Source: Brevundimonas sp. (GTDB lineage: Bacteria > Pseudomonadota > Alphaproteobacteria > Caulobacterales > Caulobacteraceae). From it: a stretch of 64,000 bases of DNA. The notes beneath the pieces were generated by a model. The model did not search any database. It was given only the letters and a program-made list of their open reading frames with translations, and was not told the DNA's origin. The position numbers and the translations under genes were made by a program. Location: positions 8,009 through 72,008 of the forward strand of contig NZ_JABAZW010000013.1 of the NCBI RefSeq assembly GCF_018608325.1, written 5' to 3'. Below are positions 1-64,000 of this stretch, piece after piece (within the stretch, counting starts at the first letter, position 1; the number at the start of each line of letters is the position of its first letter).

Positions 1-113
1 TGGCGCTGAAGATCGAGCGCTGGAGCAATGGCGCCGTCCCCGCCGCATCCATCTGTGGTGAACTTCGCAAGATCGCGAACGACCCGTCACCCCCATCCGC
101 CGAGGCCGCATAG
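1..113 (+). CDS. 3' end of an upstream phage early gene (partial)
   Basis: The frame is open from the window edge to TAG at 111-113 (...ELRKIANDPSPPSAEAA*). It has the same -EAA tail style as downstream early genes. Confidence 0.3.
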   Translation, partial: ALKIERWSNGAVPAASICGELRKIANDPSPPSAEAA

Positions 114-172
114 ATGGCCCAGGCTCCGAAATCACGCCGCGTACAGTCTGGCGTGACCGTCTCGCCGGGAGG

Positions 173-367
173 ATGGCCCCTCCCCCTCCACCGATCCTCT
201 CGGCGGGACACCCTCACATGCTGACCCCGGATGAACTCGACGAGCTTCGGGAGGTGTTGCGCCAGGAACTGGCCCGCGCCCTTCACCCGAGCGTCCTGCG
301 CCCGGCCACACCCCTTCCCGCCAACGACAGGGCTCCGCTCACCCCAGAACCGCCCGAGGCCGCCTAA
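173..367 (+). CDS. Hypothetical early protein (start uncertain: 173 or 218)
   Basis: From the ORF track. The ATG at 173 abuts GGGAGG with no spacer, so the ATG at 218 (MLTPDELDELREVLRQ...) is equally plausible. It ends ...PEPPEAA 3 nt before the next ATG. Confidence 0.35.
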   Translation: MAPPPPPILSAGHPHMLTPDELDELREVLRQELARALHPSVLRPATPLPANDRAPLTPEPPEAA

Positions 368-370
368 ACA

Positions 371-898
371 ATGACTGACACCCGGACAATTCCGCTCACG
401 AAGGGCTACGAGGTTGTCGTTGATGCCGCTGACTACGGCTGCCTGGCAACCTACCGCTGGCAAGCAAAGGTGGTAAGGCGCACTCCAGCCTCTAAGCCGC
501 ATATCTGCGCCGTTCGATCCACCGGCGGCGGTGGCCGCAAACGCATGATCTACATGCACCGTGAAATTATCGGCGCAAAAGCGGGTGAGATCGTCGATCA
601 CATAAACCGCAATCCTCTCGATAATCGACGAGTGAATCTTCGGATTGCGACGCGGTCTGGCAATGCGGTGAACCGTGAGTACGTCAATCCGACAGGATTC
701 CGGGGCGTCCATCCGGTCAAGCGGCGCTTCCGCGCGTCGTTGTCGGTGGACGGCTTCGTTCACCGGACCGCCATTTACGACACCCCTGAGGACGCCGCTC
801 GTGAATACGACCGGCTCGCCATGGCGCACCACGGCGCGTTCGCCGTCGTCAACTTTCCAACGCAACCCACAGAACCTCCGCCTCTGAACGCTGCCTGA
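371..898 (+). CDS. HNH endonuclease with C-terminal AP2-type DNA-binding domain
   Basis: HNH motif IVDHINRNPLDNRRVNLRIAT followed by an AP2-like segment GFRGVH..FRASLSVDG..YDTPEDAAREYDRLAMAHHGAFAVVNFP. Confidence 0.8.
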   Translation: MTDTRTIPLTKGYEVVVDAADYGCLATYRWQAKVVRRTPASKPHICAVRSTGGGGRKRMIYMHREIIGAKAGEIVDHINRNPLDNRRVNLRIATRSGNAVNREYVNPTGFRGVHPVKRRFRASLSVDGFVHRTAIYDTPEDAAREYDRLAMAHHGAFAVVNFPTQPTEPPPLNAA

Positions 899-957
899 GT
901 AGGCCCGAACAGACGAGCGGTCAGCAAATAACGAAACCAGATCAAACGGAGAACACT

Positions 958-1392
958 GTGAGCGCCGCGTTCGTCAAATCCCTGACCCGACAGATTGAAG
1001 ATCGTATGGGCGGAAGCGCCAAGGCCGCTGCAGCTGCTGGCGTCTCTCAGGGCCGCTGGTCCAGCTACGTCAACGAAGGCAACGACGCCTACGCCACCAC
1101 GACCATCCCGCTCCACCGCTTCATGAAGGTAGCGGGACCGGACGAGAAGTCGGCCCTGCTGAGTGTCTGGAGCCACGACTTCGCCACGCCCGGCGATTGC
1201 CTGAACACCGAGGCCAGCCAAGTCACCGAGGCGTCGGCGGAACTGCAGCGCGTCGTGCGTGAGGCCAAGGCCCGAGCTGGCGACGGCCCGATCTCACAGA
1301 TCGATCAGGCCCGCATCCTCAAGCTGGTCCTGATCGTCCACGCCGAAGCTGACGACGTGCGCTCCACCCTGATCAACAAAGGGGCTGCGTGA
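958..1392 (+). CDS. Putative phage regulatory protein (CII/CP76-like HTH; tentative)
   Basis: GTG start downstream of ACGGAGA. The N-terminal HTH-like stretch AAAAAGVSQGRWSSYVNEG supports the call. The stop overlaps the next start. Confidence 0.5.
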   Translation: MSAAFVKSLTRQIEDRMGGSAKAAAAAGVSQGRWSSYVNEGNDAYATTTIPLHRFMKVAGPDEKSALLSVWSHDFATPGDCLNTEASQVTEASAELQRVVREAKARAGDGPISQIDQARILKLVLIVHAEADDVRSTLINKGAA

Positions 1393-1820
1393 TGGGCGCG
1401 CTATGCCAGACGCCCACCAATCAGGGGCAGCACGTCTTTCGCATAGGCGACGACCGGGCCGTAAAATCGGTAGCTGGTCACCGGCTGCTGGCTGATGGGC
1501 TGGTCTCACTAACTCTTCCGCCAAGGCCGCTGACCGAGTCGGAAGCTAAGCGGCTGGCTTGGGGAATCCTGGCAGACCTTGCGCCGGATGAAGTGGCCCC
1601 TATTCCGCAGGTGGTGAACTACCGCGAAAGCGGTCGCTGTCAGGTCCTAACCCATCTGGCCGAAGGTCCCCGCCGCATACCCCAGTTGGCGGACTTGCTG
1701 AACTGGAACAGGCGCACCGTCGAGAGGCGGCTGGCAGAACTGATAGGCGACGGTCGCGTCAAGCGTGTCGCCCACTCACCCTACGACATCACTTTCGAAA
1801 TCGACCGGGAGGCTGCGTGA
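1389..1820 (+). CDS. Winged-helix DNA-binding protein (hypothetical)
   Basis: GTG 1389 or ATG 1392 within a GCTGCGTGATG junction that overlaps the upstream stop. Contains the wHTH-like segment RIPQLADLLNWNRRTVERRLAELIGDGRVKRV. Confidence 0.55.
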   Translation: MMGALCQTPTNQGQHVFRIGDDRAVKSVAGHRLLADGLVSLTLPPRPLTESEAKRLAWGILADLAPDEVAPIPQVVNYRESGRCQVLTHLAEGPRRIPQLADLLNWNRRTVERRLAELIGDGRVKRVAHSPYDITFEIDREAA

Positions 1821-2032
1821 TGTTCGGCTTCCGCTCCCGCAACCGCGTCACTCGCGCCAAGGCCGCTTTCGAGGCGGCTCACACCGAGCACAAAGCCGCC
1901 CAGCGCCGCCAAGACACCCGCCGAATGTCAATCGCAGCGGCAAACCTTCGGGCTGCGAACACTGAGTTGATGGCCGCCGAAGCCGCCGCTCATCCCAAGC
2001 CCGCACACCTTCCAACCCCACACGGAGCCTGA
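1817..2032 (+). CDS. Hypothetical early protein
   Basis: Same GCTGCGTGATG coupling junction as the previous gene. It is a 71-aa basic, Ala-rich protein with no domain recognised. Confidence 0.45.
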   Translation: MMFGFRSRNRVTRAKAAFEAAHTEHKAAQRRQDTRRMSIAAANLRAANTELMAAEAAAHPKPAHLPTPHGA

Positions 2033-2034
2033 AC

Positions 2035-2310
2035 ATGGCTGACGACGCTAATTTCGATGCTGGACCTGACGTCCTGAACTCTGCCGCCCAAGGTCGCCTG
2101 CGCAGCATCATCGAGCGTGTCGAGCGCTTGGAAGAGGATAAGGCCGCCGTCCAGAACGACATCAAGGAGGTCTTCGCCGAAGCCAAGGGTGAAGGCTACG
2201 ACGTGAAGGTGCTGCGCAAAGTCATCCGCATCCGCAAGCAGGACAAGGCCAAGCGTCAGGAAGAGGAATCCATCACTGACCTGTACCTCTCCGCCCTTGG
2301 GGAGATCTGA
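2035..2310 (+). CDS. GapR-like nucleoid-associated protein (DUF2312 family), phage-encoded
   Basis: 91 aa, colinear with Caulobacter GapR as I remember it: [66 protein letters not shown]. Confidence 0.85.
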
Positions 2311-2312
2311 CC

Positions 2313-2756
2313 ATGGCTGGATCAGTCAACAAGGTCATTCTGGTCGGCAATCTGGGCCGCGATCCGGAAATCCGCTCCATGCCGAACGGCGACCGCATCG
2401 CCAACCTGTCGATTGCGACCTCGGAAACCTGGCGCGACAAGTCCTCGGGCGAGCGCAAGGAAAAGACCGAATGGCACCGTGTCGTCGTGTTCAACGACAA
2501 CATCGTCAAGGTCGTCGAGAACTATGTGAAGAAGGGCTCGACCGTCTATATCGAGGGCGCGCTTCAGACCCGCAAATGGACCGATCAACAGGGCGTCGAG
2601 AAGTACTCGACCGAGATCGTGGTCAGCCGCTTCAAGGGCGAACTGACGATGCTGGGCGGCAAGCCTGAGGGCGCCGATCGCGCCGACGACACCCAATCTC
2701 ACCAATCGACCAGTCGTCAGGACAGCTATGACCTGAACGACGATATTCCATTCTGA
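2313..2756 (+). CDS. ssb: Single-stranded DNA-binding protein
   Basis: OB-fold SSB signature [30 protein letters not shown] and an acidic C-terminal tip DDIPF. Confidence 0.95.
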
Positions 2757-2766
2757 GGGCTCGCTC

Positions 2767-2931
2767 ATGGCCCGTCCTCAGACCCACACCGTTCAGCAGG
2801 CCTACATCGGGCGTGACGGCAAGCCCCGCTGCTTCGTCAAAGGCCACACGCTCCCCCTGTTCACGGACAAAATCCTGAACGAGGGCGACGCCGTCGTGAT
2901 CCGCGGTAATCGCGCGGAGCGTCCAGCATGA
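2767..2931 (+). CDS. Small hypothetical protein (54 aa, below the ORF-track cutoff)
   Basis: ATG at 2767, in frame to TGA at 2929-2931, which overlaps the next ATG (ATGA). It fills the only gap in the operon. Product: MARPQTHTVQQAYIGRDGKPRCFVKGHTLPLFTDKILNEGDAVVIRGNRAERPA. Confidence 0.4.
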   Translation: MARPQTHTVQQAYIGRDGKPRCFVKGHTLPLFTDKILNEGDAVVIRGNRAERPA

Positions 2932-3125
2932 CCCGCGCCACCAACAGCGGACACCCCGGCGCTGGCCAGTACGCCACCAGCCGTCGCGGCGGCGTGTCCA
3001 TGAACGACATCTGGCAGGCACAAGAAGCCATCGGGCAGCGCGCTACGCCGTCGATGATCGCCCGCTACCTGGGCCGCTGCGAGATCGACGTGCGCGTCCT
3101 GATGACGCCGGAGGCCGCAACGTGA
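2928..3125 (+). CDS. Hypothetical early protein
   Basis: From the ORF track. It is coupled at both ends (ATGA at 2928 and GTGA at 3122). No domain recognised. Confidence 0.45.
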   Translation: MTRATNSGHPGAGQYATSRRGGVSMNDIWQAQEAIGQRATPSMIARYLGRCEIDVRVLMTPEAAT

Positions 3126-3481
3126 GTGCCGGTCCTGAAGCCCGCCTGCAATTTGCCGTCGCCCGCTTCCTTGGCGTCGCTTGCCCAGACCTTCTGTGGT
3201 CGCACTTCCCGGCTGGGGAAGACCGCAATGCTATCGTGGGCCGCAAGCTGAAGGACATGGGCCTCAAACGGGGCTGGCCTGACATCATCCTATGCCTGCC
3301 GGGCGGTGTTTTGGGCGCCATCGAACTGAAAGCCCCCACTGGTCGCCTGTCGCCGGATCAAATCGCCTTCCGCGAAGCCCTGATCGCCGCTGGTGGTCAG
3401 TTCGCCCTGTGTCGGTCACTGGACGACGTAGAGGCCTGCCTTGCCGCCTGGAACGTCCCGCTACGAGCGAGGGCGCAATGA
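3122..3481 (+). CDS. VRR-NUC domain nuclease
   Basis: Motif GWPDIILCLPGGVLGAIELKAPTGRLSPDQIAF (PD-(D/E)xK VRR-NUC type). GTG start overlaps the upstream stop. Confidence 0.8.
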   Translation: MSAGPEARLQFAVARFLGVACPDLLWSHFPAGEDRNAIVGRKLKDMGLKRGWPDIILCLPGGVLGAIELKAPTGRLSPDQIAFREALIAAGGQFALCRSLDDVEACLAAWNVPLRARAQ

Positions 3482-3882
3482 GGGTCACTGGTCAGGAAGT
3501 CATAGCCTATGTGGCGGAATTCTACGATCTGAGCGTTGGCGACCTGAAGGGAACCAGTCGGGCAAGGCGTCTGGCTCGGCCACGCCAGATCGCTTGCTAT
3601 GTGATGCGGTGCGTCTGCCCGCATCTGAGCTTTCCAGCCATAGGACGCCTTCTTGGGGGGCGCGACCACACGACTGTGCTTCACGCAGTGAGCAAGGTGT
3701 CGGAGTTGATGGCTGACGCCCACGGATTTGAATCCGATGTCGCCGACATCCTGGCCCACTTTTATCGGCCAACGTCAGCGGACCTATACCTGCGCGCACG
3801 GATCATTGACGCTGAGCGTCACCTTGAGGCGCTGAAGGCGCAGGCTGCTGGATCACCCGCCCTGTTCGAGGCCGCAGCATGA
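3478..3882 (+). CDS. DnaA C-terminal (domain IV)-like DNA-binding protein
   Basis: The ATG at 3478 overlaps the upstream stop (ATGA). Contains RPRQIACYVMRCVCPHLSFPAIGRLLGGRDHTTVLHAVSKV, which matches the DnaA domain IV HTH. The ORF-track start at 3292 overlaps the VRR-NUC gene and is not used. Confidence 0.8.
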   Translation: MRVTGQEVIAYVAEFYDLSVGDLKGTSRARRLARPRQIACYVMRCVCPHLSFPAIGRLLGGRDHTTVLHAVSKVSELMADAHGFESDVADILAHFYRPTSADLYLRARIIDAERHLEALKAQAAGSPALFEAAA

Positions 3883-4637
3883 GCGCCATCGCTTACTTGC
3901 AGCGACTTCTCGACGCCGGACTAGCCCTGGACGTCGCCATGATCGCTGCGCGTGAGCATGAGGCAGTGATGGCTGAATCCGGCCCACGCCGGTCAAAGGG
4001 AGCGCTACGCCAAGCTCGATACGAAGAGCGAAAGCGTCAGAAAGCGTCAGAAAGCGTCAGAAATGACGCTTCTGACGATACTCCTTCCCTCCCTTCTTCC
4101 CCCCACACCCCCCAACAACCCACCCATCCACGGGGAGATATATCTACCCCGCGCGAGAAGGCCGTTTCGAAGGCTGACCACGCCAAGGCCTTCGTCGAGT
4201 TCTGGACTGCCTACCCCCGGAAAGTCGGCAAGGACGCGGCGGCCAAGGCGTTCACCAAGGCGCTGGCGCGGGCAGACGGTCCAGACCCGATTTCAACGAT
4301 CCTCGACGGCCTGCGCAGAGCCCTCCCCGGCTGGGACGATCCGGAATTCATCCCCCACCCGACCACCTGGCTGAACCGAGGCAGCTGGAACGACGACGCC
4401 CCCATACCCCGCCGAGATCACCATGACCGCCCTGCAAACGATCACCGCCCCCGCCCTTCCAACGCCGCGCCTTCCCGTGCCGAGCGTGGTCAATCAGCCG
4501 CTCTTGCAGTGCTTGCTCGCCGGGGGGCTCTACCGAGACAAGATCAAGGCTGGAGTGCTTTCGACGAACCACCTTCCGGACCTGCGCCAGCTGGTGGCGG
4601 AGCTGGAGCCTTCGGTTCGCCCCGCCACGCTGCCTGA
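3879..4637 (+). CDS. Putative replication initiation/organiser protein (contains an iteron cluster)
   Basis: Carries a segment common in phage replication proteins: FVEFWTAYPRKVGKDAAAKAF..HPTTWLNRGSWNDD. Iterons lie in the linker-coding part. The last ~70 codons are low-complexity and overlap the next gene. Confidence 0.6.
   Translation: MSAIAYLQRLLDAGLALDVAMIAAREHEAVMAESGPRRSKGALRQARYEERKRQKASESVRNDASDDTPSLPSSPHTPQQPTHPRGDISTPREKAVSKADHAKAFVEFWTAYPRKVGKDAAAKAFTKALARADGPDPISTILDGLRRALPGWDDPEFIPHPTTWLNRGSWNDDAPIPRRDHHDRPANDHRPRPSNAAPSRAERGQSAALAVLARRGALPRQDQGWSAFDEPPSGPAPAGGGAGAFGSPRHAA
4031..4077. repeat. Iteron-like cluster: 3 exact tandem 10-mers AAAGCGTCAG plus one inverted partial copy; candidate phage origin
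   Basis: AAAGCGTCAG occurs at 4031, 4041 and 4051. ACGCTTCTGACG at 4066-4077 is the inverted partial copy. It is followed by a ~50-nt C/T-only tract (4081-4131) and the palindrome AGATATATCT (4136-4145). Confidence 0.6.
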
Positions 4638-4932
4638 GGCCGCAGCAGTTCTTGACCGGCTGTTTGCCCACTACTTGCGGCCAGACCTGCCGAACCACAT
4701 CGAGGAGAACCGCCTCGACGACTGGTACGACGACCTGGAGGGCATCCCGCTGGACATCCTGCAGGCGGCTGCGCGGGACTGGCGCCGGAGCGAGGCCAAG
4801 TACGCCCCGACGCCCGGGCAGTTCCTCGAAAAGACCAAGCGCTACACCGACCCTCGGACCTACGCCTACAACATCGGACGCATGGTGATTGAGGCTTTGG
4901 AACAGATCGAAACCCAGAAGGCCGCAGCATGA
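4423..4932 (+). CDS. Hypothetical early protein
   Basis: From the ORF track. The composition looks protein-like (..LLQCLLAGGLYRDKIKAG..DDWYDDLEGIPLDILQAAARDWRRSEAKYAPTPGQFLEK..). The stop overlaps the next ATG in an AGGCCGCAGCATGAGC junction. Confidence 0.55.
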   Translation: MTALQTITAPALPTPRLPVPSVVNQPLLQCLLAGGLYRDKIKAGVLSTNHLPDLRQLVAELEPSVRPATLPEAAAVLDRLFAHYLRPDLPNHIEENRLDDWYDDLEGIPLDILQAAARDWRRSEAKYAPTPGQFLEKTKRYTDPRTYAYNIGRMVIEALEQIETQKAAA

Positions 4933-5573
4933 GCAAAGCCCGCATAAAGAACGGCAAGCCCAAGATCCGCTCCAAGGGCGGCCGCCCACGCAAGGAAGGC
5001 GCACGCTATCCCTCAGGAGAGCTTCGCCCCGCTGGTCCGAACCCCGAGGTCATCGTCCGCCGCAAGGCCCTATGCGGAGACATCACCATGGCGACGAACC
5101 CCATCGACGTGATGCTGGCCAATCGCTGGATCACGGAGGACCAGCACCGCACCGCCGCGCGCTATCGTCAGGACCATCGATCGGCAGCCCTGTGCGGTCC
5201 GACCGTACCGACCCAGCGCGACCTTTCAGCCCCAGAAGGCGTCGACACCCGCGACCAGTCTTTCGCCACCATGCCCGACAAGGACATCGCCGCCGTATGG
5301 GATAGCGCCATGAGCCGCACGCCGCCTGCCGCGAATGACCAGCACGCCGGTCAGGCCCGCGCGATGGACCGCTACCGTGAGGCCAACCGTATCCTGACCG
5401 TGGCCCAGCGCAACGAGGTCAACGACGTAGTGCTACTCGACAGTTGGCCCCAATGGGTTCTCCAGCGCCGCGCCGGGAACTTCACGTCGTCATGGGAGAG
5501 AAAGCGCGAGCTGTTGATCGACGGCCTGGACTTGATCCAGGAGATCTATGGCCCACGGAGGAAGGCGGCATGA
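4929..5573 (+). CDS. Hypothetical protein, last gene of the early operon (basic N-terminus)
   Basis: From the ORF track, with a coupled start. No domain recognised. Its position fits a late-gene regulator, but nothing else supports that role. Confidence 0.6.
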   Translation: MSKARIKNGKPKIRSKGGRPRKEGARYPSGELRPAGPNPEVIVRRKALCGDITMATNPIDVMLANRWITEDQHRTAARYRQDHRSAALCGPTVPTQRDLSAPEGVDTRDQSFATMPDKDIAAVWDSAMSRTPPAANDQHAGQARAMDRYREANRILTVAQRNEVNDVVLLDSWPQWVLQRRAGNFTSSWERKRELLIDGLDLIQEIYGPRRKAA

Positions 5574-5626
5574 GCAAGGATCTGCGCCCGAGACGCTCCC
5601 CTTGCTCGACCCAGGTCGCCCCTTGA

Positions 5627-5866
5627 TCAAGCCAACTTCTCCAGCGAAGCGTCATACCTCTCACGAGCCACTGCGAGCGTAGCGCGGGCCTGTGTTCTGG
5701 ATGGCTCGTCCAGACTCTGGCGGAAGCCTTCATGAGCGGCGCACAGAGCAGCTAAAGCGCAGTCCCACTCGACAATATCCGGGTCATTGAAGTCGATCAT
5801 CTGCCCGATCCTTCCCTCACATTCTGAGTAGGAACGGCCCAGACTGATAATCCGACCTGCGGCCAA
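5627..5866 (-). CDS. Small hypothetical protein downstream of the XRE gene (alternative start 5800)
   Basis: From the ORF track. The internal ATG at 5800 is preceded by GGGAAGGA and would give a 57-aa product, MIDFNDPDIVEWDCALAALCAAHEGF... Confidence 0.35.
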   Translation of the reverse strand: MAAGRIISLGRSYSECEGRIGQMIDFNDPDIVEWDCALAALCAAHEGFRQSLDEPSRTQARATLAVARERYDASLEKLA

Positions 5867-5890
5867 ACTTCGCGGCAGACCGAAGCGTGC

Positions 5891-6238
5891 CTATGAAGGA
5901 TGCTCCTGCGCAGCCAATGCCTCCACGAGATCGGTAATCGCCTCGCGCTGACTGGCTGGAAGATCACCCCACGCCCTGAGCAACCGCTCAGCGCCAATGA
6001 CCGTGGTCTCTTCGGTGCCGTAAAGCTCTCCAATGCTGCACCGTAGCACCTTGGCTAGAGCAGGCATTTTGTCGGAGGGCACCCGGTTCTTGCCTACAAG
6101 GTATTTCTGCACTTGCTGGAATGAGACCCGCAGGGCGTCGCCAAGCTGGGCCTGGCTCAAACCAAGCTCAGCTCGACGACTGTTTATATTCTCCGCAATT
6201 CGAGTCGTGACTTCCTTATCTTCCGCCATCTCGGCCAT
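5891..6238 (-). CDS. XRE-family HTH transcriptional regulator (repressor-like)
   Basis: HTH_3 signature RIAENINSRRAELGLSQAQLGDALRVSFQQVQKYLVGKNRVPSDKMPALAKVLRCSIGELY. A GGGAG Shine-Dalgarno (SD) lies 6 nt upstream of the ATG. Confidence 0.85.
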   Translation of the reverse strand: MAEMAEDKEVTTRIAENINSRRAELGLSQAQLGDALRVSFQQVQKYLVGKNRVPSDKMPALAKVLRCSIGELYGTEETTVIGAERLLRAWGDLPASQREAITDLVEALAAQEHPS

Positions 6239-6623
6239 GCCGCACTCCCACTGAAACGCTTGATCACAAGGGCGCCCGACTGAAAGCTAACGCAACGGCA
6301 CCCTCAGCGAAATGACGTCTGGTTATTCGAGGCGTTGAAACCCTCCAGATGCGTCAAGGTGATGTGCCGATTGGCTGCAGAAGCCGCGCCAACCTTCTCA
6401 GTCGGAACTATGTAGTCCAGTCACGTAGTCGCATCCGCCTGAGTCTGGCGTAGCACGCCCTCAACAAGCAGCAAGGTTCGCAGACGTAGCAATAATTTAC
6501 AGTTCAGGACGATAATTATTCGCAATCAAGCTTTACTGTATCGCAAAACTCTCTAACGGTTTCGCCGCGCAACTTTAGGGGGCGTGGGGTGAGTGCCGAA
6601 CCTTCATTGGCTGCGGCGCTAGG

Positions 6624-6677
6624 GGCGGCCCGTCTTCCCTCCAAACATGAGGCCGGGCCGCTCTTCCTCTTTTTTCT
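6624..6677 (+). terminator. Terminator-like hairpin with a long loop, in a non-coding region
   Basis: The stem GCGGCCCG (6625-6632) pairs with CGGGCCGC (6654-6661) and can be extended by G-U pairs. It is followed by the pyrimidine/T run CTTCCTCTTTTTTC. Confidence 0.35.
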
Positions 6678-6707
6678 GACCGAGTGAGTGCGGCATTCTT
6701 ACTCAGC

Positions 6708-6732
6708 GAAATACGGCGAGACCCCGTATTTC
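6708..6732. promoter_or_regulatory. Perfect 9-bp inverted repeat GAAATACGG-N7-CCGTATTTC (operator or leader hairpin candidate)
   Basis: Read directly from the sequence, ~70 nt upstream of the ATG at 6804. Confidence 0.3.
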
Positions 6733-6803
6733 TACGTAATCAGAATTCAGAACCAGTTAACCGAGCAAGCGCAGCCTCAACGTGCCAGCCTATGGAGGGA
6801 AAG

Positions 6804-7109
6804 ATGGCGCGTAAGATCGGCTTTGACCAAGCTGTGAAGCTGCTAGGACAAGCGAGACTTCTTCCAGAGGAAGAAGCCCCAGACACTGACGATCTTGAGA
6901 AGATCGTATTGCGCCAAACGCCCATGCACTGGGAACAGGCGGCCACCATTCTCGACGAAGTTGCGTACAATATGCAGGCAGGCGCCAGGTGCGACGGCTT
7001 GGACATCGCTGCTGTAAACCGCATCGGGTTCTGGCTACGTCAGCTTGACGTTGATGAGCGCATCAAGACCGCGACCTCTGTTCACGCCGCACGCAACAAA
7101 GCTGCTTGA
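6804..7109 (+). CDS. Hypothetical acidic protein (101 aa)
   Basis: The ATG at 6804 is preceded by GGAGGGA (6795-6801). The ORF-track start at 6684 lacks an SD. An intrinsic terminator follows the gene. Confidence 0.55.
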   Translation: MARKIGFDQAVKLLGQARLLPEEEAPDTDDLEKIVLRQTPMHWEQAATILDEVAYNMQAGARCDGLDIAAVNRIGFWLRQLDVDERIKTATSVHAARNKAA

Positions 7110-7146
7110 CGGCGAATCCGAACCAGCCAATAATTCGGCAAATGAA

Positions 7147-7178
7147 AGCCTCGGAGTTTTGCGCTCCGGGGCTTTTTC
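7147..7178 (+). terminator. Intrinsic terminator
   Basis: AGCCTCGGAG-TTTTGCG-CTCCGGGGCT followed by a T run. Confidence 0.7.
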
Positions 7179-7301
7179 GTGCCCGACGCACACGCCAACC
7201 TGCGACATTCCGTCAATCGGGCAACCATCTCCCTGCGTTGACTCCAGCGTGTAGACAAGACGATCCTCAGTTGCCCCAATCAGAGGGCTCAGGAGGATGA
7301 T

Positions 7302-7598
7302 TTGTTCAACGCCAAGCGAATTGCCGTAGGTTTGTCTTCTCTATCCATTCTTGCTGCTGCCGTTGCAGTAGCAGCTACCGCGCCCGCTCAACCCGCAGCG
7401 GCTGCCGGTCAGAGCTCCTTCCGGATCTACGAGTTCACCTACTACTCGGATGCAAATCATTCGACCGTCGTTGGATATGCCCGGCAGGCTTGCTCGCCAA
7501 ATGATCCCGGCTTCCAACAGTGGGGAACGGTGACGCAGTACGTCGTGTCCAATCCAATAGGCTACTGCAGCCCTGATGATGGCGGTGTGATCCACTAA
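7302..7598 (+). CDS. Small secreted 2-Cys protein, paralogue family member 1
   Basis: TTG start 5 nt after AGGAGGA. The signal peptide is MFNAKRIAVGLSSLSILAAAVAVAATAPA. The mature part shares the FTYYSDA..VG..C..G..T..C pattern with 7662-7904 and 32850-33107. Confidence 0.6.
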   Translation: MFNAKRIAVGLSSLSILAAAVAVAATAPAQPAAAAGQSSFRIYEFTYYSDANHSTVVGYARQACSPNDPGFQQWGTVTQYVVSNPIGYCSPDDGGVIH

Positions 7599-7621
7599 GC
7601 TTCGGCTGACGAATAGCTGGA

Positions 7622-7650
7622 AGGCCCCAGGCGTCGCCCGGGGCCTTTTT
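7622..7650 (+). terminator. Intrinsic terminator
   Basis: AGGCCCC..GGGGCCT stem followed by TTTTT. Confidence 0.7.
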
Positions 7651-7661
7651 CGTGAACCAGC

Positions 7662-7904
7662 CTAGCAGGTAAAGGGCTGGAACGTTTGATGAAGCGTCCT
7701 CTGGCCATATGGCCCGCGAACGGTCCCATCACATTCTACAATGCGATAACCGGTCTCGTTGGTGTGCTCGTAGGTTGAATACCAACGGTAGACACCAGGC
7801 GTTCCGGGGGGCGGATAGTTTGGATCAAACTGCGCATTGGCCACGGTCGTCGGCACAACAAAAGCGGCGGCAGTCAACGCTGCTATAAAGAGCTTCTTGA
7901 ACAT
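7662..7904 (-). CDS. Small secreted 2-Cys protein, paralogue family member 2
   Basis: The ATG at 7904 is preceded by GGAGGAAAGA. The signal peptide is MFKKLFIAALTAAAFVVPTTVANA. The mature part YRWYSTYEHTNETGYRIVECDGTVRGPYGQRT..FTC aligns with members 1 and 3. Confidence 0.6.
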   Translation of the reverse strand: MFKKLFIAALTAAAFVVPTTVANAQFDPNYPPPGTPGVYRWYSTYEHTNETGYRIVECDGTVRGPYGQRTLHQTFQPFTC

Positions 7905-8100
7905 TCTTTCCTCCACAATCCCCGCACGTGCGGAAACCAACCCAATCATCAATCGGTGATTGTGGCAGTTAAAAACCTTGTCATTGCGGTTGACTGGGAG
8001 CCCGCTGACCATGTTCGGAACTACGGGAATGGCTGGATCACCAAGGTCACCCTATCAACCACAGGTTTGCGCGGAGATTTTACCAAGCCTTAACTCCCGG

Positions 8101-8144
8101 CAACTGAAGCAAGAATTCTTTTCTAGAAGCGGGGGCTTCAGTTG
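8101..8144. promoter_or_regulatory. 10-bp perfect inverted repeat CAACTGAAGC/GCTTCAGTTG enclosing two 8-bp palindromes
   Basis: The arms are at 8101-8110 and 8135-8144. The enclosed palindromes are AGAATTCT (8112-8119) and TTCTAGAA (8121-8128). It lies between divergent genes and overlaps the first possible start of the 8142 ORF. Confidence 0.3.
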
Positions 8145-8579
8145 CAGATCATCAGCGGCTTTTCAGAGGTGTTGCACCGTGAACTGATGGTTTCAGGACA
8201 CGAGCACGTCTCCAGCACCAACGAGATTGCCTTCAGCGTGGGCGGCGTCAGCGCCAAGATGCGAACCCGTGAACCCATCATCTTGGCCACCGGAGATCGG
8301 ATTGCCGTTTGCGGAGAGTTCGGCAAGGGCGGCGTGTTCAACGCCTACGCTTTGATGAACTACACACGCGGCGTCTCCGCCAGCTGCGCCGCCAGCGCAA
8401 ACGAGATACTTGGCGTAATCTTCATCATCTTTGGTGCCGCGTTCGCAATCGTGGGTGTCGGCCTTCTGTTCGTGGCACTCGGCATCTGGCTGCTGAGAGA
8501 AAACAAAAAAATGAAGGCGGCCGAGACAATGCTGCACGATCCACATAGTCGAGATGCTAGCGCGGGGTCGGCGGCGTAG
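8142..8579 (+). CDS. Hypothetical C-terminally membrane-anchored protein (start uncertain: 8142 TTG, 8169 GTG or 8187 ATG)
   Basis: From the ORF track. A soluble N-terminal ~75 aa is followed by the hydrophobic helix ILGVIFIIFGAAFAIVGVGLLFVALGIWLL and a charged tail. Confidence 0.5.
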   Translation: MQIISGFSEVLHRELMVSGHEHVSSTNEIAFSVGGVSAKMRTREPIILATGDRIAVCGEFGKGGVFNAYALMNYTRGVSASCAASANEILGVIFIIFGAAFAIVGVGLLFVALGIWLLRENKKMKAAETMLHDPHSRDASAGSAA

Positions 8580-8771
8580 CATTGCGGTTCTCACCGCCTT
8601 GGAAGATTATCAATCGCAGGTCGGACGGGAGAGCGTCGCCCGAGGTAACCGCCCCGCCGATCTGAGGCTATCCTGCGTCGCCGTCCCGCTACAGCGGACT
8701 TGAACGGGACCGGCCGGACGTGACCGGCCGGCAGGGTCGAAAGGTCCGTCCCGTGAGAATACGGAGGGCCG

Positions 8772-9170
8772 ATGCCCGCTCTCTCCAACCCCAAGCATGA
8801 GCGGTTCGCTCAGGCCTTGGCCAAGGGCAAAAGCCAAGCCGAGGCCTACGCTGACGCTGGCTACAAGCCCAGCGAGCCGAACGCGTCTCGCCTGACAAGT
8901 AATGACAAGGTGCAGGCGCGCCTCTCAGAGCTTCAGGAACGCGCCGCAACTCGCACCGAGATCACGGTCGCCAGTATCACTGAACGCCTGCTCGCCATCG
9001 CCACCAAGGCTGAGAAAAGCCGGGAGGCTCCGATGCTTCAGGCCGCACGAGCCAGCCTCATGGACGCTGCGAAGCTGAATGGCCTCGTCGTCGACAAGTC
9101 ATCGATCGACGCCCGGGTTACAACGCCCAAGACGCTGAACGACTTCTATGGCGGCGAGAGCGACGCTTAA
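8772..9170 (+). CDS. Terminase small subunit
   Basis: N-terminal HTH typical of Terminase_2-type TerS (NPKHERFAQALAKGKSQAEAYADAGYKPS..NASRL). It sits immediately upstream of, and overlaps, the large terminase gene. Confidence 0.8.
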   Translation: MPALSNPKHERFAQALAKGKSQAEAYADAGYKPSEPNASRLTSNDKVQARLSELQERAATRTEITVASITERLLAIATKAEKSREAPMLQAARASLMDAAKLNGLVVDKSSIDARVTTPKTLNDFYGGESDA

Positions 9171-10539
9171 CCCGGCGCTTCGGGATTTCTGGCGCACACC
9201 CGCCCGCAACAGGGTTCTGAAGGGCGGCCGGTCTTCATCGAAGAGCTGGGACGCAGCAGGGTTCGCGATCTTCCTCGCGGCGAACTATCGGGTTCGGTTC
9301 CTCTGCACCCGCCAGTTCCAGAACAAGATCGAGGAGAGCGTCTACACGCTCCTCAAGATCCAGATCGAACGCTTTGGCCTGAAGGCCGAGTTCACGATCC
9401 TGAACAACCGGATCGTCCACAACACGACCGGGTCAGAGTTCATCTTCTACGGCCTGTGGCGCCACATCGACGAGATCAAGTCGCTCGAGAACATCGACGT
9501 GTGCTGGATCGAAGAGGCCCACAACCTCACCAAGGCGCAGTGGGAAATCCTTGAGCCGACCGTTCGGAAAGACGGCTCGCAGTTCTGGATCATCTTCAAC
9601 CCACGCTTGGTGACGGACTTCGTTTATCGGCGCTTCGTCACGAACACGCCACCTGACACCGTCGTCAGGACGATCAACTACACCGACAACCCCTTCCTCT
9701 CGCCTACGATCCTGAAGGTGATCGAAGCCAAAAAGGCGGAGGACGAAGAAGAGTATCGCCACACCTACCTCGGCGAGCCTCGGGAAGACGACGACGCGGT
9801 CATCATCAAGCGCTCGTGGATCCAGGCAGCGATCAACGCGCGGAGTGTGCTTGGACTGCCTGCGTCGGGACGGCGCCGCATCGGTTTCGACGTTGCTGAC
9901 GGCGGCGATGACAAATGCGCCACGGTCGAGGCATGCGGGATCGAAGCTGTCCGGGTCGATGAATGGAAGGCCGGTGAGGACGAACTTCTCAAGTCGGCGT
10001 CTCGCGTTCACGTCCAGGCCGTCGAGAGCGGTGCCGAGATCGACTACGACAGCATCGGCGTCGGGGCCTTTGCAGGCGCCCATTTCGCCAGCCTGAATGA
10101 ACAGAAGGCTGCGCAGGTCGCCTATCACAAGTTCAACGCCTCGGGCGCGATCCTGAACCCCAAGGCTCGGATCGACCCAAAGGACCCGAAGAGCCCGCTC
10201 AATGCGGACTTCTACCTCAACCTCAAGGCTCAGGCGTGGTGGGAAGTGGCGGCCCGGTTCCGCAACACCTTCAACGCGGTCAACCGGGGCATGCAGTTCG
10301 ACGAGGGCGAGTTGATCTCGATCTCTCCCGACTGCGATCACCTCGACACCCTGATCGATGAGCTTTCGACGCCACGGCGCGACTACGACGGGAGCGGCAA
10401 GGTGAAGGTTGAAAGCAAAAAGGACCTGGCCAAGCGGGACATTCCGTCGCCGAACAAGGCTGATGCGTTCGTGATGGCGTTTGCCCAGCGCGAGGCTGGC
10501 TCCACCGTCGCCATGTTCCTGAAGAGCAGGCACCGCTGA
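9148..10539 (+). CDS. Terminase large subunit (PBSX-like family)
   Basis: Walker A-like VLKGGRSSSKS, then FLCTRQFQNKIEESVY..IDVCWIEEAHNL..FWIIFNP, and a C-terminal nuclease region. Confidence 0.95.
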   Translation: MAARATLNPALRDFWRTPARNRVLKGGRSSSKSWDAAGFAIFLAANYRVRFLCTRQFQNKIEESVYTLLKIQIERFGLKAEFTILNNRIVHNTTGSEFIFYGLWRHIDEIKSLENIDVCWIEEAHNLTKAQWEILEPTVRKDGSQFWIIFNPRLVTDFVYRRFVTNTPPDTVVRTINYTDNPFLSPTILKVIEAKKAEDEEEYRHTYLGEPREDDDAVIIKRSWIQAAINARSVLGLPASGRRRIGFDVADGGDDKCATVEACGIEAVRVDEWKAGEDELLKSASRVHVQAVESGAEIDYDSIGVGAFAGAHFASLNEQKAAQVAYHKFNASGAILNPKARIDPKDPKSPLNADFYLNLKAQAWWEVAARFRNTFNAVNRGMQFDEGELISISPDCDHLDTLIDELSTPRRDYDGSGKVKVESKKDLAKRDIPSPNKADAFVMAFAQREAGSTVAMFLKSRHR

Positions 10540-11927
10540 TGAGCGCCCGCCATATGCTCGTGAACCGCGCCGTCCGCACGCTGCAGGCCATGTTCCCCGG
10601 CTTCGGGTTCGGCAGCCAGAAGCACAACCACGCGGCGGACTTCGGCTATCCCGACCAGATCACGTTCAACGAGGCCTACGACGCCTACTGCCGCAACCCT
10701 CTGGCCCATGCCGCTGTCGAGAAGACGGTCGGCAAGACCTGGGAGGACAACCCCTTCCTCCAAGAGTTCCAGCGGGACGGGACCGAGAAGGGCGACCAGG
10801 GCGAAACCAAGGGCGAAGCAGCCATCCGCCAACGGTTCGCCGATCTGCGCGTCTGGCAACATCTCGCCGAGTGCGACCGGCGTGGCCTCGTCGGCGGCTA
10901 TTCCGGCCTGATCCTGCGCCTTGCCGACAACAAGCAGCTACGGGAGTCGGTTGACCGGGTTCCGGGTGGTCTGGACGGTCTGGTCGAGGTCATCCCGGCA
11001 TGGGAAGGCCAGCTCACAGTCAACGAGTGGGACCAAGACGAACGCTCGCCCACCTACGGTCAACCGAAGATGTACGCCTTCGCGGAATCGGCGGTCGGCG
11101 ACGCCAAGCAGCCCCGCCAGTTCAGCATCCACCCCGACCGGGTCATCATCTGGTCGCGCGACGGCACGCTGAACGGTCGCTCAGCTCTTGAGCCCGGCTA
11201 CAACGCCCTGCTCGACCTGGAGAAGATCAGGGGCGGCGGCGGCGAAGGCTTCTGGAAGAACGCCAAGTCCGGTCTCAGCCTGGAGATCGACAAGGACGCC
11301 AAGATCGAGAACATGGCCCAGGCCATGAGTGTCCCGGTCACGGAAGTGGTCGACAAGATCGACGAGCAGGTCGAGGGCTTCAACAAGGGCTTCGACAAGT
11401 CGCTGCTGCTCCAGGGCATCAAGGCGACGCCCGTGCAGGTCACCCTGCCGTCGCCTGAGCATTTCTTCGGCGTCGCGCTTCAGTCGTTCGCTGCGTCCTG
11501 GCTGATCCCGCTGAAAATCCTCGTCGGCTCCCAAACCGGAGAGCGCGCCTCGACTGAGGACAGCGAGGAATGGGCCAAGGTCAACATGGGGCGCCGCACC
11601 AATCAGGCGATCCCGGCCATCATGTCGTTCGTAAACCGGCTGGAGCGCTTCGGCATCCTGCCCGCCAAGGACTGGCACCTCGATTGGTCGGACCTCACTG
11701 AGGCTTCCATGGGCGAGAAGATCGAACGCGCCTCCAAGATGGCCGACATCAACCAGAAGATGGGTGATGAGGTCGTGTTCACCGGCGACGACATCCGCGG
11801 CGTTGTCGGCATGGAGCCGCTGAGCGACGCTGAGAAGTTCCGTGACGAGCCCTCAGATGACGATGAGGCTGACGCCCTCGGCGCACCGAAGCCCGCCCCC
11901 AAGGCCGATCCGGCAGACGCGGCCTAG
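10539..11927 (+). CDS. Portal protein (DUF1073-type)
   Basis: 462 aa, directly after TerL (ATGA overlap), with an acidic C-terminal tail. The call rests on size, position and my recollection of the family. Confidence 0.85.
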   Translation: MSARHMLVNRAVRTLQAMFPGFGFGSQKHNHAADFGYPDQITFNEAYDAYCRNPLAHAAVEKTVGKTWEDNPFLQEFQRDGTEKGDQGETKGEAAIRQRFADLRVWQHLAECDRRGLVGGYSGLILRLADNKQLRESVDRVPGGLDGLVEVIPAWEGQLTVNEWDQDERSPTYGQPKMYAFAESAVGDAKQPRQFSIHPDRVIIWSRDGTLNGRSALEPGYNALLDLEKIRGGGGEGFWKNAKSGLSLEIDKDAKIENMAQAMSVPVTEVVDKIDEQVEGFNKGFDKSLLLQGIKATPVQVTLPSPEHFFGVALQSFAASWLIPLKILVGSQTGERASTEDSEEWAKVNMGRRTNQAIPAIMSFVNRLERFGILPAKDWHLDWSDLTEASMGEKIERASKMADINQKMGDEVVFTGDDIRGVVGMEPLSDAEKFRDEPSDDDEADALGAPKPAPKADPADAA

Positions 11928-11956
11928 CCGCACCATCCACATTTCAGGAGGCCGCC

Positions 11957-13069
11957 TTGAAGCAAGTCAGGGTGAACATCCGCTCGGTCGCCAACGCGGC
12001 CACAATCCGCCGCGAGCAGCGCAACGGTCGAGACCTGATCATCGTCCCCAGCGCAACGCTGCCCGATGACGTGGTCATGAACGGCATCCTCTATCCAGCG
12101 GATGAAATTGCCAAGTCGTTCAAGGGCCTGGAGCGCACTCCTGCACCATTGGGTCACCCGACCCTAAATGGCCGTTTCCTGTCCGCCCGCGACCCCGAAG
12201 GACTGAACGCCCACTACATCGGCGCCTGGAACGAAAACGTCCGTCAGGAAGGCGGCCGCGTGCTGCTGGATAAGGTGATTGACGTAGAGGTCGCCAACCG
12301 CACCGAGGGTGGCAAGTCCGTTCTGAGCGCCATTGAGAAGGGCGGCCCGATCCACACCTCCACAGGCCTGCTCTGCCGCCTTGAGGCCGCAAATGGTCAG
12401 GCGGGGCACTCCAAGATCGCACGCTCCATGGAGTTCGACCACGACGCCATCATGCTCGATGAGCAGGGCGCGGCCACGCCGGAGCAAGGCGTCGGGATGC
12501 TGGTCAATGCTCAGGGCGAGCAAGAAGAAATCGAGGTGATCAACTCGGCTTTGGCTGAGGCGGATCGCGACCTCGATTGGGCGCTGGAATCCGTCGCCCG
12601 GGCCTTGGAGAAGCGTGAACGCGCGCCCCTCCTCGACCGAATGAAGACCGTTCTCCTCCAGGCGCTTGGCCTTGAGGGGTCTCCCTCTGAACAGCTCAAT
12701 AAGGACGCTGAAATGACTGTATCGAAAGAACAGCTCGACGCGCTGTCCGCGAAGGTTGACGCCCTCTCGGAAAGCCATGCGAGCATGGTTGCCTCTCACA
12801 ACGAGGTCGTGAACTCCATCAAGGTCATGACGGACGCCCACGCTCAAGCCGTGGCGAACCAGAAGGCGCAGGACGTCGCCGAGCACACCGATCTGGTGGG
12901 CAAGGTCGTCGCCGCCAACCTCCTCGACGAGGACACCGCCAAGGAGCTGACTCTGAACGCCCTGCGCAAGCTGGCGCCTCAGGCCACTCCCGGCAAAGCC
13001 GCCGCCCTGAACGCCGCCTACAAGCCGACCGGCGCAAAGGCCGAATACCAACTCCCGGAAGGTGACTGA
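11957..13069 (+). CDS. Prohead protease/scaffold-like protein (DUF2213-like N-terminus, coiled-coil C-terminus)
   Basis: TTG start after CAGGAGG. Carries the N-terminal motif DLIIVPSATLPDDVVMNGILYPADEI..APLGHP. The C-terminal half is Ala/Glu/Lys-rich and helical. Confidence 0.7.
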   Translation: MKQVRVNIRSVANAATIRREQRNGRDLIIVPSATLPDDVVMNGILYPADEIAKSFKGLERTPAPLGHPTLNGRFLSARDPEGLNAHYIGAWNENVRQEGGRVLLDKVIDVEVANRTEGGKSVLSAIEKGGPIHTSTGLLCRLEAANGQAGHSKIARSMEFDHDAIMLDEQGAATPEQGVGMLVNAQGEQEEIEVINSALAEADRDLDWALESVARALEKRERAPLLDRMKTVLLQALGLEGSPSEQLNKDAEMTVSKEQLDALSAKVDALSESHASMVASHNEVVNSIKVMTDAHAQAVANQKAQDVAEHTDLVGKVVAANLLDEDTAKELTLNALRKLAPQATPGKAAALNAAYKPTGAKAEYQLPEGD

Positions 13070-13071
13070 TC

Positions 13072-13527
13072 ATGGCTCGCTACAACAAGATCTTCGCTGG
13101 CCCCTACACCGAGGCCACGCCTCAGGTAGCCGAGCGCCCCGCCGCCGCCGCCATCACCCCCGGCCAGCTGATCGTCATCACTGCCGGCCAGTTCACGCCT
13201 GCGGGCGCTACGACTGTCGGCAAGGTCTACGTGGCGCAGGACAACTACCTCGCCATGGAAGGGGTCGATACGCCCTACGCCATCGGCGACACCGTTCTGG
13301 GGCTGGAGCTGCTGGATGAGCAGTTCTTCAACGTCCGCGTCGCCACAGGCGTGAACGTCGCTCGGGACGCTGCTCTCGTCCCCGGCGCTAACGGCACGGT
13401 CGCCCTGGCCACGGCTGGCGGCAAACAGGTCGTCGCCACGGCCGAAGAAGCCTTCAACAACACTTCAGGCTCTGCCCAGTTGGTCCGCGTTCGCGCGGCC
13501 AAGGGCTACCTGACCGCCGCCACCTAA
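13072..13527 (+). CDS. Head decoration/auxiliary capsid protein (tentative)
   Basis: A 151-aa Ala/Gly/Val-rich ORF between the scaffold and major capsid genes. Confidence 0.6.
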   Translation: MARYNKIFAGPYTEATPQVAERPAAAAITPGQLIVITAGQFTPAGATTVGKVYVAQDNYLAMEGVDTPYAIGDTVLGLELLDEQFFNVRVATGVNVARDAALVPGANGTVALATAGGKQVVATAEEAFNNTSGSAQLVRVRAAKGYLTAAT

Positions 13528-13539
13528 GGAGGATTGGCA

Positions 13540-14583
13540 ATGCGCTATTTCGACAAGCAGCTCGTCGCCAACTCCAAGCTTCATGCTGGATGGTGGCAGG
13601 ACGTCAACACCGACCGCAACTGGTTCCACAAACAGGAAAACGACATCGCAGCGGTGGCCAACGCCGCCTCTGTACTGCCGCGCGACGCCTGGCTGGACCT
13701 GGACGGCATCACGCGCCGCGTCATGCGCGCCGATGAAGGCCAGACCTGGATGGGCGACCTGATGCCGCTGGCCAAGGCTGTCGATATCGGCAAGCTGGTC
13801 CACCTGACCCGCGTGTCTTCGGACGCTGGTTCGGTCACCCGCTCCATGAGCGGTCAGGTTCCGGTCGCACTGGACAAGGTGACCTACGACTATCGCGGCA
13901 CGCCGGTTCCGATCTTCTCGACCGCATACGGTCGCGAATGGCGTGAGTGGAACACCCTGCAGTCCGAGAACTTCGACGCCCTGTCGGACGATCAGGAAGC
14001 CCACACCGCCAAGATCCGCCGCGATCAGGCGCTCTACGTCCTCGACGGCGACCCCACGATCTCGGTCAAGGGCTACAAGGCGTTCGGCATCCGAAACCAC
14101 CCCCTGTCCAAGGCGATCAACCTCGGCTCGGGCGCTGGCGGCGCGAACATCAATCTGGTCACCGCCACGCCGGATCAACTGGACGCGTTCTTCACCGGCC
14201 CGTTCGGAGCCATGCTCGACGCCAACCTGATCGTCGGCAAGGTCAACCTCTACATCTCGCCTGAGATCGCCCGCTCCTGGGACCGTCAGCTGTCCGGCTC
14301 GGACGGCCTGAAGGAAGGCAAGATCATCGACTTCCTGTCGAAGAACCGCCGGATCAACAAGATCTCGGTGACCTACGAGCTGACGGGCAACGCCTTCTTC
14401 GGCTTCGTGCCGAGCGCTGAGTACATCCGCCCCCTGGTCGGCATGGCGCTCAACACCACAGCGAAGGCCCGCCAGAACCCCACGGACAACTACCAGTTCC
14501 TGATCATGGGCGCGCTGGGTCTGGAAATCCGCGCCGACTTCAACGGCAAGGGCGGGGTCTTTTACTCCACCGTCGTCAACTAA
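13540..14583 (+). CDS. Major capsid protein
   Basis: The ATG at 13540 lies 7 nt after AAGGAGG. It is 347 aa, in the capsid position, and followed by a strong UUCG hairpin. Confidence 0.8.
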   Translation: MRYFDKQLVANSKLHAGWWQDVNTDRNWFHKQENDIAAVANAASVLPRDAWLDLDGITRRVMRADEGQTWMGDLMPLAKAVDIGKLVHLTRVSSDAGSVTRSMSGQVPVALDKVTYDYRGTPVPIFSTAYGREWREWNTLQSENFDALSDDQEAHTAKIRRDQALYVLDGDPTISVKGYKAFGIRNHPLSKAINLGSGAGGANINLVTATPDQLDAFFTGPFGAMLDANLIVGKVNLYISPEIARSWDRQLSGSDGLKEGKIIDFLSKNRRINKISVTYELTGNAFFGFVPSAEYIRPLVGMALNTTAKARQNPTDNYQFLIMGALGLEIRADFNGKGGVFYSTVVN

Positions 14584-14590
14584 CACGGTC

Positions 14591-14614
14591 GGGCTCTGGC
14601 TTCGGCTGGAGCCC
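14591..14614 (+). terminator. Strong hairpin (10-bp stem, UUCG loop) after the capsid gene; attenuator or mRNA stabiliser
   Basis: GGGCTCTGGC-TTCG-GCTGGAGCCC, followed only by TT. Confidence 0.5.
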
Positions 14615-14636
14615 TTCCCACAGGAAGGATCGCATC

Positions 14637-15020
14637 ATGCGCATCAAGATCACAGGCGGCGGCATCTTCGACGGCAAGGGCCAAGAGATCGCGGCCGGCA
14701 AGGAATTCGACATCGCCGACCCCGAACTGAACGAGGACGGCTCCGAGGTCGCCCCGCACCCTTGGGCAGGCCGTTTCGAGGTCATCTCGGGCGGCGAGAA
14801 GCCCGGAAACGATCAGCCGCCACCCGAGTTCGTCGCTCCTGTCGGCCCGTTCACCGCCAAAGAGAAGTCGCCGGGTTGGTGGTCGATCTTCGACGGCGCC
14901 GACCAGCCGGTTGGCAAGGCAGTCCGCAAGGCTGATCTGGACGGCTTTGACACCCTGTCGGATGACGACAAGCTGGAGTTCGCCACGGCGAGCGCCAAAG
15001 CCGCTTTCGACAAGGCCTGA
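14637..15020 (+). CDS. Hypothetical head-associated protein
   Basis: From the ORF track, with an AGGAAGGA SD. No domain recognised. Confidence 0.6.
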   Translation: MRIKITGGGIFDGKGQEIAAGKEFDIADPELNEDGSEVAPHPWAGRFEVISGGEKPGNDQPPPEFVAPVGPFTAKEKSPGWWSIFDGADQPVGKAVRKADLDGFDTLSDDDKLEFATASAKAAFDKA

Positions 15021-15024
15021 TCCG

Positions 15025-15516
15025 ATGGCGGGCTATGGAACAGACGCAGCATTTCAGGCGTGGTTGACCGAGAACGGCCACACCCTGCCCGCTGCCGCCC
15101 CATTGCCCGCCATCCTTCGCCTCAGGGCGTCCAACTACATCGACGGGCTGTATGAGGCCCGATTTCTCGGTGACCGCACCGATCCGCTGAACCAGGAGCG
15201 CGCATGGCCACGCACCGGGGCGGTCGTCCAGAAGGTCGCCGTCCCCTCTGACGTCATTCCCCCTGCCATCGACAAGGCCGCATACGCTGCCGCCCTGTTT
15301 GAAGGTCAGAACCCCGGTGCCCTGTTCGTCTCCGCGTCATCGGCTGGCGCGATCAAGCGCGAGAAGGTGGACGTGCTGGAAACTGAGTATTTCCAGGGCA
15401 CAGGCGACGCTGCGGCAGACGCCACGATCAAGCTGAGCGCCGTTGAGGGCCTGCTCGCTCCATTCCTTCGCCCCATCGTGACCGGCGTCAGCCTTGGCTT
15501 GTGGGCCGTTGGATGA
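15025..15516 (+). CDS. Head-tail connector/adaptor (DnaT-like/gp6-like; tentative)
   Basis: The ATG at 15025 begins MAGYGTDAAFQAWLTENGHTLP.., an N-terminus typical of phage adaptor proteins. The ORF-track start at 14911 overlaps the previous gene. Confidence 0.6.
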   Translation: MAGYGTDAAFQAWLTENGHTLPAAAPLPAILRLRASNYIDGLYEARFLGDRTDPLNQERAWPRTGAVVQKVAVPSDVIPPAIDKAAYAAALFEGQNPGALFVSASSAGAIKREKVDVLETEYFQGTGDAAADATIKLSAVEGLLAPFLRPIVTGVSLGLWAVG

Positions 15517-15881
15517 CCGCGTTCGACTACGCCAAAGCGGCGAGGACATCAGAGCGCCTGCTCCGGAAGTTCGGCGCGACCGGCGCGATCCGACGCACCA
15601 CCACTGAGGGTGGGTCATCATTCGACCCTGAAAGCGGCACCGAGGTCGTCACAGACCACCCAGCCATCATGGTCATCACCGCCTATTCCTCGCGGGACAT
15701 CGACGGCACGCGCATCCTGGCGACGGACCAGAAAGCCCTGCTTGAACCCGCGCTGGGCATTGAGCCCACAACCTCCGACTTGCTGGTCACCGCCGATGGG
15801 TCCACATTGACCATCGTCAACGTCGATGTGCTGAGGCCTTCGACCACGACGGTGTTGTGGAAGCTGCAGGTCAGGCGATGA
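15513..15881 (+). CDS. Head-tail joining protein (hypothetical)
   Basis: The ATG at 15513 overlaps the upstream stop (ATGA). The call rests on position. Confidence 0.5.
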   Translation: MTAFDYAKAARTSERLLRKFGATGAIRRTTTEGGSSFDPESGTEVVTDHPAIMVITAYSSRDIDGTRILATDQKALLEPALGIEPTTSDLLVTADGSTLTIVNVDVLRPSTTTVLWKLQVRR

Positions 15882-16084
15882 GCACGAAGAACTCGATGAT
15901 TCTGGCGACCGCCACTCTGCAGGACATCATCAGCAAGGGCGCAGCCATGAACGGCAGCGCTTTACGCGGAGACGGCGCGGAACGCCAACAGCCGATCCGT
16001 GAAGAAGCCCACGCCCTGCTTGACGCCTACCTCGACCACATGGCCGACGCTGGCACCCACGCAAGAGTACTGCTCAAGGACTGA
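15878..16084 (+). CDS. Hypothetical protein
   Basis: The ATG at 15878 overlaps the upstream stop (ATGA). Confidence 0.45.
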   Translation: MSTKNSMILATATLQDIISKGAAMNGSALRGDGAERQQPIREEAHALLDAYLDHMADAGTHARVLLKD

Positions 16085-16087
16085 TCC

Positions 16088-17128
16088 ATGGCCAGAACCC
16101 GTGCGACCCGGCAGGTCTATGCCGACCTGCTGGCTCGCTATGGGCAACAGGTCGCCGATGCATTCTTCGAAGCGCTCGACACGATCAGGTCAGGCGTCGA
16201 AATCCAGCGGGTCACAGCGGCCCTGGCGAATGGAGACATCGAGGGCGCCATTGAGGCCATGCACCTCGACCCGCAGGCCTTCAACGGCATCGCTGACAAG
16301 CTGAGAGACGCCTACTCCGAGGGTGGCAGGGTCACAGCGGAGTTCATGCCGAAGCGCCTGCCGAGCGGGGCCGCATTGGTCGTGCGGTTCGATGGCCGAA
16401 ACCTCGCCGCCGAGGCCTGGCTCTCTCGCCACTCGTCGGAACTGATCACCCGGATCACCACGGAGCAGGTCCAGTCGGTCAGGGCGGCGCTCACGGAATC
16501 CATGCGGCGGGGCGTGAACCCGCGTCAGGCCGCTCTTGAGATCGTCGGACGCATCAACCGGGTGACCGGCAAGCGCGAAGGCGGCATCCTCGGCCTCTCA
16601 GCGCCTCAGGAAGCCTATGTCCGCACCGCTCGGGACCAACTCGCCTCCGCCGACCCCGCAGGACTCAGGGCATATCTGACGCGCTCACGTAGAGACAAAC
16701 GCTTCGACCGATCGGTAACCAAGGCCATTCGTGAAGGAAAAGCGGTTGATCCTGAGATCGCCGCCAAAGCCGTCACCGCCTATGAGCGCCGCCTCCTGAA
16801 GCTGAGGGGCGAAACCGTCGGACGGGTCGAAGCGATGACCGCGCTCCAGCAAGCCAAGCACGAGGCCTACCGCCAAGCCATTGAGGCCGGGAAGCTGGAA
16901 GAAAACACCGTGACGAAGGTCTGGCGCTCCGCTGGCGACAACCGGGTCCGTCACACCCACGAGGCCCTGAACGCCGAGAGCGTCAGGATCAACGAGGCCT
17001 TCCAGAGCCCGTCAGGCGCCCTGCTCCGTTTCCCGATGGACACCAGCCTAGGCGCTGGACCGGAGGAGATTGTCGGATGTCGTTGTGATTGCGAGTATCG
17101 CATCGATTTCTACGCAAACCTCCGGTGA
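16088..17128 (+). CDS. Head morphogenesis protein (Mu F / SPP1 gp7 family)
   Basis: C-terminal signature WRSAGDNRVRHTHEALNAESVRINEAF..CRCDCEY. Confidence 0.85.
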   Translation: MARTRATRQVYADLLARYGQQVADAFFEALDTIRSGVEIQRVTAALANGDIEGAIEAMHLDPQAFNGIADKLRDAYSEGGRVTAEFMPKRLPSGAALVVRFDGRNLAAEAWLSRHSSELITRITTEQVQSVRAALTESMRRGVNPRQAALEIVGRINRVTGKREGGILGLSAPQEAYVRTARDQLASADPAGLRAYLTRSRRDKRFDRSVTKAIREGKAVDPEIAAKAVTAYERRLLKLRGETVGRVEAMTALQQAKHEAYRQAIEAGKLEENTVTKVWRSAGDNRVRHTHEALNAESVRINEAFQSPSGALLRFPMDTSLGAGPEEIVGCRCDCEYRIDFYANLR

Positions 17129-17131
17129 ACC

Positions 17132-17323
17132 ATGGACGAAGCTCGTATCCGCCAAATCGTACGTGAGGAGCTTCGGGCCGCTCTGGCGGAGCAACGCGGC
17201 GCCCCCGCGTTCGGACAAGCCTTACAGACAACACCAGACATAGGCGCTCCACGGTCACCTGATTGGGAGGAGCCCGCTCAAACAAACACGAACCCAAGAT
17301 TAGCTCGACGCTTTGAGAGGTGA
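17132..17323 (+). CDS. Hypothetical protein
   Basis: From the ORF track; fills a gap in the operon. Confidence 0.4.
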   Translation: MDEARIRQIVREELRAALAEQRGAPAFGQALQTTPDIGAPRSPDWEEPAQTNTNPRLARRFER

Positions 17324-17329
17324 TCCATC

Positions 17330-17779
17330 ATGGCCCAACGCTCGTTCTCCGCAACGGTCAGCGAGTGGGTGGCCAAGACCAAGCAGCGTCAGGAGGCGGT
17401 CTATAAGGGCAGCGCCCAAACCATCGTCTCGTATATGCAGACGACGCGGGCGGCCGGGGGAAATCTCCGGGTCGACACCGGCTTTCTCCGGGCCTCACTG
17501 GTCGCCACGACCGGCGCCATCCCTGCTGTCACCTTCAAGCCCGAAGGCATCGACCAGTTCTACTACGACTCCGGACCGATCAATTTGGTGATCAGCGGCG
17601 CGGCGATCACCGACCCCATCATCGTCGCCTACACCGCGAACTATGCCCGCGCCCGCGAGTACGGTGCCAGAGGTCAGCCGGGCGACCGCTGGGTAGGTCT
17701 CGCCGCTCAGCTCTGGGTCGGCGTCGTCCAAGCTGAATGCGCCAAGGCTCAGGCCTCCGTTGCTTCCCGTGGAGGGTGA
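17330..17779 (+). CDS. HK97 gp10-like tail/head completion protein
   Basis: N-terminus ..VSEWVAKTKQRQEAVYKGSAQTIVSYMQ..VDTGFLRASL, typical of the gp10 family. Position also fits. Confidence 0.65.
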   Translation: MAQRSFSATVSEWVAKTKQRQEAVYKGSAQTIVSYMQTTRAAGGNLRVDTGFLRASLVATTGAIPAVTFKPEGIDQFYYDSGPINLVISGAAITDPIIVAYTANYARAREYGARGQPGDRWVGLAAQLWVGVVQAECAKAQASVASRGG

Positions 17780-17782
17780 CCC

Positions 17783-18205
17783 ATGGCCGATCCCGCAATT
17801 GTCGCCCACCTGCTGCTGACGCGCTGTGAGGCGCTGAACGTCGGGACGCCGAAACTGCCGGTCGCCATGCCGGATGTGAAGTTCGTCCCTCCCGTGGACG
17901 CATCCAAGAACCCACTGCCCTACCTCCGCGTCGATCTCTTCGACAATCAACCCGTATGGCAGGGCCTCGCCTCCGGCCGCATCGACCAGGGCCTGCTCCA
18001 GATCATGATCGTCTGGCCCAAGGGCAAAGGCGTCGTCGCGCACCGCCGCGCCGCCAAGCAGGTCATGGATCACTTCGCCAAGGGCACACGACTGTTCGGT
18101 CCAGCCACCCGCATCACCGTGAACCGTGAGCCGGTGCTGGCCTCTCCGATCATGGGCGATGTCTCGACCGAGACGCCTGTGACGATCTTCTGGACTGCCG
18201 TTTAG
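17783..18205 (+). CDS. Tail terminator-like protein (DUF4128-like)
   Basis: Called from position before the tail tube gene and from size. Carries the motif PYLRVDLF..LLQIMIVWPKGKG. Confidence 0.55.
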   Translation: MADPAIVAHLLLTRCEALNVGTPKLPVAMPDVKFVPPVDASKNPLPYLRVDLFDNQPVWQGLASGRIDQGLLQIMIVWPKGKGVVAHRRAAKQVMDHFAKGTRLFGPATRITVNREPVLASPIMGDVSTETPVTIFWTAV

Positions 18206-18263
18206 GCGACCAGACGCCCTAGCCGAGATGGGCGCGGCTTCATCACAACTGAAGGAGCCTCCC

Positions 18264-18734
18264 ATGGCAGAAACCACTTCGGCCGGCACCATTGTGTCGA
18301 TCGGTCCCGTAACCAGCGCCGCGACCGAAACTGCACTCAAGGCGTTGACCTATGTCGTCGTCAACAGTGCCGAAAGCCTGGGCGAAATCGGACCTCAGGC
18401 GCAGGACGTGACGTTCACCCCGCTCGGCGGCGCAGACGTTCAGCACCTGAAGGGCGCGACCGATAACGGCGCCACGACCGTCACCTGCGCCCGCGATCCG
18501 CTCGATCCCGGCCAGCTCGCTCTCCGAGCCGCGTCCAAGACCAAGCTGCAATACGCCCTGAAGATCGAACTGGCCGACGCCGCTAAGGCCGGTGACAAGA
18601 ACACGATCATCTATGTCCGCGGTCCCGTGATGAGCGGACGCCTGAACGTCGGCGGGGCCAACGACGTGACGAAGGTCACGTACGCGGTGGGCAACAACGT
18701 CTTCATCGAAGTGCCCTCGACCACCACCCCCTAA
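18264..18734 (+). CDS. Major tail (tube) protein
   Basis: The ATG at 18264 follows GAAGGAG. It is a 156-aa Thr/Val/Gly-rich beta-type protein directly before the chaperone pair, and a terminator follows it. Confidence 0.7.
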   Translation: MAETTSAGTIVSIGPVTSAATETALKALTYVVVNSAESLGEIGPQAQDVTFTPLGGADVQHLKGATDNGATTVTCARDPLDPGQLALRAASKTKLQYALKIELADAAKAGDKNTIIYVRGPVMSGRLNVGGANDVTKVTYAVGNNVFIEVPSTTTP

Positions 18735-18753
18735 TCGTTTCCCCCAAACTCTA

Positions 18754-18782
18754 ACGGTCAGGTCGCGCCTGACCGTCCTTTT
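18754..18782 (+). terminator. Intrinsic terminator after the tail tube gene
   Basis: ACGGTCAGG-TCGCG-CCTGACCGT followed by CCTTTT. Confidence 0.7.
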
Positions 18783-18796
18783 GAAAGGACATCACC

Positions 18797-19240
18797 ATGT
18801 CGCTCGCCGCCCTGAACACCGCAGCAGCCGCCAATGAAGGCCGCGTTCTGACGGTCCTGCACCCAACCGAACGCACGCCTCTGGTGGGGCAGAACGGCAA
18901 ACCCGTCACTATCACCCTGCTCGGTCAGGACTCGGACATCTTCATCAAGGCTGAGAACGCCGCCCGCGCCCGCGCCATGGAGCACCTGTCGGAAGGCGGC
19001 AAGTTCTCGCCCGCCGCCTCCGATCTGCAAGCCTGCGAGGCGCTGGCTCGGTGCACTCTGGACTGGTCCAATATCCCCAAGGGATGGATCGACGGCACCG
19101 ACGACGAAACCCCCGCCAAGCACTCTCACGAAACCGCCGTGGCGCTGTATCAGAACCCTGGCGTGAAGTGGCTTCGGGACCAGACCGACAAGTTCATCGC
19201 GACCCGCTCGAATTTCTTGAAGGCCTCGCCGAAGACCTGA
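18797..19240 (+). CDS. Tail assembly chaperone (gpG-like)
   Basis: Sits between the tube and tape measure genes, at the expected size, with a -1 frame ORF overlapping its 3' end. Confidence 0.7.
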   Translation: MSLAALNTAAAANEGRVLTVLHPTERTPLVGQNGKPVTITLLGQDSDIFIKAENAARARAMEHLSEGGKFSPAASDLQACEALARCTLDWSNIPKGWIDGTDDETPAKHSHETAVALYQNPGVKWLRDQTDKFIATRSNFLKASPKT

Positions 19241-19590
19241 TCCGCTTCGCCGAGGCCGTTCACCGGAAGGGCGCGAAACCGCCCTTCCCGCCTATGCCTG
19301 GGGCTCTAAGCTTCGTCTGGCTGGCGTTCGTGGATCTCGCCGGAACCCGCGAAGTCGGCATGGCAATGGGACCGATCAGCTTTCGCGAGATCGAGGCCTA
19401 TCAGGGCCAAACGCATGCCCATCTTACAGCTTGGGAAGTGAAGCTGATCCGTCGCCTGGATGCGGCGGTCAGGGTGGCCATGACCACCACGGCCCAGCCT
19501 CAGGGGGTTTCACTCAAGGACACGGACGGCTTGAAGGCCTTGTTCAAGGGCATGGCCGCCCGGAGGGTTAAAGCGGACAGTCCCGCTTAA
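19051..19590 (+). CDS. -1 frame ORF overlapping the end of the chaperone gene; probably the gpGT-like frameshift extension (only the part after ~19210 is likely translated)
   Basis: The frame is -1 relative to 18797-19240. The first internal ATG (19294) has no SD. The C-terminal part (..ISFREIEAYQGQTHAHLTAWEVKLIRRLDAAV..) looks protein-like. Confidence 0.45.
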   Translation: MHSGLVQYPQGMDRRHRRRNPRQALSRNRRGAVSEPWREVASGPDRQVHRDPLEFLEGLAEDLIRFAEAVHRKGAKPPFPPMPGALSFVWLAFVDLAGTREVGMAMGPISFREIEAYQGQTHAHLTAWEVKLIRRLDAAVRVAMTTTAQPQGVSLKDTDGLKALFKGMAARRVKADSPA

Positions 19591-19611
19591 GCCTCCCCTT
19601 TTTCCGGCTCT

Positions 19612-19902
19612 CTACCTCGGCGTTTCTAGGGACGTGTCTTCGAAATCGCAGTTCCCGCATTTGCGCGTGACGTCTTTGGCACCCAAGCGCCCAAAACGGC
19701 CCGTTGAGGCCACTGACCTAGTCACGCGAAACTCAGGCGCTCCGCAGGATGGACAGGGCGCCCCTTGAGCTTTGGCTGGCCTCCCCTCCAGCTCAGCCAA
19801 GCGTCGTTCTAACTGGTCCACTCTATCCGGCAGCTCTTGTAGTCGCCGCCAGACCGGAATTTTATCCAATAAGGCAAGGAGATCGCCTGTGAGCGAAGCC
19901 AT
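19612..19902 (-). CDS. Coiled-coil plus zinc-ribbon protein (moron, antisense to the tail operon)
   Basis: From the ORF track. Contains LQELPDRVDQLERRLAELE followed by CPSCG..(22 aa)..CGNC. Confidence 0.5.
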   Translation of the reverse strand: MASLTGDLLALLDKIPVWRRLQELPDRVDQLERRLAELEGRPAKAQGAPCPSCGAPEFRVTRSVASTGRFGRLGAKDVTRKCGNCDFEDTSLETPR

Positions 19903-20101
19903 TCAGATTTCCCCGTTTCATCATAGCCAAAGCGGCATGACTCGATATCCGCCGAACGTGGAGCAACTGACGGTGGAAAAACAAGGGTCGTTCTGGATTC
20001 TGACCGCGCGGCGAAACGACGTTACCCTTCGTTTTCCACTGGACGAAACAGATCGGACGAAACTTGCCGCCCTGCTGTCCGATCATGGCGAGGCGTCATG
20101 A
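19889..20101 (+). CDS. Small hypothetical protein (moron)
   Basis: The GTG at 19889 lies 6 nt after AAGGAGA (19876-19882). The ORF-track start at 19772 is antisense to the previous gene. An alternative ATG is at 19937. Confidence 0.4.
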   Translation: MSEAIQISPFHHSQSGMTRYPPNVEQLTVEKQGSFWILTARRNDVTLRFPLDETDRTKLAALLSDHGEAS

Positions 20102-20169
20102 GCCTGTGCCCCTCGGCGTGACGGATCAACGTGACCGTGCCACCTTCCCGCCCCTTAATGGAGGGCGAT

Positions 20170-20520
20170 ATGTGGATTCGAGGATTGATTGTGGGTCTTG
20201 GGGTCGTGGCGCTGGGAAGTTGCACTCGAGAGGGCAATGCCGAGGTCAGCGCTGAGGCAGTGGTGCGCGCCTCACTTCGGGACCCGGATTCCGCAAAATT
20301 CAGCGACGTCACCGCGCACAGGAGCCCAGTGGGGACGGGAGCGTCACCGGCTCCCATTCAGGTTTGCGGCACAGTGAATTCGCGAAATGGTTTCGGCGGC
20401 TACGTCGGCCCCCGGCGGTTTATCGTCACCGATGGCACGGGTGTAGCGATCATCGACCCAGCCGGTGACGGCGGAAACGAAGTGTTTGAGGCTCTGTGGG
20501 CAAGCCACTGCATCAAATGA
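20170..20520 (+). CDS. Lipoprotein (moron)
   Basis: The ATG at 20170 follows GGAGGG. The signal and lipobox read MWIRGLIVGLGVVALGS-C. The mature domain has the RDPDSAKFSDV..VCGTVNSRNGFGGY motif seen in small bacterial lipoproteins. Confidence 0.7.
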   Translation: MWIRGLIVGLGVVALGSCTREGNAEVSAEAVVRASLRDPDSAKFSDVTAHRSPVGTGASPAPIQVCGTVNSRNGFGGYVGPRRFIVTDGTGVAIIDPAGDGGNEVFEALWASHCIK

Positions 20521-20550
20521 CTCTCAGCGCCCCCTCCACTTGACCAACCA

Positions 20551-20578
20551 AGGCTCGCTTCGGCGGGCCTTTTTCTTT
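20551..20578 (+). terminator. Intrinsic terminator (UUCG tetraloop), copy 1 of a duplicated hairpin
   Basis: AGGCTCGC-TTCG-GCGGGCCT followed by TTTTCTTT. It ends 10 nt before the tape measure ATG. Confidence 0.7.
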
Positions 20579-20588
20579 GGAGGTCACC

Positions 20589-23500
20589 ATGGGTGATCTG
20601 GCAGTCCTTGGCCTTCGCATCGAGAGCCAAGAGGTTGAAGCGGCGAACCGTCGCCTCGACAGCTTCACGAGCTCGGCAGACGGCGCCCAAAGGGCAACCG
20701 ATCTCTTGGGAACAGGATCGGACAAAGCTCACAGCGCGATTGCGCAGTTGATGGCCTCCATCGATCGCACCACCAAGGAAATGCTGGAGCTCCAGCGGGC
20801 CCAGCGACTGGCCACCGGGGCAGCAGCGGATCAAACGGGTGCGACCGCTGCTCTGACCAAGGCGACAGCCGACCTCAACGCCCAGATGGCCCAAGCATCA
20901 ACCTCGCACCTGCGGTTCGGCTCTTCGTTCAAGACGACGCAGGATGGGATGGGGGGCGCTGCCGCTGCAGCCGGGAACTTCGGCAACGCCATCGAACAAG
21001 CCGACGCTCATGTTGCAGCGTACCTAGCCAGCATGGCCTCGGGGGACAAAACCCACAAGTCCGCCGCTAAGTCCCAGGCTGAAGTCACCAAAGGAGCGAA
21101 AGACCTCGGAGCGGCTCTTGGCCGAATGGCCGGTGACGCCGTGACGGGGCGAGCATCACTAGATGGCCTGGCCACCAATGGTGAGCGCGCTGGTCGGGCG
21201 CTATGGAGCATGGGTGGACGCGCCGCTCTGCTTGGCGGAATTCTGACCGGCGTAATCGTTACAGTAGGATTGCTCGCCAAAGCATTCCGCGATGGCGAAC
21301 GAGACTCCAATAAGTTCGCCAATGCCATTGCCATCACAGGCAACTACGCCGGCATCACCACGGCCCAGTACGAGACCATGGTGAAGGCTGTGCAGGGCGG
21401 CGCAAACAGCGGATTTGGTACGGCTAGGCAGACTCTTTTGGGGTTGGTTTCAACTGGCAAGTTCACCAGCGAGACGATTCAATACCTCAGCCAGGACATC
21501 ATCAAACTCGCGCGCTTCACAGGCCAGTCAACGACCCAAATGTCCGGCTATTTTGCTGAAATGGGCGACAAGGTCGGAGACTTCGCCGTAAAATTTAACA
21601 GCAGCTACCACATGCTCACGCTGGCACAGATTGAGCACATCCAGTTGCTCGAAAGCCAGGGCAAGACGACAGAGGCGCGGCTTGAACTGGCTATCGCCAT
21701 TCACAAGAGGCTCGGTGAGATCGGCCCCGAGAATCTTGGCTATCTTGAGCGGGCCTGGAGAGGCGTAGGCAGCGCGATTTCGTGGGCCTGGGAGCAACTA
21801 AAGGGCTTCGGTCGTGATTCTGGGATTGAAGCTCAAATTGACCGGATAAACGGGGCTCTCGCTGCAAACGAAAAGAAGATCGGCGTTTCGCCTGCTTTTA
21901 CCCAGAGGCTATTAGCCGAGAGGGCCGCGCTGCAGGCAACACTGGACCAAAACAAAGCCGCCAGCGACACGGCCCGCGTCCAGCAGGAGGGCGTTGACGC
22001 AGCGGAGCGCCTACGGACGACTTGGGCCGGCATGGGCGACAACGTCGCTCGGGCGCGCACTGAAATCGCCAAGTACCGCGCTGACATTGATGCCGTCCGG
22101 CAAGCCAATCCCAACAGCCACAACATTCCGTCTGCCGCTCAACAGGCGGCAGCTGAAGCGGCGATCATGAAGAAATACACCCCCGAAGCCACCGCGGCGG
22201 CAAACAGGGCAGCTAGCGCCGCCCGAAGCGCTGCTGCTGCGGCAGAGCGTCGAGCTGAGTCCTTGGCGCGCGAACTAGAAGGAATGAGGCAGACCGCACG
22301 GGCCAACCATGATCTTGCCGCAGCCTATGGCGTTTCCGATGTCGAGGCGCTGAAGGCTGCTGCTTCAGCAGAGGCAGTAGGCCGTGCCATCAGGCGCCAG
22401 GGAGAGGTCTCGGCCTTTGTGGCGGCCCAGCTTGAGTTGAACGCCTCCAAGCTGGCGGCATCATCGGCGCAACAGGCATCAGATCTTCGGTTCGCCGCCG
22501 AGGGCCAGGAGCGCATGAACGCGGCAGTCGCCGCTGGTACGACCACGACGCAGGAAGCCACTGAGCTACTTTCTCTGGAGGCGCACCTACGCCCGTTGAT
22601 AGCGGCTGCTGCTGCCGTCGAGGGAGGTGCCAAGGCCGACCTGCTCCGCCAGATCGAGGCTGTAACGGCCGCGACGAAGCGGATGAATGCTGCGACGCGC
22701 GAAGCGTCGATCATCCAGGCTCAAACCAACAACCGCGACCGCCTCACCGTCCTGCAGTTGGAACGAGACCTCGTCGGCGCCAATAACATCGAGCGCGCCC
22801 GCCAACTAGCGATGCTGGAAGAAGAAATCCGGCTCAGGAACCAATACGGCAAGGACTTCATCAACTCGTCGAAAGGCCAAGGCCTGATCAACGATGCGGG
22901 CAACAACGCCGCATTCGGAGAGCAGACCCAGCGTGACGTGGCTCGGTATAATCTCGCCCTGGTGGAGCAACTCGATCTGCTGCGCCAGATCGACGACCAG
23001 ACCCGCAGCGCCGCTCAGGGCATGGCCGATTCCTTCGGCAGCGCAGGGCGAGCTGTAGGAGATTTGGCCGTCTCGATGACCTCCTACCAATCACGGCTAG
23101 AGGAAATCCGGGTCGCCCGTGAACAGATGTCGCGCGAAGGCACGCTGAACAGCCAGCGCGAGGCGATGTTCGCCCGCGACGCAGCGCAAGCCCAGATTCA
23201 GTCCTACGGCGACATGATGGGCGCGGCGAAAGGCTTCTTCCGAGAAGGCTCCGATGGATTCAAAATCCTGCAGGCCGCCGAGCAGGGCTACCGCATCTTC
23301 CAGTTCGCAATGGCCCTGCAATCCATGGCGCTCACCGGACAAGAGACCGCCTTCACCGTAGGGCAGAACCTGATCCGGTCGGCCAGCCACGGGGTTGTCG
23401 CTGTTGCTCGTGCACTGGCCTCCCTTCCCTTCCCGCTGAACCTCGCCGCTGGCGCCGCAACCGTCGCCGCTCTGGCGGCCATCGGCGTCAAGATCGCGGG

Positions 23501-23789
23501 CAAGTCGGGTGGAGGTGGAGCAGGCACGAATGCCGTCGAAGACTCGGTCAGCACAGCTCAGGGCTACGCCGAAACCGCCGACCAAGCCCGAGCCAGCGCG
23601 GCTCAGGCTGTGGCCACTCAGGTCAAGGTCCAGATCGAACTGAACGACCCGATGTTCAAGGCGCGGGTCCAGCAGGAAGCTGTTGGCGTCGCCGCCCCCA
23701 TGGTCGCCGCTGCCGCTGCTGGAACCAAACGCGACGTGATGGACACCTTGAAGAACCAGCAAGTCGGTAACCGGAGGGCTATGGTCTGA
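20589..23789 (+). CDS. Tail tape measure protein
   Basis: 1066 aa, Ala/Gln/Arg-rich and helical, with an internal hydrophobic segment, in the canonical position. The ATG at 20589 follows GGAGG. Confidence 0.9.
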   Translation: MGDLAVLGLRIESQEVEAANRRLDSFTSSADGAQRATDLLGTGSDKAHSAIAQLMASIDRTTKEMLELQRAQRLATGAAADQTGATAALTKATADLNAQMAQASTSHLRFGSSFKTTQDGMGGAAAAAGNFGNAIEQADAHVAAYLASMASGDKTHKSAAKSQAEVTKGAKDLGAALGRMAGDAVTGRASLDGLATNGERAGRALWSMGGRAALLGGILTGVIVTVGLLAKAFRDGERDSNKFANAIAITGNYAGITTAQYETMVKAVQGGANSGFGTARQTLLGLVSTGKFTSETIQYLSQDIIKLARFTGQSTTQMSGYFAEMGDKVGDFAVKFNSSYHMLTLAQIEHIQLLESQGKTTEARLELAIAIHKRLGEIGPENLGYLERAWRGVGSAISWAWEQLKGFGRDSGIEAQIDRINGALAANEKKIGVSPAFTQRLLAERAALQATLDQNKAASDTARVQQEGVDAAERLRTTWAGMGDNVARARTEIAKYRADIDAVRQANPNSHNIPSAAQQAAAEAAIMKKYTPEATAAANRAASAARSAAAAAERRAESLARELEGMRQTARANHDLAAAYGVSDVEALKAAASAEAVGRAIRRQGEVSAFVAAQLELNASKLAASSAQQASDLRFAAEGQERMNAAVAAGTTTTQEATELLSLEAHLRPLIAAAAAVEGGAKADLLRQIEAVTAATKRMNAATREASIIQAQTNNRDRLTVLQLERDLVGANNIERARQLAMLEEEIRLRNQYGKDFINSSKGQGLINDAGNNAAFGEQTQRDVARYNLALVEQLDLLRQIDDQTRSAAQGMADSFGSAGRAVGDLAVSMTSYQSRLEEIRVAREQMSREGTLNSQREAMFARDAAQAQIQSYGDMMGAAKGFFREGSDGFKILQAAEQGYRIFQFAMALQSMALTGQETAFTVGQNLIRSASHGVVAVARALASLPFPLNLAAGAATVAALAAIGVKIAGKSGGGGAGTNAVEDSVSTAQGYAETADQARASAAQAVATQVKVQIELNDPMFKARVQQEAVGVAAPMVAAAAAGTKRDVMDTLKNQQVGNRRAMV

Positions 23790-24382
23790 TGCCAATCCAA
23801 CTCCCCGCCTCCCCTGAACCGTGCGCGCCGTACACCCCTCCCTGCGTCGTCGCCTTGAGCAATGACGTGACCAGCCTGATCGGGGGGAACCGGCAGAAGA
23901 ACCGGCGCAAGGGCGACCACTACGCCGTGGACTTCACCCTGCCGCCGATGAACCACGACGAGGCTCGCGAATGGCGCTCTCTCATGAGCGCTGGCGACAC
24001 GGTCGTGATGAAGGTTCCGCAGCCAGGCATCGGGACCGGCACGCCGGGATCGCCCCGCATCAACGGCGGCAACCAACTCGGCGACACCCTGAACCTGAAG
24101 GGCCTGACGCCCAGCTACGTCCTGCGCAAAGGCCAGATGATCACCATCGTGACCTCCGGCCGGAAATGGCTCTATGGCGTCGAGGCTCAGGCCACCGCCA
24201 ACGCCTCGGGTCAGACCTCTGTGAAGCTGGAGGTGATGATCCGCACCCTCCACGCCGACAACGACACGGTGCTGATCGCAGAGCCCGAGATTGAGGGGTT
24301 CGCCACCTTCAGTGACGACACCTTCAAGCTGGACGACAACGGCTATTGTCAACCGTCGTTTATGATCGAGGAGCGGGGCTGA
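23789..24382 (+). CDS. Distal tail protein (minor tail protein)
   Basis: The start overlaps the tape measure stop (ATGA). Called from position and size. Confidence 0.6.
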   Translation: MPIQLPASPEPCAPYTPPCVVALSNDVTSLIGGNRQKNRRKGDHYAVDFTLPPMNHDEAREWRSLMSAGDTVVMKVPQPGIGTGTPGSPRINGGNQLGDTLNLKGLTPSYVLRKGQMITIVTSGRKWLYGVEAQATANASGQTSVKLEVMIRTLHADNDTVLIAEPEIEGFATFSDDTFKLDDNGYCQPSFMIEERG

Positions 24383-24386
24383 GACG

Positions 24387-24590
24387 CTACTTGAGCAGCT
24401 TGGCGAGCAGCGTCCAGATGCTGACGGTCGAACGGCTGTAGACCCGGTTATAGGCCGCACGCTTGGGGTTCGTGACCCAGCCAGCGCCGCGGGGAGCCTT
24501 AAGGCCAAGGTTGTGGCGAACCATACGTTTCACTGACGTTCTCGCCGCAAAGCTCTTGCGTAGGCTTGGCTTCCGCACTCCGAACTTCAT
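24387..24590 (-). CDS. Small basic protein (moron, antisense to the tail operon)
   Basis: MKFGVRKPSLRKSFAARTSVKRMVRHNLGLKAPRGAGWVTNPKRAAYNRVYSRST.. matches a widespread small basic phage/bacterial protein pattern (KPS.KKS..ART....NPK.A.YN.VY..T) that I recall but cannot name. Confidence 0.6.
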   Translation of the reverse strand: MKFGVRKPSLRKSFAARTSVKRMVRHNLGLKAPRGAGWVTNPKRAAYNRVYSRSTVSIWTLLAKLLK

Positions 24591-24673
24591 TTCCGTCTCC
24601 GAGCAAACACCGATCGCTGGTTGCAGAAAATGCATCAAGCGTGACCGTTCGTCACCCCGAACAGAATTCGAAC

Positions 24674-24699
24674 AGGCTCGCTTCAGGCGGGCCTTTTTT
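24674..24699 (+). terminator. Intrinsic terminator, copy 2 of the duplicated hairpin
   Basis: AGGCTCGC-TTCAG-GCGGGCCT followed by TTTTT. It ends 12 nt before the next tail gene ATG. Confidence 0.65.
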
Positions 24700-24711
24700 C
24701 ATGGAGGCAGC

Positions 24712-25287
24712 ATGGAAGCCGCCCTCATCGCAGAACGGCGCATGGCCGTTTCGATCCGATGCATTCTGGTCCGCATCGCCGCGCCTACCGGAGCGATCTG
24801 CTGGACGGACGGCGGGATCGCTGTCTACGACGCCGGTTCGGGCCTGGAGCCCTATTGGGGTGAACACCCGACCTACGGGCTCCTTTCGTCTGTCTCCGGC
24901 CTCAGCAACGGAATCGGCGACCAGACAACCCGGCCCAGCCTGACGATCCTGCCGAAAGACCCGACTGCGACAGCAATCCTCGGCTCGCCTCTGATCCAGG
25001 GCTCCAAGGTTCAAATCTGGTCGGGCGCCATCAACCGCTCCACTGGCTTGCTGGTCGGGGCTCCGAAGCTGGAATTCGTCGGCAAGGTCGATCAGCCCGC
25101 CGTCAGCGCCGGAACGCAGTTCAGCATGACCATGCAACTGATCACAGACGGCGCGCTCCAGAAGGAAGCGAACGCCGACTACCGCCAGAACCATGCAGCG
25201 CACATCCGCGTCTGGCCCGGCGAGAACGGCTTCGCCAACGTCGCCAATGCCGTCCAGGCGACCCGCACCATGGAATGGCGCACCTAA
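24712..25287 (+). CDS. Minor tail protein
   Basis: The ATG at 24712 follows GGAGG. The ORF-track start at 24463 would run through the terminator and the antisense gene. Confidence 0.6.
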   Translation: MEAALIAERRMAVSIRCILVRIAAPTGAICWTDGGIAVYDAGSGLEPYWGEHPTYGLLSSVSGLSNGIGDQTTRPSLTILPKDPTATAILGSPLIQGSKVQIWSGAINRSTGLLVGAPKLEFVGKVDQPAVSAGTQFSMTMQLITDGALQKEANADYRQNHAAHIRVWPGENGFANVANAVQATRTMEWRT

Positions 25288-25288
25288 A

Positions 25289-25783
25289 ATGAAGACGACT
25301 ATTGGAGAGCGCCGCGCTGCAGCCGTTGCAGCGTGTCGGGACCGCTTTGTCGGAAAGCCCTACGATCCCAAGGCCAACCGCGACTGCATCAAGCTTGCCG
25401 GCCACTCGGCACACAAGCTGGGCCGCCGCGTCAGCCTGACCAAGGGTCTACGCTACACGACCGAGGCTGGCGGCCTGAAGGCCATGCGAAAGCTGGGGTT
25501 CAAGACCCTGATGGACGCCGTGGAGGCCGGAGGATTTGAACGCATCCCTCCCGCCGCCGCACGCCCCGGCGACATCATCGCCCTGAAGACCGAGGACGGC
25601 AACGCCTTCGGGTGTGCGCTGACGGTCGCCTTCGACAATGGCCGGGTGATTGGCTTCGTCGACGGCATCGGCGCTATCTGCCGGGTCGATGATCCTTCAG
25701 CCTACATCGCCGCCTGGCGGGTCATTGGCGACGCCTACTCTGGCCCGCGCTTTCTCGCCCCTGACGCCGAGACGCAAGACTAG
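25289..25783 (+). CDS. Tail-associated protein, possibly an NlpC/P60-like peptidase (tentative)
   Basis: The ATG at 25289 lies 2 nt after the upstream stop. Contains GKPYDPKANRDCIKLAGH..PGDIIAL, which resembles a Cys-peptidase core. Position is analogous to the GTA-like tail peptidase. Confidence 0.5.
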   Translation: MKTTIGERRAAAVAACRDRFVGKPYDPKANRDCIKLAGHSAHKLGRRVSLTKGLRYTTEAGGLKAMRKLGFKTLMDAVEAGGFERIPPAAARPGDIIALKTEDGNAFGCALTVAFDNGRVIGFVDGIGAICRVDDPSAYIAAWRVIGDAYSGPRFLAPDAETQD

Positions 25784-25785
25784 CC

Positions 25786-28014
25786 ATGCCTCAGATCATC
25801 CCTCTGGTCGTCACCGCCATCACGACGGTGACCAGCGCAGTCGTGGCCGCTGGTCCGTGGGCGGTTGCCGCCTTCAACGCCGTCAATGTCATCGGTGCGG
25901 GCATGCTCGCCAACGCGGCCTTCGGTGCGATCCAGCCAGAGGTGAAGTCGTCCAGCACCGCCCTCGAATGGAATGCGGACCCCAACGCCCCTAACCGCTT
26001 CCCGTTCGGTCGTGTCGGCGGTGCGGGCAACATCATCCACAACGCCACCTACGGCCCCGACAAGATGTTCGTGTCGTTCGTTGGCGTCATGGGTTCGTCT
26101 GGTCCGATCCGATCATGGGTGGGTTTCAGGGCCGACGACCAGCCCGTTTCGTTCGACGGCAGCGGCAAGGCCAACTCGACACAGTACGCCAACGTCATGT
26201 GGCTCAGCCGCCAACTGGGGCGGCAACCTGAGGCCTCGGCCCTGTCGTCGCCCTCAGGCCTGAAGAATGGCGCCACCCTTCCTGGCTGGGGCAACAGCTA
26301 CCGGCTGAGCGGCAAGGCAGCGTTCATCTACACCCTGTCGGAGAACTCCAAGCGCTCTGCCTACGGCGGCAAGGTGCCGACCCCGATCAACACGATTGAG
26401 GGCCTATACTGCCACGATCCCCGCTACGATAGCACCTATCCGGGCGGCTCAGGCTCCTGCCGCCTGAACAACCCGGCGACATGGGTCTATTCCACCAATG
26501 CCTACATCCATGCCTTGAACTGGGCGATTGGACGCTGGGAGGGGCTGACCGCTGGCGCGGCTGGCGCGCCCTACGCCTCCATGAAGGTCGGCGGCATAGG
26601 CGCCAGACCCGATGGTATCGACTTCGCCGCCTATGTCGAAGCGGCCAATGTGTTCGACGAGAACCGCTGGGCCTGCGCGGCATGGCCTGACGCCGATCAG
26701 TCCAAGGCTGCAGTGCTGGACAGCTTTCTGCAGGCGGGCGGCGGCATCTACGCCGAGCGTCAGGGCCGGATCTCATGCGTCCACCGCGCCGCGCCGCGCA
26801 CATCGATCGTCACCATCACGACGGACGATACCGCTGGCACCATCGAATACGACACCACCACGTCGCTGCTGGAGCGGATCAACACCATCCGGCCGAAATA
26901 CTGGTCGGAAGCCCACGACTGGCAAATGGTGGAGACGCTGAAGGAGGTCACTTCCTCCATCTGGCGTGAGGAAGACGGCCAAGGCGTTGCGGTCACCAAG
27001 TCCAAGGGCGTGGACTTCAACTACGTGCCTGGATCGAAGCAGGCGCGCGAACTGGCGGCCCTGCAGATCTCCCACACTCGAGAGGGCATCAAGGGCACCG
27101 CGCCGCTCCGTCACTACCTCGATCTGGATGTCGGCGATTGCTTCACCTGGGACGTGCCGGAAGCCGTCCTGAATGGGCTGAAGTGCATAGTTCTCAACGT
27201 CGATCCTGACTTGGAAAACGACACCATCAACGTCACGTTCTGCTCTGAAAGTGATGGGAAATATCCGTTCGCGTTCGGACAAGCCGCGTCGCCGCCGCCA
27301 GCTCCGGCCATCGTTCCGCGCGACCTGACCTATGTCGCCCCGCCCCTTCCCGGCGACTGGACTCTTGCAGCCGAGGTGCTGGTCGAGAACGGAAGCTCCA
27401 TCCCCATCCTCGCCTTTGTCGGCTCCTGCCAGAACGACACTGCCGACGCTGTTGTCTTCGAGTTCCGCCCCGTCGATACCCCGCCCCGCCTATGGGCTGG
27501 CGCCGGTGTTGAGGGTCCAGCCGTTGAGCGGAAAGAGGTCGGCGGCCCGATCACTCAAGGAACGGCCTATGAGGGGGCTGTCAGCTACCGGCGCGGCAAC
27601 AACGTCTCAGAGCGGCTTGTGCTGGGTCCGGTCACGGTCGGCCAATATGCCGTCTCGCCCGGCCCGGCCGCGCGACGCCTGATCAGTTGGTCCACGAACC
27701 CGCTGACCAGCAACTCATCGTCAATCGCCGTCGCCGCTTTCTCGGGCGTGGTCGAAGGTTCCGGTGACGAGATCGGCTTCCCATCAGGGACCATCGCCAG
27801 CCTGTCGCCCTCCACTCAGTACGGCGTCTTCTACAGGCCTGACCTTGGCTATCAGGCCGCCCCCTACCCCGCAGTCTCGTACATGACGACGGGATCGTGG
27901 GTGTTCATCGGCTGGCAGGCCACACCCAACACATCGGGCTCCTACCCGGTCCCTCCCCCTCCACCTCCCGGCTGGGGCGGTGGCGGGACGTCGCCTGTCG
28001 CGAACCAAGTCTAA
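25786..28014 (+). CDS. Host-specificity / central tail fibre protein (gpJ-like)
   Basis: 742 aa, the largest tail-tip ORF after the tape measure block, with a proline-rich C-terminus. Confidence 0.75.
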   Translation: MPQIIPLVVTAITTVTSAVVAAGPWAVAAFNAVNVIGAGMLANAAFGAIQPEVKSSSTALEWNADPNAPNRFPFGRVGGAGNIIHNATYGPDKMFVSFVGVMGSSGPIRSWVGFRADDQPVSFDGSGKANSTQYANVMWLSRQLGRQPEASALSSPSGLKNGATLPGWGNSYRLSGKAAFIYTLSENSKRSAYGGKVPTPINTIEGLYCHDPRYDSTYPGGSGSCRLNNPATWVYSTNAYIHALNWAIGRWEGLTAGAAGAPYASMKVGGIGARPDGIDFAAYVEAANVFDENRWACAAWPDADQSKAAVLDSFLQAGGGIYAERQGRISCVHRAAPRTSIVTITTDDTAGTIEYDTTTSLLERINTIRPKYWSEAHDWQMVETLKEVTSSIWREEDGQGVAVTKSKGVDFNYVPGSKQARELAALQISHTREGIKGTAPLRHYLDLDVGDCFTWDVPEAVLNGLKCIVLNVDPDLENDTINVTFCSESDGKYPFAFGQAASPPPAPAIVPRDLTYVAPPLPGDWTLAAEVLVENGSSIPILAFVGSCQNDTADAVVFEFRPVDTPPRLWAGAGVEGPAVERKEVGGPITQGTAYEGAVSYRRGNNVSERLVLGPVTVGQYAVSPGPAARRLISWSTNPLTSNSSSIAVAAFSGVVEGSGDEIGFPSGTIASLSPSTQYGVFYRPDLGYQAAPYPAVSYMTTGSWVFIGWQATPNTSGSYPVPPPPPPGWGGGGTSPVANQV

Positions 28015-28035
28015 CCCGAAGCTCGGACACCCAAC

Positions 28036-28428
28036 ATGATCACCCCAGGACACCTGGACCTCGTGGTCCAGCGATGGACGCCGTTCGTCTATCAGATCGA
28101 TTTCGAAGGCCTCGACTTCACCGGGGCGACGATGGCCATGCAAGCGCGTCTTTATCGGGATGCGCCCGGCGCGCCGCTGATCAGTCTCGTCAATGCTGCA
28201 GCCAACGCTGAAGGGCTGAGCGTAACGGTCACGAATCTCGATGGCGTCCCCACCTCGCACGTTCAGATCCGCATCAATGAAACGACGGCCGAGGGCTTGC
28301 TCCTGAACGCAGGCGCGCCCGGCGACGACGTGAAGCTCGTCTACGACCTCCACATCACCGGCGGCGGCCTGCCCAAGACGCGCTGGGTTGAAGGCTCTCT
28401 CATCATCCGCGCAGGAGCGACCCAGTAA
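28036..28428 (+). CDS. Hypothetical tail-tip protein
   Basis: From the ORF track; its stop overlaps the next ATG. Confidence 0.6.
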   Translation: MITPGHLDLVVQRWTPFVYQIDFEGLDFTGATMAMQARLYRDAPGAPLISLVNAAANAEGLSVTVTNLDGVPTSHVQIRINETTAEGLLLNAGAPGDDVKLVYDLHITGGGLPKTRWVEGSLIIRAGATQ

Positions 28429-29753
28429 TGGCCGATGCAATCGTAAGGGTCGTTGAGAACCGGGCGACCGTCGTCATTCCAGGCGTCGAGGCTCTGGCGC
28501 CGTTGGTGGCCGCCACTCAATCCGCTGCCGACGAGGCGACGGCGGCGCGGGATGGGGCGGAGGCCGCTGCTGCCCTGCTGAACATCAAGCGGATGGTGCA
28601 GGACCATTGGCTCAGGGCATGGACCGATCAGGACAGCAACCTGCTCGGCGGCTGGCTGCGCGACGGCAAGTTTCTTGCGGCTTTGTCTGAAGAGTCTGTC
28701 GTTCCCTTCGCAGCGCTCGCGGCCGAAGCGCAAGCGCGAATGCTTGCAGGCTCAACTGCGGAAGAACGTTCGGCGTTCGGTTCTTGGCTTCGCGCCTGGA
28801 CCGATCAGGACAGAAATATCCTCGGCGGCTGGCGGCGTAACGGCAAGTTTCTGGCGGACTTTGATCCTGCCTGCCGGTTTCCTCCCGGCATTGGCCTGCC
28901 GAACGGCCTGCAGGCGGCCAGCGGACCGGACATCTGCTGTTCAGGGGATTCCATGACCGCTGGGGCTGGCGGCCAGGGTGTGACCATGCCTGCCGAGTTG
29001 GCGGTTCTGACGGGTCGCACAGTCCGCAATTTGGGCGTCGGCGGTGAGACCAGCCGAACAATCGCTGGGCGCCTGGGCGTGCGACCGATGATGATCACGG
29101 TTCAGGCTGGCGTCATTCCGGCTGCGGGCGGCATTACCGTAACTCTCGCGGCTGACGACGGCGGCGTGGTCGCTCCGCTGCTGCAGGGTTCATCGTCACA
29201 GATCAACCCGTGCGTCGTCGCGGGGGTCACAGGCACGCTAAGCCTGTCCGACGGGGTCTATACGTTCACCCGAACAGAACCGGGCGCAGCGGTTCCGGTT
29301 CGCCGTCCCGCGCCCCTGATCCCGCCGAACCGAAATCGGCTCGGGGACATCCTGATCCTGTGGTGGGGTCAGAATGACGGCTTCACCGAGGCCAATGCGC
29401 CGGGGATCATCGCGCGGCAGAAGGCCACGCTGGAGGCCGCGCCAGTCATCAGAAGGCGGTATCTCATCGTCGGGGCTCCTTCTGGCACTGACGTCAGCCA
29501 AGCAAATGCCGATGCGCTGTTCATCCAGGCGTTCGGCCGTCGATACGTGAACATCCGCAAACTGCTGTCGTCCGCAGCCTCATTCGATGAAGCCGGGCTG
29601 ACCCCGACCTCCGACGATCTGACCGCGATTGCCGCTGGCAGCGTCCCGCCGTCGCTGCGGAGCGATGCGATCCATTTCAACGCAGCCGGATACCGGCTGA
29701 CCGCACAACACATCAATGCACGGCTCACAGAGCTGGGCGATCTGGAGGTTTAG
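28428..29753 (+). CDS. Tail fibre/spike protein with a C-terminal SGNH (GDSL) esterase domain
   Basis: The SGNH blocks are all present: block I CSGDSMTAG, block II NLGVGGETS, block III WWGQNDG and block V DAIHFNAAGY. The N-terminal part holds a duplicated 26-aa segment, WLRAWTDQD.N.LGGW.R.GKFLA. Confidence 0.75.
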   Translation: MADAIVRVVENRATVVIPGVEALAPLVAATQSAADEATAARDGAEAAAALLNIKRMVQDHWLRAWTDQDSNLLGGWLRDGKFLAALSEESVVPFAALAAEAQARMLAGSTAEERSAFGSWLRAWTDQDRNILGGWRRNGKFLADFDPACRFPPGIGLPNGLQAASGPDICCSGDSMTAGAGGQGVTMPAELAVLTGRTVRNLGVGGETSRTIAGRLGVRPMMITVQAGVIPAAGGITVTLAADDGGVVAPLLQGSSSQINPCVVAGVTGTLSLSDGVYTFTRTEPGAAVPVRRPAPLIPPNRNRLGDILILWWGQNDGFTEANAPGIIARQKATLEAAPVIRRRYLIVGAPSGTDVSQANADALFIQAFGRRYVNIRKLLSSAASFDEAGLTPTSDDLTAIAAGSVPPSLRSDAIHFNAAGYRLTAQHINARLTELGDLEV

Positions 29754-29756
29754 AAC

Positions 29757-30644
29757 ATGGCCACGGTCGAGGTTGTTCAGGGCGCGATTTCTGGCGCGGC
29801 GCCATTTGGCAAGCTGTATCCGTACGACGGCATGACCGGCGGCACGATTGCGCTGATCGATTTCGGATATGCACCCGCAGCATCAGTGCCGATCAATCCT
29901 GCATCCTTGCCAAACCTTGTAGCGGATCAGGCCGCAAAGCTTACTGGCCTGACGCCCGCGCAATGTGGATTTGATATTACGGTTGCGACGGGTCACGGCT
30001 CGGTAGTTGAGGTTACCTCTAAAGGGGCAATCCATGTCGCTTCAACCCACGGCGGAGATCAGACGTCCGATGATGGTTGGGGCGTATCGATCTCTGCGCC
30101 ACTGGCCAACTGGCTGTTGGCGCAAAACAATATCGCTGTCGTCACCACCCTGTTCTTGAGGCTTACAAGGTCTCAGATCGCAGACGCGCAGGCGCCGCAG
30201 TCTATAAGCCACATCACGGCCCCGGCGTCGGCCACCGGAAACTTCTTCCATCACACCCAAGGCGGCCTTCCTGCGCCCGGCGCAGCATTGGCCAACGGTG
30301 TAAGGGCGCCTACCATTGTAGGCCAAGGGGGACTGTTAGCGGTAGCTACCCAAGGGTGGACAGGCACTAAACCCAGCAACATTAACGGCGCCGCTCAGAG
30401 GCGTCTGTTTGTCAGCGGCGCGAGAGATGCGTGGGCGGTTTTCAACCGCAATAAGGCACCCAGCTATGTGGTTTACCGCGCGCAGATGGACCTGATTGCC
30501 CTGTCGGATGTGCCGGGCGCGACGGTGGCTGAAAAGGCCGCCAATCACATTCAGGCCATGTCCGCGATGGCGGCGGTCGATTTCGGCTCCGGGGGCAGGT
30601 TCCACGGCGACGTGTACACGCCTGCTGAAACGCTGAAGCCGTAA
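29757..30644 (+). CDS. Hypothetical tail fibre/receptor-binding protein
   Basis: From the ORF track. It is the last ORF of the tail block. No domain recognised. Confidence 0.55.
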
Positions 30645-30673
30645 AATTCAACTCGGTTAAACAGGACATCCAC

Positions 30674-31024
30674 ATGCTTTCTTTGCTGGACCCGGATCGT
30701 CTCCGGGTCGGCCTCGCCGCATTTGCCGGCGCGGTCGTCTATGGCGTCTTCACGTTGGTCACCCTGTTCATGACCGGCGCCCACGTCAGTCGTGTGGACT
30801 TCGTCCGCGCGGCCCTGAATGTGTTGGCGGCGGCCATGTGCGGTGTTCTGACCGCTGTAACCATCGCCCCGGCCATCGCCGCCGTCATTCCGTGGTCAGC
30901 GGCGCGCGATCTGCCGACCATCGGCTTCTTCATCGGCGCACTGTGTTGGGAGGTCATGCCGTTCTTTCTGGCTGGCGTCCGCAATCGCGCCCGGCGGGAA
31001 TCTGAAAAGCAGGGAGGCGTGTGA
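30674..31024 (+). CDS. Holin-like membrane protein
   Basis: Three hydrophobic helices and a charged C-terminal tail (RNRARRESEKQGG). It is the first gene of the lysis cassette. Confidence 0.55.
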   Translation: MLSLLDPDRLRVGLAAFAGAVVYGVFTLVTLFMTGAHVSRVDFVRAALNVLAAAMCGVLTAVTIAPAIAAVIPWSAARDLPTIGFFIGALCWEVMPFFLAGVRNRARRESEKQGGV

Positions 31025-31302
31025 TGTTCGGGTCCGTTCTGGCTGCGACGTTCGCCATCACTGCAGCGGTCTTTCTCGGGCTGCGGGCGCAAATGCTCAA
31101 ACCCGACCTGGCGGCGTGGCCTGATGCGCCCCGCTGCGTCCGATGGGCGACCTTCGTCCTGTCCGCCGCCTTGGGTGGATACGCCGTCGCGGTGATCAAC
31201 GGTCATCCTGCCCGGTTGCTGGAGACGGGCTTACTGGGCGTGATCGCCGCCTACGCCTTCCTGCTATGGGTCAATCTGTACCGGCAGTTGGCTGGGCGCT
31301 GA
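31021..31302 (+). CDS. Second small membrane protein (holin/antiholin-like)
   Basis: GTGATG overlap with the previous gene. Contains 2-3 hydrophobic helices. Confidence 0.5.
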   Translation: MMFGSVLAATFAITAAVFLGLRAQMLKPDLAAWPDAPRCVRWATFVLSAALGGYAVAVINGHPARLLETGLLGVIAAYAFLLWVNLYRQLAGR

Positions 31303-31318
31303 CGAACCCGGTTCGCGG

Positions 31319-31447
31319 CTAAGCCGCACGAGCCATCAGCCACACGACCCCGGCTGTCACGACCCAGAGGCCCACGCTGATCCCGACCGCGACAGCGAGC
31401 CGAATGGCGGGCGGCCAGCGCTTAATCGGCGTGTGATCCTCGGCCAT
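31319..31447 (-). CDS. Candidate 42-aa single-pass membrane peptide, antisense within the lysis cassette gap
   Basis: Translated by hand: MAEDHTPIKRWPPAIRLAVAVGISVGLWVVTAGVVWLMARAA. An AGGA lies ~10 nt upstream. It is below the ORF-track cutoff. Confidence 0.25.
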   Translation of the reverse strand: MAEDHTPIKRWPPAIRLAVAVGISVGLWVVTAGVVWLMARAA

Positions 31448-31610
31448 CAACGTCATCCTGGGTCAAAACCGGATGACGGCCCGCTGAGCCGTTGGGGGGC
31501 CGGAGCGGGCCGTCGTGTCGAGCGGTTTGGGTCGCGGCGACACGCGAGAGTTGCTGAATGCGCCACCTTTGGCAACTCCAACTTTTAATCAGACAATCTG
31601 GAGACTGAAC

Positions 31611-32132
31611 ATGAGCTTCCGCTTTTCCAAGCGGTCGATGGACCGTGCGCGGTCGGTCGATCCGCGCCTGATGGCCTTGGCAACAGCGGCGTTGGCCCGA
31701 TCCAGCGTCGATTTCGGACTGACCGAGGAACAGTCGCGCACCTGGGCCGAGCAGGCCGAGAAGGTGCGGCGCGGCGTCTCGAAGACCATGAACAGCAAGC
31801 ACGTTATCAAGGCGCCGAAGAAGGTTTCCGAAGGCGTCGATCTGGTGCCGTTCGTCGATGGCGTCTTCACATGGGGCGACAATCAGTGGCGGGTCAAAAC
31901 CAAGGCTGGCCCGACGATAGAGCCGTTCTACGAGATCGCCGCCGCCATGCGCGAAGCCGCCATCGCCGCCAACCTGCGGCTGACATGGGGAGGCGTTTGG
32001 GACCGTTGCCTGAATGACCTTCCCGCTGGCCCGGCCGCGATGAAGGCCGCGGTCGAGGCCTACAAGGCGCGCCGCAAGGCGGCCGGGGGGGCGGCCCTGC
32101 TGGACGGACCGCATTTCGAGTTGGTGAAATGA
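31611..32132 (+). CDS. Endolysin, peptidase M15 (VanY/L-Ala-D-Glu peptidase-like)
   Basis: Zn-ligand pattern SKH..(x)..GVDLVP and DGPHFEL. The ATG at 31611 is used because the ORF-track start at 31515 has no SD. Confidence 0.8.
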   Translation: MSFRFSKRSMDRARSVDPRLMALATAALARSSVDFGLTEEQSRTWAEQAEKVRRGVSKTMNSKHVIKAPKKVSEGVDLVPFVDGVFTWGDNQWRVKTKAGPTIEPFYEIAAAMREAAIAANLRLTWGGVWDRCLNDLPAGPAAMKAAVEAYKARRKAAGGAALLDGPHFELVK

Positions 32133-32482
32133 TCCAGTCCGTCATTCGCACCCTCACCCCGACCGCTTGGCTGATCGTCGGCGTCCTCGCCGCCTTCCTG
32201 CTGTTTGGCGCCTTCTGCTCATACAGGGGCGGACAGACCGAAAGAGATCGTCAGGCCGCCTCTGCCGCCAAGATCGAGGCGAAGGCCTCCACGGCGCGGG
32301 AAACAGCCGCCAGCGAGCGCCACAACGACAACACCACCATCAACACCCGCGAGAAGGAGCTTTCCAATGCGGTCCAGTCGCTTCCTGATGCTGCCCCTAG
32401 CCCTCGCCGCGTCCGGCTCGCTTGTGAGCGGCTGCGTCAGCAAGGGTCTCGCCTTCCCGCCGAGTGTGGACCTGCGGGTTGA
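32129..32482 (+). CDS. i-spanin (Rz-like)
   Basis: N-terminal TM segment (WLIVGVLAAFLLFGAFC) followed by a charged coiled-coil. Its start overlaps the endolysin stop. Confidence 0.65.
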   Translation: MIQSVIRTLTPTAWLIVGVLAAFLLFGAFCSYRGGQTERDRQAASAAKIEAKASTARETAASERHNDNTTINTREKELSNAVQSLPDAAPSPRRVRLACERLRQQGSRLPAECGPAG

Positions 32483-32669
32483 GCCCAAGCCGGTCCTGGC
32501 GCCTGATGCGATTTATTCGGAAGCCGCGCTCGACGCCTACGACATCGCCATCGAGGCGCGAGGAGATCGGCTGGCGGCCCAGGTCGGGCGGCTATGCCGG
32601 TTCTTCGACACCATGGGTATGAAGGGTCTAGACTGTCCGCCGCCAGAGCCCCGACCGAAGCAGGGCTAG
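32367..32669 (+). CDS. o-spanin (Rz1-like lipoprotein), overlapping the i-spanin 3' end in another frame
   Basis: The ATG at 32367 lies 7 nt after GAAGGAG. The signal and lipobox read MRSSRFLMLPLALAASGSLVSG-C. Confidence 0.7.
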   Translation: MRSSRFLMLPLALAASGSLVSGCVSKGLAFPPSVDLRVEPKPVLAPDAIYSEAALDAYDIAIEARGDRLAAQVGRLCRFFDTMGMKGLDCPPPEPRPKQG

Positions 32670-32849
32670 GTCCATGGAAATCCCCACTGACCGTTTTCTC
32701 TGTTCAGCGAAAATGGTCCAGCGTCGAGCCATCAGGCTCCGCTACGGGTCCGTCATCCGAAGGGGCGGCGGGCTTTGGCGCGCTGAGAGAAACTTGCAAT
32801 CCCACGGATACTATGACGCAATCCAAGAGGGAATCCATCCCACTTGGAG

Positions 32850-33107
32850 ATGCCGGTGAAGAGCTTGCTCAAAACGATCAGTATTGGCGCGATTGCAGTG
32901 ACGGCAGCGGCCTTATCTGGACCAGCCCTTGCGTTGCCAGCAGATTACGTATGGTTTACCTACTATAGTGACGCCACATATACAGTGGAAGTCGGAGAGA
33001 AACACATTCTGTGCTCCGGGAGAACAGTTCGACTTGGTGAAACAACGCCATATTATCAGATATACACAACGCCTTGCCCGAACCCTCCGCACACCGGACC
33101 GTGGTAG
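32850..33107 (+). CDS. Small secreted 2-Cys protein, paralogue family member 3 (start 32844 TTG, 32850 ATG or 32856 GTG)
   Basis: The signal peptide is ..KSLLKTISIGAIAVTAAALSGPALA. The mature part VWFTYYSDATYTVEVGEKHILCSGRTVRLGETT..TTPC aligns with 7302-7598 and 7662-7904. Confidence 0.55.
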   Translation: MPVKSLLKTISIGAIAVTAAALSGPALALPADYVWFTYYSDATYTVEVGEKHILCSGRTVRLGETTPYYQIYTTPCPNPPHTGPW

Positions 33108-33259
33108 GGTACAAATAACTATAAGCACCTGCGATCAGCCCCCCATCCGAAAGGGTGGCGGGCTTTCCGCCCTTACGAACAATCACTGATTGTTCTAGCC
33201 ACAATCTTATGTATCCATGCGCATAGGGAGGCCTGTCTCCCGCTTGGAGAGTTGTCGCG

Positions 33260-33502
33260 ATGAAAAAGATATATGCGGGCGTTGTTTTGGCGGCAGCCAT
33301 CATGGGCGTTGCGACGTCATCCATCGCCGGGCCAGACTGCGATGCGCCTTCGATAGGTAATAAATGCGACGAGGCTTTCAACGATGAGGTGCTGATTTGC
33401 GGCTTCCTCACCGAACATGGAAGCGAAATCGCGCAGGGCTGTATCGAGACAGCCAGGGCCAAACATAACGCATGCATGAAGGCCAACAGTTGTTCGGGCT
33501 GA
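33260..33502 (+). CDS. Small secreted cysteine-rich protein
   Basis: SD GGAGA lies 9 nt upstream. The signal peptide is MKKIYAGVVLAAAIMGVATSSIA. The ~57-aa mature part holds six Cys. Confidence 0.55.
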   Translation: MKKIYAGVVLAAAIMGVATSSIAGPDCDAPSIGNKCDEAFNDEVLICGFLTEHGSEIAQGCIETARAKHNACMKANSCSG

Positions 33503-33558
33503 TCAAGCTGAACTGACAGTTCGGGGCCGCTCTGTTCATCAGGGCGGCCTTTCGTCAT

Positions 33559-33828
33559 TCAGGCCGTCATCAAATCCCGATAAGGCTCCCCGCGCTCCCC
33601 CGCCTCAGCCCGCGTCAGCACCTTCGTCTCATTGTTCGCCCCGACCGCGACCTTGATGTCCCGGATGCGGACGCCGTCTGCGATGGTCTTTGGACGCCCT
33701 GGCTGCATAGCGCTCAGCCGCTCAATCCATTCGTCAGTCTGGACCGTGATCAGGCCGGGTTTCTGGCTGTCATCGCTGGCCGCTGCCTGCATGGCGTCGA
33801 GGGCGGCGTTTAGTTCGTCGGGGCTCAT
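33559..33828 (-). CDS. Hypothetical protein
   Basis: From the ORF track. Acidic N-terminus. No domain recognised. Confidence 0.5.
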   Translation of the reverse strand: MSPDELNAALDAMQAAASDDSQKPGLITVQTDEWIERLSAMQPGRPKTIADGVRIRDIKVAVGANNETKVLTRAEAGERGEPYRDLMTA

Positions 33829-33976
33829 TCAACGACGTGTAGGCCGAGTCGCCGGGAGGGATTGTAGGGAACCAATCTCTCAAGCGACGGTTCTCCCCTC
33901 ATGATCGGGCTTGCCCTTCCTGGTCAGCGTAGCAGTCTGAGCCGCCGCTTTGCACCGAGAGCGGCGGCTTTCTGTT

Positions 33977-34249
33977 TCAGGCGTTAGCCGTAAACCACTG
34001 TCGGAAGGCGTCGGCATCAAACGACGACCCGAAGTGGAAGTTGTCAGCCATTACGTAGAACCATCCGGCGCTTGGCCTCGCCTCCAGCCACTCGATCATC
34101 TTGCCGCGCGCGACGGGTCCGCGATCCGGCAGGCTTAAGGTCGTGATCTTGTCGCGGGTGCGTGCCCACTCGGTCTGCGTCAGTTTTTGCATCGGCGGCT
34201 TAGGAGGGCGGTTCGCCGGTCCTGTCGATGCGCCGCGGCGGGTTCTCAA
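33977..34249 (-). CDS. Hypothetical protein (start uncertain: TTG 34249 or ATG 34192)
   Basis: From the ORF track. Neither candidate start has a clear SD. Confidence 0.4.
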   Translation of the reverse strand: MRTRRGASTGPANRPPKPPMQKLTQTEWARTRDKITTLSLPDRGPVARGKMIEWLEARPSAGWFYVMADNFHFGSSFDADAFRQWFTANA

Positions 34250-34253
34250 CAGC

Positions 34254-34955
34254 TCAGTTGAGGCTATGCAAAGCTCCGTCAGGCAACGGGCGTTGCAGGG
34301 CCTTCGCCTCGGCCCATGGCGCTGTCATCCAGGCCTCGAACTCGTCTGGCTCGGTCAGGATCACCGGCATGGCCTTGGGGTGGACCGCCTTCACCGGCTC
34401 GCTGGGATCGGTCGTCAGGAACGCCATGAGGTCGATCGTCTCCTTGCCGGTCTTGATCTTCCGAACCCCGGTCCAGCCCGACAGGTGGATGCCCGCGAAG
34501 AAGGCCAGCGGTTCGTCGCCCGGCAGACTGAACCACACCGGCTTGTATTTGCCCTCCGCATCCCGCCCTGGTTCGCTGAAGGCCGTGAATGGGACCAGAC
34601 AGCGGTTGGCAGGCTCTAGCCACGGCTTCCAGTGCGACGAGGTCGTGTTGCGGACGTTCGTCGTTCCGCTGTCCGGCTCCACCTCCAGCAGGGCTGGGAA
34701 ATCCACGTCCTTGCCCTTGGCGCGTAGCTTGTCGGCCCGCTTGGTTGCGGCGTCGAAGATCGCTTTCTTGGACGACGGCATGCCCCAGCGCGCCAGCGCC
34801 AGCTCTCGGACGCCGTCAGATCCTACACGGACGATGGGCGCGGCATAGTCGGGATAGATGTCGCCCGGCGCCAGGTTTCCGACCGTTGACCGCATAGCCT
34901 TCGACAGGTCCATGATCGCCTGAGGGCCGCTGCGCTGTCTGTAGAGATTGCACAT
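34254..34955 (-). CDS. SOS-response-associated peptidase (SRAP/YedK-HMCES family) abasic-site processing protein
   Basis: The N-terminal MCN (catalytic Cys2), together with its length and internal motifs, is typical of the SRAP family. Confidence 0.85.
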   Translation of the reverse strand: MCNLYRQRSGPQAIMDLSKAMRSTVGNLAPGDIYPDYAAPIVRVGSDGVRELALARWGMPSSKKAIFDAATKRADKLRAKGKDVDFPALLEVEPDSGTTNVRNTTSSHWKPWLEPANRCLVPFTAFSEPGRDAEGKYKPVWFSLPGDEPLAFFAGIHLSGWTGVRKIKTGKETIDLMAFLTTDPSEPVKAVHPKAMPVILTEPDEFEAWMTAPWAEAKALQRPLPDGALHSLN

Positions 34956-34996
34956 GGCCGAACGGTCTCATGGTCTCGCGGGTTTGTGGAGTCGGT

Positions 34997-35356
34997 TCAG
35001 GCCTTTGGCGACTTACGTTCCCACGGCAGCAGGCCATCAGGATCGGCCCAATGCCCCATTTTCAGGGTCCATCCCGCCGCCTGCAGTCGCTTTCGCTCCG
35101 CGTCGTTGAAATCCCACCACGCGTCATCCCGATCTGTGATCGTGTCCAGCGCTGCTGGCCAGAGGCGCGTTCCGTCCACAAACTTCACACGACCTGGACA
35201 TTTCCGACAGCGTGGGCGCCGGTTCACAAGGCTGAAGGCTGGCCCCTTTACCGCTAGGATGGCGTTGAGATCGACGGGGCCGGTTTGCTCACACACCGAG
35301 CATCGCCAATAAACCTTAGCCTGCCGCTCTACGAGGTCGGCAATCGTGCTGGTCAT
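34997..35356 (-). CDS. Hypothetical zinc-ribbon protein
   Basis: CSVC..(26 aa)..CRKC pattern. Its start overlaps the upstream stop (ATGA). Confidence 0.55.
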   Translation of the reverse strand: MTSTIADLVERQAKVYWRCSVCEQTGPVDLNAILAVKGPAFSLVNRRPRCRKCPGRVKFVDGTRLWPAALDTITDRDDAWWDFNDAERKRLQAAGWTLKMGHWADPDGLLPWERKSPKA

Positions 35357-35565
35357 CGCACCCGAAACCGTCCCAGTCCCATAGCGATGGCCTGACTGAC
35401 CAGCCGGTCGTTCTCAGCCTTGGACACGTAGGCGACGTTTGAGCCGGGGGCCAAGACCTCGGGCAGGCTCGGGTGTGGTCGTGGATGCGGTGGGGTGGAC
35501 GCTATCCGAGCGTCCGGTTCAGCGATCAGCAGAAGGCGCTCCGAGAGCGGCAAGGGGTTCGACAT
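35353..35565 (-). CDS. Hypothetical small protein directly downstream of the integrase gene (an excisionase role cannot be supported)
   Basis: The ATG lies 2 nt after the integrase stop, with a GAGGG SD. No HTH is evident. Confidence 0.45.
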   Translation of the reverse strand: MSNPLPLSERLLLIAEPDARIASTPPHPRPHPSLPEVLAPGSNVAYVSKAENDRLVSQAIAMGLGRFRVR

Positions 35566-35567
35566 CG

Positions 35568-36785
35568 TCAGGCCCTCAGGTGGTGGACGTTGGAGGCCGG
35601 CGTGGCTCCAGTGCAGTGATCAGCCCAGGCGTTCATGAGGCCGGCCCTCTTTTCCAGTGCGTCAGATCGCCGATAGGCACGCTCCACCGCATTTCCAATC
35701 TGATGGGCTAAGGCCTCTTCGATCAGTTCACGCGGGTATTGAGTGCAATCCCCCGCCCAATCTCTGAACGTCGAGCGAAATCCGTGCACAGTTACGCTCT
35801 CTGAGCAATGCAGCCGCAAAGCCTTGGATGCCGCAACATCTGTGAGCGGCTTTCGGCGACCGCCAGAGAAAATGAATTCTCCGCGGGCTTCCTTCGGGAT
35901 TCTATCAAGAACCGCTATGGCCGCTGACGACAGGGGGACGCGATGTTCCTTCTTGGCCTTCATGCGTTCAGGCGGAATGGTCCATATCTTTCCAGAGATC
36001 TCGGACCAGCGTGCTCCCCTCACCTCACCAGATCGACAGGCTGTCAGGATCACAAACCGGAGTGCCAATGCTGAGACGCTGTCCAGCGATTCCAGCTTGG
36101 TGATCAGCGCCGGGACGTTGCTGTAATCAAGTGCGGCATGGTGGACCTTTTGTCGCTTTCCGCCAGACAGCAGGGCTGACAGATGCCCCTTCCAACGTGC
36201 TGGGTTTTCTCCCTCACGAAGTCCCCGCACCTTTGCTGCATCAAGAACGCGCTCGATCCTCCCGCGTATGCGCTGGGCTGTCTCCGGCAGTTCGTTCCAG
36301 ATTGGCTGCAACGCCGAAAGCACCATCTCCGTATCAACGGTTGCGACATCCGCCTTCCAGATTCTCGCAGCGTGCTGCTGGAGAGAGGCTTCCCACTGCG
36401 GTCGCTGCTTCGGTGACTTCCATCCACGCTCAAGTTCGTCCAGCAGCTTACCCGCTACCTGTTCGAAGGTTTGCCCCTGGGGAGCGGCTTTCGTCGCATT
36501 GCGTAGAGCGATGGGGTCGCGGCCATCCTCAACGTCCTGACGCGCCATGCCTGCTTTCTCACGAGCACGGGCCAGCCCTACGGTAGCAAGGCTACCCAGG
36601 CCCATTTCTCTACGGCGTCCGTGATGGAAGAAGATGAAGACCCAACTCCGCCCGCCAGCCTGATCGACGCGCAGGTAGAGGCCGCTGCCATCGGCGTGCA
36701 TGCCGGGCGGCTTCGTGGATAGGCCACGGGTAGTCAATCTGTTGGTGGTTGTCGCCACGCTTCCTCCAGAACGAAAACGGAACAT
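35568..36785 (-). CDS. int: Tyrosine integrase (P4-like, with an N-terminal arm-binding domain)
   Basis: DGSGLYLRV..GRSWVFIFF N-terminal domain. The catalytic region is ..ACRSGEVRGARW..HGFRSTFRDWAGD..ALAH..AYRRSD. Confidence 0.92.
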   Translation of the reverse strand: MFRFRSGGSVATTTNRLTTRGLSTKPPGMHADGSGLYLRVDQAGGRSWVFIFFHHGRRREMGLGSLATVGLARAREKAGMARQDVEDGRDPIALRNATKAAPQGQTFEQVAGKLLDELERGWKSPKQRPQWEASLQQHAARIWKADVATVDTEMVLSALQPIWNELPETAQRIRGRIERVLDAAKVRGLREGENPARWKGHLSALLSGGKRQKVHHAALDYSNVPALITKLESLDSVSALALRFVILTACRSGEVRGARWSEISGKIWTIPPERMKAKKEHRVPLSSAAIAVLDRIPKEARGEFIFSGGRRKPLTDVAASKALRLHCSESVTVHGFRSTFRDWAGDCTQYPRELIEEALAHQIGNAVERAYRRSDALEKRAGLMNAWADHCTGATPASNVHHLRA

Positions 36786-36807
36786 ACACCAACGACAGGG
36801 GCGGACG

Positions 36808-36938
36808 CTTCCCTAAGCTCTTCCCTAAGGCCCTGCGCTGGCTTCCCGCGAAGTTCAGCGAAGTCTGGCGATGAAAAAACACCGCAGCGCAAGGGTTTAA
36901 GGGGTGGCGGGGTGACCCCTAGCGAAGGCTAGCGAAGG
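36808..36938. repeat. att-proximal short direct repeats (candidate integrase arm-type sites)
   Basis: CTTCCCTAAG occurs at 36808 and 36820. GCGAAG occurs four times in two 10-bp-spaced pairs (36848, 36858, 36922, 36932), the second pair within the exact tandem CTAGCGAAGG at 36919 and 36929. Confidence 0.45.
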
Positions 36939-37057
36939 TCGTTCCGGCGGACACCCTCTCCGCCATTCAACAAATCCATTTAAAATTGATCCAAACCGCA
37001 TTCTGACGCAGGCGATTGCCTGCATCATATGCAGAGCTGAGCGCGCGCTGGCGCACA

Positions 37058-37090
37058 TGAAAAGGGGCCGCGCAGTCATCTGCGCGGCCC
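37058..37090 (-). terminator. Intrinsic terminator of the beta-glucosidase gene
   Basis: Perfect 11-bp stem GGGCCGCGCAG/CTGCGCGGCCC with a 4-nt loop, followed on the minus strand by CTTTTC. Confidence 0.7.
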
Positions 37091-37115
37091 GTCTCATTTC
37101 AGCATCTGCCGCGAC

Positions 37116-39608
37116 TTACGTCGGGCAGCGGGTTTCGGTCTGGCTGGCGTCCAGCTTGATCTCGGAGACCGAGATGGTCAGCGAGCCGGGGGTGGTTAGG
37201 TGGAACGGCACCTCGACGCGGGACAGGTCGCCGCCGTCGGTGCGGAAGCAGGTCAGCGGGATGCGCGCGACCTGCCAGCGGGCGGCCGGGGCCGACTTCA
37301 GCAGGTTGGTGACATCGACAGCGCCGCCGCCCAGCGACAGGCGCACCGTATCACTGGGCGCCGCGTCGATGCGGTAGCGGAAGCTGAGGGCCACCGCGCC
37401 ATTGGCCTGACGGATCAGATCGACGGGCGTGCCCCAGATCTCGACGCTGGCGGGGCCGGAACCGGCATAGGCGAACTGCTGGCCGCTTTCCTGCGCCAGA
37501 TCGTCGATGGGGCGCGAGATGACGCCGCTGCGCGGGCTGGAGGCGGACTTGGCCGTGCCCGGGCGCGTCTGGCCACCCGCATCGTTCAGCAGCAGGCCCC
37601 ACGGCGACACGAACCGGCCATCAACGAAGTAGCGGTCCAGATTGGCCGCCGCGACGGCGACGCCGCTGTCTTCCGACAGACGACCAACGCGCACCGGGTG
37701 GGCGTAGCTGAGGCCGTAACCATAGGCGAACTGCGGGTCATAGCCGGGCTGGCCGACGTTCAGCGGCTCACCCTTGGCGTCCTTGGGCCAGCTGAACGAC
37801 AGCTTGCCGGTGAAGTCGTGGCGCGGCTTGCCCGCACGGTCGCCGATCAGCAGGTCGGCGACCCCCGCCCCTTCCGTGCCCGGCAGCCATGCGGCGACGA
37901 AGGCGTCGGACTGGTTGATCTCGGGATTGGTCCACATCGGGCGGCCCGACAGGAAGACCGAGACGGTGGGAATGCCCGCCGCCTTCAGACGCTTCAGCGT
38001 TTCCAGCGGCGCGGTCGGCACATAGGCCAGATTGTCGACGTCACCCTGGAACTCGGCATAGGGGGACTCGCCGAAGACGACGATGGCCACATCCGGCTTG
38101 GTCGTGAACGATCCGTCGGCGCTGAGGGCCGCCGTACCGCCCGACTGGCTGACGGCCTCATTGATGCCTGCCCAGATCGACTGCCCCTGCGGGAAGTCGG
38201 CGTTGGTGTTGCCCGTGCCCTGCCAGCTGAGCGTCCAGCCGCCAGAGGCCTGGCCGATGTCGTCTGCGGCCGTTCCGGCGACCAGAACCCGCGCATTGGC
38301 CCGGATCGGCAGAACGCCTTCGTTCTTAAGCAGCACCAGCGACTTCTGCACCGCTTCACGCGCCAGGGCGCGGTGGGCGGGCGAGGCCAGCTCTTCGAAC
38401 CGGCCTTCGACCGGGCGTTCAGTGTTGAACAGGCCGGTCTTGACCTTGGCGGTCAGGATGCGGCGCACGGCGTCCTCGATGCGAGCAGCCGGGATTTCGC
38501 CCGAGCGCGCCTGGGCCAGGGTGCTGGCGTACAGCGGCTTCCAGCTGTCAGGCGCCATCAGCATGTCGATGCCGGCATTGACCGCCAGCGCGCAGCTTTC
38601 GTTGGTGCAGCCCGGCAGTTGGCCGTGGGCGTTCCAGTCGGAGACGACGAAGCCCTTGAAGCCCAGCGGCCCGTGCAGCACGTCGCGCAGCAGGGTGTCG
38701 TTGCCCGAATGCTTGTAACCGTTCCAGCTGGAGAAGCTGGCCATGATCGACAGCACGCCCGCGTCGATCGCCTGAACATAACCACCCAGATGGATGTCGA
38801 TCAGCTCCTGCTCGGTGCCGATGAAGTCGCCCTGGTCCTTGCCGCCATCGGTGCCGCCGTCGGCCAGGAAGTGTTTGGCCGAACCCGCGATATGGCCGGG
38901 CGCCAGCGGCTGACCCGCAACCAGTTGTCCCTGCAGGCCCAGGGTCATCGGTCCGGCATAGGCGCGCTGGACCTCGGGGTTCTCGGCATAGCCTTCGTAG
39001 GTGCGGCCCCAACGGTCATCGCGCGGCACGGCCAGCGTCGGGCCGAAGGTCCAGTCGGCGCCGGTCACGGCGACTTCCAGCGCGGTCGCCACGCCGATGC
39101 GGTGGATCAGGTCAGGGTCACGCGCGGCGCCCAGACCGATATTGTGCGGAAAGATGGTCGCGCCCGGCACGTTGTTGTGCCCGTGAACGGCGTCGATGCC
39201 GTAGATCAGCGGGATCACCGTGCCGCCGCGCGCGGCGTTGGCGGCGCGGAAGGCCTGGGCCAGCTCCAGCCATTTTGGCGGCGCGGCCTTGTCGTCACCC
39301 CACGGGCCGGAACTGCCGCCCGCCAGGATCGAACCCAGCGGATAGGTCTTCAGGTCTTCAGGAGTGATCGAGGAGATGTCGGCCTGGATCAGCTGCCCCA
39401 CCTTCTCCTCCAGCGTCATGCGGCGGATCAGGTCGGTGACGAAGGCGTCGGTCTGCGCATCGCTGATGGCGGCGGGGGTCGCGGCGTGCGGCCAGATGGC
39501 GGGATTGGCGCGGGCGGCCTCGGGCACCGGAATGGTCTGGGCCAGAACCGACGAAGCGCCGCCCAGGGCGATCGTCAGGGCAATCAGGGAAGCGGCTGTG
39601 CGACGCAT
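37116..39608 (-). CDS. bglX: Periplasmic beta-glucosidase, glycoside hydrolase family 3
   Basis: The signal peptide is MRRTAASLIALTIALGGASSVLA. GH3 motifs are present: GIDAVHGHNNV, KHFLADGGT, GFVVSDWNA. The ATG at 39608 follows GAGGAAG. Confidence 0.9.
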   Translation of the reverse strand: MRRTAASLIALTIALGGASSVLAQTIPVPEAARANPAIWPHAATPAAISDAQTDAFVTDLIRRMTLEEKVGQLIQADISSITPEDLKTYPLGSILAGGSSGPWGDDKAAPPKWLELAQAFRAANAARGGTVIPLIYGIDAVHGHNNVPGATIFPHNIGLGAARDPDLIHRIGVATALEVAVTGADWTFGPTLAVPRDDRWGRTYEGYAENPEVQRAYAGPMTLGLQGQLVAGQPLAPGHIAGSAKHFLADGGTDGGKDQGDFIGTEQELIDIHLGGYVQAIDAGVLSIMASFSSWNGYKHSGNDTLLRDVLHGPLGFKGFVVSDWNAHGQLPGCTNESCALAVNAGIDMLMAPDSWKPLYASTLAQARSGEIPAARIEDAVRRILTAKVKTGLFNTERPVEGRFEELASPAHRALAREAVQKSLVLLKNEGVLPIRANARVLVAGTAADDIGQASGGWTLSWQGTGNTNADFPQGQSIWAGINEAVSQSGGTAALSADGSFTTKPDVAIVVFGESPYAEFQGDVDNLAYVPTAPLETLKRLKAAGIPTVSVFLSGRPMWTNPEINQSDAFVAAWLPGTEGAGVADLLIGDRAGKPRHDFTGKLSFSWPKDAKGEPLNVGQPGYDPQFAYGYGLSYAHPVRVGRLSEDSGVAVAAANLDRYFVDGRFVSPWGLLLNDAGGQTRPGTAKSASSPRSGVISRPIDDLAQESGQQFAYAGSGPASVEIWGTPVDLIRQANGAVALSFRYRIDAAPSDTVRLSLGGGAVDVTNLLKSAPAARWQVARIPLTCFRTDGGDLSRVEVPFHLTTPGSLTISVSEIKLDASQTETRCPT

Positions 39609-39786
39609 GAATCTTCCTCGTGTTTCCAAACGAGGACGTGCGGACTGTTCCGGAAGGCACAGGCCGACCTGTGGCGGAATGATCCTCATCCCTGCCCGAC
39701 CGAACGGCGCGTCTGCTCCCGAGCGATCGATCCGCCGCCCTTACCTCACGATAAGGGCGGCAGAGCGGGGGTATCGTCAAGCTATT

Positions 39787-39804
39787 TTTGAGAACGTTCT
39801 CAAA
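39787..39804. promoter_or_regulatory. 18-bp perfect palindrome TTTGAGAACGTTCTCAAA (LacI-family-type operator candidate)
   Basis: The core TGAGAACGTTCTCA fits the TG-N4-CG-N4-CA pattern. It lies ~180 nt upstream of the bglX start. Confidence 0.5.
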
Positions 39805-39857
39805 CATCCGGGGCGCAGATTGACGCACGCCACAGGATAATCAGCTTTTTGAGAGAC

Positions 39858-40079
39858 TTAGTCCGGCAGGTCTTCGGCCAGGATCGCCATTTCAAACATG
39901 AACGAGCCTTCTTCGTCCTCGTCCTCGAAGACGATGCCGATGAACTCGTCGCCGACATAGACTTCAGCCGAGTCGTTCTGCTTGGGACGGGCCTTCAGGA
40001 TGATGCCGCCGGTGTTGAAGGTGCGCTTGAGGTGGGCCTCGATGCGCTTCAGGTCGGTGTCTTTCACGGGTGGCCTCAT
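39858..40079 (-). CDS. DUF3126-like small protein
   Basis: 73 aa: ..LKRIEAHLKRTFNTGGIILKARPKQNDSAEVYVGDEFIGIVFEDEDEEGSFMFEMAI, as I recall for DUF3126. Confidence 0.65.
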   Translation of the reverse strand: MRPPVKDTDLKRIEAHLKRTFNTGGIILKARPKQNDSAEVYVGDEFIGIVFEDEDEEGSFMFEMAILAEDLPD

Positions 40080-40185
40080 AGTCCTTGGATTGGCGGCGGA
40101 CCCTAGAGAAGTCGGGCCTTCAGGGGAACTGGCAGATGCATTTTTCGCGCAGGCCTGAAAAACAGCGTCTGTGCGTAACGGATAG

Positions 40186-40725
40186 TCAGACGCCCCGGTC
40201 AGGCTTGGGGCTGCTCATTTCGATCAGAGCCGCCATGACCCGCTCCCTAGCGGCTGGCGGCAGGCCGTTCGGGTCCTGGGCCTGCATCAGCCACAGCCCG
40301 TCCGACGCCAACCCGGCTATAAATCGGGCCATGGCCGCCGCATCGCCTTCAACTGGAACGGACGGGGCCGCGCTGTCACGTACCTCAGACCATATGCTCG
40401 CCACCCTGTCGTTGTGGGCGCTGTCCAGCATCAGCACCATCTCGGCGCGGCTGGGCGCTTCCCCGCCGCTCAGGATATAGGCCTGCTGTCGATCACCGCC
40501 TGTCCGTCTTTCCGCCAGTTCGTCAAGCTGCACCCGCCAGCGATCCGCCAGGAAGGCGTGGCTGGCCGTGATCAACTCATCGCGCGATCTGAAATGATAG
40601 ATCAGCCCCCCGCGCGTAATGCCCGTTTCCGCCGCCACCGCGTCAAAGGTCACCGCCGTCAGCCCGTCGCGTTCGATGATGGCGATGACGCCTTCCAGGA
40701 TGCGGACGCGGTTGTTGGCCTTCAT
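40186..40725 (-). CDS. TetR-family transcriptional regulator
   Basis: N-terminal HTH RILEGVIAIIERDGLTAVTFDAVAAETGITRGGLIYHFRSRDEL. The ATG at 40725 lies just after the MFS stop. Confidence 0.85.
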   Translation of the reverse strand: MKANNRVRILEGVIAIIERDGLTAVTFDAVAAETGITRGGLIYHFRSRDELITASHAFLADRWRVQLDELAERRTGGDRQQAYILSGGEAPSRAEMVLMLDSAHNDRVASIWSEVRDSAAPSVPVEGDAAAMARFIAGLASDGLWLMQAQDPNGLPPAARERVMAALIEMSSPKPDRGV

Positions 40726-40732
40726 GATCGTC

Positions 40733-42238
40733 TCAGTGCGGGTACAGGGTGGATTGAGAACCGGGACCATAGCGTCGCAACAGCACGCCCGTCACGACCG
40801 CTCCAAAACCGAGAACGGCGGCGACTACATAAAGCACGACGACATAGGAGCGATCAAAAGCCGTCGCCGCAGCAGTCCACAGCGCCTCGGACTGCGGCCC
40901 GCCTGCCTCTGCAATGGTCAGGGCTTCAGACAGGCTGGACCGCGCCGCCTCCGGCGCTCCGGCGGGCAGGACTAATCCCAGACTGTAAAGTGCGGCCAGA
41001 AGACTGCCCAGCAGAGCCACCGCCAACAGGGCGCCGAACTCAAAGGACACCTCCTCCATCGACGCCGCCATCCCGGCCTGCTCCACTGGCGCATTGCCGA
41101 TGATCCCGGTGGAGGCGACCGACATCGATGCGCCAAGCCCGATACCCATGGCCAGAATACCGATGGCGACCCACAGCACCCCGTGATTCAGCCCCACAGC
41201 CACGCCGACAGCCGCCAGCGCCGCCAGCCCCAGGCCGCCTGAAATCAGATTGCGCAGTCCCAGCCTGTGCAGGAAGGCGCCGCCGATCAGCGACATCGGG
41301 ATGGCCCCCAGGATGACGACGGACACCAGCAATCCCGCCTCAGTCGGCGTGAAGCCTGACACCAGTTGGAACCGCTGACTCGTGATCAGTTGCAGCCCCG
41401 CAAAGCCGAACAGACCTGCGGCAGCCGCGATGATGCCCGCGCTAAGGGCCGGGTTACGGAACAGGTTGAAGTCCAGCGAGGGGTGCTCAAGCCGCCCCTG
41501 ACGCCGCACAAACAGGAAGCCGAACACGACGCTGATGGCGAGCGCCACGGCAGGCATCTGCCAGCTTGCCGCCGGATTGACCGCTTCCTTGATCGCCAGA
41601 ACCAGGCCGCCCATCGTCATCAACGACATCGCCGACGACTGGAAATCCCACGACTTGCTGACATCCGGCCTGGGCTTTGGCGCGTACAGGATGACGCCGA
41701 TCACCGCGACAATGACGACCGGCACGTTGATCAGGAAGACCGAGCCCCACCAGAACCAGTGCAGCAGCAAGCCGGACAATATGGGGCCCAGCCCAAAGCC
41801 CACCAGCGACATCGAGCCCCAGATCGCGATGGCGAAGGTCCGCTCCCGCTCATCCTGAAAACTGGTTCGGATCACCGCCAGCGTCGCCGGCATCATCGCC
41901 GCCGCGCCAACCGCCAGGAAGGCTCGCGCGGCGATCAGCGCTGCGGCTGTCGGCGCAAAGGCGGCAACCAGCGACGCCACGCCGAAAATGCCCAGCCCCG
42001 CCAGCAGCATGGTGCGATGACCGACCCGGTCGCCCAACGTCCCCGCCCCCAGCAGCAGCCCCGCCATCACCAGCGGATAGGCGTTGATGATCCACAGGCT
42101 CTCGCCGGGCGAAGCGCCCAGCTCCCGCTCCAGCGTCGGCAGGGCCGTATAGAGGATCGAGTTGTCCAGAGTGATGAGCAGCAGCGCGGCGATCGCCGTC
42201 GCCAGCACATGCCATCGTGATTTGGTCGTGAAGGTCAT
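40733..42238 (-). CDS. MFS drug efflux transporter (DHA2/EmrB-QacA type, 14 TMS)
   Basis: Motifs LDNSILYTALPTL and GTLGDRVGHR, and a ~500-aa length with many TM segments. The ATG at 42238 is used because the ORF-track start is a TTG at 42253. Confidence 0.9.
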   Translation of the reverse strand: MTFTTKSRWHVLATAIAALLLITLDNSILYTALPTLERELGASPGESLWIINAYPLVMAGLLLGAGTLGDRVGHRTMLLAGLGIFGVASLVAAFAPTAAALIAARAFLAVGAAAMMPATLAVIRTSFQDERERTFAIAIWGSMSLVGFGLGPILSGLLLHWFWWGSVFLINVPVVIVAVIGVILYAPKPRPDVSKSWDFQSSAMSLMTMGGLVLAIKEAVNPAASWQMPAVALAISVVFGFLFVRRQGRLEHPSLDFNLFRNPALSAGIIAAAAGLFGFAGLQLITSQRFQLVSGFTPTEAGLLVSVVILGAIPMSLIGGAFLHRLGLRNLISGGLGLAALAAVGVAVGLNHGVLWVAIGILAMGIGLGASMSVASTGIIGNAPVEQAGMAASMEEVSFEFGALLAVALLGSLLAALYSLGLVLPAGAPEAARSSLSEALTIAEAGGPQSEALWTAAATAFDRSYVVVLYVVAAVLGFGAVVTGVLLRRYGPGSQSTLYPH

Positions 42239-42242
42239 GCGC

Positions 42243-42270
42243 AAACTATACAAACATGTTTGTATAGTTT
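42243..42270. promoter_or_regulatory. 28-bp perfect palindrome AAACTATACAAACA|TGTTTGTATAGTTT (probable TetR operator)
   Basis: Read directly from the sequence. It lies 5-32 nt upstream of the MFS start codon. Confidence 0.7.
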
Positions 42271-42400
42271 CAACCCGAACTCCATCGTCGCATCATCGCC
42301 AAACCGCACACGCCAAGGCGCATCATCAAGCCGACCGGCTTGACGCGAACACCCCCGATCTGCTCATCGCGAGATCGATCGATTTTAGAGATTGCGCGCC

Positions 42401-42559
42401 ATGAACAAGAATATCGGAGCCAAGGCCGCTATCGGCTTTCCGCTGGGGATCTGCATCGGCATCATCTTCGGCGCCCTGATCCACAACATGGCCATAGGCA
42501 TCATCATCGGCCTTGCACTGGGCTTCGGCGTGGTGAAGTTCGGCCGCAGGAAGCCCTGA
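42401..42559 (+). CDS. Candidate 52-aa small membrane protein
   Basis: Translated by hand: MNKNIGAKAAIGFPLGICIGIIFGALIHNMAIGIIIGLALGFGVVKFGRRKP. It is below the ORF-track cutoff. Confidence 0.4.
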   Translation: MNKNIGAKAAIGFPLGICIGIIFGALIHNMAIGIIIGLALGFGVVKFGRRKP

Positions 42560-42565
42560 ACGGCT

Positions 42566-43387
42566 TCAGATCACGAAGTCGTACACGACCTCGGCCAATG
42601 TGTGGTCCATCGTCCGGGCAGGCTCGGCGCCTGTGGGGCAGTTGACCAGGCGGGCCGGGACACCTGCGACGGTGCAGCCGGTCGGCACATTCTTCAGCAC
42701 CACCGAACCCGACGCCACCTTGGCGAAGTCGCCGACGTGGATATTGCCCAGCACCTTCGCCCCCGCGCCCAACAGGACGCCGTTGCCGATCTTGGGGTGA
42801 CGGTCGCCGCGTTCGGCCCCCGTGCCGCCCAGGGTCACATTGTGCAGCATGGAGACGTCATCACCGACCACCGCCGTCTCACCGATGACGATGCCGGTGC
42901 CGTGGTCAAGGAACAGTCCCTTGCCCAGACGCGCCGCCGGATGGATGTCCAGTTGGAACAGTTCGGAGATGCGGCTCTGGAAATGGAAGGCCAGCGTCTC
43001 GCGCCCCTGCCCCCACAGCCAATGCGCCACGCGCCAGGCCTGCAGCGCCTGGAAACCTTTGAAATAGAGGAAGGGCTGCAACAGATTGCGGATCGCCGGG
43101 TCGCGCTCGGCGACCGCCTGCAGATCAGCCTCGGCGGCCTCGACGATGCTGGGATCAGCCTTGAAGGCGGACAGGCAGACTTCGCGCACCGACATGGCGC
43201 TCATTTCGCCATCGGCCAGCTTGCGCGCGATCTGGAAGCTGAGAGCGCCGGACAGGTCGTCGTGCGACAGGACGACCGCGTTCATCTGCGAGCCCAACTG
43301 CGGTTCTTCGCGCGACGCAGCCTCAGCCGAGGCGCGCAGCTGACGCCACACGCTGTCGTTCTCAGCGACGATTTCCAGCTTGGCCAT
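42566..43387 (-). CDS. cysE: Serine O-acetyltransferase
   Basis: SATase N-terminal domain plus hexapeptide repeats (..GTGIVIGETAVVGDDVSMLHNVTLGG..HPKIGNGVLLGAGAKVLGNI..). The ATG at 43387 follows GAAGGAG. Confidence 0.9.
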   Translation of the reverse strand: MAKLEIVAENDSVWRQLRASAEAASREEPQLGSQMNAVVLSHDDLSGALSFQIARKLADGEMSAMSVREVCLSAFKADPSIVEAAEADLQAVAERDPAIRNLLQPFLYFKGFQALQAWRVAHWLWGQGRETLAFHFQSRISELFQLDIHPAARLGKGLFLDHGTGIVIGETAVVGDDVSMLHNVTLGGTGAERGDRHPKIGNGVLLGAGAKVLGNIHVGDFAKVASGSVVLKNVPTGCTVAGVPARLVNCPTGAEPARTMDHTLAEVVYDFVI

Positions 43388-43407
43388 GATCGGCTCCTTC
43401 GGGGGCA

Positions 43408-44049
43408 TCATACGCGCCCAAGCAAGGCGCGCGCCAGCGCTTCGGGCAGTTCCCCGTTCTGGGCCATATGGTAGGCGCGATAAGCCGTCGCCACCGTCAG
43501 GCCGTCCCGTACAGTCCCCCGCCCGATTTCCTCCAGCAGCGCGGCAAATGGGACACGCACGATGGCGATGACCTCGGTGGGATCAGGCGCGACCGGCACG
43601 GGGCTGAGCCCCCAGGCGATCCAAGTATAGGCCATCTCGGTCGTGACCGAGTTTGACACCTCCATTGTCAGCGCAGGCGTCCAGTGCGCCGCCTCCAGCC
43701 CGGCTTCTTCGGCCAGTTCCCGCCGCACGCCGTCGAAGGGATCCTCGCCCACCGGCGCGCCGCCCTCGGGTATTTCCCAGGAATATGTGCCCAGGGCGAA
43801 CCTCTGCTGGCCGACCAGAACCACTGTCCCGTCATCATGGATCGGCAGCACCCCGGTCGCGACATTCTTGGGCTGCATGATCGTATAGTCGCTGGCCAGC
43901 CCCGTCGGCGCGACGACCTGATGCTGGGTCAGACGCATCCACGGGTTCTCGAACACCGTCCGCTCGCTCTCGCGACGCCACGCAGGCGGCTTGACCAGCC
44001 CCTTGGCCCAGCTCGGTTCGTCGACGATTTTCAGCGTATTGTTCATCAC
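43408..44049 (-). CDS. NUDIX hydrolase (ADP-ribose pyrophosphatase-like)
   Basis: Nudix box PEGGAPVGEDPFDGVRRELAEEAGL. Confidence 0.85.
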   Translation of the reverse strand: MMNNTLKIVDEPSWAKGLVKPPAWRRESERTVFENPWMRLTQHQVVAPTGLASDYTIMQPKNVATGVLPIHDDGTVVLVGQQRFALGTYSWEIPEGGAPVGEDPFDGVRRELAEEAGLEAAHWTPALTMEVSNSVTTEMAYTWIAWGLSPVPVAPDPTEVIAIVRVPFAALLEEIGRGTVRDGLTVATAYRAYHMAQNGELPEALARALLGRV

Positions 44050-44091
44050 GCGGGTATGGCGGATCAGGGGTCGAAAGCCTAGCTAGGCCAC

Positions 44092-44700
44092 ATGACCGAT
44101 TTGCCCGTTTTCGCCCTGAACGACGCTGTCCCCCTGCCCGTCCCCTCGGCGGAGTTCCGCCAGCGTCTGGCCCAGCGCCGCTCGGCCCCGGCGCAGTCCC
44201 TGATCGGCCCCGGCCCGACGGACGCCGAACTGGACGACATCCTGCGTCTGGGCGCCCGCACGCCCGATCACGGCAAGCTGTTCCCCTGGCGGTTCGTGGT
44301 TCTGGGTCCGCAGTCGCGTGCAGAGATCGCCGAACGTCTGGCGGTGCTGGCCGAGGTCCGCAACAAGCCCGCAAAGGATCAGGCAGTGCTGGCCAAGCTG
44401 ACAGCGGCGCCGGTCACCATCCTGGTCATCTCCACCCCCATCCCCGACGCCAAACCGATCTGGGAGCAGGAGTTGTCTGCGGGCGCCGTCTGCATGAACC
44501 TGGAACACGCCGCCAGCGGCTTCGGCTATTCGTCCAGCTGGATCACCGACTGGTATGCCTATGACGCGCAAGGCGCCGCCCTGTTCGGCGTCAAGGATGG
44601 CGAGAAGATCGCCGGCTTCATCCACATCGGAACCCTGACCGAAGCGCCTCTGGAGCGGCCCCGCCCAGAAATCGCCATGAAGGTCACACGCTTGCCGTAA
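44092..44700 (+). CDS. Nitroreductase family protein
   Basis: RRSAPAQ..LDDILRLGARTPDHGKLFPWRF.., typical of the nitroreductase fold. Confidence 0.8.
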   Translation: MTDLPVFALNDAVPLPVPSAEFRQRLAQRRSAPAQSLIGPGPTDAELDDILRLGARTPDHGKLFPWRFVVLGPQSRAEIAERLAVLAEVRNKPAKDQAVLAKLTAAPVTILVISTPIPDAKPIWEQELSAGAVCMNLEHAASGFGYSSSWITDWYAYDAQGAALFGVKDGEKIAGFIHIGTLTEAPLERPRPEIAMKVTRLP

Positions 44701-44771
44701 CTCGGCGGCATAAAGTCGCTTCACGTCGGTTTAGTCTCGACCGGCGCCGCCTCCTCCCCCAAGGCCTCAGT

Positions 44772-45434
44772 ATGGATTCCCTGTTGCAAGCCGTGGGCGA
44801 CTTCATCGCCCGCAATCATATGTGGGCCGGCGTTCTTCTTGGCCTCATCACCTTTGTCGAATCCCTGGCGGTGATCGGCGCCTTCGTGCCCGCGACCGGT
44901 CTGCTGGTGGCGGCGGGCGGTCTGATCGCAGCAGGCGTGCTGGACCCCGCCAACGTCATCATCGGCTGCATCATCGGCGCCGTTCTGGGCGACGCCGTCA
45001 GCTATTGGGCGGGCCGTCGTCTGGGCATCCGCTTCCTGCAGCGCCCGATGTTCAAGCCGCACCGCCGCCGCATCGCCTGGACGCGCCTGTACTGCCGTCG
45101 CTACGGCGTGCTGTCGATCTTCGTCGGGCGCTTCTTCGGCCCTCTGCGCGCCTTCGTGCCGCTGACGCTGGGGATGCTGCGGATGCGCCAGCGGGCGTTC
45201 CAGTTCGGCAATGTCACCTCGGGCATCGTCTGGGTGCTGGCAATGCTGGCGCCGGGCTATCTGGCGGCGAAGGGTCTGGCGCAGCTGGAGCTGCTGAGCG
45301 AAGCCCACGGGCCCACCCTGCTGATCGGCGCCATCGCCGTGGCCATTCTGGCGGTCGCCATCATCTATCGCGCGGTGAAGTCCCGCATGACCCGCAAGTC
45401 GGCCATCCTCAAGGGCGCGCTGGAGAGCCGCTGA
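44772..45434 (+). CDS. DedA-family membrane protein
   Basis: ..FVESLAVIGAFVPATGLLVAAG..LGDAVSYWAGRRLG..RYGVLSIFVGRF.. DedA/SNARE-associated motifs. Confidence 0.85.
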   Translation: MDSLLQAVGDFIARNHMWAGVLLGLITFVESLAVIGAFVPATGLLVAAGGLIAAGVLDPANVIIGCIIGAVLGDAVSYWAGRRLGIRFLQRPMFKPHRRRIAWTRLYCRRYGVLSIFVGRFFGPLRAFVPLTLGMLRMRQRAFQFGNVTSGIVWVLAMLAPGYLAAKGLAQLELLSEAHGPTLLIGAIAVAILAVAIIYRAVKSRMTRKSAILKGALESR

Positions 45435-46287
45435 TCGCTTCTTCTTCGGGCCGGTGCACGATCGACACCAGCACCACCGAAATGATCATCAGCAGGAACC
45501 ACGCCCCCAGCTTGCTCAGGGACACCATCTCCCATCCGTCCGTCTGCCCCGGATAGGTCCAGGCCCGGCTCAGCGTGCCCAGGTTCTCGGCGAACCAGAT
45601 GAACAGGGCCACCAGCCCATAACCCAGCAGCAGCGGCATCGACCTGCGCCTGCGGTCCGCCGTGAAATAGAACCAGCCCCGCCCGAACAGCAGCGCCGTC
45701 GCCACGAACAGCCCCAGCCGCACGTCAGGCAGCCAGTGGTGCGCAAAGAAATTCACGTATATGGCCGCCGCCAGCACCCAGGTCGTCCATAGCGGCGGAT
45801 AGCGCCTGACCCGGATGTGGAAGATGCGCTGCACCCGCGCGATGTAGCTGCCGACCGCTGCATACATGAAGCCCGAGAACAGCGGCACCGCCCCGATCCT
45901 GAGCAGGCTGTCCTCGGGATAGACCCACGACCCGTGCGCCGTCTTGAACAGCTCCATGATCGTGCCGGCGATGTGGAACAGGAAGATGACCTTGGCCTCC
46001 TCCATGCTCTCCAGCCTGAAGGCCAGCATCGCCGCCTGAATGACCAGCGCCCCGACCACCAGAACGTCATAGCGCGACACCGCCGCTCCATCCGGCCAAA
46101 GCATCCAGGTGCCCATGATCAGCACCAGCATCAGCCCGCCAAACAGACAGGCCCACCCCTGCTTCAGCCCGAACCAGAGGAACTCATAGACGTAGCCGTT
46201 GAGGCGGGACCGATCGGCCCACGCCTCCGCACGGGTCATCAGACGGCGCCCCCACACTTCGAGCGGAAGACGGGAGAGTGAAGTCAT
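45409..46287 (-). CDS. DUF817-like integral membrane protein
   Basis: Polytopic membrane ORF. The family assignment comes from memory of the ..GLKQGWACLFGGLML.. type N-terminus. Confidence 0.65.
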   Translation of the reverse strand: MTSLSRLPLEVWGRRLMTRAEAWADRSRLNGYVYEFLWFGLKQGWACLFGGLMLVLIMGTWMLWPDGAAVSRYDVLVVGALVIQAAMLAFRLESMEEAKVIFLFHIAGTIMELFKTAHGSWVYPEDSLLRIGAVPLFSGFMYAAVGSYIARVQRIFHIRVRRYPPLWTTWVLAAAIYVNFFAHHWLPDVRLGLFVATALLFGRGWFYFTADRRRRSMPLLLGYGLVALFIWFAENLGTLSRAWTYPGQTDGWEMVSLSKLGAWFLLMIISVVLVSIVHRPEEEAISGSPARP

Positions 46288-46365
46288 GACCGTAGGCTAT
46301 GCAGAAGAACCCGGGCAATGTCAGATCAAGTTTGTCGGAGCAACCGCCCCCAAACAGGACAAATC

Positions 46366-47436
46366 CTAAAGCAGCTCCAACCTCGGGCCACTCCGCAGAT
46401 TATTGTTGCCCGCGATCATGTTGGACGCCAAAGCAAAATCGCCCGTCGCGGAAATCACCCGACGCTCAGCGTAAATCACCTGAAGCGAGTTATAGTATTC
46501 CATACTTTTAGCGTTGCTGATCAGAGGCTTTTGGTTTCGGATCGCATCCAAATCCGCCCGCAGAGCTTCAATACTCGCGCCCAAGTTCGCCCGCTCCTTT
46601 CGCAAAAGATCAGCCTCAGACCCCACCCCCAGTAGAGCAATTAGGGCTGTATTGTGGTAACTTTCTTCAGATTGCTTTAAGCCAACTTCAAGAAAATGCA
46701 CTAATGTCGGACACCAAAATGCCAATAAGAGATCAGGGGCGATAGGCAAATAAATTTCTATACCTTCGGAAGTAAGGCCCAAGCTCCCCAAAACCCCATT
46801 TTGGTTTGTATTGGCCTTAACAACTGGGTGGTCGCCTAGCAGGAAGGTGGTCCCAGGGGCCGCTCCGATCAACAGCATCATTTTGGTCGAAATGATTTTC
46901 GTGAACTCAGGAAGATTCTTGCTAGCCAAATTCATTGCGATGAATTTGACCATTTCTGGATCATCCATTCCCCGAAGTTGTGGAACCTCCTCGGGGTCAT
47001 GCCCCATGGAACGAACGCGCTCACGCATCTTCTCTGCGACGTCGATCATATTGATCCGCGTGCTCGGCCCTCGGACCTGCTGGAGCGCTACAAAGGCCAT
47101 GACCTTCACACGATCTTCCAACGTCAATCCGACCAAAGAACGGTCCTCTGCAATCCGTTTGAAAACCGGGGCTGCTTGGTCCTCGATTTTTCCGAGGCCA
47201 TCCTCCATGCAAATGATATACTTCCCGTCATTGTAACGGTTGAAATCTCGCTCATGGAGAATGTTAGCAGGTGCAGTGCGAAAGATCCGTTCTTCTTTCT
47301 TATCGAAGACATACACTTGAGGGAATTTTCCGCGACCAGCAGTCGCAAACGCGCTTTGCAACATGCAAGGCACGTAGTGCTGTCCTCGAGTCTTTAACGG
47401 TCCGTCAGGCAATGACTTTGTCTCGAAGCAGCTCAC
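46366..47436 (-). CDS. DUF4238-family protein on a low-GC islet
   Basis: The N-terminal QHYVPCMLQSAF motif is characteristic of DUF4238. It uses a GTG start. The gene and short flanks are visibly more A/T-rich than their neighbours. Confidence 0.75.
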   Translation of the reverse strand: MSCFETKSLPDGPLKTRGQHYVPCMLQSAFATAGRGKFPQVYVFDKKEERIFRTAPANILHERDFNRYNDGKYIICMEDGLGKIEDQAAPVFKRIAEDRSLVGLTLEDRVKVMAFVALQQVRGPSTRINMIDVAEKMRERVRSMGHDPEEVPQLRGMDDPEMVKFIAMNLASKNLPEFTKIISTKMMLLIGAAPGTTFLLGDHPVVKANTNQNGVLGSLGLTSEGIEIYLPIAPDLLLAFWCPTLVHFLEVGLKQSEESYHNTALIALLGVGSEADLLRKERANLGASIEALRADLDAIRNQKPLISNAKSMEYYNSLQVIYAERRVISATGDFALASNMIAGNNNLRSGPRLELL

Positions 47437-47501
47437 TTGTGAACACCATACGAACCTCCACTACTTTTATTCATTACCTGACAAGTTCCCCCGACTAAAT
47501 C

Positions 47502-47972
47502 TCACCCTCGCCCGCGATAGGTCGGCACACCTTGATCCGGCAGCCACAGCCCCTCAGGCGCCACGCCCGTCTGCCAGAAGACGTCGATGGGGATGCCGCC
47601 GCGCGGGTACCAGTAGCCGCCGATACGCAGCCATTTCGGCTGCAGCAGATCAGCCAGTTTGCGGCCAATGGCGACGGTGCAGTCCTCGTGGAAGGCGCCG
47701 TGGTTGCGGAAGCTGGTCAGGTACAGCTTCAGGCTCTTTGACTCGACCAGCCATTCGCCCGGCGCATAGTCGATGACGATGTGTGCGAAGTCGGGCTGGC
47801 CGGTCACCGGGCACAGGCTGGTGAACTCAGGCGCCGTGAACCGGGCCAGATACAGGGTGTCCGCGTGCGGGTTCGGCACCCGCTCCAGCACGGCGGTTTC
47901 AGGGCTGGTCGGGGCGGCGGTCTGGGCGCCAAGCTGGCTCAGGTTGTCGGTGTAATGCGTCATGCCCGCCAT
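47502..47972 (-). CDS. queF: NADPH-dependent 7-cyano-7-deazaguanine reductase
   Basis: ..[46 protein letters not shown].. QueF type I signature. Confidence 0.9.
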
Positions 47973-48086
47973 TTAGGCGTTCGACGCGGCAAAGAAAATC
48001 CTCAGCGTCGCACCCCGTGCGGCGCCCCATTGCCTTACCCGGCGACAGCCGGTTATCCGTAGCGAAAGAAAACCAAGGAGACGCTC

Positions 48087-49019
48087 GTGGCTATTCCCGC
48101 ATCGCTGCAAAAGGGTCTGACCCTGCCGATCATTTCGGCGCCCATGTTTCTGGTCTCTGGCCCGGACCTGGTGGTCGAGGCCTGTAATGCGGGCGTCATC
48201 GGCACCTTCCCGTCGCTGAACCAGCGCACGACCGAGGGCTATCGGGAGTGGATCCACGAGATCAAGGCGCGGCTGAAGCCGGACGCCGCCGCGTTTGGCG
48301 TCAACCACATCGTCCACCCGACCAATCCCCGTCTGATGGCGGACATGATGGTGTCGGTCGAAGAGAAGGTGCCGCTGATCATCACCTCGCTGGGCGCGGT
48401 GCGCGACGTGGTCGATGCGGTGCACGGCTATGGCGGTCAGGTCTTCCACGACATCGCCAACATCCGCCACGCCCGCAAGGCGGCCGAGGCGGGCGTCGAC
48501 GGCCTGATCCTGGTGGCCAATGGCGCGGGCGGCCACGCGGGCATCATCAACCCGTTTGCCTTGGTCAATGAGGTCCGCAGCTTCTTTGACGGCACCATCA
48601 TCCTGTCGGGCGCCCTGTCGACCGGTCAGGACGTGGCGGCGGCCCTGATGCTGGGCGCCGACTTCGCCTATATGGGCACCCGTTTCATCAACACGACTGA
48701 GGCCTTGGCGGCGCCTGCCTACAAGCAGATGATCATCGACAGCGGCTCGACCGACATCGTCCACACGCCCGCCGTGTCCGGCATCCCCGCCAACTTCATG
48801 AGCAAGTCGCTGGTCGAGAACGGCATCGACCCCAAACACCTGCCCGAGCACAAGCTGGACATGGGCGACGAGGCCAAGGCGTGGAAGACCGTCTGGTCCG
48901 CTGGGCAAGGCGCAGGCGCCATCCACGACGTCCTGCCGACCGCAGAACTGGTGGGTCGTCTGCGACAAGAGTTCGCTCAGGCAACGGAAGAATTCGCGAA
49001 GAAGACCGCCACGCGTTAA
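48087..49019 (+). CDS. Nitronate monooxygenase (NMO/2-nitropropane dioxygenase family)
   Basis: GTG start 6 nt after AAGGAG. Motifs PIISAPMFLVSGPDLV.. and GVDGLILVANGAGGH. Confidence 0.85.
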   Translation: MAIPASLQKGLTLPIISAPMFLVSGPDLVVEACNAGVIGTFPSLNQRTTEGYREWIHEIKARLKPDAAAFGVNHIVHPTNPRLMADMMVSVEEKVPLIITSLGAVRDVVDAVHGYGGQVFHDIANIRHARKAAEAGVDGLILVANGAGGHAGIINPFALVNEVRSFFDGTIILSGALSTGQDVAAALMLGADFAYMGTRFINTTEALAAPAYKQMIIDSGSTDIVHTPAVSGIPANFMSKSLVENGIDPKHLPEHKLDMGDEAKAWKTVWSAGQGAGAIHDVLPTAELVGRLRQEFAQATEEFAKKTATR

Positions 49020-49056
49020 AGGCGATCCAACACGCTCGTTGCGCGTTGGAGCTCCC

Positions 49057-49767
49057 ATGATCCGCATCGCCTCGCCTGCCCCGTTTGGTTTCGCCCCCCT
49101 GGGTCTTGCCATGGTTCTCGCCGCCTTCGCCACGCCTGCCCTGGCGCAGGCGGGCGGCGACTGGGACTTCCAGGTCGGTGCGGGCTCGGACAACCGGTCC
49201 AAGAACGTCTCCAAGTCTGCGACTGATCCCTACGCCTTCGGCTCGGCGACATGGGAAAGCGCCAACGGCCTGTTCTACGCCGGTCCGGGCTTCGAGACGA
49301 TCAAGGCGGGCGGCTCCAGGGTCGAGTTGAACATGGTTGCGGGCTATCAGCCCGAGGCCTTCGGCTATCAGTTCGACCTGAACGTCGCCTACAAGAACCG
49401 TGCGGGCGCCGACGACGGTTACGACAACGACACCTGGGAGTTCACCGGCAACATCAGCCGCTCCATCGGCCCGGCCCGCGCCCGGCTGCAGGTCCAGTAT
49501 TCGCCCGACGCCGCCGGATCAAACGAGGGCTTCGTCTGGATCGAGGGGCGCGTGGGCTGGACCTTCACGCCGAAACTGGACGGCACCGTCGCCGTGGGCC
49601 GCCGCGAACAGGACAACGGCCCCGACTACACCGGCTGGAACGCGGGCGTGACCTATGCCCTGACGGAGAAGCTGGATCTGGACCTGCGCTACTACGACAC
49701 CTCGGCCCATTCGGCGGGGGAACAGTATGGCGACGCCCTGGTCGCCAAGATCTCATACGCGTTCTGA
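49057..49767 (+). CDS. Outer-membrane beta-barrel protein (porin-like)
   Basis: The signal peptide is MIRIASPAPFGFAPLGLAMVLAAFATPALA. The protein has an alternating beta-strand pattern and a C-terminal aromatic residue (..KISYAF). Confidence 0.7.
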   Translation: MIRIASPAPFGFAPLGLAMVLAAFATPALAQAGGDWDFQVGAGSDNRSKNVSKSATDPYAFGSATWESANGLFYAGPGFETIKAGGSRVELNMVAGYQPEAFGYQFDLNVAYKNRAGADDGYDNDTWEFTGNISRSIGPARARLQVQYSPDAAGSNEGFVWIEGRVGWTFTPKLDGTVAVGRREQDNGPDYTGWNAGVTYALTEKLDLDLRYYDTSAHSAGEQYGDALVAKISYAF

Positions 49768-49944
49768 GCGGCCCGCCCTTGCGCATGGGTTGTCGGCTTC
49801 CCATCTAGAGCAGGTCGATCTCACTGCGTAACGCCGCTGCTCCCTTTGCATCTACGCACCGAGGTCCAAAAGCCGATCCCATTCAGACCCGACAGGCCGA
49901 CCAGGGATCCCTCCCTGCGGTCAACGCCAGACGGAGGTCTCCAA

Positions 49945-50157
49945 ATGGCTACCGGCACTGTTAAATGGTACAACCCCACCAAAGGCTACGGCTTCATCGC
50001 TCCCGATGACGGCGGCAAGGACGTCTTCGTCCACGCCTCGGCCGTCGAAACCTCGGACGTGGGTTCTCTGAACGAAGGCCAGAAAATCGCCTACGAAATC
50101 GAGCGCGACTCGCGCTCGGGCAAGGAATCCGCCGGCCGTCTCAAGGCGGCGGAGTAG
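49945..50157 (+). CDS. cspA: Cold-shock protein (CspA family)
   Basis: [42 protein letters not shown] is present and the 5' leader is long. Confidence 0.92.
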
Positions 50158-50202
50158 GACACGCTCCAGGCGTCCAACACGAACGAACCGCCCACGACCA
50201 AG

Positions 50203-50403
50203 ATGGGCGTCATCGCCTTTGACGGCGAGATAACTCGTCTGCTGCCGCTGGGCGGTCGCCGTGTCCGCCTGGACAACGGCCATCTGATCACGGTCCTGCC
50301 CTCTCTGGGCGCCCAGACGGGCGTCTCGCTGTTGGGCGACCGTGTGACGGTGGAAATCGCCTTCAATCAGCTGAAGGGCTGGCGCCTGTCGCGCCGGCCC
50401 TGA
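50203..50403 (+). CDS. IF-1-like S1/OB-fold small protein
   Basis: The pattern ..GEITRLLPLGGRRVRLDNGHLITVL..GDRVTVEI.. parallels InfA (..VELENGH.V.A..GD.V.VE..). No obvious SD. Confidence 0.45.
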   Translation: MGVIAFDGEITRLLPLGGRRVRLDNGHLITVLPSLGAQTGVSLLGDRVTVEIAFNQLKGWRLSRRP

Positions 50404-50427
50404 CGCCGTTTCCAAACGGATGCCGCC

Positions 50428-50682
50428 ATGACCCCGCTCGCCGACATGATCCCCGCAATGACCGATGCTGACCTTGTCAGCCTGCGCGCCAATGCTGCGC
50501 GTCTGGTCGAGACCGGCGCCTCGACGCAGGTGATCGCCGCCTCCGACATCCTGCCGGTCATCGACACCGAAATCGCGCGTCGCGCGTCTCTGCCAAAGGC
50601 CGCAAAAGCCCCGGTGAAACGCGCCGCGCCCAAGAAGAAACTGCCCCCCGTCACCGGCCACCAGACCGCCCTGCCGGGTTGA
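50428..50682 (+). CDS. Hypothetical protein
   Basis: From the ORF track. The C-terminus is Lys/Ala/Pro-rich. Confidence 0.45.
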   Translation: MTPLADMIPAMTDADLVSLRANAARLVETGASTQVIAASDILPVIDTEIARRASLPKAAKAPVKRAAPKKKLPPVTGHQTALPG

Positions 50683-50689
50683 GTTTTCG

Positions 50690-50733
50690 TTCAGACCGTC
50701 ATCCCGTCGTCGTGGCAAGGATGACGGTCTGAA
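50690..50733. repeat. Perfect 15-bp inverted repeat hairpin between convergent genes
   Basis: TTCAGACCGTCATCC (50690-50704) pairs with GGATGACGGTCTGAA (50719-50733) around a 14-nt loop. No flanking U-tract on either strand. Confidence 0.8.
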
Positions 50734-50739
50734 ACCCCA

Positions 50740-51903
50740 TCAGGCCAGCGCCTGATCCAGATCGGCGATCAGGTCCTCGACATTCTCCACTCCAACCGAC
50801 AGGCGGATCAGATTATCCGTCACGCCGCCTGCTTCGCGGACTTCTTTCGGGACCGAGGCGTGGGTCATGATCGCCGGGTGGTTCACCAGGCTTTCGACGC
50901 CGCCCAGCGACTCCGCCAGCGTAAAGACCTGCACCCGCTCCAGAACGCGCTTGGTGCGCTCCAGATCGCCGTCCAGGATCACCGTCACCATGCCGCCGAA
51001 CCCGCCGCTCATCTGGCGCGCGGCCAGCTCGTGCTGCGGGTGGGCGATCAGGCCGGGATAGATGACCTTGGCGATGCCTGAGCGCGTCTCCAGCCAGCGG
51101 GCGATGGTCAGCGCGTTCTCGCAGTGCGCCTTCATCCGCAGCGCCAGCGTCTTCAGGCCGCGATTGGCCAGGAAGGCGTCGAACGGCCCCATGATCCCGC
51201 CGACCGAGTTCTGCAGGAACTTGATCCGCGTCGCCAGATCGGCGTCACCCGTCACCAGCACGCCGCCGATGATGTCCGAATGGCCGTTCAGATATTTGGT
51301 CGCGGAGTGCATGACGATGTCCGCGCCCAGTCCCAGCGGCTGCTGGCAGAAGGGGGTGGCGAAGGTGTTATCCACCACCAGCAGCAGGCCATGTGCCTTG
51401 GCCACCTTGGACAGGGCGGCGATGTCGGCCAGCTTCATCAGCGGATTGGTCGGCGTCTCGACCCACAGCATCTTCGTCTTGGGCGTGATCGCCGCCTCGA
51501 CCGCGGCGATGTCGCTCAGGTCCACATAGGCGAAGTCCAGCCCCATGGTGCGCCGACGCACCCGCTCGAACAGGCGCCACGATCCGCCGTACAGATCATC
51601 ACCCGTCACGATGTGATCGCCCGCGTCCAGCAGCTCCAGCGCCGTCGAGGTCGCCGCCATGCCCGAGCCGAAACCGAACCCGTGCGTGCCGCCTTCCAGA
51701 TCAGCGATACAGGCCTCGAACGCCTCACGCGTCGGGTTCTTGCCTCGCGCATATTCGTACCCCTTGTTCACACCCGGACTTTCCTGGGCATAGGTCGAGG
51801 TGGCGTAGATCGGCGTCATCACGGCGCCCGTGGTCGGGTCGGGATGCTGACCGGCGTGGATGGCGCGGGTCGAGAAACCCTGGCTGTTTTTCTTGTCAGA
51901 CAT
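50740..51903 (-). CDS. Cystathionine gamma-lyase/synthase family PLP enzyme (probably cystathionine gamma-lyase)
   Basis: Cys/Met-metabolism PLP family motifs (..HSATKYLNGHSD..). Its start lies 4 nt downstream of the CBS gene stop, suggesting co-transcription. Confidence 0.9.
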   Translation of the reverse strand: MSDKKNSQGFSTRAIHAGQHPDPTTGAVMTPIYATSTYAQESPGVNKGYEYARGKNPTREAFEACIADLEGGTHGFGFGSGMAATSTALELLDAGDHIVTGDDLYGGSWRLFERVRRRTMGLDFAYVDLSDIAAVEAAITPKTKMLWVETPTNPLMKLADIAALSKVAKAHGLLLVVDNTFATPFCQQPLGLGADIVMHSATKYLNGHSDIIGGVLVTGDADLATRIKFLQNSVGGIMGPFDAFLANRGLKTLALRMKAHCENALTIARWLETRSGIAKVIYPGLIAHPQHELAARQMSGGFGGMVTVILDGDLERTKRVLERVQVFTLAESLGGVESLVNHPAIMTHASVPKEVREAGGVTDNLIRLSVGVENVEDLIADLDQALA

Positions 51904-51907
51904 GAGC

Positions 51908-53320
51908 TTAGCGATTCAGGCTGAGGTGGTTGATCAGGTCGGTGCGGGTGATCAGGCCGACGAACTTCTCGCCGTCCAGCACGATGGCCACCCGGTCGCG
52001 GTCGAAGACGGGGATCAGGGCGTCCAGAGACTCATTCACCTGAACCGTATCCAGATCGCGCGTCATGGCCGACGACACCGGCTTGGCGAAGCGTTCATTA
52101 CGCGTGATCTCGTCGGTGTTCATCACCTGGATCAGGTCGCTTTCGTCCAGAATGCCGACCAGACGGCCATCGTCGATGATCGGCAGTTGCGACACGTCGG
52201 CGCCCTTCATCCGCTTGAAGGCGGTGTCCAGGGTGTCGTCCGGCCCGGCGACGACCACATCGCCCTTTTCGTATTTGCGGTTGATCAGGTCCGACAGGTC
52301 GCCATGCAACTGGCGCTCGCCCAGACCCTGATCGGCCAGCCAGGCGTCGTTATAGACCTTGGACAGATATTTGGCGCCGGTGTCGCAGACGAAGGTGACG
52401 CAGGTCTTGGCCTCGGTCTGCTCGCGGCACCAGCGCAGGGCGGCGGCGATCAGGGTGCCGGACGACGAGCCCGCCAGAATCCCTTCCTTCAGCAGCAGAT
52501 CGCGCGCCGTGCTGATCGCCTCGGCGTCAGAGATCGAATAGGCCTTGTCGATCAGGCTCATGTCCGCCGTATCAGGCACGAAATTCTGACCGATGCCCTC
52601 GACGGTGTAGCTGCCTTCCGGCCCCGGCACGCCCTCGTTGACGATGCCCGCCAGCGTCGAACCGACCGGATCGGCCAGAATGATCTCGGCCTTGGAGCCA
52701 ACGCTCTTCAGATAGCGCGCCGTGCCGGTGATCGTCCCGCCCGAGCCGATCCCTGCGACCAAGGCGTCGATATCGCCGCCGGTCTGGCTCCAGATTTCCG
52801 GCCCCGTGGTCTTCACATGGGCTTCGGCATTGGCGTCATTGGCGAACTGGTTGACGTAGAAGCCGCCCGGAATGCCCTGCGCCAGACGCTCGGCCATGTC
52901 AGTGTAATATTCAGGATGCCCGTGCGGAACGTCCGAGCGCGTCAGGCGTACATCGGCGCCCATGGCCCGCAGATGCTGGATCTTTTCCTTGGACATCTTG
53001 TCAGGAATGACCAGAAGCACCTTATATCCCCGCGCCCGGCCGACCAGTGTCAGCGCCAGGCCCGTATTGCCGGCCGTCGCCTCGACGATGGTGCCGCCCT
53101 CTTTCAGGAAGCCTTCCTTCTCCGCCGCATCCAACATCTCGACCGCAATCCGGTCCTTGATCGATCCGCCGGGGTTCTGGGATTCCAGCTTGAGCAGCAG
53201 CCGGCATTTCCCGGTGTCGATCTTCGTCACCTCCACCATCGGCGTCTTGCCGATCAGATCCAGCGGCGACTTCACAGGCGCGCTCAGGGCGGGTGCAGAG
53301 AGGGACATCAACGACTCCAT
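51908..53320 (-). CDS. Cystathionine beta-synthase (PALP domain plus CBS pair)
   Basis: ..ESQNPGGSIKDR.. PLP site, and a C-terminal tandem CBS domain region. Confidence 0.9.
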   Translation of the reverse strand: MESLMSLSAPALSAPVKSPLDLIGKTPMVEVTKIDTGKCRLLLKLESQNPGGSIKDRIAVEMLDAAEKEGFLKEGGTIVEATAGNTGLALTLVGRARGYKVLLVIPDKMSKEKIQHLRAMGADVRLTRSDVPHGHPEYYTDMAERLAQGIPGGFYVNQFANDANAEAHVKTTGPEIWSQTGGDIDALVAGIGSGGTITGTARYLKSVGSKAEIILADPVGSTLAGIVNEGVPGPEGSYTVEGIGQNFVPDTADMSLIDKAYSISDAEAISTARDLLLKEGILAGSSSGTLIAAALRWCREQTEAKTCVTFVCDTGAKYLSKVYNDAWLADQGLGERQLHGDLSDLINRKYEKGDVVVAGPDDTLDTAFKRMKGADVSQLPIIDDGRLVGILDESDLIQVMNTDEITRNERFAKPVSSAMTRDLDTVQVNESLDALIPVFDRDRVAIVLDGEKFVGLITRTDLINHLSLNR

Positions 53321-53413
53321 TCGGGGTTCAGCGGAAGCTGAAGCTCCGCAATCACTCGGTCAACTCATGCAAGATTTGACCCAAGGGCGCGGTTCCGCGC
53401 TACGAAAGACATA

Positions 53414-55723
53414 ATGAGCAATTCACCCAAGAGGCCGCCTGCCGGTCTCCCCGACAAAGACACCCTCCTCGCCTTCCTGCGCGAGGCCGGATCGGCCGAG
53501 AAGACCGACATCGCACGCCACTTCGGGCTGAAGGGCGGTGACCGCCGGGCCCTGCGCGAAATGATCCGCGAGCTGGAAGCCGAAGGAAAACTGGGCAAAC
53601 GCGGCCGCAAGGGCTTTTCCGAAGCCGGCGCCCTGCCCCCCGTCGGCGTCGCCGATGTGATCGAGCGCGACGCCGACGGCGAAATGTACGTCCGTCTGGT
53701 CGAGGCCAGCCCCGACGCGCCGCACGCGCTGCTGATCCCCGACAAGACCAAGGCCGCCCCCGGCATGGGCGACCGGCTGCTGGTCAAGTTCCAGCGCGGC
53801 GCCGAGGGCTGGGAAGCCCGCCTGATCAAGAAACTGGATATCGGCACGAACCGTGTTCTGGGCGTGATCCGCAAATCGGCGCGCGAGACGCGGGTCGAGC
53901 CGGTCGACCGCCGCTCCAAGGACGTGCTGCTGGTGCCTCAGGCCCAGTCCGGCGACCTGCGCGACGGCGATCTGGTCCTGGCCGCCATCGAAAAGGGCGA
54001 GCATCGCTATGGCCCCAAACGCGGCAAAATCCTTGAGAACATCGGTAAGGAGGACGATCCCCGCGCCGCCTCCCTGATCGCCATCTACGCCCACAGCATC
54101 CCGACCGGCTTCTCCGAGGCCGTCGAGCGCGAGGCCGAGGATCAGGAACTGCCGACGCTGAAGGGCCGCGAAGACCTGCGCGACGTTCCCTTTATCACCA
54201 TCGACCCTGCCGACGCGCGCGACCACGACGACGCCGTCTATGCCGTGCGCGACGAAGACCCCAAGAATGAAGGCGGCTGGATCGTCTGGGTCGCCATCGC
54301 CGATGTCGCCGCCTACGTCCGTCCCGGCTCCCAACTGGACCGCGAGGCCCGCGAAAAGGGCAACTCGACCTACTTCCCCGACCGCGTCGAGCCGATGCTG
54401 CCGGAACTGCTGTCGAACGGCCTGTGCAGCTTGAAGGAAGGCGAGAACCGCGCCTGCATGGCCGTGCGCATGGTCTTCGACAAGGATGGCCGCAAGACGG
54501 GCCACAAGTTCGTGCGCGGCCTGATGCGCTCGCACGCCAAGCTTAGCTATGAACAGGCTCAGGCCGCCATCGACGGCCAGACTGACGACGCCACCGGCCC
54601 GATCATGGAGGCCATCCTCTATCCGCTGTGGAACGCCTATCACGCCATGCTGAAGGGCCGCCTGAAGCGCAGCCCCCTGCAGATCGAATCCGCCGAGCGC
54701 CACATCCGAATGGCGCCGGATGGCGGTATCGCCTCCATCGAGAAGCGCACCTCGCTTGAGGCGCACCGGCTGATCGAGGAGATGATGATCCAGGCCAACG
54801 TCTGCGCCGCCGAGACGCTGGAGCAGAAGAAGACGCCGCTGATCTACCGCATCCACGACGCGCCCAGTCAGGAGAAGATCTTCAATCTGGCCGACTTCCT
54901 GCACACCATCGGCAAGCCGTGGAACAAGGGCGAGCCGGGCACGACCAAGCGGTTCAACAAGCTGCTGGACGAGACGCGCGACACCGAACACGCCGATGTG
55001 GTCAACGAGGTCGTCCTGCGCACCCAGATGCAGGCTATCTATTCGCCTGAGAACGTGGGCCACTTCGGTCTGAACCTTGACCGCTACGCCCACTTCACCT
55101 CGCCGATCCGGCGCTATTCCGACCTGATCGTGCACCGGGGCCTGATCCGCGCATTGAATCTCGGCAAGGACGGTCTGACCGACCGCGAGATCGCCGAACT
55201 GCCCGCCATCGCCGAACAGGTCACCTCGACCGAGCGGCGCTCCATGGCCGCTGAACGCGACGCGATGGACCGCTATATCGCCGCCTTCCTTGAGGAGCAT
55301 ATCGGCGCGACCTTCGCTGGACGCATTACCGGCGTGACTCGTTTTGGCCTGTTCATCCGTCTGGAGGACACGGGCGCGGATGGTCTGGTCCCCGTCTCGA
55401 CCCTGGGCAGCGAGTATTTCACCCATGACGACCGGGCCCACGCCCTGGTCGGCGAACGCACCGGCAAGCGGTTCACCCTGGGCCGGATGGTCGAGGTCAA
55501 GCTGCGCGAGGCTACGCCCGTCACCGGCGGTCTGGTCTTTGAAATGCTCAGCGAGCCGGAGCCCCGCGATCCCAACGCCCCGGCCCCGCGCTATGGCATC
55601 CGTGGACGCGGCGGCGACGGCCCGCCCATGCGGGGCAAGAACCGGCCCGGCGGCCCCAAGCCTCCAAAGGGCGGTCGTCCCTCTGGCGGCCTGAAGGGCG
55701 TGCGAAAGGGCAAGCGGAAGTGA
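53414..55723 (+). CDS. rnr: Ribonuclease R
   Basis: RNB domain motifs (ITIDPADARDHDDAV..), a C-terminal S1 domain and a basic tail. Confidence 0.95.
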   Translation: MSNSPKRPPAGLPDKDTLLAFLREAGSAEKTDIARHFGLKGGDRRALREMIRELEAEGKLGKRGRKGFSEAGALPPVGVADVIERDADGEMYVRLVEASPDAPHALLIPDKTKAAPGMGDRLLVKFQRGAEGWEARLIKKLDIGTNRVLGVIRKSARETRVEPVDRRSKDVLLVPQAQSGDLRDGDLVLAAIEKGEHRYGPKRGKILENIGKEDDPRAASLIAIYAHSIPTGFSEAVEREAEDQELPTLKGREDLRDVPFITIDPADARDHDDAVYAVRDEDPKNEGGWIVWVAIADVAAYVRPGSQLDREAREKGNSTYFPDRVEPMLPELLSNGLCSLKEGENRACMAVRMVFDKDGRKTGHKFVRGLMRSHAKLSYEQAQAAIDGQTDDATGPIMEAILYPLWNAYHAMLKGRLKRSPLQIESAERHIRMAPDGGIASIEKRTSLEAHRLIEEMMIQANVCAAETLEQKKTPLIYRIHDAPSQEKIFNLADFLHTIGKPWNKGEPGTTKRFNKLLDETRDTEHADVVNEVVLRTQMQAIYSPENVGHFGLNLDRYAHFTSPIRRYSDLIVHRGLIRALNLGKDGLTDREIAELPAIAEQVTSTERRSMAAERDAMDRYIAAFLEEHIGATFAGRITGVTRFGLFIRLEDTGADGLVPVSTLGSEYFTHDDRAHALVGERTGKRFTLGRMVEVKLREATPVTGGLVFEMLSEPEPRDPNAPAPRYGIRGRGGDGPPMRGKNRPGGPKPPKGGRPSGGLKGVRKGKRK

Positions 55724-56408
55724 ACCAGCCCTTCGATGCCGCACAGGATCTGGCCGACGCCCCGCGCGTCGGCGGCGCCCAGCGGCCGAAGGATGCCGCC
55801 ACCCTGATCCTGACGCGCGGCGGATCGAAACCCGAAGTCCTGATGGGCCGCCGCGCGCCCGGCCATGTCTTCATGGCGTCGAAATGGGTCTTTCCGGGCG
55901 GGCGCATAGACAGGGCGGACTTCACCGCCGCCTCGGCTGGCGACCTGTCCTCCGATGCAGCGCGTCGGCTGACGGCCGCGCCCGCGCCCTGGCCCTGACG
56001 GCGGTGCGCGAGACGTTCGAAGAAACCGGCCTGATCCTGGGTCGCCCCGCCCCGCCAGCCAGTGTCGCCGGGCCGTGGCGGGAATACCGACAGACGGGCG
56101 CCCTGCCCGACCTGTCCGTCCTGTCCTACATCGCCCGCGCCATCACCCCGCCGGGGCGCACGCGCCGCTTTGACGCCCGTTTCTTCATGGCCCCGGCCGA
56201 GGCCCTGCTGACGCCCGAACCGACCTCAGGCTCTGGTGAACTGGACGAGATCGCCTGGCTGCCTCTGGACGAGGCCCGCGCCCTGGACCTGCCCGCCATC
56301 ACCCGTTTCGTGCTGGGGGAGTTGGCCGAACGGCTGGAGCACCCCGACCGCCCCCTGCCCTTCGTTCGCATGGTGCGCGGCCAGCATGTGGTGGAACACA
56401 GGGACTAA
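55720..56408 (+). pseudogene. NUDIX hydrolase split by a frameshift (or a sequencing error)
   Basis: The first half of the Nudix box (WVFPGGRIDRADF) is in ORF 55720-55998. The second half (AVRETFEETGLIL) is in ORF 55884-56408, in a different frame. The frame switch must lie within about 55955-55995, in a GC-rich run. Confidence 0.7.
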
Positions 56409-56412
56409 GGAC

Positions 56413-56826
56413 ATGGCGGGCCAGACCATCACCCTTCGGCTGACGATCCACGCCCCGGTCCCCCGCGTCGCCTACAGCCTGCAGGACAAGGCCAACGCCC
56501 CCGTCGAGGCCCGCATCGCCAGCGACAGCCCGCTCAGTTTCGACGTGCCGGTCACCCTGACCGACGACACCCGCTTCACCGGCCCCTTCGTGCGGCGCGA
56601 AGGCCCCACACGCCGCTTCGTCTATATCTGCATCGGCGCATCGGCTGGCCAGCACGGCAGCGAATGGAGCCGCCGCGCCAAGATCGACATTCACGACATC
56701 CCCGCCGCCCTGCTGGCTCAGGCGCGTGATGGCAAGGCGTTGGAGGTCATCCTGCCCGGGCGCGGCAAGGATGGGACGCCCGCCTGTGCGACGGTGCGTC
56801 CGCTCCAGCCCTGGCGCGTCGTCTGA
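56413..56826 (+). CDS. Hypothetical protein
   Basis: The ATG at 56413 follows AAGGAC. The ORF-track upstream extension overlaps the NUDIX gene. Confidence 0.6.
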   Translation: MAGQTITLRLTIHAPVPRVAYSLQDKANAPVEARIASDSPLSFDVPVTLTDDTRFTGPFVRREGPTRRFVYICIGASAGQHGSEWSRRAKIDIHDIPAALLAQARDGKALEVILPGRGKDGTPACATVRPLQPWRVV

Positions 56827-56827
56827 C

Positions 56828-57394
56828 CTACTGGGCGACCGGCTTGGTCAGGTCGAACTCGACCCGGAAATGCCGGTTGGGACGCCGCAGTTCATAGGCG
56901 AAGGTCTCATGTGGATGGACCTCAAGCGCCCAGACGTTGGTGGTCGAAGCCGCTGCGTTGTTGGCGTTGAACAGGGCGATGGATTCGGCGTCCACCGGGA
57001 ACTCCTGCCGCTCCGCCGTGCCTTCGTTGACCGTATCGCCGCCGTACCAGTGCAGCACGTCGGTCGTGCCGTCCTCATGCCGGTGATCGTGCTTCAGGCG
57101 CAGACCGATATCACGCCTGGTCACAACCCAGGTCCGCGAACGGTCGTCGCCCACGGCGAAGGGAATGCGAATCTCTCCGTCCGAGCAGTCACGGACATGC
57201 ATCAACAGTCGCTTATTGGCGAAATCAGCGTCTGCCGGATCAGTCGTGACAACCCGCCCCTCGAATCGTTGGCCGCACAGGGCGGTCAGGTTGGCGAAGA
57301 AGGCGTCCTGCGGATTCGGGGATTCAGCCCCGCCAGCACAGGATGAAAGGGAGAAACCCAGGGCCGTCGCGGCCAGCGCGTATGCTAATTTCAT
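56828..57394 (-). CDS. Lipoprotein, hypothetical
   Basis: The signal and lipobox read MKLAYALAATALGFSLSS-C. Confidence 0.65.
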   Translation of the reverse strand: MKLAYALAATALGFSLSSCAGGAESPNPQDAFFANLTALCGQRFEGRVVTTDPADADFANKRLLMHVRDCSDGEIRIPFAVGDDRSRTWVVTRRDIGLRLKHDHRHEDGTTDVLHWYGGDTVNEGTAERQEFPVDAESIALFNANNAAASTTNVWALEVHPHETFAYELRRPNRHFRVEFDLTKPVAQ

Positions 57395-57444
57395 GCTCCG
57401 ACCCTATATGTGCGAAATCCCCTATCAACGTGGCATCACGCCCG

Positions 57445-57472
57445 TTGACTTTAGGCCGTGCCTGAGTATGTT
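57445..57472 (+). promoter_or_regulatory. Sigma70-type promoter candidate for rpmG
   Basis: TTGACT (57445-57450), 16-nt spacer, TATGTT (57467-57472). Confidence 0.35.
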
Positions 57473-57519
57473 CCGCGCCTCTTATTTTAAGCGGCTGTCG
57501 CCGTCGTAGAGGTATTCCG

Positions 57520-57687
57520 ATGGCCAAACCGGCTTCCATCAAAATCCGTCTGAACTCCACAGCTGACACCGGCTTCTTCTATGTCACCAAGAAGAACGCC
57601 CGCACCATGACCGAAAAAATGGTCGTCAAGAAGTACGACCCGGTCGTGCGCAAGCACGTCGACTTCAAGGAAGGCAAGATCAAGTAA
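57520..57687 (+). CDS. rpmG: 50S ribosomal protein L33
   Basis: Translated by hand: [55 protein letters not shown] (55 aa, below the ORF-track cutoff). An AGAGG SD lies 7 nt upstream. Confidence 0.95.
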
Positions 57688-57710
57688 GCACTTGATCTGC
57701 TAGAAAATAT

Positions 57711-57747
57711 AACGCCCGGCTGATCACTCAGCCGGGCGTTTTTCTTT
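57711..57747 (+). terminator. Intrinsic terminator of rpmG
   Basis: Perfect 13-bp stem AACGCCCGGCTGA/TCAGCCGGGCGTT with a 4-nt loop, followed by TTTCTTT. Confidence 0.85.
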
Positions 57748-57785
57748 GTCCGAAATGCGCTGTCGTCGGGGCCGCCGAAGGGACT

Positions 57786-59147
57786 TCAGGCGGCCTTGGC
57801 GATGACAATGTTCCGCCCTCTGGCCTTGGCCTCGTACACGCCTTCGTCAGCGCGTTTCAGCAGCAGTTCCGGCGTATCGTCCGCCCCGCCGGTCGCCGCC
57901 ACGCCGATGGATATGGTGATGGTCAGCATTTCCTTGCCGCCCATGATGCGGAACGGCTGAGAGGCCACATCCCGGCGAATCCGCTCGGCGACGCGCTCTG
58001 CGTCCTCCAACGCCGCGCCCGGCATGACGACAACGAACTCCTCGCCGCCCAGACGGCACGGCAGGTCCACGGCCCGCACATTGGTCGCCAGACGCACGGC
58101 GAACTCGATCAGAACCTCATCGCCTGCATCATGGCCAAACCCATCGTTCACCAGCTTGAAGTGATCGATGTCCAGCACCAGCAGGGCGACAGAACTGCCC
58201 CCGTGTCTGGCCCGGTTCACCAGGGCGTCCAGTTGGCCGGACATGTATCGACGATTATGCAGCCCGGTCAGGGCGTCCGTCACCGCCAGCTCAAGGCTGG
58301 AATCCAGCTTGTCGCGCAGGAAGTCGGTGTAACGCTTGCGACGGATCTGGGTGCGCGCGCGCGCCGACAACTCGTCCGGGTCGATGGGCCGGTTGACCAC
58401 GTCCGCGGCGCCCAGCTCCAGCGCCTTGACCATGCGCGCCCGATCCATCGGATCGACCACCGCCAGCACCGGCGCCCGACGCGCATCGCCCGACTTGGAC
58501 AAGGCCAGCACGCGCAGGCCGTCAAAAGTGTCCGCCGCCACATTGACGATGACAAGGTCCAGCGGACCACGCGCGGCTGTGATCGCCGCCTCGGCGTTCG
58601 CCTCGATGGTCACGCGGTGTTCGACGCCCAGTTGGTCGGCGATCTTCTGGGCCTGCGCCGCATTGTCGTCGACGATCAGAACCCGACCGCCCTCGGCCCG
58701 CAGCCGCCTGTCGCTGTCTGTGCTGACGCCGATGCGGCGGCTGTTTTCCTCACGCTCGCGCAGTTCGTCCATCACCTGTTTCAGACGGCTCAGCGAGCGC
58801 ACACGCGCGAACAGGATCACATCGTCCAGCGGCTTGGTGATGAAGTCGTCTGCCCCCGCCTCCAGCCCGCGAATCTTGTCTTCACGACCGTCCAGGGCTG
58901 TGACCAGCACCACCGGAATATGCCGCGTCTCGGCCTGAGCCTTCAAACGGCGACAGGTTTCAAACCCGTCCATGCCCGGCATCATGACGTCCAGCAGGAT
59001 CAGATCCGGCTGGGTTTCGGCCGCCAGCGTCAGCGCCGTCAGACCGTCGTGGCAGGATACGACCTCGAAATACTCGATGGTCAGCTTGGCTTCCAGCAGA
59101 CGCACGTTGGCCTCAACGTCGTCCACGACCATGACCCGCGCGCTCAT
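57786..59147 (-). CDS. pleD: Response regulator diguanylate cyclase PleD (REC-REC-GGDEF)
   Basis: Two receiver domains and a GGDEF domain (..[13 protein letters not shown]..). It is overlap-coupled to divK, as in Caulobacter. Confidence 0.92.
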
Positions 59148-59509
59148 CCCAGGTGCTGCCGGACTGTTTCGAGGAAATGCATCACCGATATGGGCTTGGA
59201 GATATAGGCCTCGCAGCCGCCCTGGCGGATGCGTTCCTCATCACCCTTCATGGCGAAGGCGGTCACGGCGATGACCGGGATGTGGTGCAATTCCTCGTCA
59301 TCCTTCAGCCACTTGGTGACCTCCAGACCAGAGATTTCAGGCAGCTGAATATCCATCAGGATCAGATCGGGAAGGTGCGCGCGCGCCAGCGCCAGGGCCT
59401 GCAGTCCCTCACGGGTCTGCAGGGTTTCATACCCCTGAGAATCGAGCAGATCATGAAAAAGCTTCATGTTCAGCTCGTTATCCTCGACGATGAGGACTTT
59501 CTTGGACAT
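59144..59509 (-). CDS. divK: Single-domain response regulator DivK
   Basis: [54 protein letters not shown].. is near-colinear with Caulobacter DivK. An alternative ATG is at 59512. Confidence 0.92.
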
Positions 59510-59614
59510 CATCACCTGACCTGCGCTCCCCCATACGCGGGACGCTTCGTTGGATGCGATAGTGGGCAAGCAGTCTTAAGTTGGGATGAAGCCAACCTTA
59601 CGGAGACCTTAAGC

Positions 59615-60883
59615 GTGGCCATAAAGGCCATCTGTCGCGACTGCCTGTGGACCGGCGAAGACCCCGCCGGACCGCCTGATCGCCGCTGCCCGTCATGTGG
59701 GTCGCGCCGGATCGTCGCGGACCCCGAACTGGATCAGTTGTCCATCGCCCACATGGACTGCGACGCCTTCTACGCCTCGGTGGAGAAGCGCGACCGGCCC
59801 GAACTGCGCGACAAGCCGGTCATCATCGGCGGGGGCAAGCGCGGCGTCGTCTCCACCGCCTGCTACGTCGCGCGCCAGTACGGCGTCGGCTCGGCCATGC
59901 CGATGTTCAAGGCGTTGAAGGCCTGTCCTGAGGCCGTGGTCATCAAGCCGAACTTCACCAAATACGTCTTTGAATCCGAACGCATCCTTGGCGCTCTGGG
60001 CAGGCTGACGCCCTTGATCCAGCCCCTGTCGCTGGACGAGGCCTGGGTCGACCTGTCCGGCACCGAGCGGCTGAACGGCGGCCCGCCCGCCTTTCAGCTG
60101 ATCCGTTTTCAGAAACAGATCGAGGACGAAACCGGTCTGACCGTCTCCATCGGCCTGGCCCCCAACCGCTTCCTGGCGAAGATGGCGTCAGAGATGGACA
60201 AGCCGCGCGGTTTCTCGGTCGTCGGCAAGGTCAACGCCCAGACCCTGCTGGCTCCGAAACCCGTCACAGCCCTGCCCGGCGTCGGGCCGGTCTTCGGCAA
60301 GGCGCTGCGCAGCGACGGCTACGCCACCATCGGCGATCTGGCGCGGGCCGATGTGCGCGATCTGGTCAAACGGTACGGTGAATCCGGCCTGCGCCTGCAC
60401 GACCTTTCCCACGCCCGCGACGCCCGCGCCGTAAACCCGACCCATGACCGCAAAGGCATGAGCGCCGAAACCACCTTCAACGAAGACCTGATCGCAGCCG
60501 AGGCGCTGGACGCCGAGCTATGGCCCCTGTGCGAAAAACTGGCGTCCAAGGCGCGGCGCGACGGTGTGGCCAGCCGCGTGGTGGTGTTGAAATTGCGCCG
60601 CACGGATTTCAAGATCATCACCCGCCGCATCACCCTTCCCGACCCTGTCCAGACCGCCCGCGTCCTGTTCGCCGCCGGACGCGACCTGCTGAAGCCGGAA
60701 CTGGGCCAGCCCTACCGGCTGATCGGCATCGGCATGGCCGACATCCAGGACGCCGACGACGCCCCCACCGGCCTGTTCCAGACCACCGAAACCCGCGCCC
60801 TGAAGACCGAACGCGCCATCGACAAGCTGCGCGAGAAGTTCGGCAACAACGCCGTAGTGGCGGGCCGCGCGCTGAAGTCATAG
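59615..60883 (+). CDS. dinB: DNA polymerase IV (Y-family) with an N-terminal CxxC..CxxC extension
   Basis: Catalytic start ..[30 protein letters not shown].. The GTG at 59615 follows GGAG. A TTG near 59740 would give a canonical-length protein. Confidence 0.88.
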
Positions 60884-60891
60884 GAAGCATC

Positions 60892-62187
60892 ATGGACCTC
60901 GCAAAACGCGCCTATGACCACGGCTTCCGCCTGGACCCGATTGTTCGCAGTCTGCTGGACACGGACTTCTACAAGCTGCTGATGCTGCAGATGATCTGGC
61001 GCGAGCATCGCGACGTGCCGGTCACCTTCCAGGTCATCAATCGCACCAAACGCGTGCGTCTGGCCGAGGAAATCGACATCGGCGTGCTGCGCGATCATCT
61101 GGATCACGCCCGCACCCTGCGCTTCACCAACAAGGAGTTGGTCTGGCTGGCGGGCAACAGCTTCTATGGCGTGAAGCAGATCTTCTCGCCCGACTTCATC
61201 GCCTGGCTGACCGACTATCAACTGCCCGAATATGACCTGTCGGTTGAGGACGGGCAGTATGTGCTGACCTTCTCTGGCGGCTGGGCCGATGTGACCCTGT
61301 GGGAGATCCCCGCGCTGGCCATTCTGAACGAACTGCGCTGCCGGGTCGGGATGCGGCGTCTGGGACGGTTCGAACTGGACATCCTGTATTCCCGCGCCAA
61401 GACCCGGCTGTGGTCCAAGGTGGAGCGGCTGCGGCTCTTGCCCGATCTGGCCCTGTCGGATTTCGGCACGCGGCGTCGCCACGGCTTCCTGTGGCAACGC
61501 TGGTGCATTCAGGCGCTGAAGGAAGGGCTGGGATCGTCCTTCATCGGCACCTCGAATGTGCTGCACGCGATGGAAAATGATCTGGAGGCCATCGGCACCA
61601 ATGGCCATGAACTGCCGATGGTGCTGGCGGCTCTGGCCCCGGACGACGCCACCCTGGCCCAGACCCCCTATGCCGTGCTGGACGAATGGCGCAGGCACTA
61701 TGCGGGCAATCTGCTGATCGTCCTGCCCGACGCCTTCGGCACCGAGGCGTTTCTGGAGCAGGCGCCGGAATGGGTCGCAGACTGGACCGGCTTCCGCCCC
61801 GATTCCGCGCCGCCCATCCCGGCGGGCGAGCGCCTGATCGACTGGTGGAAATCGCATGGGCGCGATCCGAAAGATAAGCTGCTGATCTTCTCGGACGGCA
61901 TGGACATCGACGGCATCGAGGCGACCCACGCCCATTTCCACGGCCGCGCCCGTCTCAGCTTCGGCTGGGGCACCAATCTGACCAATGATTTCCGCGACTG
62001 TTCCCCCGCCTTCGCACCGGAACTGGAGCCGATTTCGCTGGTCTGCAAGGTGGTCGCCGCTGGCGGTCGCCCGGCCGTCAAACTGTCGGACAATCCAGAG
62101 AAGGCCGTGGGTGATCCGGCCGAGATCGAACGCTATCGCCGCGTCTTCGGCGTGCGTGGTCTGACCGCGCAACCGGTCATCGTCTGA
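60892..62187 (+). CDS. pncB: Nicotinate phosphoribosyltransferase
   Basis: ..[22 protein letters not shown].. N-terminus and ..FGTRRRH.. motif. The ATG at 60892 follows AGGAAG. Confidence 0.92.
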
Positions 62188-62223
62188 AACCCGCCCTTAA
62201 GCTCAACCGTGCATAAGGGCGTC

Positions 62224-62964
62224 ATGAACGCCTTTATCGACAAGATGCGCCGTCGCGCAGGCCGCTATCTCGACGTCCGCCCAATGGCCGTCCAGCCCGC
62301 TCGCGGGGTGCTCAGCCTGTCGTTCGACGACATACCCGTCAGCGCCTGGACCGAGGCCGGGCCCATCCTGGTCGAGCATGGGGTGCTGGCCACATATTAT
62401 GTCTGCGGCGGTCTGGCGGGCGGTCGCAACATGGACCTGCCCCAGTTCGAGGTCGAACACCTGCAGGACCTGTACGAAGCGGGCCATGAGGTCGGCTGCC
62501 ATACCTATGAGCACGTCTCGACCCTGAGGCTGTCGCCTGCTGAACTGGACGCCAGTCTGGCCCGCAACGCCGCTTGGGTGGCCGAACGTCTGGACGGTTA
62601 TGAGATGCAGACCTTCGCCTATCCGTTCGGCGACTGTGCGCGAACGGCCAAGCCCGTGATCGACAGCCGGTTCCTGTGCGGACGAGGCGTGCGTGATGGC
62701 GTCAATGCAGGAAGCGCCGACCGTAATCTGCTGCAGGCCGTCGGCCTAGAGAGCCGTCGCCTGCCGGGCTATGATCTGGAGAAGTTGGTCGAGGAGACGG
62801 CGGCGTCAAAGGGCTGGCTGATCGCCTATGGCCATGACGTCAGCGACGCGCCGACGCCGTATGGCTGCCGTCCCGAGGACATCGACCGCCTGATCCGTCT
62901 GGCCAAGGCTGCTGATCTGGACATCCAGCCGGTCGCGGCGGCATGGCGGTTGGCGACCTCCTAA
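62224..62964 (+). CDS. Polysaccharide deacetylase (NodB-type) family protein
   Basis: ..LSLSFDDIPVSAW..HEVGCHTYEH.. NodB motifs. Start is ATG 62224 or GTG 62209. Confidence 0.8.
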   Translation: MNAFIDKMRRRAGRYLDVRPMAVQPARGVLSLSFDDIPVSAWTEAGPILVEHGVLATYYVCGGLAGGRNMDLPQFEVEHLQDLYEAGHEVGCHTYEHVSTLRLSPAELDASLARNAAWVAERLDGYEMQTFAYPFGDCARTAKPVIDSRFLCGRGVRDGVNAGSADRNLLQAVGLESRRLPGYDLEKLVEETAASKGWLIAYGHDVSDAPTPYGCRPEDIDRLIRLAKAADLDIQPVAAAWRLATS

Positions 62965-62967
62965 GTT

Positions 62968-63095
62968 CGTCATCCTAGGCCTTGTGCCTAGGATCCATAC
63001 GCTCGGTGTCAGCCGCTCAACGGCCGTTGCCTGACACTCCGACCAATCGGTGAAGCCTCTGTCTATGGATCCTAGGCACAAGGCCTAGGATGACG
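62968..63095. repeat. 128-bp nested palindromic (MITE/REP-like) element filling the gap between convergent genes
   Basis: Perfect 32-bp terminal inverted repeats: CGTCATCCTAGGCCTTGTGCCTAGGATCCATA (62968-62999) and its complement (63064-63095). Each arm is itself a hairpin (ATCCTAGGC/GCCTAGGAT). There is also a central GTGTCAG/CTGACAC hairpin (63006-63037). Confidence 0.85.
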
Positions 63096-63104
63096 GTGTT
63101 TTAG

Positions 63105-63998
63105 TCAAACTGCCGCCTTCCGCCGATCCGCCCAGGCGATCAGCTCTTTCCTCGGCCAGATCATAAGCCACGACCGGGCGGTGTATTCGCCGCTGTCGAT
63201 CAACGCCTTGCGCGATGCCGACGCCGTGCCAGCCCGCTCGGTGTGGATCGGCGCCGGGCCCTGATGCACCATGAAGGCGCCGCCGTTCAGAGGGTTCAGG
63301 CGCAGGTGGGCCAGACGCGGGCTGATCTCGGTCAGCGGCGGATCATAGAACCAGCTGGAGCCGATCATGCCTGCCAGTTCAGGACGCGTACGACAGATTT
63401 CCGCCGCTGTGGCCCAGGCCTCGTTCCAGCCATCCTCGTTGAAACCGCGCAGCCACCGGCTTTCGGTGTGAACCTCCAGCCACGGCTCCTTCTTCGCCCC
63501 CGCCGCCAGATAGCGGAACAGTGGCTTCAGCCCCCAGCCCTGACGCACATGGGTGATGATCTGCCCTGGCCCGACCGGTGAACTCAGATCAATGACCTGG
63601 CTCTTGGCGCCCGGCACGCTGAGCGCCAGCGAGAAGCGCACGTCCTTGGACCAGTGGTCGAAATCATAATCGCCATCAGCCTTGGTCAGGAAGGCGGCCA
63701 GTTGTTCGATCCAATAGGGATATAGCGCGATCACCTCGGCAGGCAGAGCCATCGCCTGCACCCGGTCAGGCAGTTGCAGCGTCCACGCCGCCACCAGCCC
63801 CCGTCGCACGTCGTTGGACGCATCCGCCCCCAGCACCAGATCGACCGCCTTGGCGGGCAGCTCGAAATCCCAGTGCGGTGCGGCCTCCACAGCCTTTGCG
63901 GCGGCGGGCGCCAGCGCGGCGTCCACGCGGGCGCGGTCCCCAAGAGAGAGCCTGTCCAGCACGGCCTGGAAGGCGGCGACATCGGGCGTCAGGTGCAT
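63105..63998 (-). CDS. Hypothetical protein
   Basis: From the ORF track, 297 aa, with normal-looking composition. No domain recognised. Confidence 0.6.
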   Translation of the reverse strand: MHLTPDVAAFQAVLDRLSLGDRARVDAALAPAAAKAVEAAPHWDFELPAKAVDLVLGADASNDVRRGLVAAWTLQLPDRVQAMALPAEVIALYPYWIEQLAAFLTKADGDYDFDHWSKDVRFSLALSVPGAKSQVIDLSSPVGPGQIITHVRQGWGLKPLFRYLAAGAKKEPWLEVHTESRWLRGFNEDGWNEAWATAAEICRTRPELAGMIGSSWFYDPPLTEISPRLAHLRLNPLNGGAFMVHQGPAPIHTERAGTASASRKALIDSGEYTARSWLMIWPRKELIAWADRRKAAV

Positions 63999-64000
63999 AT

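Follow-up and report, generated by a model that had tools for sequence, protein, structure and literature searches.

Between two core genes of the 64-kb stretch of DNA analysed here (the window) lies a low-GC islet of 1,214 bp with one gene inside (46288..47501). The islet takes up the whole gap from the start codon of a DUF817 membrane protein gene (45409..46287, - strand; 292 aa; Pfam 341 bits), the left core anchor, to the stop codon of queF (47502..47972, - strand; 156 aa; Pfam QueF 108 bits), the right core anchor, which encodes 7-cyano-7-deazaguanine reductase. The gene within belongs to the DUF4238 family (46366..47436), lies on the - strand like both anchors, is separated from them by intergenic gaps of 78 and 65 nt, and encodes 356 aa when read from the GTG at 47436 or 348 aa when read from the TTG at 47412. 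This is the arrangement described in the original prediction, which had seen a 356-aa open reading frame with a DUF4238 signature (QHYVPCMLQSAF, residues 19–30 of the 356-aa protein), closely flanked by DUF817 and queF and more A/T-rich than both. The composition agrees with that description: the GC content of 46288–47501 is 0.502, whereas 1,214-nt windows across the 64 kb average 0.633 (sd 0.030), and of all 1,256 windows of this size it has the lowest value. Along the DUF4238 gene GC runs at 0.47–0.53, compared with about 0.65 on either side, and GC3 is 0.57 as against 0.85–0.87 in the neighbouring genes.

Where does translation of this gene start? Six DUF4238 homologues are exactly 348 aa long and begin with MPxGPxxxRGQHY or a similar sequence. 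The in-frame TTG at 47412 would yield a 348-aa product with the N-terminus MPDGPLKTRGQHY and, since both length and N-terminus agree with the six homologues, is probably the true start. The gene call in the database, of 335 aa, starts past the conserved QHY and is too short, as this motif is cut off. Direct reading of the sequence also reveals an out-of-frame upstream ORF of 14 codons (47405..47449, - strand), whose ATG has a strong GGAGG ribosome-binding site at 5-nt spacing and whose stop overlaps the candidate TTG start, the ORF ending 2 nt past that codon; translational coupling between this upstream ORF and the DUF4238 gene is possible, if speculative. No sigma-70-like promoter was found in the 65-nt region upstream of the DUF4238 gene, and a terminator scan around the islet returned nothing relevant on the - strand. 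As the three genes are co-directional and no promoter or terminator is recognisable, the DUF4238 gene could perhaps be co-transcribed with queF and DUF817. There are no tRNA genes in the 64-kb window, and an Rfam scan of 45300–48200 found no RNA family.

A prophage occupies approximately positions 371–36785 and ends 9.6 kb from the islet. It comprises genes for the large terminase (9148–10536), the portal (10539–11924), a DUF6260 protein that is a candidate capsid by its position, the tape measure (20577–23786), a SRAP protein (34257–34955) and a tyrosine integrase (35571–36785). Between the integrase and the islet there are eight genes of native GC, encoding a GH3 glucosidase, a TetR regulator, an MFS-like transporter, a serine-acetyltransferase-like protein, a NUDIX-like protein, a nitroreductase, a VTT/DedA protein and the DUF817 protein, the MFS, acetyltransferase and NUDIX names coming from reading of the translations and not from library matches. 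Because these eight genes separate the two, the idea that the islet is part of the prophage was rejected, and the chromosomal, non-prophage context that had been proposed for the gene stands. So does the proposed absence of flanking repeats, as no direct or inverted repeats beyond chance were found at the islet edges; the accompanying statement that there was no integrase does not stand, given the one in the prophage. At the islet edges themselves there is no integrase or other recombinase.

Family membership and predicted structure

A Pfam scan, suggested as a check in the original prediction, matches the protein to DUF4238 (PF14022) over the full length of the profile with 103.3 bits at a cut-off (gathering score) of 27 bits, residues 19–331 aligning to profile positions 2–279 of 281; a scan of the genome confirmed the match. 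All family motifs are present (QHYVP, VFDK, Q..R, F.LGDxPV, GIEIYLPxSP, CP and NSLQV..AER), and every column that is invariant or near-invariant in alignments of 32 and 69 sequences is kept; in the numbering of the window protein the invariant columns are H20, D45, Q119/R122, K185, D202/P204, G220, Y229/P231, N316/Q319/V320 and F334. Comparison with a 74%-identical homologue gave a dN/dS of about 0.1 (0.11), with dS near saturation. By its full-length Pfam match, the retention of all invariant residues and the low dN/dS, the gene is intact, evolves under purifying selection and looks functional.

A word-indexed search recovered 99 relatives; searched exhaustively, 1.84 billion cluster representatives yielded 2,073 at E<=1e-3. 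Nearly all of them are 300–380 aa long, indicating a stand-alone domain. The closest (74–51% identity) come from metagenomes and from Bosea, and the 76 genome loci that could be recovered are spread over Alphaproteobacteria, Gammaproteobacteria, Acidobacteriota, Planctomycetota, Bacteroidota and others. Within the order of the host, any DUF4238 gene at all is found in 29 of 251 genomes and in 12 of 47 genera. The branch of DUF4238 to which the window gene belongs is large and patchy in its distribution. NCBIfam has no match for the window protein, and among the PHROGs phrog_29785 alone gave a match, weak and N-terminal. Ten viral contigs of IMG/VR encode distant relatives that are 27–32% identical, and tblastn of the window protein and of its homologue from IncF plasmids (see below) against 50,697 phage genomes found no relative.

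The AlphaFold (AF2) model of the window protein (pLDDT 90.1, pTM 0.88) predicts an alpha/beta protein in which N-terminal and central strands bear the QHYVP, VFDK, GDxPV and GIEIYLP motifs, a four-helix region spans residues 78–183 and NSLQV..AER lies on a C-terminal helix. Residues 243–300 form a long helical hairpin whose length varies within the family (gap fractions 0.2–0.33). In a second model (pLDDT 91.8), made for a 325-aa protein from another subfamily, the elements follow one another in the same order and the hairpin is short. Foldseek searches with both models found no match in the PDB (best E 0.089 and 0.2, TM <0.2), and a profile search of PDB sequences returned nothing below E 0.68. 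In BFVD the sole significant match is gp43 (V9IQH5) of the P2-like Stenotrophomonas phage Smp131 (E 2.7e-8, TM 0.53/0.62), a cargo gene directly after the phage integrase. The two proteins have the core motifs F..(G/S)DxPV and P(L/I)SP in common; however, gp43 has 298 aa, is 12% identical and has no PADLOC match.

The tested anti-phage protein and the neighbourhoods of homologues

Defence catalogues list a DUF4238 system under two names, Rst_DUF4238 being the DefenseFinder name of the system that PADLOC calls DUF4238-Pers. A DUF4238 protein from the P2-like prophage hotspot of E. coli, cloned as a single gene, conferred strong resistance to phage T7, its molecular function being unknown (Rousset et al. 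2022, PMC9122126), so that the single-gene anti-phage reports mentioned in the original prediction do exist, together with a PADLOC model. A survey of 2024 placed Rst_DUF4238 among the systems without a classifiable domain, and full-text searches of the literature found no mechanistic study of DUF4238 or PF14022. The further step of reading the present copy directly as the tested system is not sustained, as the PADLOC model DUF4238-Pers (PDLC03000) matches the window protein with 26.7 bits (E 8.9e-7) and only in residues 18–129, corresponding to model positions 6–114 of 309 and hence not to most of the length of the model. Of nine other members of the clade, the IncF homologue has no match to this model and the rest score 17–32 bits in the same N-terminal part. 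Because the PADLOC match is N-terminal and weak across the clade and tblastn found no phage relative, the window protein is to be placed, by its sequence, in the same Pfam family as the tested protein but on a different branch. Like Rst_DUF4238/DUF4238-Pers it is a PF14022 protein encoded by a single gene of about 300–350 codons that lacks a partner, is horizontally mobile and belongs to a family found amid defence genes. It differs in being a remote relative that sits in a chromosomal slot between two genes and not in a P2/P4-type prophage or satellite hotspot, and in its extra length-variable helical hairpin (~243–300).

What surrounds the homologues elsewhere? A 61%-identical homologue adjoins a KAP NTPase and a Gabija-like pair of OLD-TOPRIM ATPase and UvrD; a 52%-identical one has DUF3800 and PLD genes around it; and on the Agrobacterium plasmid pAt12D13a a 39.6%-identical copy adjoins a restriction endonuclease, a TrlF ATPase and an integrase. 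Full-length homologues of 30.5% identity occur on 691 plasmids, most of which come from E. coli, Klebsiella and Salmonella; 630 of the 691 are conjugative. The IncF protein WP_000138753.1 (30.5% identity over 94% of the query) is a full-length homologue with the same motifs that is likewise encoded by a single gene, but it is plasmid-borne in Enterobacteriaceae, does not have the longer hairpin and is not matched by DUF4238-Pers. The three plasmids that were inspected (L053, L135 and L136) are all IncF, and on each the homologue adjoins parMR and is encoded divergently from ppl, which is annotated as an anti-phage gene. At a further locus (L038, 1662–4036) a 51%-identical homologue starts at the last base of hipA, which itself follows an HTH gene, and HTH, hipA and DUF4238 possibly form a three-gene operon there.

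For a broader view, the three nearest ORFs on each side were taken for 23 genomic homologue loci (135 proteins, the first half of a larger neighbour set) and compared with PADLOC at 1e-8. The 135 neighbours match 156 PADLOC models, a tally to be read qualitatively since many models cover one protein and a single region served as control. The matches include DpdF, PD-Lambda-5 A/B, PDC-M41A/B, PDC-M30B, a type II methyltransferase (MTase_II), PDC-S35, PsyrT, capP, mad3/8 and RmrA, and many other neighbours are ordinary metabolic genes. The 65 other proteins of the window have no PADLOC match at 1e-8; the window locus is without known defence neighbours, and defence islands are seen at homologues elsewhere only. 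No neighbour family recurs in more than 2–3 of the 135 neighbours, which argues for a single-gene function. A partner gene or a toxin-antitoxin pair was considered and rejected, as the islet has no room for one and there is no recurrent neighbour.

Proposed function

We lean, by a modest degree, towards the reading that the window protein would be a stand-alone protein directed against phages or other mobile elements. This reading is suggested because the gene is accessory, mobile, intact and single, because one member of the family is a validated anti-phage protein, and because relatives lie amid defence genes. The Smp131 gene beside a phage integrase and the ten IMG/VR contigs also speak for it; the weak N-terminal PADLOC match, the tblastn search of phage genomes that found no relative and the many metabolic neighbours of homologues speak against it. 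How might a single protein of this size act? Since there is no recurrent partner gene, sensing and effect would both reside within one cytoplasmic chain of about 348 aa. It could be imagined that a pocket of family-invariant polar residues (H20, D45/K46, E85, Q119/R122, K185, D202, N316/Q319 and E324/R325) makes up an active site that works on nucleic acids or nucleotides in the course of infection, and that the length-variable helical hairpin (~243–300) serves as a specificity or oligomerisation module. That the protein is an enzyme, perhaps one acting on nucleic acid or nucleotides, is suggested by the invariant His, Asp, Glu, Lys, Arg, Asn and Gln residues in a predicted soluble alpha/beta protein and must be considered doubtful; on the predicted models, no fold relative lends support to an enzymatic activity.

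A distinctly less probable explanation takes the gene for accessory cargo of mobile elements that serves not phage defence but, for example, competition between elements, plasmid maintenance or addiction, or anti-defence; in the chromosome it would then be a passenger. The many conjugative plasmids that carry a full-length homologue would be consistent with such a role, as would the setting on the three inspected plasmids, where parMR adjoins the homologue and the DNA methylase and antirestriction genes of the F-type leading or maintenance region are close by, the homologue that overlaps the end of hipA, and the integrases, DUF927 proteins and transposases found among the neighbours. However, the sole family member that has been tested is anti-phage (PMC9122126), the immediate neighbour on the plasmids is the anti-phage gene ppl, chromosomal homologues adjoin Gabija, restriction and PD-Lambda-5 genes, and the islet holds no antitoxin-sized partner.

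If the stand-alone defence reading is adopted for the whole branch, its consequences reach beyond this locus. DUF4238 is among the few experimentally validated single-gene anti-phage families and has no recognisable structural relative. The branch of the window gene is large, is barely detected by current defence catalogues and is also carried in E. coli, Klebsiella and Salmonella by conjugative IncF plasmids, which are common; should it defend, defence systems are being undercounted, and there may be a new enzymatic activity to find. The locus itself adds one more member, of a divergent branch, to DUF4238 and brings no new principle. Its natural setting is tidy, and as an example it is clean, with one gene, sharp boundaries and sister species that have empty sites. 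Of greater interest are two by-products, namely the presence of the branch beside ppl on common IncF plasmids and the fact that a validated defence family has no relative of solved structure.

The queF-DUF817 slot and the origin of the islet

Both anchors are widespread in the genus. DUF817 is full-length in 32 of 36 same-genus genomes, and a 27-residue remnant is left in one more (G020:C1:2892023-2893048), where the anchor gene has been deleted except for about its last 27 codons beside queF. queF was found in 17 of the 18 genus genomes checked and is 82–98% identical across the genus. A comparison of the DUF817-queF interval in relatives, which had been proposed along with the prediction, was possible in 30 genus genomes with both anchors on one contig and revealed a variable site: nine are empty, with 5–175 nt between the anchors, and 21 are occupied by 0.6–11 kb of at least 12 different cargo types. 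The slot is plastic across the genus. In other species its cargo includes a TonB-C protein; an EAL-like protein and a BLUF-like protein (named from sequence motifs and not from library matches); a membrane protein common to two species; a RelE/HTH pair; a TonB-dependent receptor; a B12/radical-SAM enzyme; and an RsgA GTPase. In three cases (L013 in G018, L014 in G001 and L044 in G003) the cargo is a low-GC single gene. Its product has 348 aa and weak SIR2-like PADLOC matches in the first, 289 aa and a weak Mrr-like match (Mrr_cat) in the second, and 471 aa and a C-terminal MauJ domain in the third.

Variable and defence hotspots flanked by core genes have been described in the pan-genomes of E. 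coli and Pseudomonas. The queF-DUF817 slot resembles them in its conserved flanks, its species-specific cargo, the existence of empty sites and the low GC and defence-like character of some of its cargo (weak SIR2-like, weak Mrr-like, RelE/HTH). It differs in that its cargo is mostly unrelated to defence, usually consists of one or two genes and comes without an integrase. A dedicated defence hotspot was therefore rejected as a description of the slot, and since most cargo elsewhere is non-defence, the slot gives no defence label to the DUF4238 gene.

How did the gene come to lie there? It is single-copy in its genome, and no orthologue was found in 36 other species of the genus. The best other DUF4238 matches in the genus are 24–28% identical and lie at other positions, and none of the homologues of 51–74% identity lies between queF and DUF817, their contexts being unrelated. 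Together with the low GC, these observations make horizontal acquisition, which the original prediction had indicated, well supported, the gene having entered a plastic slot; the finding that was to count against it, conservation in synteny across the genus at native GC, did not appear. Compared with the empty sites of relatives, the islet replaces the entire intergenic region up to both gene ends, and no sequence common to the islet and the empty-site intergenic regions of relatives was detected. The gene would most likely have arrived by recombination via the conserved flanks or through decay of an element that had integrated at the 3' end of queF.

In the sister species G015 (L047) the queF 3' end is perfectly repeated over 44 nt in direct orientation (2077–2120 and 2937–2980), and the two copies bracket a low-GC (0.52) remnant of about 0.8 kb with small ORFs only, an att-like signature. 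Site-specific integration at the queF 3' end therefore occurs in the genus. In the window there is no remnant copy of the queF 3' end and no att-like repeat. The repeats of the sister species lend some weight to an improbable alternative, in which an integrative element at the queF 3' end would have decayed and left the DUF4238 gene behind, still intact but silent and of no more use to this host. The sister-species remnant shows that elements integrate and decay here, and the 65-nt upstream region without a sigma-70-like promoter would fit a silent gene. On the other hand, the ORF is intact with every invariant residue kept, dN/dS is about 0.1, read-through transcription is plausible for a gene co-directional between queF and DUF817 with no terminator between, and the window has no att-like repeat left. 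That the gene is native, inherited vertically and merely odd in composition, as its strand and tight spacing in common with its neighbours might suggest, is effectively refuted on sequence grounds and has next to no probability, as none of the 36 other genus genomes searched has it, queF directly adjoins DUF817 in nine relatives, GC3 is 0.57 as against about 0.86 in the neighbours and the nearest homologues sit in unrelated contexts.

Horizontal acquisition and the stand-alone defence reading can be combined into a wider proposal, offered tentatively and with the chances rather against it. The clade would then be a separate, widespread single-protein immune family that includes the ppl-adjacent gene of IncF plasmids and whose fold, and hence chemistry, is without a solved relative. 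At the same time the gap between queF and DUF817 would be a recombinase-free docking slot in which one-gene cassettes (DUF4238, SIR2-like, Mrr-like, RelE/HTH) are swapped by species of the genus through homologous recombination in the flanks and which is occasionally seeded by elements integrating at the queF 3' end.

Other features were observed around queF in relatives. Two loci (L009 and L012) have a GC-rich palindrome (CCTTCTCCCCTTGCGGGAGAAGG) in the empty queF-DUF817 site, and in L012 two inverted copies of it bracket an insert of about 130 nt with inner inverted repeats, which has a REP- or MITE-like look. In two more (L023 and L028) queF and DUF817 are 5–6 nt apart and an insert of about 0.9 kb lies between queF and the nitronate monooxygenase gene, so that both sides of queF are plastic.
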